DNA of 64,000 nucleotides. Source: Nitrosopumilus sp. GTDB taxonomy: Archaea > Thermoproteota > Nitrososphaeria > Nitrososphaerales > Nitrosopumilaceae. Where the stretch lies: positions 960,001-1,024,000 of the forward strand of contig OZ252243.1 in assembly GCA_965249555.1 (NCBI GenBank), read 5' to 3'. Position numbers and translations under genes: made by a program. Shown here in pieces: positions 1-64,000 of this stretch (positions are counted from its first letter, which is position 1; the number at the start of each line of letters is the position of its first letter). Below the pieces are notes generated by a model. The model saw only the letters and a list, made by a program, of their open reading frames with translations, had not been told where the DNA came from and did no database searches.

Positions 1-490
1 ATTCAGTAATGTTAAAAATATCGAGACCATTTTGTGGAGGAGTTGTATATTCTAATCCTACACCTAGTTTTCTATGTCTGACATCTATTGAATGCTGTAG
101 AGCAAGAATTTTCATATCTTTGTTACATATGAGGATGTTACCATCTCCAAAAAATTCCCCTACAATTACAAATTCCTTTCCAAATCCTTCAAATGTGAAA
201 TAAGCAATTCTTTCTGAACCAATTTGTTCTACCTTTTTTAATTTCAGTCTAAGCATATCGCTTCGTAACCTCTTAAGCAATCTGTTTGGTTCCATTTGAT
301 CTATTTTGACTGAAGTCAACCAAACACCAGATGTTGAAATCATCATAAACAGATCAGGTTTTTCAGTATGATGAAGTTTGAAAAGTATACTGTCTTTAGT
401 AATTCCATAGATATTACTTACATAGTAATCTTGAACTTGTTCAGTAATTTGATTAACTAGATATCTTAATTCTATTCCAGCTAGGGCCAT
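1..490 (-). CDS. NFACT/RqcH (Rqc2-like) family protein, N-terminal part; runs off the window
   Basis: Not in ORF track. Manual minus-strand translation from ATG at 490: MALAGIELRYLVNQITEQVQDYYVSNIYG...LRLKLKKVEQIGSERIAYFTF...IVGEFFGDGNILI, a typical NFACT-N signature. Confidence 0.85.
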   Translation of the reverse strand, partial: MALAGIELRYLVNQITEQVQDYYVSNIYGITKDSILFKLHHTEKPDLFMMISTSGVWLTSVKIDQMEPNRLLKRLRSDMLRLKLKKVEQIGSERIAYFTFEGFGKEFVIVGEFFGDGNILICNKDMKILALQHSIDVRHRKLGVGLEYTTPPQNGLDIFNITE

Positions 491-593
491 AAACATCAAC
501 TAAGAGTCTGAAATTATACTCTTACTATCAGATACGTGCATAAGATACCAAAGATATTAAACATGGTTTAATTGAGTCACGCTAGAAATTTAC

Positions 594-1082
594 TTGGCAA
601 AATTCAAAAAGAAAAAATCACAACCGACAAAAGGAACAGATGACTCTAAAAAAGAATTATCTAAAGAAGAAACAAGTAATATTCCGGAAATTGAAAGTGA
701 AACTTCTCCGGAAGCCCCTTCAAGTGAACCAGTGATAAATGAAGCTGAACGAGATGAAAAAGATAGAAAATTAAATAAATTATTTTGGATGCGAGTGGCA
801 TTAGCTATAATTGCAGGTACAGCGGCTACTTTCATCTTTGAAGATATTGAAGGTGAAGAAAGAAGATGGTCTTCAATTGGTTTTATGATAATTTTATTTT
901 TTGTTACAATAATGGTTGCAAAAGGAATGAAAATGCAGTTACCACGTTCCGATAGAAAAAAACTTGTAACACAAGGTATAGGAAGTTATATTTTCATGTA
1001 TTTGTTCACATGGATTCTAACTTACACACTTGTTACATATGTAGGAAGTATATCAAATGGAATTCCTTCACCAATTTCTTGA
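594..1082 (+). CDS. Membrane protein with charged N-tail and 3 TM helices; EMC6/Rab5ip-like
   Basis: LFWMRVALAIIAGTAA and TQGIGSYIFMYLFTWILTYTL resemble EMC6 TM1 and TM3 patterns (by eye). Confidence 0.55.
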   Translation: MAKFKKKKSQPTKGTDDSKKELSKEETSNIPEIESETSPEAPSSEPVINEAERDEKDRKLNKLFWMRVALAIIAGTAATFIFEDIEGEERRWSSIGFMIILFFVTIMVAKGMKMQLPRSDRKKLVTQGIGSYIFMYLFTWILTYTLVTYVGSISNGIPSPIS

Positions 1083-1099
1083 TCTACAAGGAAGAATAG

Positions 1100-1693
1100 A
1101 TGATGTGGAATTTTAAAACTCCTGGAATCCCTGATGAACAGTTTGAACGCACAGAGAAAGTTCCAATTACTAAAGAAGAAGTAAGAGTAATTCAAATTAG
1201 TAAAGCAAGATTACGTCCTGGACAATTAGTTTATGATGTAGGTTGTGGGAGTGGTTCAATTTCAGTAGAAGCAGCTATTCAAGTTGAATCAACTGGAAAA
1301 GTTTTGGCAATAGATTATGATGAAAATGCTATTGAATTAACAAAAAAGAATATTAAAAAATTTGGGCTTGCAAATATTTCATTAATTCATGGAAACGCAA
1401 AAGAAAAAATTCCCACACTAGAACCAGTTGATGCAATATTTATTGGTGGTACAGGTAAAGACACTGCTGAAATCGTTGAATTATGTCAAGACAAGTTAAA
1501 AACTGGTGGAAGAATTGTGATTGGAACTATATTGATTGAAACTCTCTATACTATTTTGCAAATACTAGATAAATTACAATTTGATTCTGTGGATATAACT
1601 CAAGTTACAATCTCAAAGAGTAGAAAGACAAGCACAGGAACTATGATGCTTGCTCGAAACCCTGTAACAATAATTTCTGCAACAAAATCATAA
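1100..1693 (+). CDS. cbiT: Cobalt-precorrin-6B C15-methyltransferase (decarboxylating)
   Basis: PITKEEVR, SAM motif DVGCGSGS, ARNPV C-terminus; clustered with cbiL and cbiF. Confidence 0.93.
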   Translation: MMWNFKTPGIPDEQFERTEKVPITKEEVRVIQISKARLRPGQLVYDVGCGSGSISVEAAIQVESTGKVLAIDYDENAIELTKKNIKKFGLANISLIHGNAKEKIPTLEPVDAIFIGGTGKDTAEIVELCQDKLKTGGRIVIGTILIETLYTILQILDKLQFDSVDITQVTISKSRKTSTGTMMLARNPVTIISATKS

Positions 1694-1729
1694 TCTAGCT
1701 TTTAATTGGGAACATAAACCAGAATTTGT

Positions 1730-2452
1730 ATGACATCTTTAATTGGAATTGGAGTAGGTCCTGGAGATCCTGAATTACTTACGGTAAAAGCAGTAAAAGC
1801 TATTCATAATGCAGATATTATCATGTGTCCAGCCTCAAATGAAGATAGGCCCAGTATTGCATTATCTGTAATATCATCAATAATTGATGAATCTAAAAAT
1901 CAAGAAATTATAAAATTAATTTTTCCAATGACAAAAGACAAAGATGTTCTTGAGCAAACGTGGAAAAGAAATGCAAAGATTATGGCAGAAACAGTTTTGT
2001 CAGGAAAAAATGTTGTATATCTCACTGTTGGTGATCCATTTCTTTATAGTACTTGGATCTACATGCACAAAGATTTGAAAGAAAATTATCCTAACATGAA
2101 CATTAGTGTTATTCCAGGAATTGTTTCGATATTTACATTTGCAGCAAAGGTTGGTGTTAGTGTTGCTGAAGGTGCAGAAAAAGTTGCTATAATTCCATCT
2201 TGCTATGATTTATCTAGTGTAAAAGAAATTGCAAAACATTCTGAATCTATGATATTTCTTAAAGATGGAAGATATTTTGATCAAGTAATTAAAGTGCTAA
2301 AAGAATCTGGATTTCCTGATGACTCTATATTTGCAATTGGACAGGATCTTGGAACCGAAAATGAAATTATTCGAAAAATGACTTTGGGTGAAGTAAATGA
2401 TGGAACCTTAACTACAAAATATTTTTCAATATTGGTGGTAAAGCGTGTCTAA
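1730..2452 (+). CDS. cbiL: Cobalt-precorrin-2 C20-methyltransferase
   Basis: GIGVGPGDPELLTVKA, FPMTKD, GDPFLYST. Confidence 0.92.
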   Translation: MTSLIGIGVGPGDPELLTVKAVKAIHNADIIMCPASNEDRPSIALSVISSIIDESKNQEIIKLIFPMTKDKDVLEQTWKRNAKIMAETVLSGKNVVYLTVGDPFLYSTWIYMHKDLKENYPNMNISVIPGIVSIFTFAAKVGVSVAEGAEKVAIIPSCYDLSSVKEIAKHSESMIFLKDGRYFDQVIKVLKESGFPDDSIFAIGQDLGTENEIIRKMTLGEVNDGTLTTKYFSILVVKRV

Positions 2453-3209
2453 AGTTTTTTTTGTTGGATGTGGTCCTGGTGATCCAGAATTAATTACAAT
2501 CAAAGCTAAAAAATTAATTCAGAAAGCTGATGTAATAGTTTATTCTGGTTCGTTAATTCCAGAACAAATTCTAAAATTTTGTAAAAAAGGAAAATTATAT
2601 GACGCATCAAAGTTGGTTAGAGAAGAAATTTTTGATCTACTTTACAAAAATGCAAAAAAAAACAAAGCAGTTGTAAGATTACACGATGGTGATCCATCAA
2701 TTTATGGAGCAATAAAAGAACAGATTGATAATTTAGAAAAAAAAGGAATTGAATCTACTGTTGTTCCAGGAGTTACTGCATTTTTAGCCTCAGCTGCAGC
2801 ACTAGGAACCCAACTAACACTTCCAGGAGTTACACAAACAATAATTGTAACAAGAGCAGAATCAAGAACCAAAGTTCCAAAACGAGAGAAAATTTCAGAG
2901 CTTGCAAAACATAAAGCAACTTTAATTTTTTATCTTAGTATACATCTTGTTTCAAATTTAGTTAAAGAGGCAATTGCAGGTGGCTACAAAAAAACTACAC
3001 CAGTAGCTGTAGTGTATAGAGCAAGTTGGAATGATCAAAAAATAATTAAAGGGACACTAGAAAATATTGCAAAAAAAGTTAAGAGTGAAAAGATTACAAG
3101 GACTGCAATTGTAATTATTAGTGATGTGATAAATCCTAAATCATATGAATATTCAAAATTGTATGATAAAAAATTTAGTCATGGCTATAGAAAAGCTAAA
3201 GTCAAATAG
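2445..3209 (+). CDS. cbiF: Cobalt-precorrin-4 C11-methyltransferase
   Basis: GPGDPELIT, RLHDGDPSIYGAIKEQ, SKLYDKKFSHGYR. Confidence 0.93.
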   Translation: MSKVFFVGCGPGDPELITIKAKKLIQKADVIVYSGSLIPEQILKFCKKGKLYDASKLVREEIFDLLYKNAKKNKAVVRLHDGDPSIYGAIKEQIDNLEKKGIESTVVPGVTAFLASAAALGTQLTLPGVTQTIIVTRAESRTKVPKREKISELAKHKATLIFYLSIHLVSNLVKEAIAGGYKKTTPVAVVYRASWNDQKIIKGTLENIAKKVKSEKITRTAIVIISDVINPKSYEYSKLYDKKFSHGYRKAKVK

Positions 3210-3966
3210 ATAAAAAAGATACTTTGTTTTTAATTTTTAATTGGATAAGATTTTTTTCAAGCTTAACTGGATCACCTGATGTAAAAATTTTTAATGAATT
3301 TCTCTTTGATTGATTATTTTTAATTATTTTAAAAACTTTTTCTGCAACAATATATCCAGGATCTATAAATTGAACATTTGGAAATTCATTTTTCAATAAT
3401 GATTTTAAAAATGGAAGATGTGTACTAGAAAGAGTTATGGTATCAATTGAATTTTTTGAAATAACATCATTTAGGACTTTTTTGATAATTTTTATACAAT
3501 ATTGTTTGTTTGTAATAAATTTTCCAGACTCTACAAGATTAACAAGATCTGATCCGTTAATTTTAAAAATTTTGTAAGATGTTGAAATTTCTTCTTCTTT
3601 AATGTAGTTTGATAATCCTTTACTCTTTATTGCAGACTTTGTTCCAAGTATTCCAATTCTTTTTGATTTAGAAATTTTACGAGCTTCATTTAGAGGTGGT
3701 TTTACTCCAATGACTTTGTCAGATGATAGATTCAGTATAAGACTAGGTGTGTTTGATGCCATTACCAAAACATCAGGAGAAAATTGTGCCTGAAGTGTTT
3801 TGATAGATTTTTTAATTATTGAGCCTAGTTGTGCTTGAGATTTATTCCCGTAAGGAAAGTTTTGTTCATCTGCAAAATAGATTATGTCAGACTTTGATAT
3901 TCTTTGAATAGCCTTGATTATGGAGAGTGAGCCCAAGCCTGAATCAAAAACCACAATTTTAGCCAT
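3202..3966 (-). CDS. murI: Glutamate racemase (MurI)-like protein with Ser at both catalytic Cys positions
   Basis: FDSGLGSLS and FPYGNKS present; ASNT and SSTH replace ACNT and GCTH. Confidence 0.8.
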   Translation of the reverse strand: MAKIVVFDSGLGSLSIIKAIQRISKSDIIYFADEQNFPYGNKSQAQLGSIIKKSIKTLQAQFSPDVLVMASNTPSLILNLSSDKVIGVKPPLNEARKISKSKRIGILGTKSAIKSKGLSNYIKEEEISTSYKIFKINGSDLVNLVESGKFITNKQYCIKIIKKVLNDVISKNSIDTITLSSTHLPFLKSLLKNEFPNVQFIDPGYIVAEKVFKIIKNNQSKRNSLKIFTSGDPVKLEKNLIQLKIKNKVSFLSI

Positions 3967-4072
3967 AAATTTTAGGCGTAAACTCTTGCATAATAGTTTG
4001 TTAGCTAAATTTAATCCAAAGTCGATCTAAATGCACACAGTCCATTAAGACTAAATTTCTAAATGACCAGTC

Positions 4073-4723
4073 ATGCCAAAATTCGATAAGACTTGGGCTC
4101 GACAAGAGACCCAAAGTGTAACTGGCAAACTCCGTGAAGCAGTAAAGCCTCAAGGTGCATTAAAACCACGAATCCAAACTGCAGTAAACAAACTACAAGT
4201 CCAAATCTCAAAAATGGACTCTATGTTAACAAAACTGCACGAAAGAGATGCGCAACTCTTTCAGAGAGTCGTGACTGCAATGCAACAACATGATACTAGC
4301 ACAAGTAGAGTTTTGTCCAACGAATTAGCTGAAATTCGTAAAGTTACAAAGATGCTCGGCAACGCAAGAATGTCATTAGAACAAGTCCAACTAAGACTAA
4401 CAACGATTCATGATCTTGGTGATGCTATGGTAGCAATTGGACCAGCAATGTCTACAATGAAGGGATTGAAGTCATCGCTAGGAAGATTCATGCCAGAAGC
4501 AGACGCAGAATTGAATTCAATGTCCCAGACACTTAATGGACTTATGATGGATTCACTTGCAGGAGACTCATTTAGCATGGAGTCTGATGCTTCAAGTGAA
4601 GAAACAGAAAAGATTCTACAAGAAGCATCTGCAGTAGCTGAGCAACAGATAGGAGAAAAATTCCCGTCTGTTCCCTATTCAACTGGACTTTCGTCACAAA
4701 CCTCTACTTCTACCTTTGAGTAG
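4073..4723 (+). CDS. cdvB: ESCRT-III/Snf7 family CdvB paralog
   Basis: Helical Snf7 core (ELAEIRK...LEQVQLRLTT..DLGD), acidic C-terminus; similar to 25758..26432. Confidence 0.88.
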   Translation: MPKFDKTWARQETQSVTGKLREAVKPQGALKPRIQTAVNKLQVQISKMDSMLTKLHERDAQLFQRVVTAMQQHDTSTSRVLSNELAEIRKVTKMLGNARMSLEQVQLRLTTIHDLGDAMVAIGPAMSTMKGLKSSLGRFMPEADAELNSMSQTLNGLMMDSLAGDSFSMESDASSEETEKILQEASAVAEQQIGEKFPSVPYSTGLSSQTSTSTFE

Positions 4724-4820
4724 ATTGGAAAGGACGAACGTTCATTCTTTTTATTTTAATTTTTTAAAAAATTATAGCCAAGTATTTTGTAACACAAAAA
4801 GTTTAGAAATTTTTTATTGA

Positions 4821-5240
4821 TTATGAGAATGTGTTGGTAAATGTACAGAGTACAATATCTAGATCTGCAGGAGTGAATGTTGTACCGACTAGTGTGCCAT
4901 TAACTGTACAATCAGAACCTGTTAAAGTAAAGTCAGATGGGATGCTAGTTTCATCAGTGGTGTAAGTAATTCCAGCTTCTAGAGTAATTACTGAAGATGA
5001 ACCAGTTCTTCCAATTAGAGATTCATAATCGAAAGTTTCTCCAAAGTCTTGTAAGTGTGATAAGAATTTTGGATCACCAGGAAGTTGTGGATCTTCCCAA
5101 ATGGAATAAAATTTATCATCTGTTCCCAAATTATCAGAGTAAGTACGGAATATTGGTATTCCATCAGTTCCACTTAATGCTTCAAATGATGAATATGTTT
5201 GTCCAAAGTCGTTAGAAAATCCCAATTTTGGGAATAGCAT
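4821..5240 (-). pseudogene. Fragment of a surface protein (Asp-box/BNR-like motifs plus a beta-rich C-terminal domain), no signal peptide
   Basis: SNDFGQTY and QDFGETF Asp-box-like motifs; C-terminal TYTTDET...DC...CTFTN resembles prealbumin-like repeats; appears N-truncated. Confidence 0.45.
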
Positions 5241-5303
5241 TATTAAATTTTGAACAAGATATGGAAAAATTCGTGAGCGGTTATACTAAGCGGAAAATAG
5301 AGT

Positions 5304-6458
5304 TTAGCCCCAAAGTTTTTCTTTGAAAGTGAGTTTTTTGTTTAAGATAAAGTTACCAAGTGCAGCAGTTGCAATAGCTGAAACTAAAGCCAGTGGATAT
5401 GCAATATTATGAGAATCTACTAACCAAAATACCATTCCTAGTTGTACTAGTGCACCCAATGAGCTAAAAATACTGAATTTTCCATATTGAGATAACGTTT
5501 TCTTTCGTGAAAAGTCTCTATCCTCAAATGTCCAGACTTTGTTTAAAATAAAATTAGTAGATATAGATGCAATTATTCCAAATACATTTGCATGAATATA
5601 CCAAAAGTCAGTTAGCCCAGATGTAAAAAGCATCGAAACAACATAATTGACAGCTAATCCAGAGACACCAACTGTAAAGAATCTTGCAGCTTTTGAAAGA
5701 AAACGAACTGAATTGCGTTTTTCATTTGTTGTTTTTATTTTTCCATTTTTGTATAATTTCCATACTGATTTAAAATAATCAAGAACAGTTGAACTATCTA
5801 ATTTACTTGAACCAAATTTTCTATTTTCAAAAGTATATGGAATTTCTTTTATGTTAATTCCTTTTGTTTTTACAAGAATTTCCAAAAGAAATTTGTAACC
5901 TAGTGTGTCAAAATTTAATTCTTTAATAATATTTTTTTTAAACGCAAAGAATCCAGACATTGGATCTTTAGTTTTAACACCTAATCCTTTTTTTGCAATT
6001 ATAGTTGCAATTTTACTCATTAGTTTTCGCTTAGTTGTCCAACCTTGAATATTTCCTCCTGTAATGTATCTTGAAGCTACAACAAGATCACATTGATATT
6101 GTTTAAGGGTTTCAATCATTTTTGGTATAATTTGTGGTGGATGTGAAAAATCAGAATCCATTACAACTATTGTTTCCCCTTTGGCATTTTGAATTCCATT
6201 TAGAATTGCAGAAGAAAGTCCATTCTTTGCTTTTCTATGAATCACATCAATAGTGTTTTCTGCAATTTTTTTAATGCTATAAATATAATCTTCTACAATT
6301 TTGCCGGTTCCATCAGGAGAATTGTCATCAACTACAATTGTTTCAGTATAGATTCCTTTTGGAATATTAGCGCGAATTGATTTAAGAATACCAATAATAT
6401 TTTGAGATTCGTTATATGTAGGAATAATAATTGATATTTGAGGATTCTTCTGAGTCAA
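5304..6458 (-). CDS. GT2 dolichol-phosphate mannosyltransferase-like protein fused to a GtrA domain
   Basis: IIPTYNE, VDDNSPDGT, MDSDFSHPP, DPMSGFF; C-terminal 4-TM GtrA domain (NFILNKVWTF). Confidence 0.9.
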   Translation of the reverse strand: MTQKNPQISIIIPTYNESQNIIGILKSIRANIPKGIYTETIVVDDNSPDGTGKIVEDYIYSIKKIAENTIDVIHRKAKNGLSSAILNGIQNAKGETIVVMDSDFSHPPQIIPKMIETLKQYQCDLVVASRYITGGNIQGWTTKRKLMSKIATIIAKKGLGVKTKDPMSGFFAFKKNIIKELNFDTLGYKFLLEILVKTKGINIKEIPYTFENRKFGSSKLDSSTVLDYFKSVWKLYKNGKIKTTNEKRNSVRFLSKAARFFTVGVSGLAVNYVVSMLFTSGLTDFWYIHANVFGIIASISTNFILNKVWTFEDRDFSRKKTLSQYGKFSIFSSLGALVQLGMVFWLVDSHNIAYPLALVSAIATAALGNFILNKKLTFKEKLWG

Positions 6459-6575
6459 ACCTTACTTCATCTCTACCCTAAAACAAATTAATATTAATTT
6501 ATAATAAATTTCATGCCTAAGTTATCTTTTGTTCACAAGAATTTTTTAGAAAAATTGTATCTGACATTTGATCTA

Positions 6576-7180
6576 TTACCATCGAAAAATTCCTATTCTT
6601 GCTTTAGATTGTACTAGAATTATTGTAAAAATTAGGATTGTAAATACCAGGATTGGTAGGCTCAATTCAGGAAGCGATTTATCAGGAGATATGATATCTC
6701 CCCACTTAGATGGAGATGAAATATCAGAAGAATTATCTCTTGTAGAATTTTCAGGCCATGAATAAAATTTATCTAAACTGGCATCATAAACTGAAAGATA
6801 TAATCCATAATTATCTGAACGTTCTAGTAATTGAATTGGAATTTTAAATTCATAACTTGGATGAGGTGTTTTAGTATAACGATCATTTTCATCAGATACA
6901 GAACTAATTGCAATAAAATCATCAGGATTAGAAATTTTATTCATGGATATAGATTCATCTAAAGAATTACCTTGAAAAATAGAACCTTGATCATTTCCTA
7001 ACAAAACAGAAAAACAGAAGTCGTCAATATCATGAATTTCACTTTTATTGTTTTTTCCATCTAAACAAACAGTTGCTTCATCCATTTTTTTATCAAGTGT
7101 CAAATCATTTACAGGATCAACAAAAACATAAATGTAATCTCCAAAATGAGCTGTCCACAGATGTATTACCATTTCTCCTA
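6576..7180 (-). pseudogene. 5'-truncated exported protein with PEFG/PE-type C-terminal membrane anchor
   Basis: Ends LPELSLPILVFTILIFTIILVQSK; no signal peptide; the N-terminal part of the tracked ORF is antisense of a different gene fragment beyond ~7180. Confidence 0.55.
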
Positions 7181-7584
7181 GGAATCGATAACAGAACATT
7201 AGCAGACGCATCAGACGATACAGATGCTGCATGTTCTAAGGATGGTTCCGGTGCTGGTCAAAGTGGTGGTGGAGAAATGGCTAGAAGACTAGTAATTCCA
7301 ACAGCAACTCAAGCATCAGGTGCTACATCAAGCGCTGTTGTAGAATTAAACACTGCAATTCCATTCACATTTGATACCAGTAATGCAACTGATGTAATTG
7401 ATCAGGTGTATTCAACGCCAATTATCAAGGTTCAGTTACCAATGGTCAATGTTACGGAGGAACTTCCCAAACAGCAACTACTGACTTCAATATGTTCTCA
7501 AGACAACTACTTAATGGTGTCACTGGAATTTCAGTAAGTGATGGAGATAGTCTCTCTGTTAAATGGACAATCACAGTAGGATAA
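7178..7584 (+). pseudogene. 5'-truncated, frameshifted exported/structural protein remnant
   Basis: First frame LGIDNRTLADASDDTDAACS...DVID shifts near 7400 to SGVFNANYQGSVTNGQCYGG...FNMFSRQLLNGVTGISVSDGDSLSVKWTITVG*, TAA at 7582-7584. Confidence 0.55.
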
Positions 7585-7631
7585 GATTATTATTTTTTTA
7601 AAAGTAATCTTGTCTTTTTATTTTTAACTTC

Positions 7632-8306
7632 TTAAAGATTTTTCAGCTTGTAGTATTTACAATTTCTTTTAATTTTACACACATCACACATTGGAGATAT
7701 GGGTTTGCAGATGTTTTGACCATACATTACAAAGGTATCATTAATGTCAAGCCAAAATTTTTTTGGAATCTTTTTCATCAATTCTTGTTCAGTGTCTTCA
7801 GGAGTTTTAGTATCTACCAAACCCAATCTATTTGAGATTCTATGAACATGAACGTCAACTGGAATTGCAGGCTTTTCATAAGCATATACTAATACACAGT
7901 TAGCAGTTTTCCTACCTACGCCAGGCAGTTTAACTAGCGTTTCCAAGTCATCAGGCACTATTCCCTTATACTGAGAATCAATGATTTTTGCTACCTCTAT
8001 GATTCTCTTTGATTTTACATGGTAAAATCCAATGGATTTTATGATTTTTTCAATATCTTTGACTTTGGCATTTGCCAAAGATTTAGCATTTTTGTATTTT
8101 GAAAATAAAACTTTGCACACTTTTGTTGTACTTTCATCTTTAGTGCGAGCTGAAAGAATAGTACCTATTAGAATACTAAATGGACCGCCAGTCTCTACCT
8201 CATGAAGTTCTCTTAATGCAGTCATTCTGGGTGGTTTAACTGAATTCATAGTAGACATCATTCCGCGTAAAATTTTTTCCATATTCATGTAATATTTTAC
8301 GTACAA
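7632..8306 (-). CDS. nth: Endonuclease III (HhH-GPD DNA glycosylase)
   Basis: LPGVGRKTA, VDVHVHR, C-x6-C-x2-C-x5-C FeS motif. Confidence 0.95.
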   Translation of the reverse strand: MYVKYYMNMEKILRGMMSTMNSVKPPRMTALRELHEVETGGPFSILIGTILSARTKDESTTKVCKVLFSKYKNAKSLANAKVKDIEKIIKSIGFYHVKSKRIIEVAKIIDSQYKGIVPDDLETLVKLPGVGRKTANCVLVYAYEKPAIPVDVHVHRISNRLGLVDTKTPEDTEQELMKKIPKKFWLDINDTFVMYGQNICKPISPMCDVCKIKRNCKYYKLKNL

Positions 8307-8336
8307 GTATTATATCTGTAATAACTAACATGTCTC

Positions 8337-9491
8337 GTGGAATTAACTAGAGGAGAAGAATCTGCATTAAAAGGTGAACAAGGCGAAATTATGCAGATGG
8401 CATATAGAATTTTAGTTGCAACAGGTGAAGCAACAGATGCAGAAAGACTCGTTCCAATAGAATGGGCCCATCTATCAGGAGTTAATTACAATACAATTGG
8501 CGATGCAGGAGAAGAATTATTATCAAGTATTAGTAAAAATGCAAGAGTTAAAGTAAAAACAACTTTGAATCCAATGGGATTTGATATAGATAATGTTTCA
8601 AATTATAATTTAGATGAAAATTTTATTTCAAAACAACTTTCAATTAAAAACTCTTATGAAACAATGGGTGTTATCCCATCATTTTCATGTATTCCATATG
8701 AAATATTTGATATACCAAAAGAAGAAACTCAAGTTGCATTTGCAGAAAGTAATGCTGCAATTCATGCAAATTCTTATGATCATCTAAAAACAAACAAAGA
8801 AAGTTCTTTTAGTGCACTTGCAAGTGCAATTACTGGCAAGAGTCCATATTCTTCTTTACGAAAAGAAGATTCACCTAATCTTACAATTAGAATGAAAGTG
8901 AATGATCCAAATGAGTTAACCTATGGAATGCTAGGATTTTTTGCAGGAAAGGTTGGAGATACTTCTGTAAACATATCAGGTCTAGGAGAGATGGATAGAC
9001 GTCAATGCAAGGCCATGTGTGGAGGTATGGGAACTTCTGGAACTTGTGCAAAATTTCGTTTTGGAGAAGGAGATGCAGGTTGTGAAAAAGTAGACTTTGA
9101 TGAGAAAGAGATGCAAAATGTTCATGATGAATTAAACACTGCAGAAAAAGGAGACTTGATTACTCTTGGTAGTCCTCAATTAGGATTAGAAGAAATTTCA
9201 GATCTTACTGCCAGGCTTAAAGGACGATCTTTTAAGAAGAGATGTATGATATTTTGTCCCAGAACCGTAAAAGAACAGGCAAGAAAAATAGGATATGCAA
9301 ATGAATTAGAACGTGCAGGATGTGAAGTTCTTTCAGATTGTTGTACATGTCTAACACCATTAATCAGTAAAGATGAGGTTGATGCAGTTACTACAAACAG
9401 TATCAAAGGTGCATTTTATCTAAAAAATTCTAATGGTGTTGATGTAAATCTAAAACCATTATCACAGATAATTGAAGATGAAACAAGTTGA
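8337..9491 (+). CDS. Aconitase X large subunit (phosphomevalonate dehydratase, archaeal mevalonate pathway)
   Basis: AHLSGVNY, SCIPY, AFAESNA, TTNSIKGAFY; followed by the swivel subunit. Confidence 0.85.
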   Translation: MELTRGEESALKGEQGEIMQMAYRILVATGEATDAERLVPIEWAHLSGVNYNTIGDAGEELLSSISKNARVKVKTTLNPMGFDIDNVSNYNLDENFISKQLSIKNSYETMGVIPSFSCIPYEIFDIPKEETQVAFAESNAAIHANSYDHLKTNKESSFSALASAITGKSPYSSLRKEDSPNLTIRMKVNDPNELTYGMLGFFAGKVGDTSVNISGLGEMDRRQCKAMCGGMGTSGTCAKFRFGEGDAGCEKVDFDEKEMQNVHDELNTAEKGDLITLGSPQLGLEEISDLTARLKGRSFKKRCMIFCPRTVKEQARKIGYANELERAGCEVLSDCCTCLTPLISKDEVDAVTTNSIKGAFYLKNSNGVDVNLKPLSQIIEDETS

Positions 9492-9880
9492 GGAAAATTC
9501 TAGTTCAAGGTAAAGTTGAAGGAATCATACTAAAATCAGAAGCATCGATTAATTTTCTTGGTACAGTAGACAAGAAAACAGGAATAATTAGTGATAAGAG
9601 TCATGAATTATTTGAAAAATCAATTAAAAATTCAGTTTTAGTATTTCCATCAGGGGTTGGTAGCAGTGTAGGTGCATATACTATCTATTCGATCAAATCA
9701 AATAATTCTGCACCACTTGCAATGATTTGTCAAAAAGCTGATCTTACAGTTGCAACAGGTTGTGCACTAGCTAACATTCCACTAGTGATTGTTTCTGATG
9801 AAGAGTTTTCATCATTTCAAAATGGGCAAAAAATTTCTTTAGATACAAAATCTGAAAATCCAATTTCAATTATTCAGTAA
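9488..9880 (+). CDS. Aconitase X small (swivel) subunit, DUF126
   Basis: INFLGTVDKKTG, FPSGVGSSVG; overlaps the stop of the large subunit. Confidence 0.85.
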   Translation: MRKILVQGKVEGIILKSEASINFLGTVDKKTGIISDKSHELFEKSIKNSVLVFPSGVGSSVGAYTIYSIKSNNSAPLAMICQKADLTVATGCALANIPLVIVSDEEFSSFQNGQKISLDTKSENPISIIQ

Positions 9881-9890
9881 GAAAAATCAA

Positions 9891-10559
9891 TTATCGTTTT
9901 TTGGTAAAAAATAGAATACCTACTATAGCAAAAAGACCTATTGCAAGAAAAAATGGATACAAGGCAAAGATATTATCTGCAGGATCACCTGATAGAAACT
10001 CTACAATCATGCTTCCAGAAGTTACTGCAGGAGGATCAGTAGAGCCCTCCAGTCCATGAACAGAGTAAGAATCAATTGCAAATACATCAATAGCTAAATT
10101 GGTAACAACAATTCTTCCTCCGTTGTTGACAGTTAGTCCTGCTCTATCAGTGTAAGATATGAGTACTTTAGCCTCTGGATACCACCCTCTATCCAAATCT
10201 CTAAAAACTACAATGTATCCTTCCTTTGGAGTTTTAACTGCAACCCATAATTTGTTATCAGGTTGTGAACCCATTCCAACTTCAATAAATTCTGTTGCTG
10301 AAAGATCTTGATTATATATTCTAATAACAGCATCTTCATTTGGATTTGCATAAAGTAGATTGTTATCAATTGTTACTTGCCAGCTAACAACATGAACATC
10401 ATCAAGCGATATAACTGGTGCATCACGTAAAACTATGTTAAATTCCTGTGCAGGGATTTCTATTGTATCAATAATTACTGAAGGATTATTCATATCTTGA
10501 GCAAATGCTGGAGTGATAAAAAATCCTGTAAGCAAAACTATTGCAAATAAATATTTCAC
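9891..10559 (-). CDS. Exported hypothetical protein with C-terminal TM anchor
   Basis: Signal peptide ending PAFA; C-terminal hydrophobic helix followed by KKR. Confidence 0.75.
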   Translation of the reverse strand: MKYLFAIVLLTGFFITPAFAQDMNNPSVIIDTIEIPAQEFNIVLRDAPVISLDDVHVVSWQVTIDNNLLYANPNEDAVIRIYNQDLSATEFIEVGMGSQPDNKLWVAVKTPKEGYIVVFRDLDRGWYPEAKVLISYTDRAGLTVNNGGRIVVTNLAIDVFAIDSYSVHGLEGSTDPPAVTSGSMIVEFLSGDPADNIFALYPFFLAIGLFAIVGILFFTKKR

Positions 10560-10589
10560 AAGCTAGAGCAAATTTAATTTAATAAATAT

Positions 10590-11732
10590 CTAATCTACAA
10601 AAGGTTTTGGATGATCTAAAATTACTTTTGCTACTTCTGGTCTTAGAATAAATTCAGATGGGGATTGTCCATTTTGAATCATCTCTCTGAGTTTAGTTCC
10701 ACTAATCTGCTCTTTTGCATCATCATCATGTGGACATGCCTTTGGAGTTGTGTATGTAAGACATTTCTTGCAATAGAAAAATGGTGGGAAAAATACTGGT
10801 GAGATTTCTAATTCTGGATAGTCAGCAAAGATTTTTTGTGCAGCAAATGGATCATAAAATTTTCCTACACCTGCATGGTCTCTACCAATAATGATGTGGG
10901 TACATCCATAGTTTTGTCTCATAATTGCATGATGAATTGCCTCTTTTGGACCAGCATACTTCATCTCAGTATGTAATGTTCCAAGTTTGCATCTATTTTC
11001 TGGATAGTATAATTTTATCATGGTTTCATAGCATTTTACAATAACCTCATCAACAAAATCACCAGACTTTTTCTTTCCAATAATTGGATTAACAAATACT
11101 CCATCACGTGTTGTAATTGATGTCTTTTGTAGCATTTCATGTGCAACATGTGGAGGATTTCTGGTTTGAAATGCACAGATGGTCTTCCATCCTGCTTGTG
11201 CAAATGCTTCTCTTGTTTGTTTAGGAGTTAGTCTATTTTTTCTAATTTCAGTCTCTTCTGGTTTTTGAATATAGTCAATCTTTCCACTTACTAGATAATC
11301 CTTCATGGACATTGTCTTTGCAACACCTGGATGAGATGAGTCAGTTGTTCCATAGACTCCTTGTACAGTCTTTTCTTTATCAAAAGAATATGTTTCCTCA
11401 ACATGCAATACTGCAACACCAGCTCCTTGAGGATTTTTCAATAGTACATCTCCTGATTCTTTCATTTTAGAAGCAGTAGACTCATCAACATCAAGAACAG
11501 TTGGAATGGTCCAAGCTAAATCATTTGCTAATCTTCCTCGTGAAACAACACTTTCAAAGTCTTGTTGTCCCAAGAATCCCTCTAAAGGACTAAAAATTCC
11601 ATCTGCTATATTTTCAACATCATTTGCAAGATCCTCACTAATTGTAATTGAGAATAATCCAGTAGGATCAACTTTGGTAATTCTATTAACTAATACTCCA
11701 CCGTGTGGTTTAATTGAATTATTTTCTGACAT
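10590..11732 (-). CDS. sat: Sulfate adenylyltransferase
   Basis: [28 protein letters not shown]. Confidence 0.96.
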
Positions 11733-11741
11733 GTAAATCCT

Positions 11742-12458
11742 CTATTTGTGGTCTATATGAAGGCCACACTCTTTGTTTCCATCTTCTTCCCACCACCATC
11801 TTCCTGCTCGAAGATCTTCTCCAGGTTTTATAGCTCGTGTACAAGGCTCACAACCAACACTTGGATAACCTTTCTCAAGAAGACTGTTTTGTGGAAGATT
11901 ATTCTTTTTGATATATTCTTGAATTTGATCCCAAGTCCAATCAATTATTGGATTAATCTTTAGCATTCCTCCATGTCCATGGTCTAGTTGAAAAATTGTA
12001 CCATTTTCTCGAGTTTTGGTCTGATCACGTCTCAATCCAGTAATCCAACCATCTAAGGTACTCAGCATTCTATTAATTGGATGTACTTTACGAATTTCAC
12101 AACACAATTTTCTATTCTCTACACTTTCATAGAATAGATTCAATCCCTTTTCTCTAACCATATCTTCAACTTCTTTGGTATCAGGAAATAGTACTTCAAT
12201 TGAAATATTGTATTTTTTTCGTACAACATCCATAATGTCGTAGGTTTCTTGTGGTAGTCTTCCAGTATCTAACGTAAAGAATCTAAATTTTGGGTTAATT
12301 TTTAGCATAATATCCATAATTACTGAATCTTCTGCACCAAAGCTTGATGCCTTTGCAACTTTAGGGTGAAGGTTATCTGAGACCCATTGAAGTGCCTCTT
12401 CAGCAGTCTTTATTCTTGAGTTAAGATCATCTACTTGTTCTTGTGTGAATTTTGTCAT
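11742..12458 (-). CDS. cysH: APS/PAPS reductase, FeS-type
   Basis: LDTGRL, CCEIRK, GYPSVGCEPCT, ECGLH. Confidence 0.93.
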   Translation of the reverse strand: MTKFTQEQVDDLNSRIKTAEEALQWVSDNLHPKVAKASSFGAEDSVIMDIMLKINPKFRFFTLDTGRLPQETYDIMDVVRKKYNISIEVLFPDTKEVEDMVREKGLNLFYESVENRKLCCEIRKVHPINRMLSTLDGWITGLRRDQTKTRENGTIFQLDHGHGGMLKINPIIDWTWDQIQEYIKKNNLPQNSLLEKGYPSVGCEPCTRAIKPGEDLRAGRWWWEEDGNKECGLHIDHK

Positions 12459-12541
12459 ATTTTCACTTAAAGTATTTGTTTTATATTGATTACCCGAGTT
12501 TTATCCTAAATTATAAACAAGTAGATTTCAAAATAGAAAAT

Positions 12542-13657
12542 ATGAATGAAATATCATATGTTGTAGTTTTTCCAACTATATTTTCAAGAAATAAAATTTC
12601 ACATCTAATTACAAATATAAAAAAAATTCTTAAAATAAAAAATCAACAATTCAAATCTGTAAAACGTGATGGTGATGTGATTTTGGTTGATGCAAATGAT
12701 CCTGTATTTGCATCATCTGCCATCAATTTACTTTTTGGAATAGAAAAAATTGCAATTGCAAGACATATAAAAAATAATTTTCAAGATATTGTTTCTGAGA
12801 TTACATCTGTAGGTGGTAATCTACTCTTAAAGGGAGAGAAATTTCTAGTAAAAGTTGAAGGGGTATCAAAAGGATTTCTTACAAAAGATGTAGAGATTGC
12901 AGCAACATCAAATATAATAGAAAAAAAATCAAATTTAGGAGCTCGTCCTGGAACAGAAGAAGATTACGATAAATTATTGTATACATATTTAACAAAAAAT
13001 AATGCATACATCTGTATTTTTTCAGATAAAGGTAAGGGTGGTATTCCATATCAATCACAAAATCAGAAAACAATTTGTGCAGTATATGATGAAATATCTG
13101 CAGTTTCTTGTTTTGAGACAATAAAACAAGGTTATGATACTAAAATCATAGTATGTTATAGACAAAAATCAGAATTAATGAATTTGGCCAAAATAATTAA
13201 TCAAATAATTCCAAGATTAGTACAAGACAGGATTGAATTAGAATTTTATCAATTAAAAATAAAACCAAATGGAATTAAAAATTACTTGATCTATGTAAAT
13301 TCAATACTAGAGATAATGCTGCAACATTCAAACAGCCGTATATCATTAGCTTTATCACCATTAGTATTTTCTACAGATTTTATTGATAGTTCATTAAAGC
13401 GTGTATTTGAAAAAAAGAAAATTCCAATAATTCCACTTGCTGGAGTAGACACCAATTTGTTTGATGAAGCAAAAGAGATTGGGTTGGAAAGAAATGTCAA
13501 AAAATTGGAAAAAATAGTCACAATCAATTCAAATGAAATTCCAGTTTTTTCAAAAAAAGAAGTAGGATCTGCACTTAAAACAAAGAAAAAAATTTCAATT
13601 CAGGTAGGACCTAACAATCTTCATGATATTTTAGATTCACTAGAGGAAAATCACTGA
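12542..13657 (+). CDS. THUMP-domain ThiI-like protein with degenerate PP-loop
   Basis: N-terminal THUMP-like region and GKGGIPY linker; AVYDEIS instead of SGGxDS; likely start ATG 12542. Confidence 0.65.
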   Translation: MNEISYVVVFPTIFSRNKISHLITNIKKILKIKNQQFKSVKRDGDVILVDANDPVFASSAINLLFGIEKIAIARHIKNNFQDIVSEITSVGGNLLLKGEKFLVKVEGVSKGFLTKDVEIAATSNIIEKKSNLGARPGTEEDYDKLLYTYLTKNNAYICIFSDKGKGGIPYQSQNQKTICAVYDEISAVSCFETIKQGYDTKIIVCYRQKSELMNLAKIINQIIPRLVQDRIELEFYQLKIKPNGIKNYLIYVNSILEIMLQHSNSRISLALSPLVFSTDFIDSSLKRVFEKKKIPIIPLAGVDTNLFDEAKEIGLERNVKKLEKIVTINSNEIPVFSKKEVGSALKTKKKISIQVGPNNLHDILDSLEENH

Positions 13658-13687
13658 GAATTTAAACGGCATATTTGGTTTCATATT

Positions 13688-14923
13688 GTGCTCAAAATAG
13701 GAGAATTCATCTATCCATGGGGAAGTGGTCATTATTCTCGAATGATGAGGTTAAATGACGTATTAGGAGACTACATAAAAGAAGACTTTGATGTTCATTT
13801 TTCAAGCAAAGATCATGTTTATGAGAAATTATTAAAAAAATTTCCAAATGAAAAAGAAAAAATTCATGAGATCTTAATGCCAACACCAATTGATGGTAAA
13901 TTTGGGCCAAGTGTTTCAATGTCGTTAATGAATTTGTTATTACCAGTTTCAAAGAACCCTCCATTGGTAAGACAGATTGCAAACTATTTGAGAGAGGAAA
14001 GAAAACTCTACAACAAAGAAAAATTTGATCTTGTAATCAATGATGGAGATATGGGTTCAAATATTTTGGCAAAAAATCGAAACATACCAAGTTTGTTTGT
14101 AACAAACCAATTTAGACCTAAACTGTACAATTCAAGATCATATCTGTATCCATCATTAATCTTTATTGCAAAACAAATTGTTAAAGCATCAAAAATTCTT
14201 GTTGCAGATTCACCACCTCCATATACTGTTTGTGAATATAATCTAAATTTTATAAAAGAAGCAGAAGAAAAGGTAACTTATGTAGGATATTTTACAAATA
14301 ATAAACAAATCAAAAAAGAAGATAGTTCGGATCTTGAAAAATTAGTTGAAAATAATGAATTTGGTTATTGGATGAGAACTGGAAACAAATCAACTAATGA
14401 TGGAACTGGTCAGCGATATGAAGAAGCATTTCATCAAGATGAGATGAGTAATGAAAAAAGAATTGTTTCACATGCAAGAAATGATTCAAACATAGATTCT
14501 GTTATAGGAAAAGATGGAAAGAAATATTCAATTTCAGAGGCTTTGGATAAAAAGATAGATTGGATACAAATTGATATTGGTTTTCTTTCAGAACAAGAAA
14601 AAGATACAATACTGAATTTGTGTAGATATGCAGTTGTCAATGGTTCTCATACTGTAATGGGTGAGATTATGGGTGAAAAATCAAAACCAATAATTGGAAT
14701 TCCAATTTATGATGAGCACACAAATAACATTAGATGGGCAGAGGAGAAAAATCTAGGTGTACTAGCCATAAAAACAAAGCAAGTAACTCAAGCAATCTCC
14801 AAAATTAAAGAGAATTATGAAGAATTTGAGGAACATTTGAGTGAATTTTCAAAGAATTTTGTTCCTAATGGGGCAAAGAATTCAGCAAAGATTGCGGCTC
14901 AAACTTTGGAAGAAAAGAGATAA
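13688..14923 (+). CDS. GT-B glycosyltransferase (GT28/UGT-like)
   Basis: GSGHYSR N-terminal motif; NGSHTVMGE...IPIYDEH C-terminal motif. Confidence 0.8.
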   Translation: MLKIGEFIYPWGSGHYSRMMRLNDVLGDYIKEDFDVHFSSKDHVYEKLLKKFPNEKEKIHEILMPTPIDGKFGPSVSMSLMNLLLPVSKNPPLVRQIANYLREERKLYNKEKFDLVINDGDMGSNILAKNRNIPSLFVTNQFRPKLYNSRSYLYPSLIFIAKQIVKASKILVADSPPPYTVCEYNLNFIKEAEEKVTYVGYFTNNKQIKKEDSSDLEKLVENNEFGYWMRTGNKSTNDGTGQRYEEAFHQDEMSNEKRIVSHARNDSNIDSVIGKDGKKYSISEALDKKIDWIQIDIGFLSEQEKDTILNLCRYAVVNGSHTVMGEIMGEKSKPIIGIPIYDEHTNNIRWAEEKNLGVLAIKTKQVTQAISKIKENYEEFEEHLSEFSKNFVPNGAKNSAKIAAQTLEEKR

Positions 14924-14947
14924 TACATTATTTTTTGAATTTTGTTT

Positions 14948-15015
14948 ATCTGGCACGCGGGATTTCGATGGGCGAACGGACCGCAAGGGATGATGAAAAA
15001 ATCCGCGTGTCAGAT
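14948..15015 (+). ncRNA. Candidate structured small RNA (GC-rich hairpin with tandem GA pairs and GCAA tetraloop)
   Basis: ATCTGGCACGCGG pairs with CCGCGTGTCAGAT (one G-U, valid on + strand); apical cgGAcc-GCAA-ggGAtg; contains TGATGA. Confidence 0.55.
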
Positions 15016-15076
15016 TAATATCGATCAGTTATGAGTGTGGGAACGCTTTTATGGAAAAAATCTAGCCAAATCAACA

Positions 15077-15385
15077 GTGCCTAATTGTCCAGAGTGTACA
15101 GCAAGAGAGAAAAAGAAGATTATAGTAAAATATGAAGCAGAAACTGCTGAGGAAAATAGAGGCAGAGACGATTTATACAAATTGTTTGATACAATTGAAA
15201 TTCCAATGAAAATGGATTCTGCTACAAAGCATTTCATTTGTAAAAGATGTGGATTATACGCAACAAGAGAACAAGTATCAGACATTAGATACAAACTAAA
15301 TCAAAGAGAGAAAACACGTGAAGATAAACATGATGACTATTTAGAATGGTGGTCAAAAAGTAAAAAAGAAAAAGCAGAAAACTAG
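15077..15385 (+). CDS. Small zinc-finger protein (two CxxC)
   Basis: CPEC and CKRC; likely start GTG 15077 after a TATA-like CTTTTAT (track start 15035). Confidence 0.75.
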   Translation: MPNCPECTAREKKKIIVKYEAETAEENRGRDDLYKLFDTIEIPMKMDSATKHFICKRCGLYATREQVSDIRYKLNQREKTREDKHDDYLEWWSKSKKEKAEN

Positions 15386-15397
15386 AGTAAATTTGAT

Positions 15398-15799
15398 ATG
15401 GTAAAAAAGAAAGAAGATGAAATTCCTGATTGGGTTTCTGATGAAATTCAAAATGCAAAATTTAAGAAACCAGAAGAGATGAAAAAAAGTGGATACATTC
15501 TTGAATTTTATAATGCAGATAACAAAGTAGATGTGCAGTTGTATGATCCTATAGAAGATGGAAGACATATTGTTACAATGGACTTGGTAAAAAAGATAAA
15601 AATTGATGATTTGGTTAAGGGAGAAGTTTATGAGTTTGTTTTTGATCAACATAAAGCTCCTATAAGCAAAAAAGCTTCAGAATATCTAGACAAAGAAAAA
15701 GAAATTGAGATGACTGCAATTTACCAATTTGAATTAAAATCACTAGAATTGTTAGAGGTAAGCTCTAGTGGGACTGCAGATGACGACGCAGAAGAATAA
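15398..15799 (+). CDS. Hypothetical acidic protein
   Basis: 133-aa ORF with normal composition, 12 bp after the zinc-finger gene. Confidence 0.75.
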   Translation: MVKKKEDEIPDWVSDEIQNAKFKKPEEMKKSGYILEFYNADNKVDVQLYDPIEDGRHIVTMDLVKKIKIDDLVKGEVYEFVFDQHKAPISKKASEYLDKEKEIEMTAIYQFELKSLELLEVSSSGTADDDAEE

Positions 15800-15801
15800 A
15801 G

Positions 15802-16599
15802 CTAGTCTTTTGTAGAATCTAATTGTTTTTTGAAAGATTTTCCCAATATAGGATTGACAAAGTAAGGAAATGTATGCTTCATCCATACTGCTCCACGTAC
15901 TACAGATGGAACTATGATTTCCAGTCTTGGAGAGTTTGCTGCCTTCAAAATTGCTTTGGCTACTGCTTTAGAACTAAGTGACATTGGAGAGTATTTTGGC
16001 ATTTTTTCAAACGAAGAATGATCAAAAAAATCAGTTCTAACCATAATTGGACTAACAACAGTAATTCCAACTCCGGTATCTTTTAGCTCGTACTTGAGAC
16101 CCTCAGAGAATCCCAACATCGCAAATTTAGATGCACAATACGAAGCGATTCCAGGCAAACCAAAGCTTGCTGCAACAGATGCAACATTTATGATATGAGC
16201 AGATTTTTTCTTTAGCATTGATGGTAGAAAATTTTTGATGCAGTAAATCATACCAAAGTAATTTGTTTCCATCTGGGATTCTATCTCATCTATACTAAGA
16301 TCAGATACAGAACCATAAATTGCAAAACCAGCATTATTTACCAAAATATCAATAGAATCAAATTTTTCTAAAACCATTTTTGACATTTCTTTTACTTGAT
16401 CTTTTTTTGAAACATCACATTGACAAACTAGTACAGATGTTTGAAATTCTTTTAATTCATTTTCAACTTGTTCAAGTTTATCTTTTCTTCTTGCAACTAA
16501 AATTATGTTAGCTCCTAGTTTTGCAAATTCTATTGCTGTTTGTTTACCAATTCCAGATGATGCACCAGTAATTAGAACCATTTTACTTTTGAAATCCAC
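15802..16599 (-). CDS. Short-chain dehydrogenase/reductase
   Basis: TGASSGIG, NNAG, YCASK. Confidence 0.92.
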   Translation of the reverse strand: MDFKSKMVLITGASSGIGKQTAIEFAKLGANIILVARRKDKLEQVENELKEFQTSVLVCQCDVSKKDQVKEMSKMVLEKFDSIDILVNNAGFAIYGSVSDLSIDEIESQMETNYFGMIYCIKNFLPSMLKKKSAHIINVASVAASFGLPGIASYCASKFAMLGFSEGLKYELKDTGVGITVVSPIMVRTDFFDHSSFEKMPKYSPMSLSSKAVAKAILKAANSPRLEIIVPSVVRGAVWMKHTFPYFVNPILGKSFKKQLDSTKD

Positions 16600-16672
16600 A
16601 AATTAAAAAAATCGTTTAAAGATAAAGTGGTTTCTATTGGATATTTTTCCATATAAATAAACTAGCGATGAA

Positions 16673-17734
16673 TTATTTTATTTTTTTATCAGTGCTATCT
16701 GAAGTTTTCTTTGGAATCTTACTTAGAGCCAATTTAACCAACAAGAGCCAGGTTATGCCTATAGGCACATAATAAGTTGCAATTCTCCAACCAATTACTG
16801 CATCCCATGCTAAACTTCCTTCAGGGATTTCTAAATTAAATGGATTCAGATTATGCAAATATGCAACAATTCCAAATTCAGCTAATCCTGAACCACCAAT
16901 AGTAATTGGCATGTTTCCAATTGCATTTGCTCCCATTACTGCCATAATTGAATCAAATGCATTAATCACATATCCTGTTCCCATAGCAATTATCATAAAT
17001 GATATTCCATAAAATGACCAAGAAACAATTGATATTAGAAATGAAATTGTGAATATTTTTCTTGATTCAGTAGTCTTTAGATTTTTTCTGCTCATCATAC
17101 ATATTTCTTCCATCCAAGTATTTGCTTGTTGAACATATTTCTCACCTTTTTCTTTTCCAATTCGTATGACCAAATCAGAGCAAACTTTTGGTATTAGAAT
17201 AATTCTTTTAGATGATAAGAAGAATAGGGTAATCCAAAGTATAGTTACAATTAAACTAGTTATCATAATTATAGTACCAACTACATATGCACCATGCATG
17301 AATGCAAGAATTCCTGCCATAATTGACAATAAGCCTGCAGCAAGAACTTCGGTAACTATATCCATTATTGCAATCCAAGTTGCTTTTGCAGTTTCAACTC
17401 TTTTCTTTTTCAAATAATATATGACTACAAATTCAGCTCCAATAAACATCGGAGTTGTAAATTTGATAAACTCACTTCCAACTCTTACACCAATTAGATT
17501 CCAAACAGAATCAAACTTTGGCAGATATTTTCGTGTGATATATACAAATTTTATTCCCTGCAAGCCCAGTTTCATCATCATTGCAGCAATAGCTCCTAAA
17601 AATGGCAAAATTCCAATTGCCAAGACATCTTCAATGTTTATGTCAAATTGAATAGCAATAATGAAAATAGGGATTAGAGTGATAGGTATGGCTACAAGTC
17701 TCCAGTTCATTTGATGATTTTTTTGAATAATCAA
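16673..17734 (-). CDS. UPF0104 / LPG-synthase TM-like flippase membrane protein
   Basis: FTTPMFIGAE, PITIGGSGLAEFG, WRIATYY; multiple TM helices. Confidence 0.8.
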   Translation of the reverse strand: MIIQKNHQMNWRLVAIPITLIPIFIIAIQFDINIEDVLAIGILPFLGAIAAMMMKLGLQGIKFVYITRKYLPKFDSVWNLIGVRVGSEFIKFTTPMFIGAEFVVIYYLKKKRVETAKATWIAIMDIVTEVLAAGLLSIMAGILAFMHGAYVVGTIIMITSLIVTILWITLFFLSSKRIILIPKVCSDLVIRIGKEKGEKYVQQANTWMEEICMMSRKNLKTTESRKIFTISFLISIVSWSFYGISFMIIAMGTGYVINAFDSIMAVMGANAIGNMPITIGGSGLAEFGIVAYLHNLNPFNLEIPEGSLAWDAVIGWRIATYYVPIGITWLLLVKLALSKIPKKTSDSTDKKIK

Positions 17735-17801
17735 ATAATAAAGTTGATGAAATTATAGTCATCAAAAATTGTATGCCTAATTTTAGGCGTAAAAATGTGA
17801 G

Positions 17802-17954
17802 TTAATCGATGTTTTTTTGTTGATTTTGAAGTTCTTGTTTGATCTCAGCAAATAACGGATCTAACATGTCAAAATCTGAAAGATTTCTTTCTTGTAGTAA
17901 TTTTACTACCAGATCTTTGAGATGAGCTTCTTTTTCAGATATAGTTTGAATCAC
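17802..17954 (-). CDS. Small hypothetical protein (50 aa), below the track threshold
   Basis: GTG start; MIQTISEKEAHLKDLVVKLLQERNLSDFDMLDPLFAEIKQELQNQQKNID*. Confidence 0.5.
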   Translation of the reverse strand: MIQTISEKEAHLKDLVVKLLQERNLSDFDMLDPLFAEIKQELQNQQKNID

Positions 17955-18090
17955 AAATGAAATAGAATTGAATTAGTTAAAGATCTGATGGAATTTTATC
18001 TGATTTTTCAATACCAATTTGGTATCTTCTAAGAAGAAATGATAATCAAGCTAGTTTGAAATATAAGCAAAGAAAGAAAATTAGACAGGA

Positions 18091-18849
18091 TTGAAGTCAA
18101 TTTTTATTTCTGGTACAGCTGGTGCAGGAAAATCATTGCTTACATCAAAGTTATACGAATATTATATAAAAAACGGAGCATTTGCAGCTATTTTGAATTT
18201 AGATCCAGGTGTCGAAAGTTTACCATACACTTGTGATATTGATGTAAGAGACTATGTGGATATTGTGTCTATAATGCAACAATATGATCTTGGTCCGAAT
18301 GGTGCTTTAATAATGGCCAATGATTTGATTGCATCAAAAATTGATGATATCCAAAATGAGGTAAATAGAGTAAATCCTGATTATCTAATTGTTGACACAC
18401 CTGGACAAATTGAATTGTTTGCATATCGTTCTAGTGGACCTTTTCTTGTAGAGAATATTTCATCAGAAGAAAAAACAAGTATATTTCTTTTTGATGGTGC
18501 ATTGATCACATCACCAGTAAATTTTGTTTCAATTGCACTTCTTGCAACATCAATAAGACTACGTTTGAAATTATCAACAATTAATGTATTAACAAAAACA
18601 GATCTAATTGGTACTAAACTAAAAGATATACTACGATGGACAACAAGTCTGAGTACGTTAGAAAATGCAATTGCTAAAGAGGCAGATGGGGAAACCTATA
18701 CTTTAACTACAAATATTTTACGAGGTTTGAATCTTGGTGGATTTGCACAAGGATTGATTCCAGTTTCAAATGTTACAGGAGAGGGTTTTGTGAATCTTGA
18801 AGGTGCCCTTAGTAGAATTCTTAACTTGGGTGAAGAGGTAGAAGATTAG
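18091..18849 (+). CDS. GPN-loop GTPase
   Basis: GTAGAGKS, NLDPG, LGPNG, DTPGQIE, TKTD. Confidence 0.93.
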   Translation: MKSIFISGTAGAGKSLLTSKLYEYYIKNGAFAAILNLDPGVESLPYTCDIDVRDYVDIVSIMQQYDLGPNGALIMANDLIASKIDDIQNEVNRVNPDYLIVDTPGQIELFAYRSSGPFLVENISSEEKTSIFLFDGALITSPVNFVSIALLATSIRLRLKLSTINVLTKTDLIGTKLKDILRWTTSLSTLENAIAKEADGETYTLTTNILRGLNLGGFAQGLIPVSNVTGEGFVNLEGALSRILNLGEEVED

Positions 18850-19773
18850 TTGGTCTCAAAGATTACCATAAAGGCACCATCATCTACTGCAAACCTAGGT
18901 CCAGGATTTGATGTATTTGGATTAGCAATAGATGCATTTCATGATGAAGTAACATTAACCAAAACAAAAAGTGGAATTACAATAATTACAGATGACAGTA
19001 TTCCAATGAATCCTGAAAATAATACTGCAGGATTGGTTGTAAAAAATATGAAAAGAAAATTCAAAATCAAAGATGGTGTTGAAATTAAAATCAAAAAAGG
19101 AGTTCCTGCAGGATTTGGAATGGGAAGTAGTGCAGCATCAGCGTCAGCAGCTGCTGTAGCATTTGATAAACTCTTTGGACTCAAGCTTGATGGAAACTCA
19201 CTAGTAGAATTTGCAGGTTCAGGAGAAAAAGCTAGTGCAGGCTCGGTTCATTTTGATAATGTTGCTGCTTCTGTTTTGGGAGGGTTTGTGATTGTAAAGA
19301 CAAATCCTTTAGATGTAATTAGAATAGAACCTCCAAAAAATCTTAGAATGTGTATTGCAGTTCCAGATGTTGATGTTCCAGAAAAGAAGACAAAAGTATC
19401 AAGAGGGGTAATTCCAAGGAGAATCAAGTTTACAGATAGTATTTTGAATCTATCAAATGCATCAGCGATTATTGCAGGATTTATGAAAAGAGACCCAGAG
19501 TTGATTGGAAATTCAATTAAAGATGTGATAGTTGAGCCTGCAAGACAACATATGATACCAGGATTTGCTAAAGTCAAGCAAAATGCCCTAAAAGCTGGAG
19601 CATTTGGTGTTACAATAAGCGGAGCAGGACCTTCAGTAATTGCATTTTCAAAAAGTTCTGCTAATTTAAAAAAGATCAGTTTATCTATGTCAAAAGGATT
19701 TTCATCTAGAAAAATAAAATGTAAAATAATAATCTGTAAACCAAGTAAGGGTGCTGCAGATAAGAGAAAATAA
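18850..19773 (+). CDS. thrB: Homoserine kinase
   Basis: ANLGPGFDVFG, GMGSSAAS, HFDNVA, SGAGPS. Confidence 0.95.
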   Translation: MVSKITIKAPSSTANLGPGFDVFGLAIDAFHDEVTLTKTKSGITIITDDSIPMNPENNTAGLVVKNMKRKFKIKDGVEIKIKKGVPAGFGMGSSAASASAAAVAFDKLFGLKLDGNSLVEFAGSGEKASAGSVHFDNVAASVLGGFVIVKTNPLDVIRIEPPKNLRMCIAVPDVDVPEKKTKVSRGVIPRRIKFTDSILNLSNASAIIAGFMKRDPELIGNSIKDVIVEPARQHMIPGFAKVKQNALKAGAFGVTISGAGPSVIAFSKSSANLKKISLSMSKGFSSRKIKCKIIICKPSKGAADKRK

Positions 19774-19788
19774 TTTTAGTGTGATTTT

Positions 19789-20463
19789 ATGAAAAAAGCA
19801 GTCATTGTATTTAGTGGAGGAATTGACTCTGTTTGTGCAGTTTCATTTTTGAAATCAAAGTATGAGTTGTACGGTATTACGTTTTCATATGGACAAAAGG
19901 CAAATAGTGAAATTTTAGCAGCAAAATCTTTTGCAAAAAAACTTGGATTAAAACAGCATAAAGTAATTGATATTGGTTTTATGAAAGAATTGTATGGTGA
20001 TTCTAATGTTTTAACAAGCACAAAAAGAAAAATTCCAAGTAAATTTGAGTACTCAATTGTAGTTCCAATTAGAAATGCAGTATTTCTATCAGTTGCATCA
20101 GCATGGGCTTTTACACTTAATGCTTCATTGGTTGTATACGGTGCTCATATTGGAGATAAACATTATCCTGATTGCAGACCAACTTTTACAAAAAAACTAG
20201 AAGCTGCATTTAATCAGGGAGAGCTTGATGGAATAAATTCAGGATTACGAAAGAGTATCAAGATTTGGTCACCTTATCGTGAAGGATTATCAAAGAAGGA
20301 TCTGCTAAAAGCAGGAATGAAGGTTTTGGGTAATTCCATCTTTAAGACATGGAGTTGTTATTCAAATAAAAAATATCATTGTGGGGTTTGTGAATCTTGC
20401 AATAACAGAAAAATTGCGTTTCAGAAAGCTGGTATTACAGATATGACAAAATATCTTAAATAA
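19789..20463 (+). CDS. queC: 7-cyano-7-deazaguanine synthase
   Basis: FSGGIDS, VPIRN, YPDCR, SCY...CGVCESC. Confidence 0.95.
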   Translation: MKKAVIVFSGGIDSVCAVSFLKSKYELYGITFSYGQKANSEILAAKSFAKKLGLKQHKVIDIGFMKELYGDSNVLTSTKRKIPSKFEYSIVVPIRNAVFLSVASAWAFTLNASLVVYGAHIGDKHYPDCRPTFTKKLEAAFNQGELDGINSGLRKSIKIWSPYREGLSKKDLLKAGMKVLGNSIFKTWSCYSNKKYHCGVCESCNNRKIAFQKAGITDMTKYLK

Positions 20464-20465
20464 TT

Positions 20466-20717
20466 CTAGTATCTATTTCTAAGAATTTTCTTTTTTAGAA
20501 TAAAACCTCTAATTCCAATATACCAAACTAAGAAGAACGTTCCAAAAATTCCTGTGATCACATAGTTATGTATGTCTACAGGGAGTTCTCCAAGAGAGTC
20601 AGTAATTTTAACTGCTGCTAGAAAAGAGAGTACAATTAGAAGTACACATTCTGCCGCATACCATATCCAGTGAGGAAATGATTCCTTTGGAATGTGAATA
20701 TTTGGATGTACTACCAT
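20466..20717 (-). CDS. Small 2-TM hypothetical protein
   Basis: 83-aa ORF with two hydrophobic helices. Confidence 0.65.
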   Translation of the reverse strand: MVVHPNIHIPKESFPHWIWYAAECVLLIVLSFLAAVKITDSLGELPVDIHNYVITGIFGTFFLVWYIGIRGFILKKKILRNRY

Positions 20718-20758
20718 ATTTGTAATTGAAAAGATAGATTATTTAATTTTTGTATATT

Positions 20759-21316
20759 CTAAAAGTAAGAGTCTGAGGCACGTTTTTTGATAAGTGCCAT
20801 TATGATCGCTTTTTCCTCTTTATTTTCATAAATTCCTCGAAATGCTGATGAAGAAAGCATTGCATTATTTCTAACACCACGCATTTTCATGCAAAGATGT
20901 TCTGCATCAGCAAAAACTACAACGCCCTTAACGCCTTGAGAATATAGTTCATCTGCAATATTCTTAGTTAGTCGTTCCTGAATTTGTAGTCTCTTTGAAT
21001 ATTTTTCAACTAGTCTGACAAGTTTTGAAATTCCAAAAACTTTGCCATTTGGTGAGTAAGCAATGTGAATTTTTCCAAAAAATGGCAACATATGGTGCTC
21101 ACACATTGAATAAAATTGAATATCACGTGCAATAACTACATCAGAATCTTCTGAGAATTGCACAGCTAATTCTGAATCAGAATCATACCCTCCAAAGATT
21201 TCTTTGTACATATTTGCAATTCTTTCAGGAGTCTCTCGTAATCCCTCACGAGTAGGATCCTCCCCAACTTCAATGATTAATTCTCTTACGAGTTTTTTTA
21301 TACGTTCTTTGTCCAT
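20759..21316 (-). CDS. folE: GTP cyclohydrolase I
   Basis: [36 protein letters not shown]. Confidence 0.96.
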
Positions 21317-21380
21317 TTGATATTTTCACAGAATTTTTCTAGTATTTGAACCTAATCAGATTTTTAGGCAGATAGTAGTG

Positions 21381-22094
21381 TTATGGGGCTCCAATGAATT
21401 TGTGTAACTGAGGAACTACCTTGACATCAATATAGTGCGGATATACTATATCATACAAATTCAATAAAAGATCCAATGATGGTTCAGAAATACCATAAGT
21501 AGGCTGAATAATAAATCCATCAATATCATCTTTAGAAATAATATTAAAAATTTGATTTGTTAATTCTTCAAAATCATTTAACTGAGTTTTTGAGCTAACT
21601 ACAATTTTGATGTAAGTTGTTTTCTTTGCATTTACAGATGACTCAAGACATTTCATTGCATGAACTATTAATTTTTCATAGTGTTTAGAATCTACAAAAT
21701 CAGAATCTTTTGTTTTAAATTCAATTTTGATAATATCAAAAAAGGGTAAAACATGATTAAATCTATCAATATCAAAACATGATGATTCAAGATACGTAGG
21801 AATTTTTTTATCTTGAATATGCTTTGCAAGTAATGCTACGGCTTCGTGCTGAATCAATGGATCGCCTCCTGTAAAATTTACTTTGTAAGTTTGGTTTTTG
21901 AGATTAGAATCAATTAGTTGGGTTGCATCTTCAATTGTATATTCTGTGCCAGAATCAAGGGGAAGAGATTCTATGGTATCACAATAAAAACAAGTGAAAG
22001 GACATCCTGCAAGTCTAACAAAAAGGGTCTTTGTTCCATAAAGAATACCCTCACCTTCAACTGATGTAAATATCTCAAATAGTCTTACTTTCAA
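21381..22094 (-). CDS. queE: 7-carboxy-7-deazaguanine synthase (radical SAM)
   Basis: EIFTSVEGEG, CPFTCFYCDT, PQLHK. Confidence 0.93.
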   Translation of the reverse strand: MKVRLFEIFTSVEGEGILYGTKTLFVRLAGCPFTCFYCDTIESLPLDSGTEYTIEDATQLIDSNLKNQTYKVNFTGGDPLIQHEAVALLAKHIQDKKIPTYLESSCFDIDRFNHVLPFFDIIKIEFKTKDSDFVDSKHYEKLIVHAMKCLESSVNAKKTTYIKIVVSSKTQLNDFEELTNQIFNIISKDDIDGFIIQPTYGISEPSLDLLLNLYDIVYPHYIDVKVVPQLHKFIGAP

Positions 22095-22135
22095 TAAATA
22101 ATAGTAGTTTTTTTCATTATTTATTCAATGAGTTT

Positions 22136-22336
22136 CTAATGCATCGAAGGTTCTTTTGAATAGAATAATCCAGAAATAAAGAATACTACTCCTAGGATTC
22201 CAATAGTGCTTCCAACAAGTTCTATTTGATTTTGAAAATATTCTTCCATTGGAGCCCATAACCATGCCATCAAAGCACCAACTACAATCATTGGAATTCC
22301 TACCCCAACTATAATTGCTTTAGATGCCATGCTCAA
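22136..22336 (-). CDS. Small 2-TM hypothetical protein
   Basis: 66-aa ORF with two hydrophobic segments. Confidence 0.65.
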   Translation of the reverse strand: MSMASKAIIVGVGIPMIVVGALMAWLWAPMEEYFQNQIELVGSTIGILGVVFFISGLFYSKEPSMH

Positions 22337-22375
22337 TTCTGTTTAGAAAATATATATGAAGTTTATGATAATCTA

Positions 22376-23383
22376 TCAAAGAGAATTTTTAATTTCTTGT
22401 AATTGTTCTGCCAAATTTCTTAGAAGATCGTTGGCTGCATCAAACTCACCTTCATACAAATGCTGTTTAATACTTTCAAGTGTACCTAGAGCATCATCTA
22501 AATCATCTTGATCTACTCCATCTTCTTGAGATAGTCCAGATAGAGTTTTTTCAACTTGTAAAACTCTAGATTCGAGTCCATCATTTTCTGTTAATTCAAA
22601 CTGATCCTTAATTGACATAATTTTCCTAATTTCCTTGATAATTTCTCTTGGATTATCTGCAGAAGAAAGATTTTCTTTGGCTGTTTCTAGTTTTTCTATA
22701 ATCTCATCTGCAACACCCTGTTTTTTGGCATTTTCTATTAATCGATCAAGTTGTTCTAGATATTTCTGAGCATATTCTTCAGCACGTTGAGATTCATGTC
22801 TTGATGCTTCTTCATGAAGTTCTCTTTTTACTTCCTCTATAGTTTCTTTAATTTCATAAAGGGTTTCTAATGCTAAAGCAAATTGATGATCACTGATCTG
22901 TTGTCTTGCTTTAGCAAACAATTCATCGAGTTCAGAAAAATCAATTAAAGCATTATGTTTTTCAGCAATTGTTTTTAGACTGTCAACATATCCTTGCAAT
23001 CTTTGAAGAAGATTTGATGGATCTTTAACATCACTTCTTACAGAATCTGTTTCTGTTTGAGGTATAGTATCAGATGTTACTAATTGCCTAGAAATTTCTG
23101 TGAAAATTTTCATAGCGGAAAGAAAATGTTCCTCTGCAGAACCAGTATTATCACTTCTTAATGCTATTTCTAATGCATTGACCTCTTGTGTTCCCTCTTC
23201 AAATAATCTCTTTACTTTATCTGATGAATCAGCAGAGATCTGATTATGAATTTGTTCTTGTGCACGTTTTGCAATCTTTAGAAGACTTGTAGTATCATCT
23301 TGAGCAGAAACGTTACTTGTCATGCCTCCAAGAGCCATACTTGCAACTAAAATCAACAGACCAAAAGATGTTATATTTTTCAT
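22376..23383 (-). CDS. Secreted all-helical (helical-bundle repeat) protein
   Basis: Signal peptide; repeated amphipathic E/K/L-rich helices. Confidence 0.75.
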   Translation of the reverse strand: MKNITSFGLLILVASMALGGMTSNVSAQDDTTSLLKIAKRAQEQIHNQISADSSDKVKRLFEEGTQEVNALEIALRSDNTGSAEEHFLSAMKIFTEISRQLVTSDTIPQTETDSVRSDVKDPSNLLQRLQGYVDSLKTIAEKHNALIDFSELDELFAKARQQISDHQFALALETLYEIKETIEEVKRELHEEASRHESQRAEEYAQKYLEQLDRLIENAKKQGVADEIIEKLETAKENLSSADNPREIIKEIRKIMSIKDQFELTENDGLESRVLQVEKTLSGLSQEDGVDQDDLDDALGTLESIKQHLYEGEFDAANDLLRNLAEQLQEIKNSL

Positions 23384-24399
23384 TCTTCTTCCTCCATTTC
23401 TTTCTTCAATTTTACTAGATTTTGCAAGTCTTTTTTGGTAATTTCAATGATTCCTTGTCTTTCTAATCGTTTTACTGCTCTCCACATAGTAGTTCTGGGT
23501 TGAAGGAATTTTTTTCTTAATTCACTTTCCAAAGCTTGTCCTCCATTTTCAGAAATAAATTTGATAATTTCTTTGTCATCCTCACGTAATAAAGGTCTGA
23601 GATTGAAAATGGTTTCAGTATCAAGAGAGTCTGTATTTATTTTAGATTTAGAAATAACTTCAGTTTGTAAGACAGGTGAAAGTTTTGTTTGTTTTCTTTT
23701 AATTATAATTATTACTCCAGCTATAGCTGCTGCAATAGTAGCTCCAATTAGAGCTAATGTAGAAATATCCATAGTTGGTTGTACAGGATTTACAATCGGT
23801 GGATTTGTAGTACCAAAAATATAATTAATTTCGGATAAACCATTACTCAGCTCTAGTTTTGTTTGATCATTTACTAGATCCATATTTGATGGAGGTACAC
23901 TCATACCAACAATAATGGAATTTGATGGCATCAATAATGAATAATCAGTTGGTGAATCAAGAGAAAAAGTCCAAATTCTTCCTTCTTTTGAAATTAAGTC
24001 ATGAATATCATAATCAATTGTAATAGCAGAGGAACCAAAGGTGTCTATCATTACTTTATCACCAATTATTTCACTAGATAGCAAAAAACCATTTTCACCA
24101 ACTGCTACAAAGTTGTCAATAGATGAACCAAACAGGTTAACTTCAAAATCAGGCTCTAAAGGATCTACATCTACCTGAGTAAAGATATGTGCTGATCCAT
24201 CTGAATAAAGAGTAAGATCAAGAGTTCGAGTAGAGCTGAATGAGGACTGTATTGGTATCGTTAGTGCAACAACAATTAAGCCAGCAATTATCAAAGGTGT
24301 CTTAACCATTGTTTCGAGGATACCATCAGTCCTTACAAAAATCATTCCATCTTCTCGAAAAGACTCTATTCTATGTATTGGTACGATTTTGGGATTCAT
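23380..24399 (-). CDS. Membrane-spanning regulator: extracellular beta domain, TM helix, cytoplasmic winged HTH (COG2512-like)
   Basis: Signal-like segment, TM LALIGATIAAAIAGVIIII, C-terminal ESELRKKFLQPRTTMWRAVKRLERQGII; true start probably downstream of track start. Confidence 0.8.
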   Translation of the reverse strand: MNPKIVPIHRIESFREDGMIFVRTDGILETMVKTPLIIAGLIVVALTIPIQSSFSSTRTLDLTLYSDGSAHIFTQVDVDPLEPDFEVNLFGSSIDNFVAVGENGFLLSSEIIGDKVMIDTFGSSAITIDYDIHDLISKEGRIWTFSLDSPTDYSLLMPSNSIIVGMSVPPSNMDLVNDQTKLELSNGLSEINYIFGTTNPPIVNPVQPTMDISTLALIGATIAAAIAGVIIIIKRKQTKLSPVLQTEVISKSKINTDSLDTETIFNLRPLLREDDKEIIKFISENGGQALESELRKKFLQPRTTMWRAVKRLERQGIIEITKKDLQNLVKLKKEMEEEE

Positions 24400-24403
24400 G
24401 GGT

Positions 24404-24691
24404 TTAATACCTTAGATTCATGCTTTCTACGAGTCCCTGGAATCTTTTGAATTCCTGGAAGAACTGAAGTCCTTTTTCAGTAATCAGAAAGATTCTATTC
24501 CTGTCATTTTTGACGGATTCGACCAAGCCTGCTTCTACCAGTTTCTCACATTTGTCTAATACTGCATAGTGAGATAGGTTGGCTTTGCGAGAGATCGTAG
24601 ATATAATGACTCCATCACGACCGCCATCAGCGGTAACGTATAAGATATCACCCATTATGCCCATTTCGGACCTGTATTGTTGTTTTGACAT
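24404..24691 (-). CDS. Small winged-helix transcriptional regulator
   Basis: YRSEMGIMGDIL...ISRKANLSH...LITEKG. Confidence 0.85.
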   Translation of the reverse strand: MSKQQYRSEMGIMGDILYVTADGGRDGVIISTISRKANLSHYAVLDKCEKLVEAGLVESVKNDRNRIFLITEKGLQFFQEFKRFQGLVESMNLRY

Positions 24692-24738
24692 GTCTTAGTA
24701 TACAACTAATTGGTTTATGAGGGACATCTTGAAACAGT

Positions 24739-24760
24739 AAAGCGGAACGCAAAGCGGAAC
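24739..24760. repeat. Perfect 10-bp direct repeat AAAGCGGAAC x2; possible operator
   Basis: Copies at 24739-24748 and 24751-24760, ~50 bp upstream of the wHTH gene. Confidence 0.5.
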
Positions 24761-24789
24761 AGGTTTTTCAGCTAGAAAAATGATGGAAT

Positions 24790-25171
24790 TTTACAGAAAA
24801 TGATATACAGAGAAGGTTATCCTTTGAAGGTCAACCATCAAGTTGGGCATATGTAAATTACCAAGCATATCATTCAGGGATAGGTCATCTTTGATGGTAA
24901 AGCGTATAAGGTTGGAGAAAATTTATGGAAAATTTCTACAAATGATGTAATGGACAAAACAGTCTCAGATGAGAGTTTCAGTTACAGAGTCGTATTTTCT
25001 GGAAAAGCTGTAGAAATAGATGAGGAGAATGTAATTGCCATTTCCTTTATGAATTATAGTCTAAAAAATCCAGAGATGGGGCAAAATATGAAATTTCTTC
25101 AGGTTGGAGAATTGACCATAAAATCAGAAAAATCAATTAACTCGAACCAAGAATTCAGAAATTCGATATAG
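24790..25171 (+). pseudogene. Degraded, 5'-truncated gene remnant
   Basis: Protein-like frames ENDIQRRLSFEGQPSSWAYVNYQAYHSG, then a shift to FDGKAYKVGENLWKISTND continuing into the 73-aa tracked ORF. Confidence 0.45.
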
Positions 25172-25278
25172 GTGAGATAATCACCATTTTTTTCTTTAAT
25201 TGACTAAAAATCATTCACAAGGTCAGCTTTGAGATTCATAGTAACTTTTTATTCCCAGATTGAAAAGAGAATCATAAA

Positions 25279-25746
25279 ATGTTTGATAAATTTAGAGAAG
25301 GTGAAGGAGAGATGGTAGAAGAAAGGAAAGGAGAGAACACCAATGCTGAAGAATCTACTTCAACTGTAGAGTCTGGAAGTGAGATTGGAATTGGAGAATT
25401 AATAGGAAAACGTGCAAAATTAGAAGAGGCAATAGATTATGTTGGTTTAATGATTAAGAATCTAAGAGATAAGAGAACTTTACTTGAAAAAGACATTGAA
25501 GAAGAATCAGTAGATATTAAGAATCTCAAAGAAAAACTACAGAAAGTTAGCGAATACATAGAAGAGGAAAATAGAGGAATTAGGGATCTTTCAATTAAGA
25601 GAAAACAAGTAGAAGATGAAGCCGATGAAGTAGGAACAATCATCAATACATTAAGAGATAGACTATCAGGAATTGATAGAATAATTGGTGATGAAGGTAG
25701 TAGAGTTAAGAGAATTAAAGAATCTAGAGATTCTCTAGAAGAATAA
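25279..25746 (+). CDS. Coiled-coil hypothetical protein
   Basis: Continuous E/K/R-rich heptad pattern. Confidence 0.75.
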   Translation: MFDKFREGEGEMVEERKGENTNAEESTSTVESGSEIGIGELIGKRAKLEEAIDYVGLMIKNLRDKRTLLEKDIEEESVDIKNLKEKLQKVSEYIEEENRGIRDLSIKRKQVEDEADEVGTIINTLRDRLSGIDRIIGDEGSRVKRIKESRDSLEE

Positions 25747-25757
25747 AAATTTTAGAA

Positions 25758-26399
25758 TTAGAGGAATTTAGCAGTAGTTGTTTCTTGAGTTTCTGTTGGA
25801 ACTGAAGGGAACATTTGACCGGCAGAAGTCTCTGCAACAGCAGCAGCTTCTTTGAGAATACTTTCAGATTCTGCGTTAGTAGTTTCATCAACTCCAAATG
25901 CTGTATCTCCTGAGAAACTTTCTGTCATAAAGCCTCCAAGCATTTCTGCCATTTGACCAATTTCTTGCTCAGCCCCTGGCATTATTTTTCCAAGAGATGA
26001 TTTTAGATTCTTCATCAAACCCATTGTTGGCATGATTGCTACTACAGTATCTCCAAGATCACTGCAGGTAGTTAAGCGTAATTCAATTTGTTCTAATGCT
26101 ATTCTAGCACTACTCAAAATTTTGGTAACTTTTCTTACTTCGGCTAACTCATTACCAAGAACCTTGCTGGTTTGAATATCATGTTTTTGTGTTGCCTCTA
26201 CAATTCTTTGAAATAATTTTGTATCACGTTCTTGTAAGTTTGTTAGCATTGAATCTAATTTTTGAATTTGTAATTGTAATTTTTTAATTCCATCTTGAAC
26301 TCTGGGTTTTAGTGGGCCTTTAGGCTTGAGTGTATCATTAATTTTTTCAGTAATACCGGGTTGTGACTGTTTTGACCATTTACTAGACAAATTAGGCAT
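25758..26399 (-). CDS. cdvB: ESCRT-III/Snf7 family CdvB paralog
   Basis: Aligns by eye with 4073..4723 (LKPR.Q, ELAE.RK, LEQI.LRLTT..DLGD, FPSVP); likely start MPNL at 26399. Confidence 0.88.
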   Translation of the reverse strand: MPNLSSKWSKQSQPGITEKINDTLKPKGPLKPRVQDGIKKLQLQIQKLDSMLTNLQERDTKLFQRIVEATQKHDIQTSKVLGNELAEVRKVTKILSSARIALEQIELRLTTCSDLGDTVVAIMPTMGLMKNLKSSLGKIMPGAEQEIGQMAEMLGGFMTESFSGDTAFGVDETTNAESESILKEAAAVAETSAGQMFPSVPTETQETTTAKFL

Positions 26400-26569
26400 A
26401 AGTTTGATTTTAAAATATGTACTTAATTTCAAGGGTGAATATTGGTTTACAGTAGATAAAATTTTGCTAACAAAAATTAAACATTAGTGGTTTTCTGAGG
26501 CTAGATTATGCAATATGTTCCCATTAATTTAGAAATTTATTTTTATAATGGAATTTAGAGTGTGTTTCA

Positions 26570-27001
26570 GTGAATAAAAAAATTGTAATAATTCCCATGC
26601 TTATGATAATTATAATTTTTGTAGCAATTTTTTCATTAGATCCATCTGAAAAAAATGATAATGTAATATTTCATGTAACTCTTGCAGATCCTGACCTGTA
26701 CAATAATGGAATCTATACTGATGTATTTACTATTGATAAAGGAGAATATTCTTTTAGATTTGTTCCAAATGGGAGTAGTCCAGAGATCTTATCAATAACA
26801 TTAAATGGAGAAAATTTTGATTTTTCTGAAGATTTTATGCTTGAAAGTACATCACACCAAACTGGAACCTCTGAATATTTTACGTGGAAATATGAGGAGC
26901 AAGAAATTATTTGGATTACTGAGATGCAAGAAATTTCAATAATTATCAATCCAAATGGAAATGTAATGGGTTCAGTATCTGTGGATATTTTAGAAAAATA
27001 A
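26570..27001 (+). CDS. N-terminally anchored hypothetical protein
   Basis: N-terminal hydrophobic helix followed by a beta-rich domain. Confidence 0.7.
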   Translation: MNKKIVIIPMLMIIIIFVAIFSLDPSEKNDNVIFHVTLADPDLYNNGIYTDVFTIDKGEYSFRFVPNGSSPEILSITLNGENFDFSEDFMLESTSHQTGTSEYFTWKYEEQEIIWITEMQEISIIINPNGNVMGSVSVDILEK

Positions 27002-27002
27002 A

Positions 27003-27135
27003 AGGCGTATGCCCCTTTACTGCAGAACTTTGAGAGATTTCCTCTCGTGGTCAGTACGTTATAACGTCTGATTGCCTTTTTCGTTCTGCGGGGCTACGCA
27101 GTTTTAGTCGATAGGAATTATATCCTTCGGCATCA
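27003..27135 (-). ncRNA. Candidate ~130-nt multi-branched non-coding RNA
   Basis: GC-rich island with nested helices (27005-15/27090-99, 27022-28/27083-89, 27032-36/27042-46, 27049-60/27063-76) plus a hairpin at 27109-27129; TATA-like element upstream and T-tract downstream on the minus strand. Confidence 0.6.
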
Positions 27136-27268
27136 TATAATATAGTAACTTTAACTATTTAACATTTCATATAATAAATTATAAGATTTTATGATATTTT
27201 ATAAAATATTTTGTGCCTATTTAGAGATATAGTTGATCTATAAATTACGAATTTTTGTGTAAAAAATA

Positions 27269-28012
27269 TTGAGATTATCTGGAAAAATTGCATTAGTAAC
27301 TGGTGGAAGTCGTGGAATAGGATTTGCTACAGCAAAAATTTTATCAGAAAATGGAGCAACGGTGGTAATAACAGCAAAGGACCAGGATAGATTAGAAAAA
27401 TCTGTATTAGAGATTCCAAATGCAGTTGGTATTACAGCTGACATTAGAAAAAGAAATGATGTAAAAAGTGTTGTAAATAAAACGATTGAAAAATTTAGTA
27501 GATTAGATATTCTTGTAAATAATGCCGGAATTTTTCCAAAGATCAAACTATTACACGAGATTGATGAAGATGAGTGGAATGAAGTTTTAGATGTGAATCT
27601 TACAGGACAATTTAGATTTACTAAAGAAGCAATTCCTCATTTGAAAAAATCAGGTGGTTCAATAATTAACATTTCATCAGACGCAGGATTAAAAGCATAT
27701 CAAGGATTTAATGCTGATGCATATTCTGCTTCAAAAGCTGCTTTAATTTTGCTAACAAAATGTTGGGCACTTGAATATGCTAAATATAAGATTAGAGTTA
27801 ACTGTATTTGTCCGGGAGTAGTAGATACAGATATGACAAAGCCATTTATGAAAACTCAGAAAGATAGAGAATTCATGGATAGTGAACATCCAATAGGTAG
27901 AATTGGTCAACCTGAAGAAGTAGCAAAAGCAGTAATGTATTTTGTATCAGATGATGCATCTTGGACTACTGGTGCAATACTTGCAGTAGATGGAGGAGAA
28001 TCAATTAAATGA
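27269..28012 (+). CDS. Short-chain dehydrogenase/reductase (FabG-like)
   Basis: TGGSRGIG, NNAG, YSASK, VDGG. Confidence 0.92.
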   Translation: MRLSGKIALVTGGSRGIGFATAKILSENGATVVITAKDQDRLEKSVLEIPNAVGITADIRKRNDVKSVVNKTIEKFSRLDILVNNAGIFPKIKLLHEIDEDEWNEVLDVNLTGQFRFTKEAIPHLKKSGGSIINISSDAGLKAYQGFNADAYSASKAALILLTKCWALEYAKYKIRVNCICPGVVDTDMTKPFMKTQKDREFMDSEHPIGRIGQPEEVAKAVMYFVSDDASWTTGAILAVDGGESIK

Positions 28013-28049
28013 ATTCACATGAATTTAATACAACTGTTGAGGGCAAAAT

Positions 28050-28259
28050 ATGATGAAAGATAGAAAGGCAAAAGCTAAGTTGATTATTCTTTTAGGAGTT
28101 ATTTGGGTAATCATTACATTACCACTACCATGGATAGTAAACAACCCACTAGTTTCAGAATCACAGTTTAACACCATACTTGCCATTATAGGAGTAATGT
28201 CAATTCCATTTATTGTTCTAGGAGTTGTGTGGACATTAAAGCCAGAACTTACAACTTAG
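28050..28259 (+). CDS. Small 2-TM hypothetical protein
   Basis: 69-aa ORF with two hydrophobic helices. Confidence 0.65.
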   Translation: MMKDRKAKAKLIILLGVIWVIITLPLPWIVNNPLVSESQFNTILAIIGVMSIPFIVLGVVWTLKPELTT

Positions 28260-28269
28260 GTAGTTTTAG

Positions 28270-29085
28270 TTGAAAGATATTCCCATAACAGATAAGATTC
28301 CTGAATTAGATATTGCTATTCAGGCTGCAAAAGAGGCAGGAAATGCAATTTTGGAGATTTATCAGAGAAATTTTGAAATATCTAAAAAAAGTGATGATTC
28401 TCCAATTACCGAAGCAGATCTTAAAAGTAATGAAATCATCAAAGAAATTCTCTCACAGACAGAGCACATAATTTTATCAGAAGAGGACAAAGATGATCAA
28501 AATAGATTATCAAAAGATACAATTTGGATTGTAGACCCACTTGATGGGACTTCTGATTTTATTGATAAAACAGGTGAATTTACAGTTATGATTGCATTGA
28601 TAAAAAATAAAAAACCAATTCTTGGAGTTATTAGTTGGCCTACAGAAAAAACATTCTTTGTTGCACAAAAAGGAAGTGGGGCATTTAGATATTCAAATAA
28701 TGAGTGGAGAAAAATATCTGTAACTACATTAACAGAACTTTCAAAATGTAGAGTAGTTGGATCAAGACACCATCTTTCAGATAAAGAAAAATCATTTATC
28801 AAAAAATTAGGTATTGGAGACTTTACAAGCATCGGTAGTTCATTAAAGGTTGGAAAGATCAGTTCAGGAGAAGCTGAAGCATATATCACAACCACAAACA
28901 AAATGAAGGAATGGGATTCAGCGGCATCTTATTGTATTATTTCAGAAGCCGGAGGAAAAATGACTGACATGTCAGGTAATGATATCACATACAATAACAA
29001 AGAAGTTTTTCATCAAAATGGAATTCTAGTAACAAATGGATTAATTCACGATAAAATAGTTGAAGAATTTAAAAAATTAGAGTAG
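28270..29085 (+). CDS. cysQ: 3'(2'),5'-bisphosphate nucleotidase (CysQ/IMPase family)
   Basis: SPITEAD, LSEE, WIVDPLDGT, IGSSLK, EWDSAA. Confidence 0.9.
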   Translation: MKDIPITDKIPELDIAIQAAKEAGNAILEIYQRNFEISKKSDDSPITEADLKSNEIIKEILSQTEHIILSEEDKDDQNRLSKDTIWIVDPLDGTSDFIDKTGEFTVMIALIKNKKPILGVISWPTEKTFFVAQKGSGAFRYSNNEWRKISVTTLTELSKCRVVGSRHHLSDKEKSFIKKLGIGDFTSIGSSLKVGKISSGEAEAYITTTNKMKEWDSAASYCIISEAGGKMTDMSGNDITYNNKEVFHQNGILVTNGLIHDKIVEEFKKLE

Positions 29086-29592
29086 GTTTCTTCCGTTAAG
29101 AAAGTCCTTTACTTTGTTTGCACTCTCTGAAAGTGGTTCATCTTCTGTATCAATTATCAAATCTGCATTTTCTGGAGCTTCATAAGGATCATCAATTCCT
29201 GTAAATCCTTTGATTTCTCCTTTTCTTGCCTTAGCATACATGCCTTTGACATCTCTTTCTTCACATTTTTCAAGAGAGCATTTAACATAACATTCCGCAA
29301 ACTGATCACCTGCACCAATAATTTCTCTAGCATCTTTTCTATTCCCAACATATGGAGATACTAAAGATACTACACTTGGAACACCGTGATTTAGCAAAAG
29401 CTTAGCCAAATGAGCAACTTTTTTGTTATGCTCATCACGTCCTGCTTTTGAAAAGTCTTTTGGAGAGAACCATTCTCTTAGCTCATCACCATCAAGCATT
29501 GCCAAATTTGGGATATCTTTTTGCAGATCTTTTACGATAGTGGTCTTTCCTGAACAAGGAAGACCAGTCATCCAAATAACAAAAGGCTTCAT
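29077..29592 (-). CDS. cysC: Adenylyl-sulfate kinase
   Basis: WMTGLPCSGKTT, LDGDELR, RDVKGMY, FTGIDDPYEAP. Confidence 0.95.
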   Translation of the reverse strand: MKPFVIWMTGLPCSGKTTIVKDLQKDIPNLAMLDGDELREWFSPKDFSKAGRDEHNKKVAHLAKLLLNHGVPSVVSLVSPYVGNRKDAREIIGAGDQFAECYVKCSLEKCEERDVKGMYAKARKGEIKGFTGIDDPYEAPENADLIIDTEDEPLSESANKVKDFLNGRNLL

Positions 29593-29628
29593 GAATCAAA
29601 TTTCTTAACAGCCCATAAAGAGCTTACG

Positions 29629-30171
29629 TTAATTTTGAAACCAAGGTTGATTTTCCAAATATTCAATTTCTTTAATCATATCTTCCATTTTTTTTGAAAT
29701 GGCCATAACTGATTTGAATTGCTCATACATATCATATTCTTCTTCTTTTGAGAGTACTTCAGCTTCAGCTTTATCAAAAAAATTTTCTTCTTTGGTTTTA
29801 TGGTCCATAAGAAATATCGAATATGTTTTTAGATATCTGGCAACAGGCTCTCTTGCATCTTTTCCTTCTTTCCACTGTTTGAGATATTTTTTGATTTGTA
29901 ACGCGATTCTTCTAGAAAATTCATGCTCTACTAACAGTTTGTGGATTTCTTCTTTGAGATGATCATAGCTTGCAACACAGGGAAAATAGGCGTCTTCTTC
30001 TCTGGAATAATGAATAGAATCTAAGAATTCATCTATAACTAATGAAATTTTATCTATATCAGATAAAGGAATGTTTTTTCCTGCATAAAGTTCCGTATAG
30101 CACTTTATGATCACTTTTTCTAATCGCCCAATTTGCTTGTGATCCTCACGTAATGATTCTGTTGCACTCAA
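29629..30171 (-). CDS. Hemerythrin/HHE cation-binding domain protein
   Basis: LREDH, HYSREEDAYFP, EHE, HKTKEE. Confidence 0.85.
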   Translation of the reverse strand: MSATESLREDHKQIGRLEKVIIKCYTELYAGKNIPLSDIDKISLVIDEFLDSIHYSREEDAYFPCVASYDHLKEEIHKLLVEHEFSRRIALQIKKYLKQWKEGKDAREPVARYLKTYSIFLMDHKTKEENFFDKAEAEVLSKEEEYDMYEQFKSVMAISKKMEDMIKEIEYLENQPWFQN

Positions 30172-30289
30172 GTAAGAAAAGTATTGTTAGTGTTCATTTA
30201 ATGTGTATCTAAAAATCAACTATGGAGCTTAAAATTATCAAACAAATCCAGTTTAACTTTTATCCACATATATTTACATTCAGTCATTA

Positions 30290-31675
30290 ATGAACCCCAT
30301 AATTTTGTCTATTTTGAATTTGATTAGAGGACAAGGTGGTGAGGTGCTTCCATTTTCTGATTTTGATCCAAGTTTGATTTTAGACAAAATTGTAGAGTTA
30401 CAAAATTCCATAGGAACGTTATCTAGTCAAGATGGAGGAATTGCTTCAGCTCATGTAATATTACTTGCGGCAGGAGTAGTAATTTTTCTTGGAGTTGCAG
30501 GAGAAGCATTCTTCAAAAAAACAGGAATTCCAGATGTAGCATTCTTGATGATTTTTGGAGTAATTATAGGGCCTGTTTTAGGGATTATTCAACCAGAAGC
30601 TGTTATCCAAGTGGTGCCATATTTTGCAGCACTTGCATTGATAATCATCATGTTTGATGGTGGATTACACCTAGACATCAAACATGTAATTAAAACTGCA
30701 CACTTTTCTGTAACACTAGCTATTCTTGGTTTTATTTTATCAGTTGTAATCATTACACTCGCTGCACATTTTGCATTAGGATGGTTATGGTTAGAGAGTA
30801 TTTTGTTAGCTTCAATTGTAGGGGGAAGTAGTTCAGCAATTGTTTTTGGTCTTGTTAGAAATATCAAAATTTCAGAAGAAGTCAAATCAATGCTAAGTTT
30901 TGAATCTGCACTAACTGATATTTTAGCCATGATTGCTGCATTCATATTATTTGAAGCAGTGTTAATAGGACATTTTGATATACAAACATTGCAAGAAACA
31001 CTTGGCAGAGCAATAGTTGTTGGTTTGGTTCTAGGATTTGGAGTAGGAATTCCTTGGATGTATGTTTCAACAAAGCTGGGAAATGCTCAACATGCATACA
31101 TGCTTACATTAGGAATCTTGTTTGTTTTGTTTTTCTTAGCAAATTCATTTGGAGAATCAGGAGCTTTGACAGCACTAGTATTTGGGATAATGCTTGGAAA
31201 TAAAAAACATCTTTCACGAATACTCAAATTTAAGCTTCCAAAGATCGAGTTGGATGATCCAACACATAATCAACTGACGTTTTTGGTGAGATCATTTTTC
31301 TTTGTGTTTGTTGGATTATTGGCAAGTTTTGGACAAATAGAATATATTGTATTTGGAATTTTGATTACGGTTGCTGTTTACGTAGGAAGAGTGTTTGTTG
31401 GTAAGATAACTCTAACAAAGAGATTCTCCAAATTGGATAGAGCAGTTACAAACTCTATGATTCCTAGAGGATTAGCTGCAGCCGTACTTGCTACATTTCC
31501 TATTACAATGGGTTTACCAAATGCAGAAGCGTATCCGCAAATCATATTCTTTATCATTTTATCATCAGTAATAATTACAACAATTGGATTAGGAAAATCA
31601 AAGAAGATTCCTCCACCTGAATCAGTTGAAGGAGGATTTGTCAAAAAACCACCTGAGGATTCTCAAAAAGAGTAG
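30290..31675 (+). CDS. Cation:proton antiporter (CPA1, NhaP-like)
   Basis: MFDGG, FESALTD, PRGLAAAVLA; many TM helices. Confidence 0.9.
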   Translation: MNPIILSILNLIRGQGGEVLPFSDFDPSLILDKIVELQNSIGTLSSQDGGIASAHVILLAAGVVIFLGVAGEAFFKKTGIPDVAFLMIFGVIIGPVLGIIQPEAVIQVVPYFAALALIIIMFDGGLHLDIKHVIKTAHFSVTLAILGFILSVVIITLAAHFALGWLWLESILLASIVGGSSSAIVFGLVRNIKISEEVKSMLSFESALTDILAMIAAFILFEAVLIGHFDIQTLQETLGRAIVVGLVLGFGVGIPWMYVSTKLGNAQHAYMLTLGILFVLFFLANSFGESGALTALVFGIMLGNKKHLSRILKFKLPKIELDDPTHNQLTFLVRSFFFVFVGLLASFGQIEYIVFGILITVAVYVGRVFVGKITLTKRFSKLDRAVTNSMIPRGLAAAVLATFPITMGLPNAEAYPQIIFFIILSSVIITTIGLGKSKKIPPPESVEGGFVKKPPEDSQKE

Positions 31676-31709
31676 ACTGATACTTTATTTCATGAAAAAT
31701 GAATTAGAA

Positions 31710-32615
31710 TTATAAATCAAGTGACTCTTTGAGACCTTTGTATCTATTTCTAATAGTTACTTCAGTAACATTTGCAGCTTCGGCAATATCACGTTGCGTT
31801 TTGTCTTCACCATTTCTGACACAAGATAGGTATAATGCTGCAGCTGCTAGTCCCATAGGATCTTTTCCTGCAGAAACTTCATTTTCTTGTGCCTGTTTTA
31901 GTACTTTGGTTGCATATCTTTTTGTTTTTTCAGCAATTCCGATTCTGCTTGCAATTCTTGCAACACATTGGACTGAATCAGTTACTGGCATCTTCAAGTC
32001 AAGTTCTTTGACTAGTAATCTATAACATCTTGCAATATCTTTTCTTTTGATATTACCAGCTTGTTCTACATCTTTTAGATTTCTTGGTGTTGAAGTATCA
32101 CGACATGCAGCATAAAGTGCTGCAGCCATTAAAGCTGAAATGGAACGTCCTCTGACAAGTCCTTTTTCAAGTGCTTTTCTGTAAAGGTAAGCTGCTTTTT
32201 CAATTACTGCGTCAGAAATAGCTAGTTTGTCTTTTAGTCTATTTAATTCACTAAATGCTTGTCTAAAGTTTCTATCAACTGGTTCATGAACTTGACTTCT
32301 ACTATCCCAAGTTCTGAGTCTTTCAATTGTACTTTTCATTGATGCTGTAAGTGGTCTACCAGAAGCATCTTTGTTAACTGGATTGATAATTGTTGCAAGA
32401 CCCATGTCATGCATTGTTAATGAAGTTGGTGCACCAGCTCGTGCTTTATCTCCATTTTGGTCTTGAGAGAATGACCTCCATTCCGGGCCAGATTCTTGTA
32501 ATTTTTCAGTAATTACAAATCCACATTTGGAGCAGAACATCTCTCCAGATTCATTATCAGTAACTAATTTTCCCTGTGCACATCTTGGGCACGATTCATT
32601 TGTTTTACTTACCAT
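31710..32615 (-). CDS. tfb: Transcription initiation factor IIB
   Basis: Zn ribbon CPRC/CSKC, GPEWRSF B-finger, two cyclin folds, VTEVTIRNRY. Confidence 0.96.
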   Translation of the reverse strand: MVSKTNESCPRCAQGKLVTDNESGEMFCSKCGFVITEKLQESGPEWRSFSQDQNGDKARAGAPTSLTMHDMGLATIINPVNKDASGRPLTASMKSTIERLRTWDSRSQVHEPVDRNFRQAFSELNRLKDKLAISDAVIEKAAYLYRKALEKGLVRGRSISALMAAALYAACRDTSTPRNLKDVEQAGNIKRKDIARCYRLLVKELDLKMPVTDSVQCVARIASRIGIAEKTKRYATKVLKQAQENEVSAGKDPMGLAAAALYLSCVRNGEDKTQRDIAEAANVTEVTIRNRYKGLKESLDL

Positions 32616-32715
32616 TTATGATTCTAGAATTCTGCGTTGTTTGGTATTTATTAATCAACAACTTTTTTCTTTAGATTTTGAGCCCAATAATACAGAATAG
32701 ATATTTTGGAGTGAT

Positions 32716-33015
32716 CTAAGATTCTAGTTTTTCTTTTATATTTTGGACATATTTTTTGTTGTACTCATTGAATAATTGAATTTTGTTTTGAGCCAAGGCC
32801 ATAGCACCTGGTCTGGTATTCACATGTATTTGAGAAATTTTTTGTTGTTCCAAGATTTTCTCAAGATCCTCTTTTGATAGAGATTTTAATTCTTCAAGTA
32901 AAATTGCAAGTTCTTTTTCAAGAATATTTTTGGTGTCAGGAGTTGCAGGTGGTTTAGCACCAATGATTTCCTTAGTTGTAATATTACCAAATACTTTTTT
33001 GTCTAATTCAAGCAA
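32716..33015 (-). CDS. Hypothetical protein
   Basis: 99-aa ORF with typical composition. Confidence 0.65.
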   Translation of the reverse strand: MLELDKKVFGNITTKEIIGAKPPATPDTKNILEKELAILLEELKSLSKEDLEKILEQQKISQIHVNTRPGAMALAQNKIQLFNEYNKKYVQNIKEKLES

Positions 33016-33134
33016 TACTAGTAAGTGAAATTATGATGCTATAAATTCAATTTTGTTTAAAGAATTTAGAAATGTAACTTATCTACGCCTAAGAAATGAA
33101 TTTCTATTTATAAGAAATCAATGCAAGTAAAATT

Positions 33135-33407
33135 ATGACAATTCCAGTTGAAGTTGAAGAAGTAGTTGAAGAGCACATCAAGTTAATGATTTCCCAAACT
33201 GAGACATATCTACCTTTTATCAGAGTTGTATTTCCTTACTCAAAAAATATAGCTGATGGTGTTTACAATCTAATTATTGGTAGTGCACTCTCTGTATTTG
33301 TCAATCAATTTGCAATTAAGATGATAAATCCAACTGTAGAAGATTTTACAGATTTTGGAAAAATTGCTTTAAAATATAGAGATCAAATTGACAAGTTTTT
33401 CAAATAG
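33135..33407 (+). CDS. Hypothetical protein
   Basis: 90-aa ORF; TATA-like TTTATAA ~25 bp upstream. Confidence 0.7.
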   Translation: MTIPVEVEEVVEEHIKLMISQTETYLPFIRVVFPYSKNIADGVYNLIIGSALSVFVNQFAIKMINPTVEDFTDFGKIALKYRDQIDKFFK

Positions 33408-33638
33408 TTATGCCAATTCACCCAGAAAATGAACAGTGTCATTAGTTACAATAACTGTTCTATTTTTAGGAACGCGATATAATTTTTTTGAGCCATTAAA
33501 AGATTGAACAATAAGTTTTGAAAATGGATCTTTGAGTGATTTGTAAAGTATTCCTTTATCACCTACTGATTGAGACCAGTGTGTTCCTTGTACAAAGGAA
33601 ATTGTTTGAAACTTTACAACTTGGTATGAATAGACCAT
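33408..33638 (-). CDS. Hypothetical protein
   Basis: 76-aa ORF directly downstream of crcB. Confidence 0.65.
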   Translation of the reverse strand: MVYSYQVVKFQTISFVQGTHWSQSVGDKGILYKSLKDPFSKLIVQSFNGSKKLYRVPKNRTVIVTNDTVHFLGELA

Positions 33639-33644
33639 TTCTAA

Positions 33645-34024
33645 TTAATTATTGATTATTGCACTCATTAAGGATTTTCCTCCAATTAGTGCTGCAATAG
33701 ATAGTCCAATATTTGCAGCAATATTGATTGCAAGTATTCCATAGTGATTGCTCTCAAGAAGATTACTTGAATCAAGTGCAAATGCAGACATTGTTGTAAG
33801 TGAACCGCAAAATCCTACTGCAGCAAAAAGAGAATATCGTCCATCGAGGTGCCATTGTTGTGACATTATGACAAATACCCCAAGGATAAATGCCCCAAGT
33901 ACATTGACTATCAAAACATTGACAGGTAATGTATTGAAAAGTAAAGGAGATTCAGTAACTTTGAATCTTAGATATGCCCAAGTACAGAACCTGCTGCAAG
34001 AAAAACAAATTCAAAACCTTTCAT
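33645..34024 (-). pseudogene. crcB: Fluoride channel Fluc/CrcB with a 1-bp deletion frameshift
   Basis: ATG 34024 MKGFEFVFLAAGSVLG then stop; adding one G in the GGG run (33977-33979) restores GAYLRF...VNVLGAF...GFCGSLTTMSAF. Confidence 0.85.
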
Positions 34025-34119
34025 CCATATCCTAACACAAACTGACATTATTAGTGCTATTTGAGAGAATATAGGCGCAATTCATGTCAATCTCATTATA
34101 AATCTAAAAATCATAGACT

Positions 34120-35561
34120 GTATGTATCAACCTTCACGCACAAATCAATATCATTACACAAAAAGATCTAAGATCAACTAAATCATCATACAAAACATGT
34201 CAGGTTGTGGTCATGAGAAAATCATCATACAGCTACAAAAAAAGACAAAACAACAAGACGAAGTGATAAAACAACTAAAATTAATCATAGAGAATCTCAT
34301 AGAATCAAACAAGGAACTGCAAAAAAAGCTGTCATATTATGAGAATGCACACTCTCCGCCATCAAAGAATTCCCTTGAATGGAGAAAGCAAAAAAGACAA
34401 CACAGACAGCCAGGCAAATCAAGACGTGGTGGAATAGCAGGACACGTTGGCAAGACACAGAAATTCAGACCAACTAGCACCAAACACCACAGATCAGATG
34501 CATGTCCTAAATGCGGTAGTGAAAATATTCATCAAACCAAAACCTGCAAAAGGATAATGGTTGAGATTCCTCCACCAACACCCTACGGTATAACTGAGCA
34601 TGTTTTGAATCAATACATCTGCATGGACTGTTCTGATAATTTTCAAACCACGGGAAACCTTCCATCACATGGATGTTTTGATGGTTCAGTGATACGTGAG
34701 GTCGTCTCACTGTTCTCAAAGAGATTGACATACGATGCTATCAGAACCACACTCTATGAAAGATATGGATTAGAAATCAGCAATACAACCGTACAATCCA
34801 TTCTTCGCAACGGTAGTGTGATGTTAGAGTCATTTTACAATACAATCCACAGCGAAATCGTGACTGAAAAGATTCTCGGAATCGATGAGACAGGATTTTC
34901 AATTGATGGAAATACTGGATGGATGTGGGTTGCAAGAAGCAAGACTAGTGCACAGTATGCCTTGGAGTACAGCAGAGGTGCCAATGTTCTAAAAAAGTAC
35001 TGGAAGAAATTCAAAGGAACCCTAGTGTCTGACGGATATGCTCCGTACAGGACAGTATTTTGTGATAACACAAAGCAGAGATGCACCGCACACCTGCAGC
35101 GCGATGCCAAATATCTGGCAATAAAATCACAGGACAAAAAGGCAAGGATTCTATATGGAAAATTCTCAGATATGCTAGGTCATGCCAGGGTTTGGAGTGT
35201 AGGTAATCGTCATACAAAACGGCGGGAAACGTACAGGGATGATTTACTAAAACAGCTGGACCGTATCATTGCACGATATTTGAAAGGTGATATGGAGATG
35301 GTTCAGTTTGGCAAGAAGCTAAAGACTGCAAGGAACAGCATGTTTACGTTTGTCATGGATGGCGATGTCCCGTCAACTAACAATGATGCAGAGAATTCCA
35401 TTCGAAAGTGCGTGATGCAGAGGAATGTTCGCGGGCAGATGAAGAGTGATCAGGGCATGAGGATGATCTCAGTCTTTCTCACATGCTTTGAGACATGGAG
35501 AATAAGGGAATTGAACATGTTCTCTGAGATGGCAAAATACATCTAAGTGCTTGATACATAC
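34120..35561 (+). mobile_element. IS66-family insertion sequence (single-ORF, ISBst12-like), 1442 bp
   Basis: 11-bp TIR GTATGTATCAA (34120-34130) and TTGATACATAC (35551-35561); 8-bp TSD CATAGACT at 34112-34119 and 35562-35569; higher GC than flanks. Confidence 0.95.
34197..35546 (+). CDS. IS66-family DDE transposase
   Basis: Coiled coil, NAHSPPS, Zn motif CPKC/CMDC, IDETG, SDGY, QRCTAH, TNNDAENSIR. Confidence 0.95.
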   Translation: MSGCGHEKIIIQLQKKTKQQDEVIKQLKLIIENLIESNKELQKKLSYYENAHSPPSKNSLEWRKQKRQHRQPGKSRRGGIAGHVGKTQKFRPTSTKHHRSDACPKCGSENIHQTKTCKRIMVEIPPPTPYGITEHVLNQYICMDCSDNFQTTGNLPSHGCFDGSVIREVVSLFSKRLTYDAIRTTLYERYGLEISNTTVQSILRNGSVMLESFYNTIHSEIVTEKILGIDETGFSIDGNTGWMWVARSKTSAQYALEYSRGANVLKKYWKKFKGTLVSDGYAPYRTVFCDNTKQRCTAHLQRDAKYLAIKSQDKKARILYGKFSDMLGHARVWSVGNRHTKRRETYRDDLLKQLDRIIARYLKGDMEMVQFGKKLKTARNSMFTFVMDGDVPSTNNDAENSIRKCVMQRNVRGQMKSDQGMRMISVFLTCFETWRIRELNMFSEMAKYI

Positions 35562-35604
35562 CATAGACTTGATTTTTATAAGCTCAATATTGGTTTCAGA
35601 CAAG

Positions 35605-35796
35605 ATGAATCTTAAACTAAGATGTGAAGATTATGGTTTTGAATGTGAGTTTGTTCTTGACGAAGAAAAATCTTTAGTGGAACTCAAAAAATTTAGAGAC
35701 CATTTTGAAGAAGAACACGGAATTGATTATACAATAGAAGCAGTTACACAAATGATTACAAATCGTGGACATTCTTTAGATTCAATTAAGAAATAA
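35605..35796 (+). CDS. DUF1059-like small metal-binding protein
   Basis: LRCEDYGFECEF...HFEEEHG; start ATG 35605 (track start lies in the IS end). Confidence 0.75.
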   Translation: MNLKLRCEDYGFECEFVLDEEKSLVELKKFRDHFEEEHGIDYTIEAVTQMITNRGHSLDSIKK

Positions 35797-35972
35797 ACTA
35801 TAAAAAAAATTATTTTATTATTTTAACATTTATTACAATGTATATTGTATAGCATACAAAGAGTTTATTTTTTGAAAAGTTTAGGAATTTTTTGTATGCA
35901 AAGCTTTGTTTTGATTACAAAATTACCTGAAACAAATTATTTTTATTTTAGAAACACCAATTATAGTTAGTA

Positions 35973-36893
35973 GTGACAGGAAATTATTTTAGTGATTATG
36001 ATGTAAAGTGTCAACTTGACACTTGCAAAACCTACCCCGTAATAACAGATTCTGAAAGAGGAGAAATTGTTTGTGGGGGATGCGGTCTTATTCTAGTGCA
36101 AAACATATCTGATACATCATATGAAAACAATGGTTACACTCTGGAAGGCTTTATGAAGCAAGCAAGAACAGGTCCTGCTACATCATTGATAATGTTTGAT
36201 AAGGGATTATCAACTGTAATTGGTACCAACAAAGATTTTTCTGGAAATGCATTACCAAGTAAAACAAAATATGAATTCAATAGACTACGAACATGGGATC
36301 AGAGAAGTAAATCAAGAAATACAGCTACCTTAAGCAAAGCGTTTACTTTGCTTCATGGAATGAAAACAAAGTTAGGAATTCCAGATAATGTTGTAGAAAA
36401 TGCTGCCTACATTTACAGAAAAATAGTTAGTGCAAAACTAACCAGAGGAAGAACTATGACATCATTGATTTCAGCCGCTTTGTATGCTGCATGTAGAGAA
36501 AATAACATTCCAAGAACGTTAAATGATATTGCAGAAGCTGGAAATATTGAAAGAAGAATACTTTCGCGTGATTTGAGGACCATAATCAAAAAACTTGGAT
36601 TAAATCTTAATCAGTATGATACTAATTCATTTATCACAAAAATTTCAAACAACATGAATCTAAAAGAAAAGATCAAACGAGATGCATTTGAGATTCTAAA
36701 GCGCTGTGAAAAAGAAGAGATTACTGCTGGAAAACATCCTGTGGCACAAGCTGCTGCTTCATTGTATATTTCATGTATAATGAATGGTGTAAAAATTAGC
36801 CAAAAGAAATTTTCAGAGGAATCTGGAGTAAGTGATGTTACAATTAGAAACAGATCTGTCTTAATTAAGAAAACATTAAAACTAGTAGAGTAA
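35973..36893 (+). CDS. tfb: Transcription initiation factor IIB, divergent paralog
   Basis: GEIVCGGCG, RLRTWD, RGRT, GVSDVTIRNR; lacks the canonical GPEWR B-finger. Confidence 0.92.
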   Translation: MTGNYFSDYDVKCQLDTCKTYPVITDSERGEIVCGGCGLILVQNISDTSYENNGYTLEGFMKQARTGPATSLIMFDKGLSTVIGTNKDFSGNALPSKTKYEFNRLRTWDQRSKSRNTATLSKAFTLLHGMKTKLGIPDNVVENAAYIYRKIVSAKLTRGRTMTSLISAALYAACRENNIPRTLNDIAEAGNIERRILSRDLRTIIKKLGLNLNQYDTNSFITKISNNMNLKEKIKRDAFEILKRCEKEEITAGKHPVAQAAASLYISCIMNGVKISQKKFSEESGVSDVTIRNRSVLIKKTLKLVE

Positions 36894-36907
36894 ACTTTTA
36901 AAAAATT

Positions 36908-37345
36908 CTACAGGTTAATTATAGGAGAAAGTATTTTTTCAAATAACACATCTTTCAGTCTATTTACCAAATCCATTATTACTCGTATTTGTTCCATTGC
37001 TATTTCTTTAAGATTTTCAACGCTATCATTTAGCTCCAATATTTCAGCTTGTAATCTTGAATTTTCATTTTTTATAGTTGATATTTGTCCTTGAAGGTTA
37101 GTATTTTGTTGTTTTAGTTTGTCATTTTCTTCAGTTAATCGTTGTATTTTTTCTAAATCAGTATCTCCTGGAAATGGTTCTGGAACAGGATCAGGTTCGG
37201 GTAATTGAATTGGTGCTGGTTCTGGAGAAGGTTCTGGAATTCCTGGTGGTTTTGGCTCTTGTTCAGTTTCAAACGCTGATGTAAATTGCAAGGAACTAAC
37301 TAAAAGAAGTACAAAAGTTAAACCAAAAATAAGACTACTTTTCAT
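36908..37345 (-). CDS. Secreted Pro-rich and coiled-coil protein
   Basis: Signal peptide, PEP-rich linker, coiled coil. Confidence 0.75.
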   Translation of the reverse strand: MKSSLIFGLTFVLLLVSSLQFTSAFETEQEPKPPGIPEPSPEPAPIQLPEPDPVPEPFPGDTDLEKIQRLTEENDKLKQQNTNLQGQISTIKNENSRLQAEILELNDSVENLKEIAMEQIRVIMDLVNRLKDVLFEKILSPIINL

Positions 37346-37410
37346 TTGATTGTTTCACTAACATACTAGAACAATTTTGTATATGAATATGATTATTAAT
37401 TTGAGAATAA

Positions 37411-37710
37411 GTGTTTGATGCAGCAGATAAATTCATCAAGGAAAAATGGGGATTGGATTCAGATGTGTACAGATGGTTTTGGGTTGGAGTAGAGTCTTGT
37501 GCCAGATTTAATGCTTTGTATAATATGAAAAACGAGTTTACCAAATTTGAAACAAAATCTGGAGGGATAGTATTTCTGATGTCAGTAATTGAAATAAAGA
37601 CAGACCATATCCGTGGAGGAAAATGGATCAAGTTCATTACAAGGAATGATACTCAGAAAAGCCTCAAATTAATCAAGAAGAGAAATTGTAATAGAATAAT
37701 TCCTTCGTAA
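37411..37710 (+). pseudogene. Possible internal fragment of a tyrosine recombinase
   Basis: WFWVGVESCARFNAL resembles the box I Arg motif; no HxxR or Tyr boxes follow. Confidence 0.35.
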
Positions 37711-37940
37711 TTAGCTACAAAATTACACTTGTAACACATTAAACTGCCATACAAGGTACATTTGTTACAATTTGCAGAAAACTGTCTTTGTATTAATTTG
37801 TCAAGGATTGTAACAGATTCTCAAAGGGCATAGGCATGATATCGCGAAATTTTCACTATTGGACAGGCAATTAGACGGTAAATGTCTAAGAGTAGATGTG
37901 AATTTGGGGTAACCGCAAACTCTAAGAATAAAAAGTAGGA

Positions 37941-38159
37941 TTATTTGTAAAAATCAGGTTCTTGATCTTTTTTTTGCTTTGGAAGATCATCCATAACAGC
38001 TTGAACAACTTCGTTGTGATTATATGTTAAATGTCTGAGAAATTTTGCAGATTCGTCTGCTCTTTTCTTCTCATCTGCAAACAACATTTCAGGGCTACTC
38101 AGTTCTGCCATCATTGTATTACATTCTTGGCAGGGATTAAAATCAAGATAGAGTTTCAT
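37941..38159 (-). CDS. Small CxxC/His protein downstream of cdc48
   Basis: PCQEC...HLTYNH; 30 bp after the cdc48 stop. Confidence 0.7.
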   Translation of the reverse strand: MKLYLDFNPCQECNTMMAELSSPEMLFADEKKRADESAKFLRHLTYNHNEVVQAVMDDLPKQKKDQEPDFYK

Positions 38160-38189
38160 TGTTTTGCTTCACTTTCCTTAGTATTTAGA

Positions 38190-40337
38190 CTATTTTATTG
38201 ATTGAGATAGAGGAGCCTCTTTTTTTCTAGGCTTTACCTTATCTACGGCATCAATTAGATCTTGTTGGGTTATCCTGATTTCTTTGACGTTTTGAGACTT
38301 GCCACTGACATATCTCTTCAGAGCAGTTACTGCAGCTCTATTAGCAACAGCTGTAATTTCTGCACCACTAAAACTATCTGTCAACTCTACGAGTTTTGTA
38401 ATGTTAACATCACTTGCAAGTGGTTTCTTTTTGGTATGAATCTTAAAGATATGATGTCTTCCTTGGGCATCAGGATTAGAAACTTTAATGATTCTATCAA
38501 ATCTACCTGGTCTTAGCAATGCCTCATCCACAATATCTAATCTATTAGTTGCACCAATTATCAAAACATTATGTAGTTCTTCAAGTCCATCAATTTCAGT
38601 TAGAATTTGAGAGACTACATTTTCTGTAACATGTGATCCTGAATCACCACTACTTCTCCGTGGAACAAGTGCATCAACTTCATCTAAGAAGATGATACAT
38701 GGTGCTACCTGTCGTGCTTTTCTGAAAATTTCTCTGATTCCTTTTTCAGACTCACCAACCCACTTTGAGAGTAGCTCAGGACCCTTAATGCTAATAAAAT
38801 TAGACTCTGTCATTGTTGCAAGTGCTTTTGCAATCAGAGTTTTCCCAGTTCCAGGTGGGCCATGAAGTAAAATTCCCTTTGGGGATTCTATATTAACATA
38901 ATCAAATGCCTCTTTGTACTTGATAGGCCATTCAACTGCCTCACAAAGTTCTTCTTTTAATTGGTCTAGACCACCAACATCATCCCAACTAACATTAGGA
39001 ATTTGAACTTGGACTTCTCTTAGTGCGCTTGGTCTAACTTCTTTTAATGCATCTCTAAAGTCTTCACTAGTAATCTGAATCTTTTGAAGAATTTCTGAAG
39101 AAATTTTGTCTTCATCAAGATCAATTTCAGGAAGAATTCTACGAAGAGATCTCATTGCAGCTTCTTTTGATAATACTTCTAAATCAGCTCCTACAAATCC
39201 ATGTGTAGTCTTTGAGATTTGTTTAAGATCTACTTTTTTGTCGATTGGCATACCACGTGTATGAATTGAGAGAATATCGAATCTTCCCTCATCATCAGGA
39301 ATTCCAATTTCAATTTCTCTATCAAATCTTCCGGGTCTTCGAAGTGCAGGATCAATAGAGTCTGGTCTGTTAGTAGCTGCAATCACTACAACTTTTCCTC
39401 TAGACTTCATGCCATCCATTAGTGTTAAGAGTTGAGAAACTATTCTCTTCTCTACTTCACCTGTTACTTCATCTCTCTTTGGAGCAATAGAATCAATCTC
39501 ATCAATGAAAATAATGCTAGGTGAGTTTTCTTCAGCTTGTGCAAAGATCTCTCTTAATTTCCCTTCGCTTTCTCCGTAGTATTTGCCCATAATTTCAGGA
39601 CCACTAAGTGAGATAAAGTGTGCATTAGTCTCTCCGGCAACTGCTTTTGCAAGTAGAGTCTTTCCAGTACCTGGAGGTCCATATAGTAATACACCCTTTG
39701 GTGCCTCTACACCTATTTTGTCAAATAATTCTGGATGTCTCATGGGTAATTCTACCATCTCACGGATTTTTAGAACCTCATTTTTCAAGCCTCCAAGTTC
39801 ATCGTAAGTAATTCTTGGAACTGAGGCATCAACTGCTTTGGTCATTGTTCCAAGTTTGAAGATGGTATTATCATTAACAATAACTGGTTTTGATGGTTTT
39901 GTATTAGTTATAATAAATTGTATTTTTCCACCCATTTGTGTTGGTAGCTGGATTGAATCATGAATAGTAAAAACATGATTTTGGAAATTGGTAATCATAA
40001 CATCATGTAATTGTTCTTCATCAATACGTAATTTTTCAGTTGGAGATAAAGTAATTTGTTCAGCGTCAACTGCATCTACAGATTTTATAGAAATTTTATC
40101 TCCAATTCCAGCTCCAATATTTAGTCTTGTCATTCCATCAATTTTGATAATTCCTGCTCCATATTCTTCAGGTAAACCTTCCCAAAGTTTTACATGTGTT
40201 TTTTTGTTGTATGTTAATTCTAAAATTTGTCCTAATTCCCATTTCTGATCCTCAATAATCTTAGGATCAATGATGGCCATTCCTCTTCCAACGTGTTGTT
40301 GTGGAATTTCATCTATTTTTAAAATAATTTCACTCAT
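38190..40337 (-). CDS. cdc48: CDC48/p97/VAT AAA+ ATPase
   Basis: N domain plus two AAA modules (GPPGTGKT x2, DEID/DEVD, RPGRFDR x2). Confidence 0.96.
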
Positions 40338-40365
40338 TTTATCACCTCAAAAATTTAGGGAGGGG

Positions 40366-40866
40366 TTATTCAACCTCCACCCTTTTGCCTTTTGGTTTTT
40401 CTTCTTCAACTAACTTGAAGACTATTTGTAAAATTCCATTTTTGTAAGAAGCCTTTACAGAATTCTCATCAACTTTATGTTTCACTGGAACTTTTACATG
40501 ATACTTTTTTTCGTCATGTTCTGCTGAAAGATCTACGATCTTATTTTCAACAACAACTCTGACATCAGTCTTTTCAACTCCTGGCATCTCAGCTATGAGT
40601 TTTACTACCTTTTCTTTTTCATCGACAATTATGTCGACAAGTGGTTCTCGTGTATCAGAAGTTGGAAGTTGGTCTGGTTTGACGTTCCCAAATTCTTTTA
40701 CAACAGGTTTTCCATCTGGACCAACAGTCATTGTATAACCGTAACAACACGAACCAGAGTCAGAACCATTTCCCTTGAATTCCTCACAAATGTCATCTAT
40801 GTTAAAAAAAGAGTTTGACATTTGTTTGAAGATTCTATTGAATTCGCTATCAAAGAACATTGTCAT
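40366..40866 (-). CDS. hsp20: Small heat-shock protein
   Basis: GPDGKP..EFGNV, EMPGVEK, ASYKNGIL. Confidence 0.93.
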   Translation of the reverse strand: MTMFFDSEFNRIFKQMSNSFFNIDDICEEFKGNGSDSGSCCYGYTMTVGPDGKPVVKEFGNVKPDQLPTSDTREPLVDIIVDEKEKVVKLIAEMPGVEKTDVRVVVENKIVDLSAEHDEKKYHVKVPVKHKVDENSVKASYKNGILQIVFKLVEEEKPKGKRVEVE

Positions 40867-40970
40867 ATTTATCTATCTTATGTAATATTTATGACATTAT
40901 ATAAAGATTATTCTATTTTCTTTGATATCTTACATAATCCTATTATAACTGACATATTATAATAATCTTA

Positions 40971-41636
40971 ATGAGGGTTTCAAGTATGTCTGTGCCTGAG
41001 GTTGTAAGGGAGATTATTACCAGAAATCGTTCAATTTATGATTGCATGAAGATGGATCTGATAAACTACACAGCACTAGCAGTAAAGATTCAACCAGAGA
41101 TTGAAAGGATTCTAGGAAATTCTGTTAATGTCAATACAGTGGTAGTTGCAATCAAAAGATATTCAGATTCATTTGAAATTAAAGAAGAGATCAAAGAGGA
41201 ATCAGTTTTGAAAAATGCTAGATTGGCTTTAACTGATGGAATTATGGATATTAAATTTTCAATAAAGGATTCTAATGAAATAGATCCTATGTCAATTTTA
41301 GATAAATTTTCCAAGATAACTAACAATTATGAATTTTTTAGAGTATCTGATTCTTTTAGATTTCTTGCTGAAGATATGGAAGACATTAGGCAGATCTTCA
41401 GCAATGTCTCAAACAGAGAGGATATGTTCAGTACGGGTCTTGCAAAGATTAGAATCTCAATACCTACATCCCAAAATCAATCTGATGTAGTTTCTTATGT
41501 TGCTGAGGTATTGCATGCTAACGGGATTGAGCTAGTAAATGCATTTTTCAGCCAAGACAGTATTGTTATTATTTTAAATGAAAAGAATTCATCAAGGGCA
41601 TATGATATCTTACATTCAGATATTATGAGAACCTAA
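40971..41636 (+). CDS. ACT-domain protein with N-terminal HTH-like region
   Basis: LINYTALA...VVVAIKRY N-terminus; C-terminal ACT-like VAEVLHANGIELV. Confidence 0.75.
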   Translation: MRVSSMSVPEVVREIITRNRSIYDCMKMDLINYTALAVKIQPEIERILGNSVNVNTVVVAIKRYSDSFEIKEEIKEESVLKNARLALTDGIMDIKFSIKDSNEIDPMSILDKFSKITNNYEFFRVSDSFRFLAEDMEDIRQIFSNVSNREDMFSTGLAKIRISIPTSQNQSDVVSYVAEVLHANGIELVNAFFSQDSIVIILNEKNSSRAYDILHSDIMRT

Positions 41637-41686
41637 TTGTGTGATTTTCCTGAAAATATTGCTCATAGCATATATTCACCCAATCT

Positions 41687-43060
41687 GTGAAAAGGGCACA
41701 ATTGGTTAGAAATAAGAAGAAAGTTGTGATTTTAGGTGGTGGTTTTGCAGGAGTAGAATGCACTAGACAACTAGAATCTGAATTTGGAAACGATCCTGAA
41801 ATAGAACTAGTAATGATAAGTGAAGATAATTTTATGTTATTTACACCAATGTTGCCACAAGTGGCATCAGGAATGATTGAAACCAGACACATAGTTTTTC
41901 CTATTAGAACAATCTGCAAGAAAACAAAGTTCTATGAAGGTAGAATTAAAAATATTGATCCCTATGGAAAACTAGTAACCCTATGGGGAACTGGAGATAA
42001 AAGAAGTATCTCAATTCATTATGATTTCCTGATAGTTGCACTCGGTAGTGAGACAAACTTTTTTGGAATGGCAGATGTGGAAAAAAATGCCTACACCATG
42101 AAGACACTCAATGACGCTGTGATGTTAAGAAATAGAGTTATTGATATGCTTGAACAAGCAGAAAATGAGACTAATCCAATTCTTCGAAAAAGCTTTTTGA
42201 ATTTTGTTGTTGTTGGTGGTGGTTTTGCAGGAATTGAAACTGCAGGTGAATTGATGGATCTACTTTTTGATGCACGAAAATACTACCCAACTACACATAA
42301 AGAAGATCTCAAAGTTATCGTGTTAGAGGCATTGCCATTGATCTTGCCAGGATTTGAACCAAAACTAGCAGAGTTTGCAAAAGAGAAGTTGATAGAGAGA
42401 GGAATTGACATTAGACTAAAAACAGCAGTAACTAGTTTTGATGGAAATGAGGTTACCACAAAATCATTAGATGAGAATCCAAAAGATCCACTAGACACAT
42501 CAGAGATTGATGCAATTAGAACAAAGACTATGATTTGGACTGCTGGGGTAACTCCAGTTAATACAATCAAGAGATCAATGTTCAAAACTGACAAGGGCAA
42601 AGTCATAGTTAATGACTATCTTGAAGTTCAAGACTTTCCGGGAGTTTTTGCAATAGGAGATTGTGCATTATTTTTAGATCCGAAAACAAAAAGGCCATAT
42701 CCTCCAACTGCACAAATTGCAGAAGCTCAAGCAAAAACTGCAGCTAAAAACTTAAAGGCATTAATTAAAAATTCGCAAAAAGAAAAATTTGAATATAATT
42801 CCAAGGGTCAAATGGCAATTATTGGAAAGAGATCAGGAATTGCCACATTTTTGGGAATGAATATCTCTGGATTTTGGGCATGGTTGATTTGGAGAAATGT
42901 CTATCTTTCAAAAATTCCAACTTTTGATAAAAAATTTAGAGTGTTCCTTGATTGGGCAATAGATTTGTTTTTTGACAGAGACATTTCTAGACTAAAACTA
43001 ATGAAACGTGAAACTGAGAAAGAATACAAGCTGCTTGATGAAGTAGATGATGTTTGGTAA
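41687..43060 (+). CDS. Type II NADH dehydrogenase-like FAD-dependent oxidoreductase
   Basis: Two GGGFAG motifs, FTPMLP, WTAGV, AIGD, PPTAQIA. Confidence 0.9.
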   Translation: MKRAQLVRNKKKVVILGGGFAGVECTRQLESEFGNDPEIELVMISEDNFMLFTPMLPQVASGMIETRHIVFPIRTICKKTKFYEGRIKNIDPYGKLVTLWGTGDKRSISIHYDFLIVALGSETNFFGMADVEKNAYTMKTLNDAVMLRNRVIDMLEQAENETNPILRKSFLNFVVVGGGFAGIETAGELMDLLFDARKYYPTTHKEDLKVIVLEALPLILPGFEPKLAEFAKEKLIERGIDIRLKTAVTSFDGNEVTTKSLDENPKDPLDTSEIDAIRTKTMIWTAGVTPVNTIKRSMFKTDKGKVIVNDYLEVQDFPGVFAIGDCALFLDPKTKRPYPPTAQIAEAQAKTAAKNLKALIKNSQKEKFEYNSKGQMAIIGKRSGIATFLGMNISGFWAWLIWRNVYLSKIPTFDKKFRVFLDWAIDLFFDRDISRLKLMKRETEKEYKLLDEVDDVW

Positions 43061-43071
43061 TCTATACGGGA

Positions 43072-43251
43072 TTATTCTTCAATCTTAAGAGCAGCAGATG
43101 GACATTCCTTTACAACCTTTCTAATTTGGTCTTCAGGTGCACCATCTTGTATGATAACAAATTTTCCATCTTGTTTTGTAAATACTGAAGGAAGATTCTT
43201 GACACATTTTGCTGAATGAATGCAAATGTTTTCATCCCAAGTTACTTTCAT
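43072..43251 (-). CDS. Small divergent ferredoxin (YjdI/Fer4_19-like), 59 aa, not in the track
   Basis: MKVTWDENICIHSAKCVKNLPSVF...VKECPSAALKIEE*. Confidence 0.85.
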   Translation of the reverse strand: MKVTWDENICIHSAKCVKNLPSVFTKQDGKFVIIQDGAPEDQIRKVVKECPSAALKIEE

Positions 43252-43308
43252 TATTGTTTATTCTATATTCAGAGATTTATAGTATTCGAGAGATTTGTAT
43301 AATACAAA

Positions 43309-44847
43309 TTAGATATATTTTCTAATTCCAATAATCACACTAGCTGGAATCCCAATATACATTCCAAAATTAAGTATGATTAAAGATATTCCATATCCTA
43401 GCACTTTAGTTTCTGAATCCATATCTACATAATTTAAAATTGAAAGAGAACTAATCATTGGAGTAATTCCAAGCTTAACTATCTCTTTGAAAACTGGATT
43501 TTCACGCTCATAATCTGCTATGTATGGACTAAATGAATAATAGAAATCATTGAATGTATTCATGAATGAAACCCCTGATTTTGAGTTTAGTAGTTTGTTA
43601 TCTCTGAGTTCTCTTAATTGTTGTACTTGTGAAGAAAGTTCTGAACCATATGTTGCAGTTGCAATTAAACATCCTCCTCCCTCTTCATTGAGTTCATTCT
43701 TAGAGGAGTCTTTGGATAATATTTCAAAAGAATCAATTGTTTCATCAAATCTTGGAAGTTGAGAATCAAATTCATCTATACCATTAGCATATGCAAGTGT
43801 GTAGAATTTTTCAGTATCATAAATTAAAACTTCTTTAAATTTTATATCAATTTTTTCGTTATTGGATAAAAAGAATCCTTCTGCATTAGTTACATATGCT
43901 TGATAATTATTGATGGTTGTTTTTTCCTGTGAAATTATCTTCAAGTTTTCTGATTCTTTTCCTTCAATTAATTCCTCAGCCTTTTCAGAAATAAGATCAT
44001 CTAGAGTTCTTTGGTTAGTTTGTTGAACTGTTAACGAAATTACAGGATTCATTGCACCGATCTTTGGTCCTACTGCAATTACATCAGGAGAGTTTTGTTG
44101 TATTTTATCAGGTTTCTGCAAGAACCAACCTTCTGGTGCACTAAATGTAGTTTCGAGTTCAGTGCTTTCAAATTTTTGATTACCAGTTGGCGGAGTTACA
44201 GTAGATTGTGTACGTTCAGGATCTGGTAATTCAAGAAGGTTTGACACCTCAGAGCGAGGAACAGTTGTGACCTTTGTTATTTTGACTTGTTCTGTGTCTA
44301 TGGGTATATCACTAGATCCTATTTCAACTGCTGCAATTTTATCAAGTGTTTCAAAACTTTCATCAGTTACAATTCTACCAAATACTGTATACTTTTCATC
44401 AAGGAAGTTAGAATCTTTGTGAACTATGAAAAATTGAGAACCAGCACTATTTGGATCAGCTGATCTTGCCATTGAAACAATTCCACGATTGTGTTTGATT
44501 GTGTTAAATTCAGCATCTACTCTTTCTGTTGGACCTCCTTGTCCCCAAGTACTTGGATCACCGTCTATTGTATTTGGATCACCTCCCTGAATCATAAATC
44601 CTGGAATTATTCGATGAAAGACAGTTCCATCATAAAATCCAGATACAGATAATTTAATAAAATTTTCAACATGATTTGGTGCATCATTATTGAAAAATTC
44701 TATTGTAATATTTCCAAGGTTAGTCTCTAAAATGACTACAGGATCAAGTATTTGAGTTTGAGTGATCTCAACTGATTGTGCAAATGCTTGATTTCCAACA
44801 CTAACTAAAATTAATGAAATTGTCATTGCCAAAAATATTTTATTCAA
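43309..44847 (-). CDS. Exported cyclophilin-type PPIase with a middle PsbP-like domain and CFI-box C-terminal anchor
   Basis: Signal peptide; FHRIIPGFMIQGGD, SAGSQFFI, YTVFG; GGGCLIATATYGS...LRELRD plus TM. Confidence 0.9.
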   Translation of the reverse strand: MNKIFLAMTISLILVSVGNQAFAQSVEITQTQILDPVVILETNLGNITIEFFNNDAPNHVENFIKLSVSGFYDGTVFHRIIPGFMIQGGDPNTIDGDPSTWGQGGPTERVDAEFNTIKHNRGIVSMARSADPNSAGSQFFIVHKDSNFLDEKYTVFGRIVTDESFETLDKIAAVEIGSSDIPIDTEQVKITKVTTVPRSEVSNLLELPDPERTQSTVTPPTGNQKFESTELETTFSAPEGWFLQKPDKIQQNSPDVIAVGPKIGAMNPVISLTVQQTNQRTLDDLISEKAEELIEGKESENLKIISQEKTTINNYQAYVTNAEGFFLSNNEKIDIKFKEVLIYDTEKFYTLAYANGIDEFDSQLPRFDETIDSFEILSKDSSKNELNEEGGGCLIATATYGSELSSQVQQLRELRDNKLLNSKSGVSFMNTFNDFYYSFSPYIADYERENPVFKEIVKLGITPMISSLSILNYVDMDSETKVLGYGISLIILNFGMYIGIPASVIIGIRKYI

Positions 44848-44920
44848 CTATTTTTCACAAAGTGCCATACTTAAAAGCCAATTGTATTAGTTTTTAACAA
44901 AGCCAAGTAGATCAATCGAC

Positions 44921-45412
44921 ATGCAATCTGATGAGAAGATTCAAGCACATCTAGTTTCAATATGGAGAGAATCCAAAAAGTTCTTTTCAATTGGTGGAAA
45001 AGAGGGCATGTTAGTATTGACTGACAAACATTTGATGTTTGTATACAAGACAGAAGCCAGAATGAAGTGGTGGAAGGCTATTACTCAAAGACAGGTAATT
45101 AATTTTATCAAATCAAAAAACACGATGATTTATCATGATGGTTATGGTGAAGAAGAATTAATGGATGATTTAGAAAATGAGAAAAATATAGAGTTAGCAT
45201 TTGATGATATTTCCAATATTAGTTTTGAAGAAAAGATTTGGGGAAGCGCATTACTATTAGAATATGAAAAAGATGGAAAACAAGAAAAATTTCAATATGC
45301 AATAGCACAAGATTGGGTAAAATATCCTGTAAAAGAGCCTACAAAATTCATGAAGGTAGACTGGGAGCCTTTTGTGCAATATATTAAAGACAGACAAAGA
45401 TTTACGAAGTAA
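44921..45412 (+). CDS. Hypothetical protein, possibly PH/GRAM-like
   Basis: EGMLVLTDKHLMF motif. Confidence 0.65.
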   Translation: MQSDEKIQAHLVSIWRESKKFFSIGGKEGMLVLTDKHLMFVYKTEARMKWWKAITQRQVINFIKSKNTMIYHDGYGEEELMDDLENEKNIELAFDDISNISFEEKIWGSALLLEYEKDGKQEKFQYAIAQDWVKYPVKEPTKFMKVDWEPFVQYIKDRQRFTK

Positions 45413-45414
45413 AA

Positions 45415-46131
45415 TTGGGAAAAGTTTATGCTGTTGGTGTCGGGCCAGGTTCATCAAAATATGTAACTGAGATTGTAAAAGAAATTCTTCAGAATTGTGA
45501 TATTGTAATTGGTTACAAATACACACTAAAGACAATAGAGAATCTAATTGAAGGAAAAGAGATCTATGAAGTTACTATGAAAGATCAGGAAGAGTCCTAT
45601 CAAAAAATTCTTCCCAAGCTTGGCAATAAAACATTAGTAATTCCATTTACAGGAGATGTGAATTTTTCTGAATCAGAAGTTGTGGATAGATTAATTGAAA
45701 TTTTTGGTGAAGTTGAAATTATTCCTGGTATTAGTTCAATTCAGGTTGCTGCATCAAGAGCCAAAGTTCCTCTTGATAAATCTAAAATAATTACAATGCA
45801 TGTTACAACTCCGATTGAAGATAAGAAATTAGAATTACAAAAGGCATTGATTGATGGTTTTAGTGTGATTTTAGTTCCAAGACCTTGGCCAAAACAACCA
45901 GACAAGCACTTTATGCCTTCAGAGATAGCAGTTTACCTTCGAGAGCATAATTTTGATACTGCTCAAATGAAGGTACATGTTTTTGAGGCAATAACTACTG
46001 AAAATGAAACCAATTTTGTAGGAACTGTAAAAGATTTGGAAGAAAAAGAGTTTTCTGATTTGTCTGTAATGGTGCTTAATCAGGCAAGTTTGGATTCATA
46101 TATGAATTACAGATGGCAATGGGAAAATTAG
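45415..46131 (+). CDS. cbiE: Cobalt-precorrin-7 C5-methyltransferase
   Basis: VGVGPG, TGDVNFS, IIPGISSIQVAA. Confidence 0.85.
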   Translation: MGKVYAVGVGPGSSKYVTEIVKEILQNCDIVIGYKYTLKTIENLIEGKEIYEVTMKDQEESYQKILPKLGNKTLVIPFTGDVNFSESEVVDRLIEIFGEVEIIPGISSIQVAASRAKVPLDKSKIITMHVTTPIEDKKLELQKALIDGFSVILVPRPWPKQPDKHFMPSEIAVYLREHNFDTAQMKVHVFEAITTENETNFVGTVKDLEEKEFSDLSVMVLNQASLDSYMNYRWQWEN

Positions 46132-46435
46132 TTACCTAAGTTTTCTCCGTCATCAAAAACCAAATTATCTGAACTTGGGAAGACATATGCTACAATTTTC
46201 ATCCATTCATAATCTGGATCATACAGTCTGTAAAATCCCATATCATCAAATGTTATGTTAACTGATTCTCCTGGTGCAATATCTCCAGTTGAAATTCTTC
46301 CATCAGGAGTAAATGGAATATAACGATCACGGTTTTCTTTTCCACTAATAATACTGTGAGATACTTTATCATCATTTACTATTGTAATGGTAATACCTGT
46401 CGTGTATGATATGTCCCACGCTGGCATGGTTATGG
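46128..46435 (-). pseudogene. 5'-truncated cupredoxin-fold exported protein
   Basis: TITIVNDDKVSHSIISG...TGDIAPGES..ITFDDMGFYRLYDPDYEWM; N-terminus missing. Confidence 0.6.
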
Positions 46436-46872
46436 TAGAACTACTTTATGGTGATATTTTGATAATAGTTTCTGGGTTTTTTCTTGCTATTGATGTTAAT
46501 CTTTACAAGTTTGTAAGCAACAAAATAAGCTCACATAGAATAATGCAGCTTTGTTCATTTTCAGGAGGAGCGCTTGCTTTAGGAGTTATTTTTGTATTGG
46601 ACATGCCAATAGAAGTTAACTGGGATCAAATGATTCCAATCATTCTTGTTAGCATTCTTGGAGTAGGATTACCTACAATGTTTTTTCTTATTGCAATAAG
46701 ATTAATCGGTCCAGTTAAAACAATTCTTGTTTATTCTACTACATCGGTTTTTGGTTTAGGATTCGCTGCTTTGATATTAGGTGAAGAGTTTTCACATATA
46801 CATGGTATTTCTACAGCAATAGTAATTATAGTAATTTTCTTGTTAAGAAAAAGATTGGCAGCAAGTGAATAG
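46435..46872 (+). pseudogene. 5'-truncated DMT/EamA transporter (C-terminal half)
   Basis: GDILII...AIRLIGPVKT...ALILGE; only ~5 TM helices. Confidence 0.6.
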
Positions 46873-46877
46873 AGAAA

Positions 46878-47414
46878 TTATAATCCAGGCATTTCAAGGC
46901 CTTCTTGTTGGGCCAATTCTATCATGAAAAATTCAAGATATCCTCCTGCCAAAAGGAGCGCCACAACAATTCCAATTTCAATGACTGTTGGTTTGAGAAA
47001 TGAAGTAAGGTTGATCTTTTTAATTACTGCCTGAATTAGTATGAAACTTCTAGAGATGCCTATCGAGTATGCAACAATTTCCATCAGTCCAAATGGTGAT
47101 AAGAAAAGAATTGAGAGTGGTGGAATTTCTCCTATTTCAGGAACGGTAGAAACAATTGCGGCAAAAGCAAATCCTGTGGACCAAGCAGCAAAAAGTCCCC
47201 ATGCAACTCCAAACCCAGGAATAAACATGGGTAGTGCAATAGTGGTATTATGTGTGAAAATTCCAAATGCATCAATATCTAAAACAAGTTCTTCAAATTC
47301 AGCCATGAAGGCATTTGCATCTTCTTCACTTACAGAACTCATTGAGCCGATCTGAAATACTGCAGCAAAAATTCCTAAAAATATGAAAAATGTAATTATT
47401 CTAATTTTATTCAT
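46878..47414 (-). CDS. SpoIIM-like membrane protein
   Basis: IFTHN, PFGLMEIVAY, GGYLE. Confidence 0.8.
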   Translation of the reverse strand: MNKIRIITFFIFLGIFAAVFQIGSMSSVSEEDANAFMAEFEELVLDIDAFGIFTHNTTIALPMFIPGFGVAWGLFAAWSTGFAFAAIVSTVPEIGEIPPLSILFLSPFGLMEIVAYSIGISRSFILIQAVIKKINLTSFLKPTVIEIGIVVALLLAGGYLEFFMIELAQQEGLEMPGL

Positions 47415-47478
47415 ATTACCTTCTCATTTTGTACAATATTTGAGGGTTAGGTGTTAGGCACAGATTTAATTAAACCAG

Positions 47479-48939
47479 ATGATATTTTTTGATATGAAAA
47501 AGGAGTTAACCTTTGCATTAAACTATGCATTAAACAAAGGATTCCAGATTCATCCAGATGCTTTTAAAATTTTAGAAAATTTTGATGTTAAAAAATTAGA
47601 GAAGATCATAAAAGAGATAGTTAAAGAAAAAACCAAACAAAAATTATTTCAGATCAACCAAGATGATTTAGAGATATATCTTGGAATTAAGGAGGACCTA
47701 ACTCTACAAAGTGAAATTAAAATATTATCTGATCCTACGAAAAAAATAACAACAGGTGAGGGAGTTAAAGGGTATAATGCATTATTTTCAAGTCGTTTTA
47801 ACAAGCTTAAAAGAATAATTTTAGATAGACCAGAATCAAAAAAACTCAAATCTATTGCATCTTTGAAAATCACAAAACAAGAAGGAGATACGTACGTCTG
47901 TGGTCTTATCACTTCAATAATTAGTGAGAGAAATATCTCAAAGTTGACTCTAGAGGACCCATCAGGCTTGTTTGAGGGTATTGTTTTTGATAATGAATTA
48001 CAAAAGACTGCAGGCACTCTTCTAACTGACCAATTTGTAATGGTAAGGATAGGTTTAGGAAAGAATTCTGGATTTATTATAAAGGATATAATTCTGCCAG
48101 ATATTCCAGATCAGGCTATCAACAAATCAGAATCTGAAGTGTATGCAGTCTTTCTTTCAGATCTTCATATTGGAAGTAAGTACTTCATGGAGGAGGAATT
48201 TATGAAATTTGTTTTGTGGTTATCAAGCCCAGATCCAGTTGCAAGAAAAATTCGTTTTGTCTTAATTGGAGGGGATGTAGTTGATGGAGTTGGAATATAT
48301 CCAAATCAGGATAAAGAGTTGGTTTGCCAGACCATTGAAGAGCAATTAAAAAAGACAGTTGGTTTGATTGAAAAGATTCCAAAAAATATCAAGGTCATTA
48401 TAATGCCTGGAAACCATGATCCTGGAAGAAGAGCCCTCCCACAGCCAGCCATACCAAAAAAATACAATTCAAGTTTATGGGAAATGGAAAATGTAGTAAT
48501 GGTTGGAAACCCAGCCGTAGTTTCATTGAACGGGGTAAAGATAATGATGTTTCACGGACAGAGTATTGATGATATTGTAAAGACCACACCTGGTCTAAGT
48601 TATGACAAACCAACAAATGTAATGAAACATCTTCTCAAGGCTAGACATCTAAGTCCAATTTATGGTAGTCAAACACCCATAGCCCCAGAGATGGAGGATC
48701 TTTTGGTAATTGAGGATATTCCAGATATCTTTCATGTAGGTCATGTTCATAGAGCAGAATTGGATATGTATAAGGGAATTTTATTGGTAAATTCGGGTTC
48801 ATGGCAAAAACAAACACCTTTCCAGGCTAGTGTTGGAATGACTCCGAACCCAGGAATTGCACTTATGGTAAATCTAAAAACTTTCCAAGTTCATTATGAA
48901 AATTATAATTTAGAGTTAGATAATATCCTTCAAAGTTAG
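47479..48939 (+). CDS. polB: DNA polymerase D small (proofreading) subunit DP1
   Basis: SDLHIGS, GDVVDGVGIYPNQ, PGNHD, HGQS, GHVH. Confidence 0.95.
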   Translation: MIFFDMKKELTFALNYALNKGFQIHPDAFKILENFDVKKLEKIIKEIVKEKTKQKLFQINQDDLEIYLGIKEDLTLQSEIKILSDPTKKITTGEGVKGYNALFSSRFNKLKRIILDRPESKKLKSIASLKITKQEGDTYVCGLITSIISERNISKLTLEDPSGLFEGIVFDNELQKTAGTLLTDQFVMVRIGLGKNSGFIIKDIILPDIPDQAINKSESEVYAVFLSDLHIGSKYFMEEEFMKFVLWLSSPDPVARKIRFVLIGGDVVDGVGIYPNQDKELVCQTIEEQLKKTVGLIEKIPKNIKVIIMPGNHDPGRRALPQPAIPKKYNSSLWEMENVVMVGNPAVVSLNGVKIMMFHGQSIDDIVKTTPGLSYDKPTNVMKHLLKARHLSPIYGSQTPIAPEMEDLLVIEDIPDIFHVGHVHRAELDMYKGILLVNSGSWQKQTPFQASVGMTPNPGIALMVNLKTFQVHYENYNLELDNILQS

Positions 48940-50124
48940 ATCGTTTTTGAAGGTCTTTTTTATCATTTCAGATGAGATCGTAAGTTTGTATTTTTTTGTT
49001 CTACCATGAATTCCTTGGTGGACCAGTCTTCCAATAATGATTCCAGATAATTCAATTTCACTCAACATTTGTGTAGTTCTTCTTTGGGTTAGCTCATCCC
49101 GGCCAACTGTCTTGCAGAGATTTTTGTATGATGAGTAAATCTCTCCAGTTGAAGAGCCATTTGCCTTCATAATTGCAAGAATGACTAGTTTTTCATGAAG
49201 GGGATATGATTTTAGCGAGGTTTCCTCTTTGTTTTCTTCAATTTTTAGAGAAGCTTCTCTGACATGTTCAACTGTAACTTTGTTTGATTGTTGTCTTTCA
49301 GCAATCTCTCCTGCGACACGGATCAAATCAATTGCCCTACGAGCATCACCATGTTCTCCTCCTGCAAGTGCCGCACATAGATTTAGGGCAGGATCCTCAA
49401 CAGAATTCTCTACAAAGGCTTCGTTAATTCTCTCTTCAAGAATTGTTTTAATTTGTTCAACATTATAGTTGGTAAAGACAATCTCTTCCTCGCCAAGACT
49501 GCTAATTACTCTAGGATCTAGTCTTTCTTTGAATGTTAGATCATTTGAAATTCCCACCAAAGTTAGGGAACCTTGTTTTAATCGCTCATTTGCTCTTGTT
49601 AGTTGATATAAGATGTCTTTACCTGTTTTTGATACTAATTGGGCTAGATAGTCAATCTCATCAATTACAAAAATTGCGTTAAGTTTTCCTTCATCAATCT
49701 TATTGAGGAGTCTTTTGAAAACCTCACTTATTGCTAGGCCAGTTGTGGGTAATTCCTCCTTTCCTAGGTCTAATTGCCTGCCTAAACTAACTAATAATCC
49801 ATAGAGGGTTGTCTCTTCTTTAGAGTTGGAATAAACTAGTTTAATTGGGAAATTTGATTTTTCTACTCTTTCTTGAATTTTAGAAATTACTTTTTTTACA
49901 ACTAATGTTTTACCTATTCCAGGTTTTCCATAAACCAAAAGATTTGATGGTCTTGATTGTTTTAGTATTGGTAATAGTGATTGTGTAACTTGTTCTTGTT
50001 CAGAAGTTCTGTGTTGTATGGTATTTGGTATGTAGGTTGTTTGAAGAATATCTCTATTTTTTATTATAGATTCACCTGATTCTGCTGCATCAAGTAATCT
50101 ATCTATTGGATCAGACATACTCAC
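48916..50124 (-). CDS. cdc6: Orc1/Cdc6 replication initiator
   Basis: GKPGIGKT, DEID, GDARRAIDL, C-terminal wHTH with GRT wing. Confidence 0.96.
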   Translation of the reverse strand: MSMSDPIDRLLDAAESGESIIKNRDILQTTYIPNTIQHRTSEQEQVTQSLLPILKQSRPSNLLVYGKPGIGKTLVVKKVISKIQERVEKSNFPIKLVYSNSKEETTLYGLLVSLGRQLDLGKEELPTTGLAISEVFKRLLNKIDEGKLNAIFVIDEIDYLAQLVSKTGKDILYQLTRANERLKQGSLTLVGISNDLTFKERLDPRVISSLGEEEIVFTNYNVEQIKTILEERINEAFVENSVEDPALNLCAALAGGEHGDARRAIDLIRVAGEIAERQQSNKVTVEHVREASLKIEENKEETSLKSYPLHEKLVILAIMKANGSSTGEIYSSYKNLCKTVGRDELTQRRTTQMLSEIELSGIIIGRLVHQGIHGRTKKYKLTISSEMIKKTFKNDLTLKDII

Positions 50125-50199
50125 ACACCTTTGTTTCCTATCAATAATATCATAACCATATCTAAATTAAGAGAGTAAAGAAGAGAACAATAACTCTAG

Positions 50200-50460
50200 C
50201 TTAGTTTGTAATTAATTATTTTTAGTTAGATTTTGATTTTCTTAAAAAAAAATTATAAAAAATACAGAGTGGAAAGATTGGTGTGTGGGTTGAATCTAAA
50301 TTTTACCTTAAAGTTAACATTTTGTTAATATCCTGCTATGGAATTATATAAAAAACCTATTTTGACCCTTTAATTTCCATTCCAGGCGTTAAGATTGATG
50401 TTAACACTGTGAATATGCTTGAAACAACCCCTTTATTTCCACTCCAAGCATAAATATTTC
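50200..50460. other. Probable replication origin (oriC) with three ORB elements
   Basis: GAGTGGAAAG (+, 50267-50276); minus-strand GGAATGGAAATTAAAGGG (~50365-50386) and GGAGTGGAAATAAAGGGG (~50427-50448); AT-rich tracts; directly upstream of cdc6. Confidence 0.85.
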
Positions 50461-50585
50461 TTAATTAGAGGGGATTTTACATGAGATGTTGTTAATAATA
50501 AAAATATGACTAGGCGTGGCTTATGCAGTCAATGTTAACAAACAATCTAGTTAACAAACATTCTCGGATCAATTGAACTGTTAAC
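50313..50585. repeat. Array of five GTTAAC palindromes
   Basis: At 50313, 50400, 50534, 50550 and 50580; GTTAACAAACA occurs twice. Confidence 0.7.
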
Positions 50586-50608
50586 ATCTGATCCTTTAGA
50601 TCTCAAAG

Positions 50609-50995
50609 ATGGCTAAAAAACGTATTCGAATAGATATGGAGGACACAGATGGTGCACGATTTGACATCAAAATAGAAGGTAATGTCACCAGGGAAAAGGT
50701 TCTCAAAATATTTGAAATGATGGACTTGATGAATATTGAGGAAGAACACGAAACAACAAACATGGACTCAGTAGGCTCAAAAATTTGGCATATTGTGGAT
50801 AAATTCTTCCCAATGGGTAAATTTACCTCCACGACTATTCTTGAAAAATACGAAGATGAATTCAACGAACCAGTAAAACTTAGTGTAATATCGACCTATT
50901 TGTCACGTTTTTCATCAAAAGGTAGGATTGATAGGGTTAGAACAGGTCGTGAATGGACCTATCAAACCATTAAGATAAGCCAAAAACAACAATAA
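50609..50995 (+). CDS. Small protein with C-terminal winged HTH
   Basis: FTSTTILEKYE...KLSVISTYLSRF...IDRVRTGREWTY. Confidence 0.8.
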   Translation: MAKKRIRIDMEDTDGARFDIKIEGNVTREKVLKIFEMMDLMNIEEEHETTNMDSVGSKIWHIVDKFFPMGKFTSTTILEKYEDEFNEPVKLSVISTYLSRFSSKGRIDRVRTGREWTYQTIKISQKQQ

Positions 50996-50999
50996 CCGA

Positions 51000-51161
51000 T
51001 TAAGAAATGGTTATTTTCCTAACAATTAACTGATCTTTTCCAAGAATCAACTTTACATATTCACCTTTTTGAATATCCATGTATTTTCTAAATTGTTTTG
51101 GAATAGAAATTGTCCCGGCTGAAGTGATTTTTACCAAAACTTCATTCTCTTGAACAGACAT
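51000..51161 (-). CDS. AbrB/MazE/SpoVT-family DNA-binding protein (53 aa), not in the track
   Basis: MSVQENEVLVKITSAGTISIPKQFRKYMDIQKGEYVKLILGKDQLIVRKITIS*. Confidence 0.85.
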   Translation of the reverse strand: MSVQENEVLVKITSAGTISIPKQFRKYMDIQKGEYVKLILGKDQLIVRKITIS

Positions 51162-51276
51162 ATTATTATTATAATTTTATAATATATATAATTTATAATT
51201 AATAATAAATTATTATGTTTCCATGAAAATTTGAATGAAAGGACAAAAATCTATTATGGTAAACTAAAAAAATTTC

Positions 51277-51879
51277 TTATGCAATAATTGGGTTAGTTTG
51301 AACGTCTTCAACCTTTGCTTTTCCCTTCTCAGTAATTGAATATGTGTATGGTTTAGTTTCTATATTTCTTTGAACATAACCACCATCAAATAATTTCTTC
51401 ATTAATCTTGAAGTATGTTCCCTACTTCTCTTTAATGTGATGTGTATGTCACGTGATGTCATAGTTTTGTTTGTGATTAATTGCAACACATAATCTGTTG
51501 GGTTTGTGTGATCTATACTAGAAATATTGGGTGTGGAAATTAGTTTTTCAGACCTTATTTTAGGTTGAATTACTTTTTCTACATTATTTTCTTCTGCTTT
51601 GTTATTTAACAACTTTTCTAAGAGTTGTTTTAATTCTAACTTAGAATCCTCTGTTTTAGGCTCAATTCCTTGAATTTCTAATGCATCTAGGCGTATTTTC
51701 ATATCAATTAACTGCCTTTCGTAGTACTCTAAACGCTCAGATTGTGGAACATCAGACATTTCACTTTTTGATTTAATGAATGGAAGTACTTTGTAAAACA
51801 CATACAATCCACCTAAACCAACTACAAATGCTAAAATCACACTCAAAATCACTTCAGGATCAGGAATTTCTACTAACAT
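51277..51879 (-). CDS. Membrane-anchored protein: N-terminal TM, coiled coil, C-terminal MarR-like wHTH
   Basis: VILSVILAFVVGLGGLYVFY; MTSRDIHITLKRSREHTSRLMKKLFDGGYVQR...YSITEKG; likely start MLVEIP at 51879. Confidence 0.82.
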   Translation of the reverse strand: MLVEIPDPEVILSVILAFVVGLGGLYVFYKVLPFIKSKSEMSDVPQSERLEYYERQLIDMKIRLDALEIQGIEPKTEDSKLELKQLLEKLLNNKAEENNVEKVIQPKIRSEKLISTPNISSIDHTNPTDYVLQLITNKTMTSRDIHITLKRSREHTSRLMKKLFDGGYVQRNIETKPYTYSITEKGKAKVEDVQTNPIIA

Positions 51880-52125
51880 CACAAATTTACGCCTATGTTG
51901 TGATTTATCGTGATTGAACAACATTATTTCACACTTTAGATTAACATACTGACACACATAATCACAAACACATCAACTACTTTTTGATATTTATCATCAC
52001 AAATATCACATATTACATGCCTTTCGAATAGTCATATCTATCACCCTAGTGATTTGTTCTTCTCTTTCTGGGAAGATATCACCATCATTCATCACACGAA
52101 TGTTCTCTGAAAGTTTGGATATCAC
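51437..52125. repeat. Dense array of ATCAC/GTGAT motifs (17 copies counted)
   Basis: At 51437, 51453, 51473, 51508, 51836, 51848, 51878, 51900, 51910, 51961, 51996, 52005, 52040, 52049, 52078, 52091 and 52121. Confidence 0.7.
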
Positions 52126-52368
52126 ATCAATATCATCAGGTAAGAGTATGCCTAGACCGCGAAAAAGTATAATTGAATAGAATAATGCGATTAATTTCTC
52201 TCTAGATTGCCCAACTTGCCTATAATATGCTCCTCTTGTTATAGGAAATTTAGATTCTAGAAGATCCTTCTGATTTAAAATAATTTTAATTTGTCGCTCT
52301 GTAAATAGAGATTTTTTGATGATTTGGCGAATAATATTGTTAAAATTAGATTCTTTAGAGTCTGCCAT
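52006..52368 (-). CDS. Hypothetical protein with an HTH-like segment
   Basis: SLFTERQIKII...ITRGAYYRQVGQSREK, resembling a sigma-r4/Tfx-like HTH. Confidence 0.7.
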   Translation of the reverse strand: MADSKESNFNNIIRQIIKKSLFTERQIKIILNQKDLLESKFPITRGAYYRQVGQSREKLIALFYSIILFRGLGILLPDDIDVISKLSENIRVMNDGDIFPEREEQITRVIDMTIRKACNM

Positions 52369-52433
52369 AGCTATACAAATCTGTATACTGACATTCCAAT
52401 TAAACTTTAAAGAGTCATCTACAAACCTCCACT

Positions 52434-53186
52434 ATGACTGGAAACAAAGTTGAATCGTTCCTAAAATCAGAATTAAAAAAGAAAAACGCATTGTTATTTG
52501 TTTTAATTGATTCTGAAGTATCACAATTACAGGCATCAAGCAAGCTTGCCAAAGATGTTGAAAAGATTGGTGCATCTGCAATCTTGGTTGGAGGCTCCTC
52601 AGCCACTGATCAGATTGAGATGGCTCAAGTGGTTAAAGGCATCAAAAAAGGTATTAAAATTCCAATAATCTTGTTTCCTGGAAATGTCACAGGCGTTGTG
52701 CCTGATGCTGATGCAATCCTATTTAGCTCCCTAATGAACTCAGAAAATCCATACTTTATCACACAAGCACAAGCATTGGGAGCCCCAAGTGTTCTCAAAT
52801 TTGGTTTAGAACCACTTCCAACCGCTTATTTGGTGATTGGAGATGGAACCTCAGCTTGGTTTGTTGGTTCTGCACGAGGAATTCCTTTTGAAAAACCAAA
52901 AATTGCTGCTGCATATGCCCTTGCCGCTCAATTTCTTGGAATGAGATTTGTATATTTAGAAGCAGGTTCTGGTGCAAAAACTAGTGTTACTCCAGAGATG
53001 GTCAAAACAGTAAGGCGTGCTTTTAATGGATTCTTGATAGTAGGAGGAGGAATCAAAGATGTAAAAACTGCCCAAAACTTGGTCAAAGCAGGAGCCGATG
53101 CTTTGGTAATTGGTACATTCCTTGAAAAAGGAGGAAGCATCAAAAAACTCCAAGAAATAGCAAAAGTAATTCAAAGAAGCAAGTAG
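52434..53186 (+). CDS. Geranylgeranylglyceryl phosphate synthase
   Basis: LVGGSS, ILFPGN, YLEAGSGA, VGGGI. Confidence 0.95.
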   Translation: MTGNKVESFLKSELKKKNALLFVLIDSEVSQLQASSKLAKDVEKIGASAILVGGSSATDQIEMAQVVKGIKKGIKIPIILFPGNVTGVVPDADAILFSSLMNSENPYFITQAQALGAPSVLKFGLEPLPTAYLVIGDGTSAWFVGSARGIPFEKPKIAAAYALAAQFLGMRFVYLEAGSGAKTSVTPEMVKTVRRAFNGFLIVGGGIKDVKTAQNLVKAGADALVIGTFLEKGGSIKKLQEIAKVIQRSK

Positions 53187-53198
53187 TAGAATTGTATC

Positions 53199-56100
53199 AT
53201 GTCAGATAACGATGCAATTTCTCGTATTAGTGATATTAAGATGCCAGATTATTATCATGATTACTACTCAAATCTTTCAAGTGAAACAGTTTCCATCTTT
53301 GAGAAAGCAGCAGTTGCAAAATCAAGTTTGGTAGACTCTTCAGGTATAATTGAACCTAAAATCGCATTTGATTTGGCAGATCGTGTTTCCAAAATGCACG
53401 AAATTGATATTGCTGAACCTCTTAGAGAACTACTAAAAACAAACGGGAAGGAACTCTCTGCACTTATTTTATCAAAAGAAATTGCTCTTGGTGAATACTC
53501 TCTTTCTGATGCTACCTTAGAAGACAAACTAGATCTTGCAGTTCGTGTAGGGTTAGCCATTGTTACAGAAGGAGTAACCATCGCGCCTTTACAGGGAATT
53601 AGTGAAGTAAAAATCAAGAAAAACAAAGATGGCACTGAGTATCTTTCAGTTTCTATTGCAGGACCTATGCGTTCAGCAGGAGGAACAGAATCTGCTGTAA
53701 CAATGTTAATTGCAGACCATGTTAGAAAAGCAGTTGGTTTAACAAAATACCAAGCAAATTCATTTGATGATGAAACTGGTAGATTTGTAGAGGAATTACG
53801 AATCTATGAAAGAGAGGCCAGTAGTTTTCAATTTCATATTTTAGATGAAGATATCGAACATGTCATTTCTCACCTTCCAGTCGAATTAGATGGAGTAGAT
53901 ACGGATCCATTTGAGGTTGTAAATCACAAATCAATGATTCGCATCAAAACTGATAGGGTTAGAGGTGGCGCTTTACGTGTCTTAAATGATGGATTGATTG
54001 GAAGATCCAAAAAACTTCTCAAAAGGATTGAACTATACAATCTAGATGGTTGGGAGTGGCTTAATGATCTTAAAGGTGTAGTTCAAACAGGTGAAAATCA
54101 GGAAGACGCAGCTGCTAAAAGAATGCGTGAAGTAATTACAGGAAGATCAGTCTTATCTATGCCTAAAAAGTTAGGTGGATTCCGATTAAGATATGGAAGA
54201 GCATGTAATACAGGCTTTGCAGCAGTTGGAATTCATCCCGTAGTAGGTGAAATTTTAGATCATACCATAGTTGTAGGAACACAAATCAAAATTGACATTC
54301 CAGGAAAAGGAGCAACTATTGCTTTTGTTGATTCTATTGATACTCCAATAGTTCGCCTAAAAAATGGCAATGTTGTAAAGATTAGAGACATTAAACATGG
54401 ATTAGAAATTAAAAATGAAATTGAAAAAATCCTACACTTGGGAGATATACTAATTTCATTTGGAGACTTTCTTGAAAATAATGCTCAACTTATTCCTTCA
54501 GGGTATGTTGAAGAATTTTGGATAGAGGAACTAAAACAAAAAATCCAAAAATATGAACCTGATGATCAGTATCTAAAACAATTTCTGACTAGAGTACCCA
54601 CAATAGATGAGGCACTGAAAATTTCCCTTGACTTTCAAATTCCACTTTATCCACATTATCTATATTTCTGGGATAAAATCTCATCAAAAGAACTTGGTCA
54701 ACTTTTAGAACCAAAACAAGTTACTGAAACATCAATTGAATACTTTGTGGAAATAAAAAAAATCCTTGAAAAATTGGGCACTCCTCATAAAGTTGAAAAT
54801 GAAACTATAGTCCTAGAAAATCTAGAGGCAAAAATTTTCTTTAATTTATTGTTTAGAGAAAAACCAACAATTAGTGATTTGTCAGTTCCAAAAATTTTAA
54901 CAAAATCATCAGGAATTCAAATTAAAAATAAATTTTCAACATCTATTGGGGTTCGAATTGGAAGACCTGAAAAAGCAGCTGCTAGACAAATGAAACCTCC
55001 TACACACATATTATTTCCAATTAGTGACAAAGGAGGACCTACCAGAGATCTTCTAAAGGCATCAAGAAATGAACACTTCTTTACTAACATATTCAATAGA
55101 CATTGTGACCAATGTAATGAACCCTCTATAGGCATCAAGTGCTCTAGATGTGGCACTAAAACAACAATTTACTACAAATGTTCTAACTGTAGAGACACTC
55201 TTACTGAACCATATTGTGAAAAATGTAAACGCAAAGTACAAACTCACTCACACAAAGAATTTCCACTAAAAACAAAATTACTATCAGCTCAGGAAAAAAT
55301 GGGATTACGTGTCAAAGAACCATTCAAAGGCGTCAAAGAGCTAATTAATCAAGATAGAATTGCTGAACCTCTAGAAAAAGGAATTACACGTCAAAACTTT
55401 GGGCTTACAGTCTTCAAAGATGGAACTGTTAGGTTTGATGCAACAAATTCTCCCTTAACCCAATTCAAACCATCATGGATTGGAACATCGATAGAGAAAC
55501 TAAAGGGGCTTGGATATTTTCACGACATAGATGGGAAACCACTTACAAACTTAGAACAGATTGTTGAACTTCGTATGCAAGATGTGATAATTCCGTATGA
55601 TAGTGGAAATTATTTGGTTTCTACTTGTAAATACATTGATACTCTTTTAGTGAAATTCTATGGAAAATCTTCATTTTACAATGTAAAGAATACTGAAGAG
55701 CTTATCGGCCATCTAGTAATTGGCTTAGCTCCACATACTTCTGTTGGAATAGTAGGACGAATCATTGGATATACTGAAACACATGTTTGTTTTGGAACTC
55801 CAAACTGGCACTCTGCAAAAAGAAGAGATGCTGATGGTGATGCTGATTCTATTATGCTTCTTATGGATAGCTTACTTAATTTCTCAAGACAATTTCTTTC
55901 TGATAGAATAGGTGGGCTAATGGATGCTCCATTACTTGTGCAACCTCTAGTTTTACCACATGAATCTCAACCACAAGCACACAATCTTGAAGTCACAAAG
56001 TATCTTCCTTTAGAATTCTTCGAGTCCACATTTCAACAGAACAAAGCATCAGATATAACATCTGTAGAAATTATCAAGTCACGTCTTGAAACTGAAAGGC

Positions 56101-56576
56101 AATTTTATGATTATTTCTTTACACATTCAACTTCATCACTAACCACTTCAAAATCTCGTAGTGCCTACTCTACACTTGGCTCAATGCTTGACAAATTTGA
56201 TATGCAAATTAGAAATGCTGAATTAATTGATGTGGTAAATCCTTCAGAAATTGTTTCAAATGTCATTTCAACACATCTGGTTCCAGATATTATGGGAAAT
56301 CTTAGAGCATACGCTAGACAAAACTTTAGGTGCACAGGTTGTGGAAAATCATTCCGTCGGATGCCTCTAATTCAAACATGTGTATGTGGTCATAAACTAA
56401 TTCCTACAATTACCAGAGGCTCTGTTGAAAAATATCTAAAACTTGCAAAAAGACTTGTTGAGAAATATGATGTTGGTGAATATCAAAGAGGAAGAATTCA
56501 TGCTCTATCAGACGAAATTGAATTAGTATTTGGTAAGAGTAAAGGAGACCAATCACTTCTTACTGATTACGCCTAG
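53199..56576 (+). CDS. polC: DNA polymerase D large subunit DP2 (no intein)
   Basis: AGPMRSAGGT, GGFRLRYGR, FKDGTVRFD, AKRRDADGDAD, Zn fingers. Confidence 0.97.
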   Translation: MSDNDAISRISDIKMPDYYHDYYSNLSSETVSIFEKAAVAKSSLVDSSGIIEPKIAFDLADRVSKMHEIDIAEPLRELLKTNGKELSALILSKEIALGEYSLSDATLEDKLDLAVRVGLAIVTEGVTIAPLQGISEVKIKKNKDGTEYLSVSIAGPMRSAGGTESAVTMLIADHVRKAVGLTKYQANSFDDETGRFVEELRIYEREASSFQFHILDEDIEHVISHLPVELDGVDTDPFEVVNHKSMIRIKTDRVRGGALRVLNDGLIGRSKKLLKRIELYNLDGWEWLNDLKGVVQTGENQEDAAAKRMREVITGRSVLSMPKKLGGFRLRYGRACNTGFAAVGIHPVVGEILDHTIVVGTQIKIDIPGKGATIAFVDSIDTPIVRLKNGNVVKIRDIKHGLEIKNEIEKILHLGDILISFGDFLENNAQLIPSGYVEEFWIEELKQKIQKYEPDDQYLKQFLTRVPTIDEALKISLDFQIPLYPHYLYFWDKISSKELGQLLEPKQVTETSIEYFVEIKKILEKLGTPHKVENETIVLENLEAKIFFNLLFREKPTISDLSVPKILTKSSGIQIKNKFSTSIGVRIGRPEKAAARQMKPPTHILFPISDKGGPTRDLLKASRNEHFFTNIFNRHCDQCNEPSIGIKCSRCGTKTTIYYKCSNCRDTLTEPYCEKCKRKVQTHSHKEFPLKTKLLSAQEKMGLRVKEPFKGVKELINQDRIAEPLEKGITRQNFGLTVFKDGTVRFDATNSPLTQFKPSWIGTSIEKLKGLGYFHDIDGKPLTNLEQIVELRMQDVIIPYDSGNYLVSTCKYIDTLLVKFYGKSSFYNVKNTEELIGHLVIGLAPHTSVGIVGRIIGYTETHVCFGTPNWHSAKRRDADGDADSIMLLMDSLLNFSRQFLSDRIGGLMDAPLLVQPLVLPHESQPQAHNLEVTKYLPLEFFESTFQQNKASDITSVEIIKSRLETERQFYDYFFTHSTSSLTTSKSRSAYSTLGSMLDKFDMQIRNAELIDVVNPSEIVSNVISTHLVPDIMGNLRAYARQNFRCTGCGKSFRRMPLIQTCVCGHKLIPTITRGSVEKYLKLAKRLVEKYDVGEYQRGRIHALSDEIELVFGKSKGDQSLLTDYA

Positions 56577-56578
56577 AA

Positions 56579-57901
56579 CTATCTCAGTTTGACGTACTCG
56601 TAAGCACCTAATTTGTTATCAAAACAGAATTTGACTTTTTGATAGTTTTTTCTTAATGCCTTAACTTTTGGAAGTATCTTTTTTGGATCCTTTTTCTCAA
56701 TAACTACTTGTTTAATGAAAGATGCAATTTCTTGCATCTCATTCTTTTTCATTCCAAGTCGTGTTATTTCAGAAACTCCTAATCTAATTCCACTAGGATG
56801 AAAATAATTTCTTCCTGCCTTAATATCACCTGGAATGAGTTGTCTGTTAACTATGATGTTAGCTTTTTCTAAATCTGCTTCTACTTTTCCACCATCAGAA
56901 TAATCTAAAACATTAACTGCAATCTGATGTGATTCTGTAAATCCTCTACTTTCTCCTAATACCTTGAATCCCATATCATGCAAAGTCTCTGCAAACAACT
57001 TTGCATTTTTTATGACCTGAGTTGCATAGTCTTTTCCAAACTCTAAAGCCTCTGCAAAAGCAACTGCTTTTCCAGCCATATGATGAATGTGGTGGCTACT
57101 TGTAAGGCCCGGAAACGTTGCTTTTTTGATAACCTCTTCATGTTCTTTAGATCCGAGAACAAGTCCTCCTTGAGGTCCAAACAAAGTCTTATGAGTACTC
57201 ATAGTCATAGTATCTGCGCCTTCACGTAGAGGGTCTTGGAATTTTCCACCAGCAATTAATCCAGCAACATGAGCTGCATCATAATTGATGTGCATATCAT
57301 AACTCTTTAGAAAATCTGATAATTCTTTGACAGGATGTGGAAATAAGAATAATGAACCACCAAACATTGCCATCTTTGGAAGACGACCATCTTTTTTTAG
57401 AGTCTTTATTTTTTGTTTTGTCTTATCTACATCAATTGTCATTTCTTCAGCATTAAATGGATAGAACTCTATCTCTAATCCATGAACTAGACCAGCAGTT
57501 CCAAAATGCTCCTTTTTACCATGTGATATGTGACCACCTGCAGGAATAGAAGGTGCTAGCATTACATCACCTGGATTGGTAAAAGAAGAATACACTATAA
57601 GATTTGCAACAACTCCTGAAGTTGGTCTTACATCAGCAAATTTTGCTTTGTACAATTTTTTAGCCAACTTCATACATTCAAATTCTACATCATCAATGTA
57701 GATACATCCAGCATACACTCTCTCCCCAGGCCATCCTTCAGCATACCTATTTCCAAAATCTGAGATTATAGCTTCTCGAACAGCAGGACTTGGAATATTC
57801 TCACTTGCAATTAATGGAATTGAATTTTCAAACCATTTGTGATGTTCCTTTAATTTAGCGAAAATCTTATTGTAAGATTCTTTATTTTGTGACTTGGCCA
57901 T
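56579..57901 (-). CDS. glyA: Serine hydroxymethyltransferase
   Basis: LIASEN, RYAEG, GGHISH, STHKTLFGPQGG. Confidence 0.96.
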   Translation of the reverse strand: MAKSQNKESYNKIFAKLKEHHKWFENSIPLIASENIPSPAVREAIISDFGNRYAEGWPGERVYAGCIYIDDVEFECMKLAKKLYKAKFADVRPTSGVVANLIVYSSFTNPGDVMLAPSIPAGGHISHGKKEHFGTAGLVHGLEIEFYPFNAEEMTIDVDKTKQKIKTLKKDGRLPKMAMFGGSLFLFPHPVKELSDFLKSYDMHINYDAAHVAGLIAGGKFQDPLREGADTMTMSTHKTLFGPQGGLVLGSKEHEEVIKKATFPGLTSSHHIHHMAGKAVAFAEALEFGKDYATQVIKNAKLFAETLHDMGFKVLGESRGFTESHQIAVNVLDYSDGGKVEADLEKANIIVNRQLIPGDIKAGRNYFHPSGIRLGVSEITRLGMKKNEMQEIASFIKQVVIEKKDPKKILPKVKALRKNYQKVKFCFDNKLGAYEYVKLR

Positions 57902-58004
57902 ATTTTGAAATTTGATTTTCCCAATTTAAAAACACCGATGCTGCCTCAAATTTTCATATTCTGATCTGCAAGGTATAAAAGGGGAATCTGGAGTTTCAGC
58001 ATTT

Positions 58005-59699
58005 ATGGGTATGCAAGCCACTTCCAAAGGAAATATGCCAGTTGTATTGCTAAAGGAAGGCGGTTCAGAAACCAAAGGCAGAGATGCACAAAAGAATAAC
58101 ATTGCTGCATGCAAAATTGTTGCCGAAATTGTTCAAACCAGCCTAGGTCCACGAGGCATGGATAAAATGCTAGTTGACTCCTTGGGAGATGTTACTATTA
58201 CCAATGATGGTGCAACTATCCTAAAAGAAATTGATGTTCAACATCCAGCTGCAAAAATGCTAGTTGAAATTTCTAAAACTACAGATAATGAAGTTGGAGA
58301 TGGCACAACTTCAGTTGTTGTATTGGCAGGTGCTTTACTTGATAACGCTGAATTATTAATTGATCAAGATGTTCATCCAACAATTATTGTTGATGGTTAT
58401 AGAAAATCTGCAAAAAAGGCAAAACAGTTTCTTGAAAGTATTGCTGACCAAGTATCTGCAAATGATAAAAACATTCTAACTAAAATCGCAAAAACCTCAA
58501 TGCAAACTAAACTTGTTAGAAAGGACTCTGATCAACTCGCAGATATTGTTGTAAAATCTATTCTTGCTGTTTCAGAAAAAGATGGTGAAACTTACAGTGT
58601 TGATATTGATGATATTAAAGTAGAAAAGAAGGCTGGAGGCTCTATCAAAGACACGACGATTATTCAGGGAATTGTTCTTGATAAAGAAATTGTTAATGGA
58701 GGAATGCCTACAAAAATCACTGAAGCTAAAATTGCATTAATTAATACCGCATTAGAAATTAGCAAAACTGAAACTGATGCAAAAATTAACATTTCTAATC
58801 CTCAACAACTAAAATCATTTCTAGATGAAGAAAACAGAATGTTAAAGACAATGGTTGACAAAGTCATTGGCTCTGGGGCAAATGTAGTTTTATGTCAAAA
58901 AGGTATTGATGATATGGCTCAACATTATCTAGCAAAAGCTGGAATTATTGCAGTTAGAAGAATTAAAGAAAGTGATCTTGAAAAACTTGCAAGAGCAACA
59001 GGTGCAAGAATAGTTACAAACCTTGATGATCTTTTTGAAAAAGATCTAGGTAGTGCAGATCTTGTTGAAGAAAGAAAAATTGAAGAAGACAAATGGGTAT
59101 TTGTTGAAGGCTGCAAACATCCAAAATCAGTTACCTTGCTTCTTCGTGGAGGCTCACAAAGAGTAGTTGATGAAGTTGAACGCTCTGTTCATGATGCACT
59201 AATGGTTGTAAAAGATGTAATGGAAAATCCTTCAATTGTTGCAGGCGGCGGTGCCCCTGAGACATATGCTGCAACTAAACTAAGAAGTTGGGCAAAATCT
59301 CTAGAAGGAAGAGAACAATTAGCTGCTGAAAAATTTGCTGATGCTTTAGAATCAATTCCATTAACACTTTCTGAAAATGCTGGAATGGATCCAATTGATA
59401 CAATGACATATCTTCGCTCAAGACAACAGAAAGGAGAGAAATGGACTGGAATTGATGTTATGAAAGGAAAGATCTCTAATATGAAATTAAGTGATATTAT
59501 TGAACCACTTACAGTTAAACTTCAAATTGTATCTGCAGCTTCTGAAGCTGCATGTATGATTCTTAGAATTGATGATGTAATTGCTACCCAAAAATCTGCT
59601 GGTGGTCCACCTGGCGGAGGAGAAGGAGGTATGCCACCTGGTATGGGTGGAATGCCACCTGGTATGGGTGGAATGCCTGATATGGGCGGAATGATGTAA
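58005..59699 (+). CDS. ths: Thermosome (group II chaperonin) subunit
   Basis: [26 protein letters not shown]-rich tail. Confidence 0.97.
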
Positions 59700-59755
59700 A
59701 TCATTTTGAAAAATTTCTTTAAAAGTTTATTTGATAATTACATTCACGAACAACA

Positions 59756-60034
59756 TTGAATAAAACATCATCCAAAATACTTACTAGTTTCAAGTACGTT
59801 TACCTAGTTGCATTTTTTACATTACTTGCTGGATTCTTTTATCCACTAATTACTAACACAAGTTTTGATGGTGTAATCATTGGCGTTTTGATATTATTTA
59901 TGGGTCTTGCTGGTGGAGTCTTATTGTATAGAGCTGCTACATCTGAAAAGTGGAGAGGAATATATCTAGGAGGGGGATTTGCTCTGATGGCGGTTTCATT
60001 ATTTTGTATCTTTCAGCTTACTGGAAGAGCCTAA
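59756..60034 (+). CDS. 3-TM hypothetical membrane protein
   Basis: 92-aa hydrophobic ORF. Confidence 0.7.
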   Translation: MNKTSSKILTSFKYVYLVAFFTLLAGFFYPLITNTSFDGVIIGVLILFMGLAGGVLLYRAATSEKWRGIYLGGGFALMAVSLFCIFQLTGRA

Positions 60035-61521
60035 ACATCAAAGTATAGATAAAATTCATGCGGATGTGGCCTAATGGCAATTTCACGCTGATCTCTTCTT
60101 TCTAATTCTATTACCTTATCAATTACATCATTAGTGTAAATTGGATTAAGGAATTTTCTATCACTCTCTAACTCATCTAATGCTTCACCAAGACTTTTTG
60201 GAAGAACACCAATACCTCTTTTAGCTCTGTCTGATCTAGTCATCTTGAAGATATCTTCACGTATTTGTTCTCCAGGATCCATCTTCTTTTTGATTCCATC
60301 CAATCCAGCTGCTACTACTGCAGCAAATACAAGATATGGATTAGATGAAGGATCAGGAGCTCTAAACTCTAATCTCTTTAGGTGGGCATATTCTTTTCCT
60401 TTGAGATGTTTTGGAACTCTAACTATGGCAGAACGATTTCCTGAACTCCATGCAATGTATACTGGAGCTTCATATCCAGGTACGAGTCTATGGTATGAAT
60501 TAGTAGTAGGATTACAAATTGCTGATAGTGCTTTGGCATGATTAATGATTCCACCGCAAAAGTATCTTCCAGTTTGGCTTAATTCAATCTCATCATCTGG
60601 GTCAAAAAATATATTTTCATTTCCATTCCATAAACTAACATTAACATGCATTCCAGAACCTGAGTCCATTGCAATTGGTTTTGGCATCATTGTTGCAACC
60701 TTTCCATATTTCTGTGCAATATTTCTAATAACATACTTGTAGGATTGTGCAGCATCTGCAGCATTTGTCAAGCGGTCGTATCTGATATCAATTTCACATT
60801 GTCCTGCAGTTGCAACTTCATGGTGATGATTATCACATAATATTCCAAAATTTTTATTCAGAATGTTTACACATTCATTTCTGTATGGTGTAAGAGTGTC
60901 TGATGGTGTACTAGGATAATATCCTTCTTGTAATCCCATTGGATATCCATCTCCTTCTTGGCTCCATGGAGCTTCTTTTGATTCAATTGAATAAGACTGT
61001 CCTTTGTATGGCGTTAAAACATCCCAATGTACCTTATCAAAAACAAAAAATTCCACCTCTGGGCCCCATGTACTATAATCAAATCCCTGAGTTTTGATAT
61101 ATTCTTCAGCTTTTTGCGCAATTCCTCTAGGATCTCTTGATAATCTTCCTCTATCTTCTCCCCAAAAAACATCACAAAGAAGTCTAGCTGTTTTGTTTTC
61201 AGTCATCCAAGGAATTATTGCAAATGTATTTGGGTCTGGCTTGAGAAGTAGATCTGAATCATCAATACTAGTAAAGCCAACAATTGATGAACCATCCAAT
61301 TTTGGTAATCCATCTCTCATTTGTTCAGGGGTAAACAAGTTAGCTGAAATTGTGGTATGATGAAAATGGCCTGTAAGACCTGTGAATTGTAAATCAATAA
61401 ACTGAATGTTTTCGTGTTGAATCCTAGCAAAAACTTCATCAGGTGAATATGTTATTGGGATTGCTTTACCATGACTAACTTTATAGGGCAATTTTTTTAC
61501 TTCAATCAAACACAAATACAC
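60031..61521 (-). CDS. glnA: Glutamine synthetase type I
   Basis: DGSSI, GPEVEFF, HHEVA, GSGMH, RLVPGYEAP, EFRAPD. Confidence 0.96.
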   Translation of the reverse strand: MYLCLIEVKKLPYKVSHGKAIPITYSPDEVFARIQHENIQFIDLQFTGLTGHFHHTTISANLFTPEQMRDGLPKLDGSSIVGFTSIDDSDLLLKPDPNTFAIIPWMTENKTARLLCDVFWGEDRGRLSRDPRGIAQKAEEYIKTQGFDYSTWGPEVEFFVFDKVHWDVLTPYKGQSYSIESKEAPWSQEGDGYPMGLQEGYYPSTPSDTLTPYRNECVNILNKNFGILCDNHHHEVATAGQCEIDIRYDRLTNAADAAQSYKYVIRNIAQKYGKVATMMPKPIAMDSGSGMHVNVSLWNGNENIFFDPDDEIELSQTGRYFCGGIINHAKALSAICNPTTNSYHRLVPGYEAPVYIAWSSGNRSAIVRVPKHLKGKEYAHLKRLEFRAPDPSSNPYLVFAAVVAAGLDGIKKKMDPGEQIREDIFKMTRSDRAKRGIGVLPKSLGEALDELESDRKFLNPIYTNDVIDKVIELERRDQREIAIRPHPHEFYLYFDV

Positions 61522-61546
61522 CCAGCATTTAAGGATTAGGTAAGAA

Positions 61547-62104
61547 ATGTCTGAATCAAATCAAATCGATATCAACTCTTTACATCAAACAGTTTTACTA
61601 GAAACTGAAAATGATTCTATATTAGAAATTGATCAAAACTTTTACAGAAATCTCTCTGACTTTATAGGAAATTTAAGAAAACAAGAATTTGATGGAGTAG
61701 AGAGTAAAATCAAGGATGCTTTGATAGAAATGGCAACTGAATTGACGTCATTACTGATATACATTAGACTAGAAAAAATTTCTAAATCAAAAGATATCCA
61801 ATTTGGAAATCTTTTAGATGAAGAAAAATTCATTTTAGATTCACAAGAGGAACAAAGAGAAAGAATTGAAATGATTCTTTCTGCTACAATTAATGGAAAA
61901 TCAAAATTCCTTGAATCATTAGCTCAAAATCATAAAACAAAGAAAATTGTCATTAGATTTCTCAAAGAAGTAGAAGAAATTGTGGGTGCTGACCTTGAAA
62001 AATATGGTCCTTTCAAAACTGAAGATATTGCTACCATTCCATATGAAAACGCTCAGGCCTTAATTGCCAAAAATGCTGCAACTAAAATTCGCTGGGATGA
62101 TTAG
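61547..62104 (+). CDS. GINS complex subunit (Gins51-type, C-terminal B domain)
   Basis: Helical A domain; IRFLKEVEEIVGADLEKYGPFKTEDIATIPYENA. Confidence 0.85.
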   Translation: MSESNQIDINSLHQTVLLETENDSILEIDQNFYRNLSDFIGNLRKQEFDGVESKIKDALIEMATELTSLLIYIRLEKISKSKDIQFGNLLDEEKFILDSQEEQRERIEMILSATINGKSKFLESLAQNHKTKKIVIRFLKEVEEIVGADLEKYGPFKTEDIATIPYENAQALIAKNAATKIRWDD

Positions 62105-62137
62105 GTAAAAATTATACCTGTTTTATTTTCATATTAA

Positions 62138-62422
62138 ATGTCTCATACAGGTGTAGAAGTATTTGATTTTTTATTATTTTCAATTTATCCAGTAATTGGA
62201 ATCTTTGCTATTGAAGTTATAAGCCGATTAATCAAAGCCCCAAAATGGATTAAACTGTGGGTACAAGCAGCTGTATCAATTGGTTTTGGAGTTTATTATT
62301 GGTTTATTTTGCCTGCACCACAAAATTTCCCGTTAACTGCAATGGTAATGTTTGCACTTGCTATTGCATTAATTTATCAAGGCAGACGTGCAAAAATTTC
62401 TCCTGAAAAAAGTCCATACTAA
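62138..62422 (+). CDS. 3-TM hypothetical membrane protein
   Basis: 94-aa hydrophobic ORF. Confidence 0.7.
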   Translation: MSHTGVEVFDFLLFSIYPVIGIFAIEVISRLIKAPKWIKLWVQAAVSIGFGVYYWFILPAPQNFPLTAMVMFALAIALIYQGRRAKISPEKSPY

Positions 62423-62646
62423 TCTTTGAATCTACTGAATATTCTTTTGAAAATATTTGGTTTGTCTCTACCCCCATCTCGTATCACTTTTTTCTCACCA
62501 AATCTTTTTGCTCTAATTTGTGTTAGCTTTACACATCTATGTTCCTCAGGTAATCTATGTTCAGCACAAAATGGATCCTTGCAATAATTACAATGAAATG
62601 GCATATCTGTTAAATCACCACAATAAGCACATTTCTCAGACTCCAT
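62419..62646 (-). CDS. AN1-type zinc-finger protein
   Basis: CAYC...PFHCNYC..PFCAEHRLPEEHRC. Confidence 0.9.
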   Translation of the reverse strand: MESEKCAYCGDLTDMPFHCNYCKDPFCAEHRLPEEHRCVKLTQIRAKRFGEKKVIRDGGRDKPNIFKRIFSRFKD

Positions 62647-62748
62647 AGCTTAGTTAGTCATTTTTCATTTAATAAAGGTGATAGTACTTTTTTTCCTAAA
62701 GTGATTTAGTCTAAACGTTTTTACGATGATGGAATTGGTTCAAATTAA

Positions 62749-63489
62749 ATGATTAAAGATAAAGTTGCAATAATTACAGGAGCAAGCAGTGGTATTGGAT
62801 TTGCAACTGCTTTGACATTATCAAAAGCAGGAGCTAAAGTTGCTATTGGCGCAAGACGAGTCGACAAATTAGAAGCACTTGCAAAACAAATTACTGATAA
62901 TGGTGGAGAGGTATTTTATCAAAAATTAGATGTCACCCAAAGAGAAGAGTGTGATAATTTTGCAAAAGCAGTTTTAGAAAAATGGGGATCCATCGATATT
63001 CTTGTAAATAATGCAGGTTTGATGCCTCTAAGTTTCTTCAAAACCCTGAAAGTAGATGAATGGGATAGAATGATTGATGTGAATATCAAAGGTGTATTGT
63101 ATTCTACAGCCTCAGTAATTTTACATATGAAAGAAAAAAAATCTGGTCACATTGTAAATCTATCATCTGTTGCTGGAAGAATTGTTTTTCCAGCTGGTAG
63201 TGTTTATTGTGCAACAAAACATGCAATTGCAGCATTTAGTGAAGGATTAAGACAAGAATTCAGTGTACGTTCTAACATTAGAGTAACTTCTATTGAACCT
63301 GGAGTTGTAGCAACAGAACTTAATGATACTATTACTGATGAATCTTTGCAGGGATTTGTTGAAAATACAAAAAAGATGGAAGCATTACAAGCAGAAGATA
63401 TTGCAAATGCAATTTTGTATGCAGTTGAATCCCCGTCACATGTTAATGTTAATGAAATTTTGATAAGACCTACTACACAAGAACGTTAA
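62749..63489 (+). CDS. Short-chain dehydrogenase/reductase (YdfG-like)
   Basis: TGASSGIG, NNAGLMPL, YCATK, NEILIRP. Confidence 0.92.
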   Translation: MIKDKVAIITGASSGIGFATALTLSKAGAKVAIGARRVDKLEALAKQITDNGGEVFYQKLDVTQREECDNFAKAVLEKWGSIDILVNNAGLMPLSFFKTLKVDEWDRMIDVNIKGVLYSTASVILHMKEKKSGHIVNLSSVAGRIVFPAGSVYCATKHAIAAFSEGLRQEFSVRSNIRVTSIEPGVVATELNDTITDESLQGFVENTKKMEALQAEDIANAILYAVESPSHVNVNEILIRPTTQER

Positions 63490-63508
63490 GTTAACAAATT
63501 TAAAATGA

Positions 63509-63718
63509 TTATATTTCTTCTTCTTTCTCTTTTGAAAGATGTTCAAGGATAGCTCTTACTTTAACACCAAGCTCTTGTTTATCCATTGACAGATTTAGTT
63601 TTTCAGGAATTTTATTTTTAAAATCTTTATTTTCCATTTCGATGCTTCTTTTTTGAACACAATCTAAATGATCTTGATCAGTAGCTGAAATCTTGTGGCA
63701 AATGTTACAAATCTTCAT
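63509..63718 (-). CDS. Small Cys/His hypothetical protein
   Basis: CNICH...HLDC. Confidence 0.65.
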   Translation of the reverse strand: MKICNICHKISATDQDHLDCVQKRSIEMENKDFKNKIPEKLNLSMDKQELGVKVRAILEHLSKEKEEEI

Positions 63719-63774
63719 TATTATTATTAATCAATACGACGATTTAATAATTTCTTTTTGTGCCTTTGTGACAA

Positions 63775-63848
63775 GGGATCGTAGTCTAGCTTGGTATGAT
63801 ACTAGTCTGGGGGACTAGTGATCGCAGGTTCAAATCCTGCCGGTCCCA
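63775..63848 (+). tRNA. tRNA-Pro(GGG), intronless, CCA not encoded
   Basis: Acceptor GGGATCG/CGGTCCC, anticodon stem CTAGT/ACTAG with loop CTGGGGG, T arm GCAGG-TTCAAAT-CCTGC. Confidence 0.96.
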
Positions 63849-63891
63849 TTACACTTTAGTGACTCAAATAATACCATCGTCTAATACTGAC

Positions 63892-64000
63892 GTGATAAAG
63901 CTAGAAGACATTGGAGAAAATGTCTACGATAACTTTCTAGAATCTATGCGTATCTTAGAAACAAAAAGGATGTATGTTAGAAACCTAAGAAAATTTTTGA
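63892..64000 (+). CDS. Start of a probable tyrosine integrase; runs off the window
   Basis: GTG start, VIKLEDIGENVYDNFLESMRILETKRMYVRNLRKFL resembles an integrase N-terminal T..Y...L..F helix pattern; 44 bp after the tRNA. Confidence 0.55.
   Translation, partial: MIKLEDIGENVYDNFLESMRILETKRMYVRNLRKFL

Follow-up and report, generated by a model that had tools for sequence, protein, structure and literature searches.

The window, i.e. the whole 64,000-nucleotide stretch of Nitrosopumilus sp. DNA analysed here, carries on its minus strand (positions 27133-26994) a gene of approximately 135 nt for a putative structured RNA. This region is at present unannotated "intergenic" DNA, and the AUG at the 5' end of the gene could mislead gene callers. 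Its GC content (0.48 at positions 27000-27099) clearly exceeds that of the flanks (0.16-0.29), as expected from the original prediction, made from the sequence, of a GC-rich island in AT-rich DNA. Read along the minus strand from position 27162 to 26994, the locus consists of the box TTAAATA, 22 AT-rich bases, an AUG, a small hairpin, a UAA, a 4-nt spacer, a 96-nt domain, an unpaired C and the oligo-U end UUUUAUUUUU. The coordinates of these elements, and of the neighbouring protein gene, are given in Table 1.

Table 1. Features of the RNA locus in the window. Percentages of paired cells refer to an alignment of 101 copies that was fitted to a model of the same structure, and are somewhat inflated for this reason.
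Feature	Position	Strand	Remarks
Putative archaeal TATA box, TTAAATA	27156..27162	-	A-rich BRE-like stretch (AAAUG) just before it; role suggested by sequence
Mini-frame, AUG CCG AAG GAU AUA AUU CCU AUC GAC UAA (MPKDIIPID*)	27104..27133	-	start 27133-27131, stop 27106-27104; putatively translated
5' hairpin P0, within the mini-frame	27109..27129	-	-7.0 kcal/mol here; mean -6.9 over 101 copies
Spacer AACU, from stop codon to P1	27100..27103	-	3 nt in 39 copies, 4 nt in 56, 5 nt in 6 (n = 101)
Three-way-junction domain	27004..27099	-	P1-P4; computed fold and covariation
P1, GCGUAGCCCC with GGGGC-AUACGC	27099-27090 with 27015-27005	-	97.7% of cells paired
P2, GCAGAAC with GUUCUGC	27089-27083 with 27028-27022	-	97.6% of cells paired
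P3, inner hairpin	27076-27049	-	92.3% of cells paired
P4, inner hairpin, loop G-N-R-A-U	27046-27032	-	98.8% of cells paired
3' bulge AGUAAA between P1 and P2	27021-27016	-	
Unpaired invariant C	27004	-	
Oligo-U end UUUUAUUUUU, presumed termination signal	26994..27003	-	overlaps last codons and stop of the convergent gene; terminator-like match
Convergent 143-aa protein gene	26570..27001	+	stop 26999-27001 inside the U-tract of the RNA

The TTAAATA box had already been noted upstream of the element, and the comparison of related copies revealed how strictly it is placed: it starts exactly 29 nt ahead of the conserved AUG in 84 of the 101 copies, and ATAAATA or TTATATA occupies the same place in another seven. 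Across the genome, TTAAAT and TTTAAA likewise reach their maximum at position -29 relative to the start codon ATG of long ORFs (n = 1387), which is the geometry of leaderless transcripts and indicates that many genes of this genome are leaderless; the Shine-Dalgarno route is used as well, since a minority of the ATGs show an enrichment of GGAG/GAGG 9-15 nt upstream. The TATA-to-AUG spacing of the RNA gene is the same as that of the leaderless protein genes of the same genome. The transcript would have the A of this AUG as its 5' end, at a distance of 29 nt from the TATA box. This conserved first base lies at position 27133, with an extra in-frame AUG at 27136-27134.

At the opposite end, a run of at least four T residues occurs no more than 25 nt after CGCC in 72 of the 101 copies. 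The original prediction, which had the element end in GCC and a U-tract, placed it correctly at 27003..27135, but these limits are slightly too short, as the U-tract extends to about position 26994.

Fold and covariation

The computed structure comprises the weak 5' hairpin P0 (mean -6.9 kcal/mol) and, in contrast, a strong junction domain (mean -38.4 kcal/mol), in which the interrupted stem P1-P2 closes a three-way junction with the hairpins P3 and P4 and with A-rich joiners, e.g. GAAAAA. All of these parts had been drawn by the original prediction, and its fold is identical to the minimum-energy fold. The energy of the latter (-46.2 kcal/mol) was not reached by any of 200 dinucleotide shuffles (-25.65 +/- 3.64 kcal/mol; z = -5.65).

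Since the opposite strand folds as well (z = -6.70), energy alone cannot reveal which strand is transcribed. The minus strand is indicated by the promoter box, the U-tract and the excess of G-U over A-C combinations in the paired columns: among the 101 relatives, G-U/U-G cells outnumber A-C/C-A cells by 193 to 37 (119 to 13 in the junction domain alone), although the alignment used for this count was fitted to the minus-strand model, which somewhat favours the result. These observations also bear on the idea that the element is a structured 3' UTR of the 143-aa gene, encoded on the plus strand. The folding of that strand and the position of the element, right after the stop codon of the gene, agree with a 3' UTR; nevertheless, such a role is highly improbable given the G-U excess, the conservation of the promoter box and U-tract on the minus strand, and the presence of paralogues that lack the 143-aa gene.

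Standard pairs fill 95.4% of the 3105 cells in the paired columns of the 101-copy alignment, a value somewhat inflated by the fitting of this alignment to a model of the same structure; sliding the 3' partners by 1-3 columns lowers it to 34-52%. Compensatory changes, i.e. changes on both sides of a pair, were found in 24 of the 31 pairs (20 of 26 in the junction domain and 4 of 5 in P0, the cells of which are paired in 88.1%), and none of 500 shuffles reached any of the five measures applied. An independent MAFFT/RNAalifold analysis of 54 copies gave an identical set of 31 pairs, of which 10 have compensatory changes. The fold is thus supported by homologues and covariation, the kind of evidence that had been proposed as a check of the original prediction.

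The helices at the base of P1 (GCG...CGCC), in P2 (GCAGAAC/GUUCUGC) and in P4 (GAGAG-G-N-R-A-U-CUCUC) are nearly invariant among the 101 copies, with GAGG-N-AAU-CUC of P4 invariant or nearly so, whereas the joiners and hairpin P3 vary freely. A mutual-information scan revealed the helices and one further pair in P0, where columns 13 and 20 covary (A-U vs U-A), and found no long-range tertiary pair. The loop of P4 (G-N-R-A plus one U) may dock on another helix, judging from its sequence. A pairing of the 3' arm of P0 with the 5' arm of P4 was also considered and rejected: it fits only one type of paralogue and does not covary. It is also worth mentioning that the segment CUGCG-UAGCCC-CGCAG (27101-27086, minus strand) is self-complementary and could form early, as an alternative to P1 and P2.

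Distribution and gene context

The RNA was detected with blastn (E <= 10) in all 36 genomes of the same genus, in 34 of them at E 6e-13 or better. Many of these genomes contain two or three copies, and the genome from which the window originates has one. In other families of the order, blastn gave only chance-level matches. With a covariance model built from 54 same-genus copies, the RNA was found in 134 of the 151 genomes of Nitrosopumilaceae and in 25 of the 27 genera (three unpublished genomes, G137, G152 and G153, are included in the 134), with 1-4 copies per genome; among the good-quality genomes of the family, 107 of 115 carry the RNA. The same model matched 22 of 23 family genomes, compared with none of 127 genomes from the 19 other families of the order.

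Genus g34, which gave no match in the main scan, has a diverged copy at the syntenic site (38.5 bits with the filters off, 68.4 bits with the broader model R2), and becomes the 26th genus. This form (L259, positions 1376-1500; L260, positions 1379-1503) has a GC content of 63%, a P1 that starts with GUG in place of GCG, and a 5' hairpin of -13.7 kcal/mol; the GAGG-C-AAUCUC hairpin is retained. Model R2 found no copy in three genomes of genus g26, the genomes of which are 0.8-0.9 Mb in size, or in 37 genomes of the other families. Tandem copies, separated by approximately 300 nt, occur in one genus (L117 of genome G194, positions 2001-2120 and 2302-2423, and contig C184 of genome G172); both mini-frames of these pairs are 3 nt shorter.

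An exact-pattern scan of a collection of species genomes returned at least 119 stretches. The matches listed belong to Nitrosopumilus, Nitrosarchaeum, Cenarchaeum, Nitrosomaritimum, unspecified Nitrosopumilaceae/Nitrosopumilales, marine group I and Thaumarchaeota, as well as to a few metagenome bins labelled otherwise. The 25-nt core pattern had no match in viral contigs.

Immediately downstream of the RNA gene lies the 143-aa gene, which is transcribed convergently, as had been stated in the original prediction. Its product has an N-terminal membrane segment, gave no match in Pfam or NCBIfam, and falls in unnamed Nitrososphaerota clusters of the Atlas. With this protein as the query, homologues were found in 5 of 5 genomes of the family of the RNA and in none of 55 genomes of other families; none was found in g26. 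The next gene downstream but one, at positions 25758-26432 (minus strand), encodes an ESCRT-III paralogue of the CdvB1/B2 cell-division type, whose match to NCBIfam NF041005 (E 1.6e-44) stays below the curated cut-off. This gene occupies the second position in 27 of the copies examined.

In 50 of the 69 copies that had sufficient flanking sequence for an analysis of the context, the 143-aa gene is the next gene downstream, on the opposite strand, mostly at a distance of -2 to +12 nt. Due to this tail-to-tail overlap, the U-tract of the RNA is made of the last codons and the stop of the gene. The remaining 19 copies are located beside unrelated genes (PurP-like, TFB, PGI, a Fur-family gene, CorA, SOD), and several of these copies also have a convergent next gene. 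Where the downstream gene is co-directional, it has its own TATA box behind the RNA; together with the unrelated neighbours, this argues that the RNA is a unit of its own. For the two paralogues located next to CorA and SOD, cis-regulation of the respective gene was considered and rejected, because each of the two has a separate TATA box behind the RNA.

This gene arrangement raises the possibility that the RNA is a cis-antisense partner of the 143-aa gene. The transcripts would end inside each other, the small RNA, or its read-through, would control the 3' end or the stability of the 143-aa mRNA, and its structure would double as a two-way terminator module; indeed, at 27086-27105 of the plus strand TTTT follows a terminator-like hairpin, at which the mRNA of the 143-aa gene could end, inside the RNA gene. 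The convergent, abutting order recurs across genera, including the most diverged one, the U-tract coincides with the last codons of the gene, and the RNA and the protein have the same range (both are confined to the family and neither was found in g26). However, besides the 19 copies that lie beside other genes, there is one genome in which the RNA and the 143-aa gene are 11 kb apart, and the G-U pairs point to selection on one strand only. Moreover, the abutment may reflect compaction, since these small genomes leave very little space between genes and generally keep their gene order. We therefore consider cis-antisense control unlikely as the main function of the RNA. As a side role, an antisense effect at the 3' end of the 143-aa gene is possible and would be compatible with the interpretation that we favour below.

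Taken together, the conserved promoter box, the selected fold and the family-wide presence show, at the level of comparative sequence analysis, that the locus is a gene-like unit.

The leaderless mini-frame

The first 30 bases of the RNA form a nine-codon frame that runs from the conserved AUG to a stop codon located 3-5 nt ahead of the outer helix P1. The frame escaped notice in the original prediction, the term "non-coding" of which may therefore be not fully right. The AUG is present in 97 of the 101 copies (with the A in 99, the U in 97 and the G in 98), and the two bases preceding it vary. In all 101 copies the frame is open and the stop lies in the same column, as UAA, UAG or UGA and never as UGG, although the copies are related by descent and such counts overstate their independence. 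Over the 100 distinct copies, UAA was found in 66, UAG in 25 and UGA in 5, with 4 copies uncounted. One of the two alternative frames is open in 17 of the 101 copies and the other in 74, and shuffled sequences are open in 56% of cases. The mini-frame is 30 nt long in 98 copies; its only length changes are deletions of 3 nt, which shorten it to 27 nt in the other three. The pattern shows, as far as an alignment can, that the start-stop frame is under selection for openness and fixed length.

No conservation is seen in the peptide. The 101 copies encode 70 different ones, and the entropy at the three codon positions (0.85, 1.08 and 0.91) reveals that third positions are no more variable than the others, i.e. 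that the mini-frame is not under selection of the protein type. Its variation is located in the loop of P0, as would be the case for a purely structural element. In addition, two lineages lack the start codon. A clade of paralogues (L029, L056, L058 and L059) has no AUG, and instead contains UUG or GUG one codon later; in genus g34 both the AUG and the stop are gone, the 5' hairpin is longer and the junction is kept. The mini-frame is thus dispensable. In a further copy the AUG is shifted one codon downstream. The 5' hairpin of AUG-less copies is not clearly stronger, with the exception of g34.

It is very unlikely, for these reasons, that the gene is a small mRNA with a functional nine-residue peptide, in which the junction would act as a 3' stabiliser. 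The conserved start, stop and length and the leaderless geometry would suit such an mRNA, but the peptides show no residue pattern beyond that imposed by the stem of the hairpin, the frame is conserved to a far lesser degree than the 3' domain, and it has been lost in g34.

A more serious competitor is a purely non-coding structured RNA (a protein-bound scaffold or a base-pairing regulator), in which the conserved 5' hairpin and start-site preferences would have given rise to the AUG, the stop and the open frame between them as by-products. The absence of peptide conservation, the third positions that are no freer than the others, the concentration of variation in the hairpin loop and the two lineages that keep the junction without a start codon all fit this interpretation, and a random AT-rich stretch of eight codons is open 56% of the time. 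By-products would nevertheless hardly account for an AUG placed at the first transcribed base in 97 of the 101 copies directly behind variable bases, for a stop that switches among the three codons and never becomes UGG, or for indels of 3 nt only with frame +1 open in just 17 copies. Furthermore, in an organism that translates leaderless mRNAs, a 5'-terminal AUG should be read unless selected against. We regard the purely non-coding reading as possible, yet rather doubtful.

Comparison with known RNAs and interpretation

A search of the whole window against Rfam 15 at gathering scores, the first check suggested for the original prediction, matched no known family at the element. The only Rfam match, and also the only one found by ARAGORN, was a tRNA-Pro (GGG) at positions 63775-63848 (plus strand). 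At E <= 10 the region 26850-27300 yielded a single 12-bit chance match outside the element, and at E <= 1 nothing was found on the element in 13 diverse relatives. The RNA had been said not to be a tRNA, 5S rRNA, SRP RNA or RNase P RNA, and this holds. ARAGORN detected no tRNA or tmRNA at the element, and the loop of P4 has 5 nt instead of the 7 nt of a T-loop. The models of 5S rRNA (RF00001), SRP RNA (RF01857) and RNase P RNA (RF00373) had no match at the locus; the corresponding genes of this genome, all with scores above the cut-offs, are located elsewhere (76.7 bits for the 5S rRNA at positions 608988-609107 of G000, 101.8 bits for the SRP RNA and 187.6 bits for the RNase P RNA).

The RNA does not resemble the guide RNAs either. 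Box C/D sRNAs carry a C box (RUGAUGA) and a D box (CUGA), joined as a K-turn; here, the 5' UGAUG is UAAUG in 46 of the 101 copies and the next base is C or U, not A, there is no D box to pair with it, and the C/D families gave no match on the element (the only hit, sR53 with 22.6 bits and E 0.41, lies elsewhere in L113). H/ACA sRNAs consist of a hairpin with a pseudouridylation pocket and a K-turn or K-loop, and have an ACA box 3' of the stem. In the RNA described here the stem is followed by the invariant C and then by a U- or C-rich stretch without ACA, and Rfam gave no H/ACA match. On reading the sequence, no K-turn, T-loop or hammerhead core was found.

The original prediction considered the element to be an independent non-coding RNA or a ribozyme. 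Its independence is borne out by the promoter, the covariation and the unrelated gene contexts; the ribozyme part is not. A three-way junction with a conserved GNRA-like loop able to dock on the outer helix is reminiscent of a self-cleaving ribozyme. However, no Rfam ribozyme (hammerhead, twister, twister-sister, pistol, hatchet, HDV-like) matched at E <= 10 in the region 26850-27300, or at E <= 1 in the 13 relatives. The core motif of the hammerhead is CUGANGA...GAAA, and the joiners of the junction contain neither CUGANGA nor GAAA. A single-copy gene with a promoter and a terminator would also be an unusual setting, and self-cleavage is in our opinion extremely unlikely.

A cis-acting riboswitch had been thought unlikely because of the convergent neighbour, and the data agree: neither the window copy nor the 13 diverse copies matched an Rfam riboswitch, and there is no regulated downstream gene on the same strand in the 50 of 69 copies with the convergent 143-aa gene. 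A leader-peptide attenuator that controls downstream read-through has more in common with the locus. Attenuators based on short ORFs include the trp and his leaders, the nine-codon leaders of cat and cmlA, and the leaderless polycysteine ORFs of mycobacteria. Like these, the RNA has a very short frame (putatively translated), a strong structure close by and a U-tract, and a ribosome at the stop would disturb a helix; the alternative hairpin formed by the spacer and the 5' strands of P1 and P2 is a further similarity. In contrast to the attenuators, it mostly lacks a co-directional downstream gene or operon, which has its own promoter where present, and it displays no codon bias toward a sensed amino acid. 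With joiners and loops that vary and helices that are invariant, it is also the reverse of known aptamers. Control of a downstream gene, by a ligand or by a leader peptide, is for these reasons quite improbable.

Two groups of small RNAs are closer in organization. The RNAs HgcC, HgcE, HgcF and HgcG of Methanocaldococcus were reportedly found by Klein, Misulovin and Eddy in 2002, by means of a GC-content screen. They share with our RNA the setting of a stable GC-rich RNA gene in AT-rich intergenic DNA, with its own archaeal promoter and an oligo-T end. This likeness is restricted to the setting, as none of the Hgc models of Rfam matched and there is no similarity in sequence or structure; in addition, the host family is different and our RNA carries a leaderless mini-frame. 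The second group are the dual-function small RNAs of bacteria that contain a short frame (SgrS/SgrT, RNAIII/hld, SR1/SR1P). They too are independent small RNAs with a conserved structure and a short conserved frame, and the corresponding features were all found here, i.e. a promoter box and a T-run (which point to transcription), covariation, and the frame statistics. Unlike the bacterial RNAs, the archaeal one has only nine codons, is leaderless and encodes a non-conserved peptide. A short frame joined to a structured domain also recalls tmRNA, from which it differs by the lack of a tRNA-like domain (as judged with ARAGORN), by the AUG at the 5' end and by the lack of a CCA-type end. No tmRNA is known from Archaea.

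Full-text searches on small RNAs of Nitrosopumilus/Thaumarchaeota yielded no description of this RNA, and passages of the articles PMC5069720, PMC13475601 and PMC3840354 deal with other RNAs. So far as the Rfam catalogue and the searched literature go, it is an undescribed RNA family.

How might such an RNA work? The junction is most likely the working core, because all lineages retain it and because its helices show the invariance of a protein or ribosome contact, and not of a ligand pocket. It would most probably serve as a compact platform for a protein or the ribosome rather than as a sensor of a small molecule. The mini-frame would be translated from the first transcribed base, as any 5'-terminal AUG should be in an archaeon that translates leaderless mRNAs. 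In order to start, the ribosome would have to open hairpin P0 and, when it reaches the stop, 3-5 nt from P1, it would have to melt the lowest part of the junction, so that a folded core and translation would exclude each other. The act of translating would matter and the amino acids would matter little.

Hence the reading that we prefer is that of a stand-alone, two-domain small RNA gene, specific to Nitrosopumilaceae, in which the fold would be coupled to translation of the mini-frame, i.e. a translation-gated regulatory RNA. We hold this combined reading to be plausible, with our confidence about evenly balanced. A stronger version of it is more speculative: the RNA could be the first translation-gated small RNA of Archaea and an RNA class of its own, a switch operated by the ribosome, in which the mini-frame would decide whether or not the core is melted, and in which the availability of the core to a partner would report the translational state of the cell. 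Candidate partners of such a switch would be a family-specific protein, the ribosome (through the GAGG-N-AAUC hairpin) and the overlapping 3' end of the convergent membrane-protein mRNA.

With respect to the ribosome, GAGG-N-AAUC of P4 (27032-27046, minus strand) agrees with the complement of the 16S rRNA 3' end GAUCACCUCC (L139) at 7-8 of 9 positions, and possibly makes a contact with the anti-Shine-Dalgarno sequence. However, the invariant A at the sixth position is a mismatch, N is U in only 18 of the 101 copies and no start codon follows, and we regard mimicry of a Shine-Dalgarno sequence as no more than a weak lead.

The new family described here is well supported: it occurs in nearly every genus of Nitrosopumilaceae, shows many compensatory changes and is missing from Rfam, and a family model can now be built for it. 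Its layout is unusual, in that a rigidly conserved fold adjoins a leaderless mini-frame whose peptide may vary freely. If the mini-frame is indeed translated, the RNA would offer a simple system for the analysis of leaderless initiation and of the coupling between the ribosome and RNA structure in archaea. Nitrosopumilaceae are among the most abundant archaea of the ocean, where they drive nitrification, and to our knowledge almost nothing is known about regulation at the RNA level in this family. If the translation-gated reading is true, it would mean that an RNA class has become fixed in globally abundant marine ammonia oxidisers.

Follow-up and report, generated by a model that had tools for sequence, protein, structure and literature searches.

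We found that four small genes (g1-g4, from open reading frame calls in the 64,000-nt stretch of DNA analyzed here, hereafter the window) lie between orc1/cdc6 and the GGGP synthase gene, beside the only origin on the chromosome of a Nitrosopumilus-type archaeon. Two of them, g1 and g3, encode proteins with winged-helix domains, are linked to orc1/cdc6 and oriC across classes of the phylum, and each have a conserved cluster of short motifs on their promoter side. The explanation we favor, at a probability of about 0.5, is an ancient origin-linked module in which g1 binds TGTTAA(C) and acts as an accessory protein at the origin, and g3 binds an array of its own and holds DNA at the membrane. 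The pairing of each protein with its motif, autoregulation, and an effect on initiation or on the position of the origin are what we infer from this arrangement. An earlier, sequence-only reading of the same DNA had noticed the genes and repeats and had proposed a system for tethering or segregating the origin; its observation is confirmed, and its interpretation is partly supported.

The origin and its conserved flank

The replication initiator gene orc1/cdc6 (48916..50124, minus strand) matches TIGR02928 with 361 bits against a cut-off of 181, and also Cdc6_lid and Cdc6_C. It is divergent from g1 (50609..50995, plus strand), and the two share an intergenic gap of 484 bp (50125..50608) with conserved blocks that can be seen in an alignment of 77 family rows. 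Three ORB boxes in the gap are at least 95% conserved across these rows: ORB1, in inverted orientation (50265..50289, minus strand; core GAGTGGAAA, by pattern match), ORB2 (50364..50387, plus strand; GACCCTTTAATTTCCATTCCAGGC) and ORB3 (50426..50449, plus strand; AACCCCTTTATTTCCACTCCAAGC). The latter two were recognized from sequence reading, the family alignment and pattern match, and ORB3 also from the inverted repeat that it forms with the ORB1 core. Boxes of the ORB2 type (TTCCAYTGGA-like) are present in distant loci too. An A/T-rich stretch adjoining ORB1 (50196..50265), noted on reading the sequence and conserved in the family alignment, is a candidate unwinding element and may be where the DNA opens. 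The cumulative GC skew of the 2.23-Mb genome reaches its extreme in this gap, at genome position 1,010,000. Because an Orc1/Cdc6 gene, repeated ORBs, an A/T stretch and a switch in strand composition, the features by which archaeal origins adjacent to orc1/cdc6 are recognized, coincide here, the locus lies on the flank of the chromosome's single origin.

Beyond g1 follow g2 (51000..51161), g3 (51277..51879, with a longer GTG frame to 51957) and g4 (52006..52368), all on the minus strand, and then the genes for GGGP synthase (52434..53186, plus strand) and PolD DP2. The linkage to oriC that the sequence-only reading had supposed holds in relatives. All four genes are found in 62/63 family loci that have at least 2.4 kb upstream of cdc6, g1 is within 3 kb of cdc6 in 24/25 other genomes of the class (17 directly, three across the ends of circular contigs, and 4/4 in further families), and g1 adjoins cdc6 in 12/20 loci from other classes of the phylum. 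Overall, g1 is present in 184/201 class genomes and 167/251 phylum genomes. A g3-type gene is located within 10 kb of g1 in 19/20 class loci, 4/5 loci of further families and 11/20 loci of other classes. The entire block from DP1 and cdc6 through GGGPS to DP2 is syntenic, so conserved position alone is no proof of an origin function.

The g1 and g3 proteins and their motif clusters

The 128-aa g1 protein is modeled with an N-terminal beta-hairpin and helix followed by a canonical winged helix at residues 50-125 (pLDDT 76 overall, about 90 over residues 55-120). Fold searches identify the latter as a generic winged helix: the Fur DNA-binding domain (Z 11.2, rmsd 2.0 over 70 residues) is one among many winged-helix matches, and Foldseek returned only generic ones at E of about 0.01. 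The centromere-binding protein of pNOB8, at rank 46 in the Foldseek listing, is a match of this same kind, and we gave it no weight. No Pfam family scores above its cut-off for g1; Penicillinase_R (PF03965) reaches 17.9 vs 22.6 bits, and 10/24 g1 orthologues match it at E of 0.01 or lower (best 2.3e-6). WhiP/Cdt1, which we took to be a possible identity for g1, was rejected, as Pfam and PDB give no match in support of it. The protein carries a conserved extra N-terminal domain, is annotated as 'hypothetical protein' in the sources, and belongs to an uncharacterized, undescribed winged-helix family.

Eight TGTTAA-type sites located by pattern search (50313..50586) surround the ORBs and lie just upstream of g1: GTTAAC at 50313, 50400, 50534, 50550 and 50580, GTTAAT at 50324 and 50491, and GTTAAG at 50388. 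Three of the sites fall in the 75 bp preceding the start codon of g1, and one pair lies just 3' of ORB2. The five GTTAAC palindromes are the number the sequence-only reading had given, and all five fall within 50313-50585. With five in 300 bp this is the densest GTTAAC cluster of the genome, the runner-up having three. The total for the window, 18, is ordinary when compared with 12.9 +/- 3.95 in dinucleotide-preserving shuffles, so that the signal is the clustering and not the total. Elsewhere in the genome, neighboring GTTAAC copies no more than 80 bp apart make up 15 pairs. Of these, 10 lie outside long ORFs and many at the tails of genes, and the genes near these pairs form no coherent set that we could find.

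Most of the sites reach 95% conservation or more in the 77-row alignment, and the gaps of the 77 family loci hold 2-7 GTTAAC each, compared with 0-0.28 per kb in the flanks. At least one GTTAAC occurs in 15/17 distant gaps within the class, with 2-7 in most, and in distant families, too, an ORB has a GTTAAG/GTTAAC pair after it. In loci outside the class, the non-palindromic TGTGAA is the equivalent origin motif. Across 42 distant loci, 112 copies of TGT[GT]AA occur in the 150 bp that precede g1, compared with 11.9 +/- 3.3 in composition-preserving shuffles (maximum 23 in 1000), and this count is the highest among 180 permuted motifs (median 10); like the TGTGAT motif described below, TGTTAA/TGTGAA is a post hoc motif, defined from the very sequences in which it was later counted. 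The mean upstream count is 1.09 in the 11 loci where g1 is not beside cdc6 and 3.23 in the other 31, so that the link of the motif to the origin context is no weaker than its link to g1.

Residue 93 of g1, the third residue of the modeled recognition helix (residues 91-103), is Thr in 10/11 loci with a clear TGTGAA motif upstream and is not Thr in 15/15 loci with a clear TGTTAA motif; the single exception is locus L150. On the Cdc6 tree there are five changes of residue 93 and four of the motif, and three independent pairs comprise two that are concordant, none that is opposite and one without a difference (sign test, p 0.5). With so few independent changes, the covariation is not significant. 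For g3, both the helix and the TGTGAT motif remain constant.

The 200-aa g3 protein has a transmembrane helix at its N terminus, then a helical linker, and a winged helix at its C terminus (signature SREHTSRLMKKL). This last domain matches HTH_27 at 26.4 bits (cut-off 22.2) over residues 152-212 of the 226-aa frame. Its 19-residue Kyte-Doolittle hydropathy peaks at 2.59 at residue 10, behind an acidic N-terminal tip, and the hydrophobic helix is kept in orthologues with values of 2.0-2.8. The charges on either side of the helix suggest an N-out/C-in topology, and a putative coiled coil can be read from the sequence. Only about 9 residues precede the membrane helix, and there is no sensor domain outside the membrane. 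This architecture is common to orthologues across the class and to eight loci of other classes, so the claim that one protein of the cassette is membrane-anchored is supported; the membrane helix is absent from three orthologues, all from one family outside the class. In the Atlas, the only clusters matched were 'hypothetical protein' and HTH_27/MarR. Complex prediction for g1 with the cytoplasmic part of g3 scored 0.00 in both runs, which were made without controls, and weighs neither way.

Six TGTGAT/ATCACA sites from a pattern search (51836, 51878, 51899, 51961, 51996 and 52005; span 51836..52010) cover the start of g3, the spacer that separates it from g4, and the stop of g4, at a distance of 1.5 kb from the ORBs. 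They are the densest such cluster of the genome, with six in 200 bp at 51836 and four in the runner-up. The array is conserved in 48 family loci, and upstream of g3 orthologues in 26 distant loci there are 64 copies of TGTGAT vs 3.3 +/- 1.8 in shuffles, with at least two copies in 16/26 of these loci. When TGTGAT is counted in bins of 100 kb, there is no trend towards oriC, a test for which a 6-mer is too short. For the shorter ATCAC/GTGAT motif, the dense occurrence described by the sequence-only reading stands, and its count of 17 becomes 18 (10 ATCAC and 8 GTGAT), which is the maximum for the window (median 5 per 2134 bp); several of these copies are coding sequence (Val-Ile or Asp-Val-Ile codons). 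ATCAC also clusters strongly at genome position 2,058,075; there the cluster is a perfect tandem repeat of 21 bp in coding sequence, which we set aside as unrelated. Embedding of the 2 kb in repeat arrays, as earlier described, is thus correct in that the arrays exist and are conserved beside cdc6 in the family and in distant loci, but they are two short and separate clusters within 1.9 kb of the ORBs, the TGTTAA-type sites in the oriC gap and TGTGAT upstream of g3, each at the promoter side of one gene.

Known systems and competing explanations

RacA/ram of Bacillus subtilis combines DNA-binding, helical or coiled-coil and membrane-targeting parts with specific sites near oriC. In RicO of Staphylococcus aureus, a DNA-binding domain is joined to a coiled coil and to a membrane-binding amphipathic helix at the C terminus, and its nine ricS sites are spread over about 700 kb (bioRxiv 10.64898/2026.03.06.710092). 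Compared on architecture alone, g3 resembles both: a DNA-binding domain and a membrane-targeting element are found in one protein, along with a helical part, and its candidate sites are near oriC. Unlike RicO, g3 is archaeal, its membrane element is a transmembrane helix at the N terminus, and its candidate sites form one local cluster of six. ParABS and SegAB, as outlined in the part of the review used here (PMC7617429), are similar in having repeated sites near the origin and site-specific binders, here predicted ones, encoded alongside, but differ in their Walker-type partition ATPase. As the sequence-only reading had remarked, no ParA- or SegA-type ATPase is among the genes of the locus, and we found none in the genome with two Pfam models: PF13614 gave one match and PF01656 five; the two that were scanned are BioD and CobQ, and the others are a 454-aa CbiA-family ORF, a 382-aa ORF and one match below the cut-off. 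In partition systems the centromere-binding protein is of the ParB (HTH) or SegB (ribbon-helix-helix) type. With the four proteins as queries, Pfam and NCBIfam brought up no ParB family as far as E 1, and the proteins are of winged-helix, AbrB or helical type.

Sulfolobus origins offer another comparison. According to the accessible text of Dhanaraju et al. (2025, PMC12141716), they need a second motif, ucm, bound by the accessory protein UBP, a 111-aa strand-swapped saddle dimer with beta-hairpin DNA contacts that is a general nucleoid protein with more than 300 sites, is encoded away from the origin, and has demonstrated DNA binding and MCM contact. At both origins there is a short conserved motif other than the ORBs and a small binder, here a candidate, other than Orc1/Cdc6. 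In contrast to UBP, g1 is a winged helix encoded at the origin gap, its motif is densest there, and its binding is predicted. UBP is not among the fold-search matches listed for g1, which excludes nothing.

In the module we favor, g1 most likely binds the TGTTAA(C) sites around the ORBs and over its own promoter, which would let it repress itself and, as an accessory factor, occupy the origin together with Orc1/Cdc6. For g3, the most likely target is the TGTGAT array ahead of its own gene, and bound g3 would keep origin-proximal DNA at the membrane; g4 travels with g3. Since both arrays are on the promoter side of their own gene, autoregulation alone would account for their placement. The genes may encode ordinary small autoregulated transcription factors that stay beside oriC only through a stable neighborhood and have no role at the origin, an explanation we regard as possible and somewhat unlikely. 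The arrays are directly upstream of the respective genes, the unrelated GGGPS, DP1 and DP2 genes are just as syntenic, g1 is away from cdc6 in 8/20 other-class loci, and common regulators (MarR/HTH_27, AbrB, BlaI/Fur-like winged helix) have the same folds and belong to the same families. In these folds and families, and in having candidate operators at their own promoters, the proteins resemble autoregulated repressors of the MarR/HTH_27, BlaI/MecI and AbrB types. However, TGTTAA-type sites are also found by ORB2 and ORB3, 130-300 bp from the g1 start and recurring in distant families, and the motif count follows the cdc6-adjacent context. The divergent orc1-g1 pair is kept across classes in which gene order is otherwise rarely conserved. 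Unlike BlaI/MecI and MarR repressors, g1 is below the Penicillinase_R cut-off and has the extra N-terminal domain, and g3 is membrane-anchored without the extramembrane sensor domain of typical membrane-bound one-component regulators; unlike MarR, BlaI and AbrB repressors, both are locked to orc1/oriC across classes. At oriC of E. coli, clustered GATC sites and SeqA time initiation, and GTTAAC, a 6-bp palindrome clustered at the origin, could be a methylation- or restriction-type site with such a timing role and not a binding site of g1. The genome has 327 copies, below a mononucleotide expectation of 764, but we rejected this depletion as a sign of restriction because it is absent in dinucleotide-preserving shuffles (18 in the window vs 12.9 expected) and other A/T-rich palindromes are equally rare or rarer. 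Given also that the non-palindromic GTTAAT and GTTAAG are conserved at fixed positions, and that TGTGAA takes the place of the motif outside the class, this methylation- or restriction-type reading is highly improbable.

A segregation or origin-tethering system, in which the proteins load onto centromere-like arrays and membrane-bound g3 holds or partitions origins without ParA, seems to us unlikely; this is what the sequence-only reading had proposed. It would make sense of a membrane anchor, helical linker and DNA-binding domain united in g3 and conserved across the class and beyond, of the densest array of the genome located 1.5 kb from the ORBs, and of a genome where searches with PF13614 and PF01656 brought up no ATPase of the ParA/SegA/MinD type; RicO follows the same logic with sites near oriC (bioRxiv 10.64898/2026.03.06.710092). 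But the array is a single short local cluster, and its sites do not appear to be spread over the origin-proximal region. There is no indication that the proteins coat the arrays, as earlier suggested, or that they spread; there is also no motor, and three g3 orthologues (one family outside the class) have no membrane helix.

We know of no account of how ammonia-oxidizing archaea control initiation or separate their chromosomes. The part of the archaeal cell-cycle review available to us names as segregation candidates only SegAB and ParA/ParB-like genes, in other lineages (PMC7617429). These genes and motifs are not described in the literature searched, the scope of which did not include the origin-mapping paper for Nitrosopumilus maritimus (Pelve et al. 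2013). We regard g1 and g3 as candidates for controlling or positioning the origin, and the locus makes both testable: an undescribed winged-helix family at the origin gap with a motif that recurs class-wide and has a variant in other classes, and a membrane-anchored winged-helix protein with its own conserved array of sites beside the origin. If g1 or g3 acts at the origin, the need for an accessory protein seen in Sulfolobus would extend to a second, unrelated protein family, and the principle would then cover globally abundant organisms. A bolder reading, which we consider doubtful, is that g1 and g3 together are an ancient origin-positioning system of ParA-less archaea, with g1 marking oriC through the TGTTAA/TGTGAA sites around the ORBs and g3, on its TGTGAT array, fastening new origins to the membrane. 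If true, it would couple initiation to segregation. No mechanism for anchoring chromosomes would have been described earlier in archaea, and this one, functionally equivalent to RacA/RicO, would cover the ammonia oxidizers and several other classes of Thermoproteota.

The companion genes g2 and g4

The sequence-only reading had counted four DNA-binding genes and a duplicated sequence among the features of the cassette. Two copies of ATACTGACA (51946 and 52385) are indeed present, and they are the only ones in the window, but both are poorly conserved in the 48 family loci, and we rejected the duplicate as an element. As for the genes, the description fits g1 (winged helix, from the model), g3 (HTH_27) and g2, a 53-aa AbrB/SpoVT-type protein that matches PF04014 (35.1 vs 24.7 bits) and TIGR01439 (36.9 vs 28.3). 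tblastn, with a short query and low reach, found g2 in the family only, and it appears to be a recent, family-level addition.

The 'HTH-like' label is weakly supported for g4, a 120-aa protein modeled as all-helical (pLDDT 83). A LuxR/sigma-region-4-like HTH is possible at about residues 16-75, where VIA-align gave weak matches (7vim Z 5.9, 8hno Z 5.1, sigma region 4 Z 4-4.7). Foldseek against the PDB gave nothing below E 3.4, a profile search of PDB sequences came back empty up to E 10, and no Pfam family was found. g4 is located upstream of g3 in the order and in four loci of other classes.

Origin gap and neighbouring genes

The source genome is a single contig of 2.23 Mb, and the window covers its positions 960001-1024000. 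Within the window, the genes for the PolD small subunit (47479-48939, plus strand) and orc1/cdc6 (48916-50124, minus strand) are convergent, and their 3' ends share 24 bases (48916-48939). Next comes a gap of 484 bp (50125-50608, the oriC gap), followed by four small genes, g1 (50609-50995, plus), g2 (51000-51161, minus), g3 (51277-51879, minus) and g4 (52006-52368, minus), and then by the plus-strand genes for GGGP synthase (52434-53186) and the PolD large subunit (53199-56576). The sequence-only reading had assumed a chromosomal origin here, and we agree, because the gap holds three origin recognition boxes, ORB1 (50265-50289, inverted), ORB2 (50364-50387) and ORB3 (50426-50449), and an A/T-rich stretch (50196-50265), and the genome's cumulative GC skew has its extreme at 1,010,000, in the gap. 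A second A/T stretch, 57 nt in which every base is A or T (51160-51216), immediately precedes the g2 start, about 1 kb from the ORBs.

The proposed linkage of the four genes to cdc6 holds among relatives. Using Orc1/Cdc6 as the query we retrieved 80 loci with identities of 86% or more, hence all close kin, the nearest being Nitrosopumilus and Nitrosarchaeum assemblies. Upstream of cdc6, 63 of these loci extend for 2.4 kb or more, and 62 of the 63 have all four genes, the exception being L074, which has no g2 match; gene order is identical in 66 loci of the family. In the closest relative (L001, Orc1 96% identical), the reading frame of g2 shifts after residue 25 and ends at 35 aa (L001:6966-7073), which may be an assembly error or genuine decay of a family-specific gene.

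Two motif arrays

The observations of the sequence-only reading were confirmed with small corrections, one being that the motifs do not embed the genes in a single repeat region but form two arrays, GTTAAC in the oriC gap and TGTGAT at 51836-52010. All five GTTAAC palindromes it counted were found, every one inside the gap (50313, 50400, 50534, 50550 and 50580). Two GTTAAT (50324, 50491) and one GTTAAG (50388) bring the TGTTAA-type sites to eight, of which one pair is directly 3' of ORB2 and three are no more than 75 bp from the start codon of g1. Of 327 GTTAAC genome-wide, the origin cluster is the densest (5 per 300 bp; runner-up 3), while the number in the whole window is unremarkable (18 vs 12.9 +/- 3.95 in shuffles). 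Family gaps have 2-7 GTTAAC (77 loci) vs 0-0.28 per kb in the flanks, and in an alignment of 77 rows the spacers vary while conservation of the ORBs and TGTTAA-type sites mostly reaches 95% or more. An inverted repeat, GGATCA...TGATCC (50565-50594), flanks the last GTTAAC before the g1 start and is also kept in this alignment.

ATCAC/GTGAT is in excess, with 18 copies in the 2134-bp region rather than the 17 first counted, vs a median of 5 per 2134 bp. The excess is centred away from the oriC gap, on six TGTGAT/ATCACA sites at 51836-52010 that cover the spacer between g4 and g3 together with the g4 stop and the g3 start and are the genome's densest such cluster (6 per 200 bp; runner-up 4). The family also keeps these sites, along with the stretch 51880-51945 (48 loci). 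Within g3 and g4, additional ATCAC/GTGAT copies correspond to codons of the Val-Ile type. In g4, codons containing GTGAT specify the conserved C-terminal segment (..DV I S.., ..RVMND.., ..RVIDM..; 52040-52125; L113:9100-9230), and therefore several TGTGAT sites belonging to the g3 array fall inside the g4 coding sequence, where the same bases may serve both as codons and as candidate binding sites. Only one further strong ATCAC cluster exists genome-wide. It is outside the window (2,058,075-2,058,370) and comes from a tandem repeat in coding sequence, 14 perfect copies of a 21-bp unit in a minus-strand ORF of 340 aa (2057970-2058992). The duplicated ATACTGACA is a real pair but poorly conserved, and we dropped it as an element.

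Proteins, distant relatives and possible motif specificity

All four genes had been read as encoding DNA-binding proteins, which fits g1-g3 well and g4 less clearly. The g2 product is a 53-aa AbrB/SpoVT protein exceeding curated cut-offs, and g3 has an HTH_27 match above its cut-off. The g3 N-terminus consists of an acidic tip of about 9 residues, a hydrophobic helix (Kyte-Doolittle 2.59 over a 19-residue span at residue 10) and then lysines, an anchor with no extracellular sensor part; the positive-inside rule would place the winged helix in the cytoplasm, and the middle part appears helical and coiled-coil-like. For g1, labelled 'hypothetical protein' in the sources, no family scored above cut-off in family profile scans. 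A model from 24 orthologues (pLDDT 76 overall, about 90 across residues 55-120) has a beta-hairpin and helix at residues 4-46, then a canonical winged helix resembling many solved ones, e.g. the Fur DNA-binding domain (Z 11.2, rmsd 2.0, 70 residues); Foldseek returned only generic matches. The g4 model has five helices (pLDDT 83) and no Foldseek match, and in an all-against-all structural search residues 16-75 gave weak, consistent matches to LuxR/GerE and sigma region 4 HTH domains and to an archaeal transcription factor (Z 5.9 for 7vim, 5.1 for 8hno and 4-4.7 for sigma region 4). Because such values can reflect a common arrangement, 'HTH-like' is a lead for g4.

Conservation extends well beyond the family. 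Of 201 class genomes sampled, 184 have a g1 match, as do 159 of the 161 good-quality ones, a tally that counts ours and one that is unpublished (G132). Among 20 class loci from other genera and families, cdc6 is beside g1 in 17; in G116 and G184 the two genes occupy opposite extremes of a complete contig, cdc6 first and g1 last (about 3 kb apart in G116), and L123 has no cdc6 near g1. All five further families have the adjacency, for a total of 24/25 across the class. In one of these cases, the complete genome of a distant family (G006, L137/L138), it spans the contig ends and g1 is in tandem upstream of cdc6, not divergent; this genome has TGTGAA sites upstream of g1. At the level of the phylum, the g1 profile matched 167 of 251 genomes (130/214 with our family left out), about ten families having no match among the genomes searched, and cdc6 is beside g1 in 12 of 20 loci from different families of other classes. 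Four other-class loci (L145, L154, L157, L163) have ORB-like boxes (e.g. ...CCCTTCACTTCCACTCGAA, ...TTTCCAGTGGAA) upstream of g1 and no cdc6 match within 10 kb, and may be origins or orphan ORBs with no adjacent initiator gene.

A g3-type gene occurs within 10 kb of g1 in 19/20 class loci, 4/5 further families and 11/20 other-class loci. These orthologues retain the membrane helix, a long central helical part and the signature SREHTARLMKKLY, except that the membrane helix is missing from g3 in three loci, all from a single family of another class. The g4 gene is present in the order and weakly in four other-class loci, always directly upstream of g3, and g2 was detected only in the family, a short query having low reach.

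The motifs recur as well. GTTAAC occurs in 15 of 17 distant class gaps, mostly in 2-7 copies, beside ORBs and directly before g1; a GC-rich lineage (L115) has GTGAAC/GTTCAC in its place, and the equivalent before g1 in other classes, as in some deep lineages of this one, is TGTGAA, frequently in tandem pairs. In the 150 bp upstream of g1, 42 distant loci have 112 TGT[GT]AA, a motif defined post hoc after the sequences counted had been inspected, vs 11.9 +/- 3.3 in composition-preserving shuffles (maximum 23 in 1000), and it ranks first among 180 permuted motifs (median 10). The mean is 3.23 where cdc6 is adjacent (31 loci) vs 1.09 otherwise (11 loci). Upstream of g3 orthologues across the phylum, TGTGAT occurs 64 times in 26 loci (vs 3.3 +/- 1.8 shuffled, maximum 10), with at least two copies in 16.

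We infer which protein binds which motif from one pointer, that g1 residue 93 varies with the motif. This residue is in the modelled recognition helix (91-103, KLSVISTYLSRF), in which STYL.R is nearly invariant throughout the phylum. Counting 400 bp upstream, it is non-Thr in 15/15 loci clearly favouring TGTTAA and Thr in 10/11 clearly favouring TGTGAA (exception L150), and 19 of the 45 loci favour neither clearly. On the Cdc6 tree, residue 93 changes five times and the motif four times, leaving three independent pairs (2 concordant, 0 opposite, 1 without difference), so few that a sign test cannot become significant. The g3 helix and TGTGAT are unchanged while the g1 motif shifts, which fits two proteins with two specificities.

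Possible roles at the origin

Two readings fit this anatomy. In the bolder one, the proteins would act at the origin. We consider it about as likely as not that the genes make up an origin-linked module of site-specific binders, in which g1 would occupy the oriC sites and g3 the array of its own. The conserved sites beside ORB2/ORB3 are distant from the g1 promoter, the motif tracks the cdc6-adjacent context, the orc1-g1 pairing lasts across classes, and g3 appears to be an anchor with no sensor part outside the cell; each of these would suit a role at the origin. The cautious reading, that these are plain autoregulated regulators, we regard as somewhat unlikely, even though each array is at the promoter side of its gene and the entire neighbourhood is syntenic, unrelated genes included. 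We doubt still more that the genes form a true tether or segregation system. The earlier interpretation is partly supported overall: linkage to oriC and motif conservation hold strongly, and coating of the arrays, tethering of oriC to the membrane and a part in segregation are hypothetical roles. Against a centromere-like system, the TGTGAT cluster is single and local, with no gradient towards oriC and no sign of spreading, and, in line with the sequence-only reading, no ParA/SegA-type ATPase was found in the genome with PF13614 (1 match) and PF01656 (5), the two matches scanned further being BioD and CobQ. That the GTTAAC palindromes are methylation sites is very improbable.

The literature searched, which did not include the primary N. 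maritimus origin paper, has no description of g1-g4 or of the motifs. Sulfolobus origins require a ucm motif bound by UBP (PMC12141716), whose fold seems to differ from that of g1 and which shares with our proposal an accessory protein on a non-ORB origin motif. Staphylococcus RicO, in which the DNA-binding domain is joined to a coiled coil and a membrane-binding helix, keeps origins at the membrane (bioRxiv 10.64898/2026.03.06.710092), a precedent for an origin role of such proteins.
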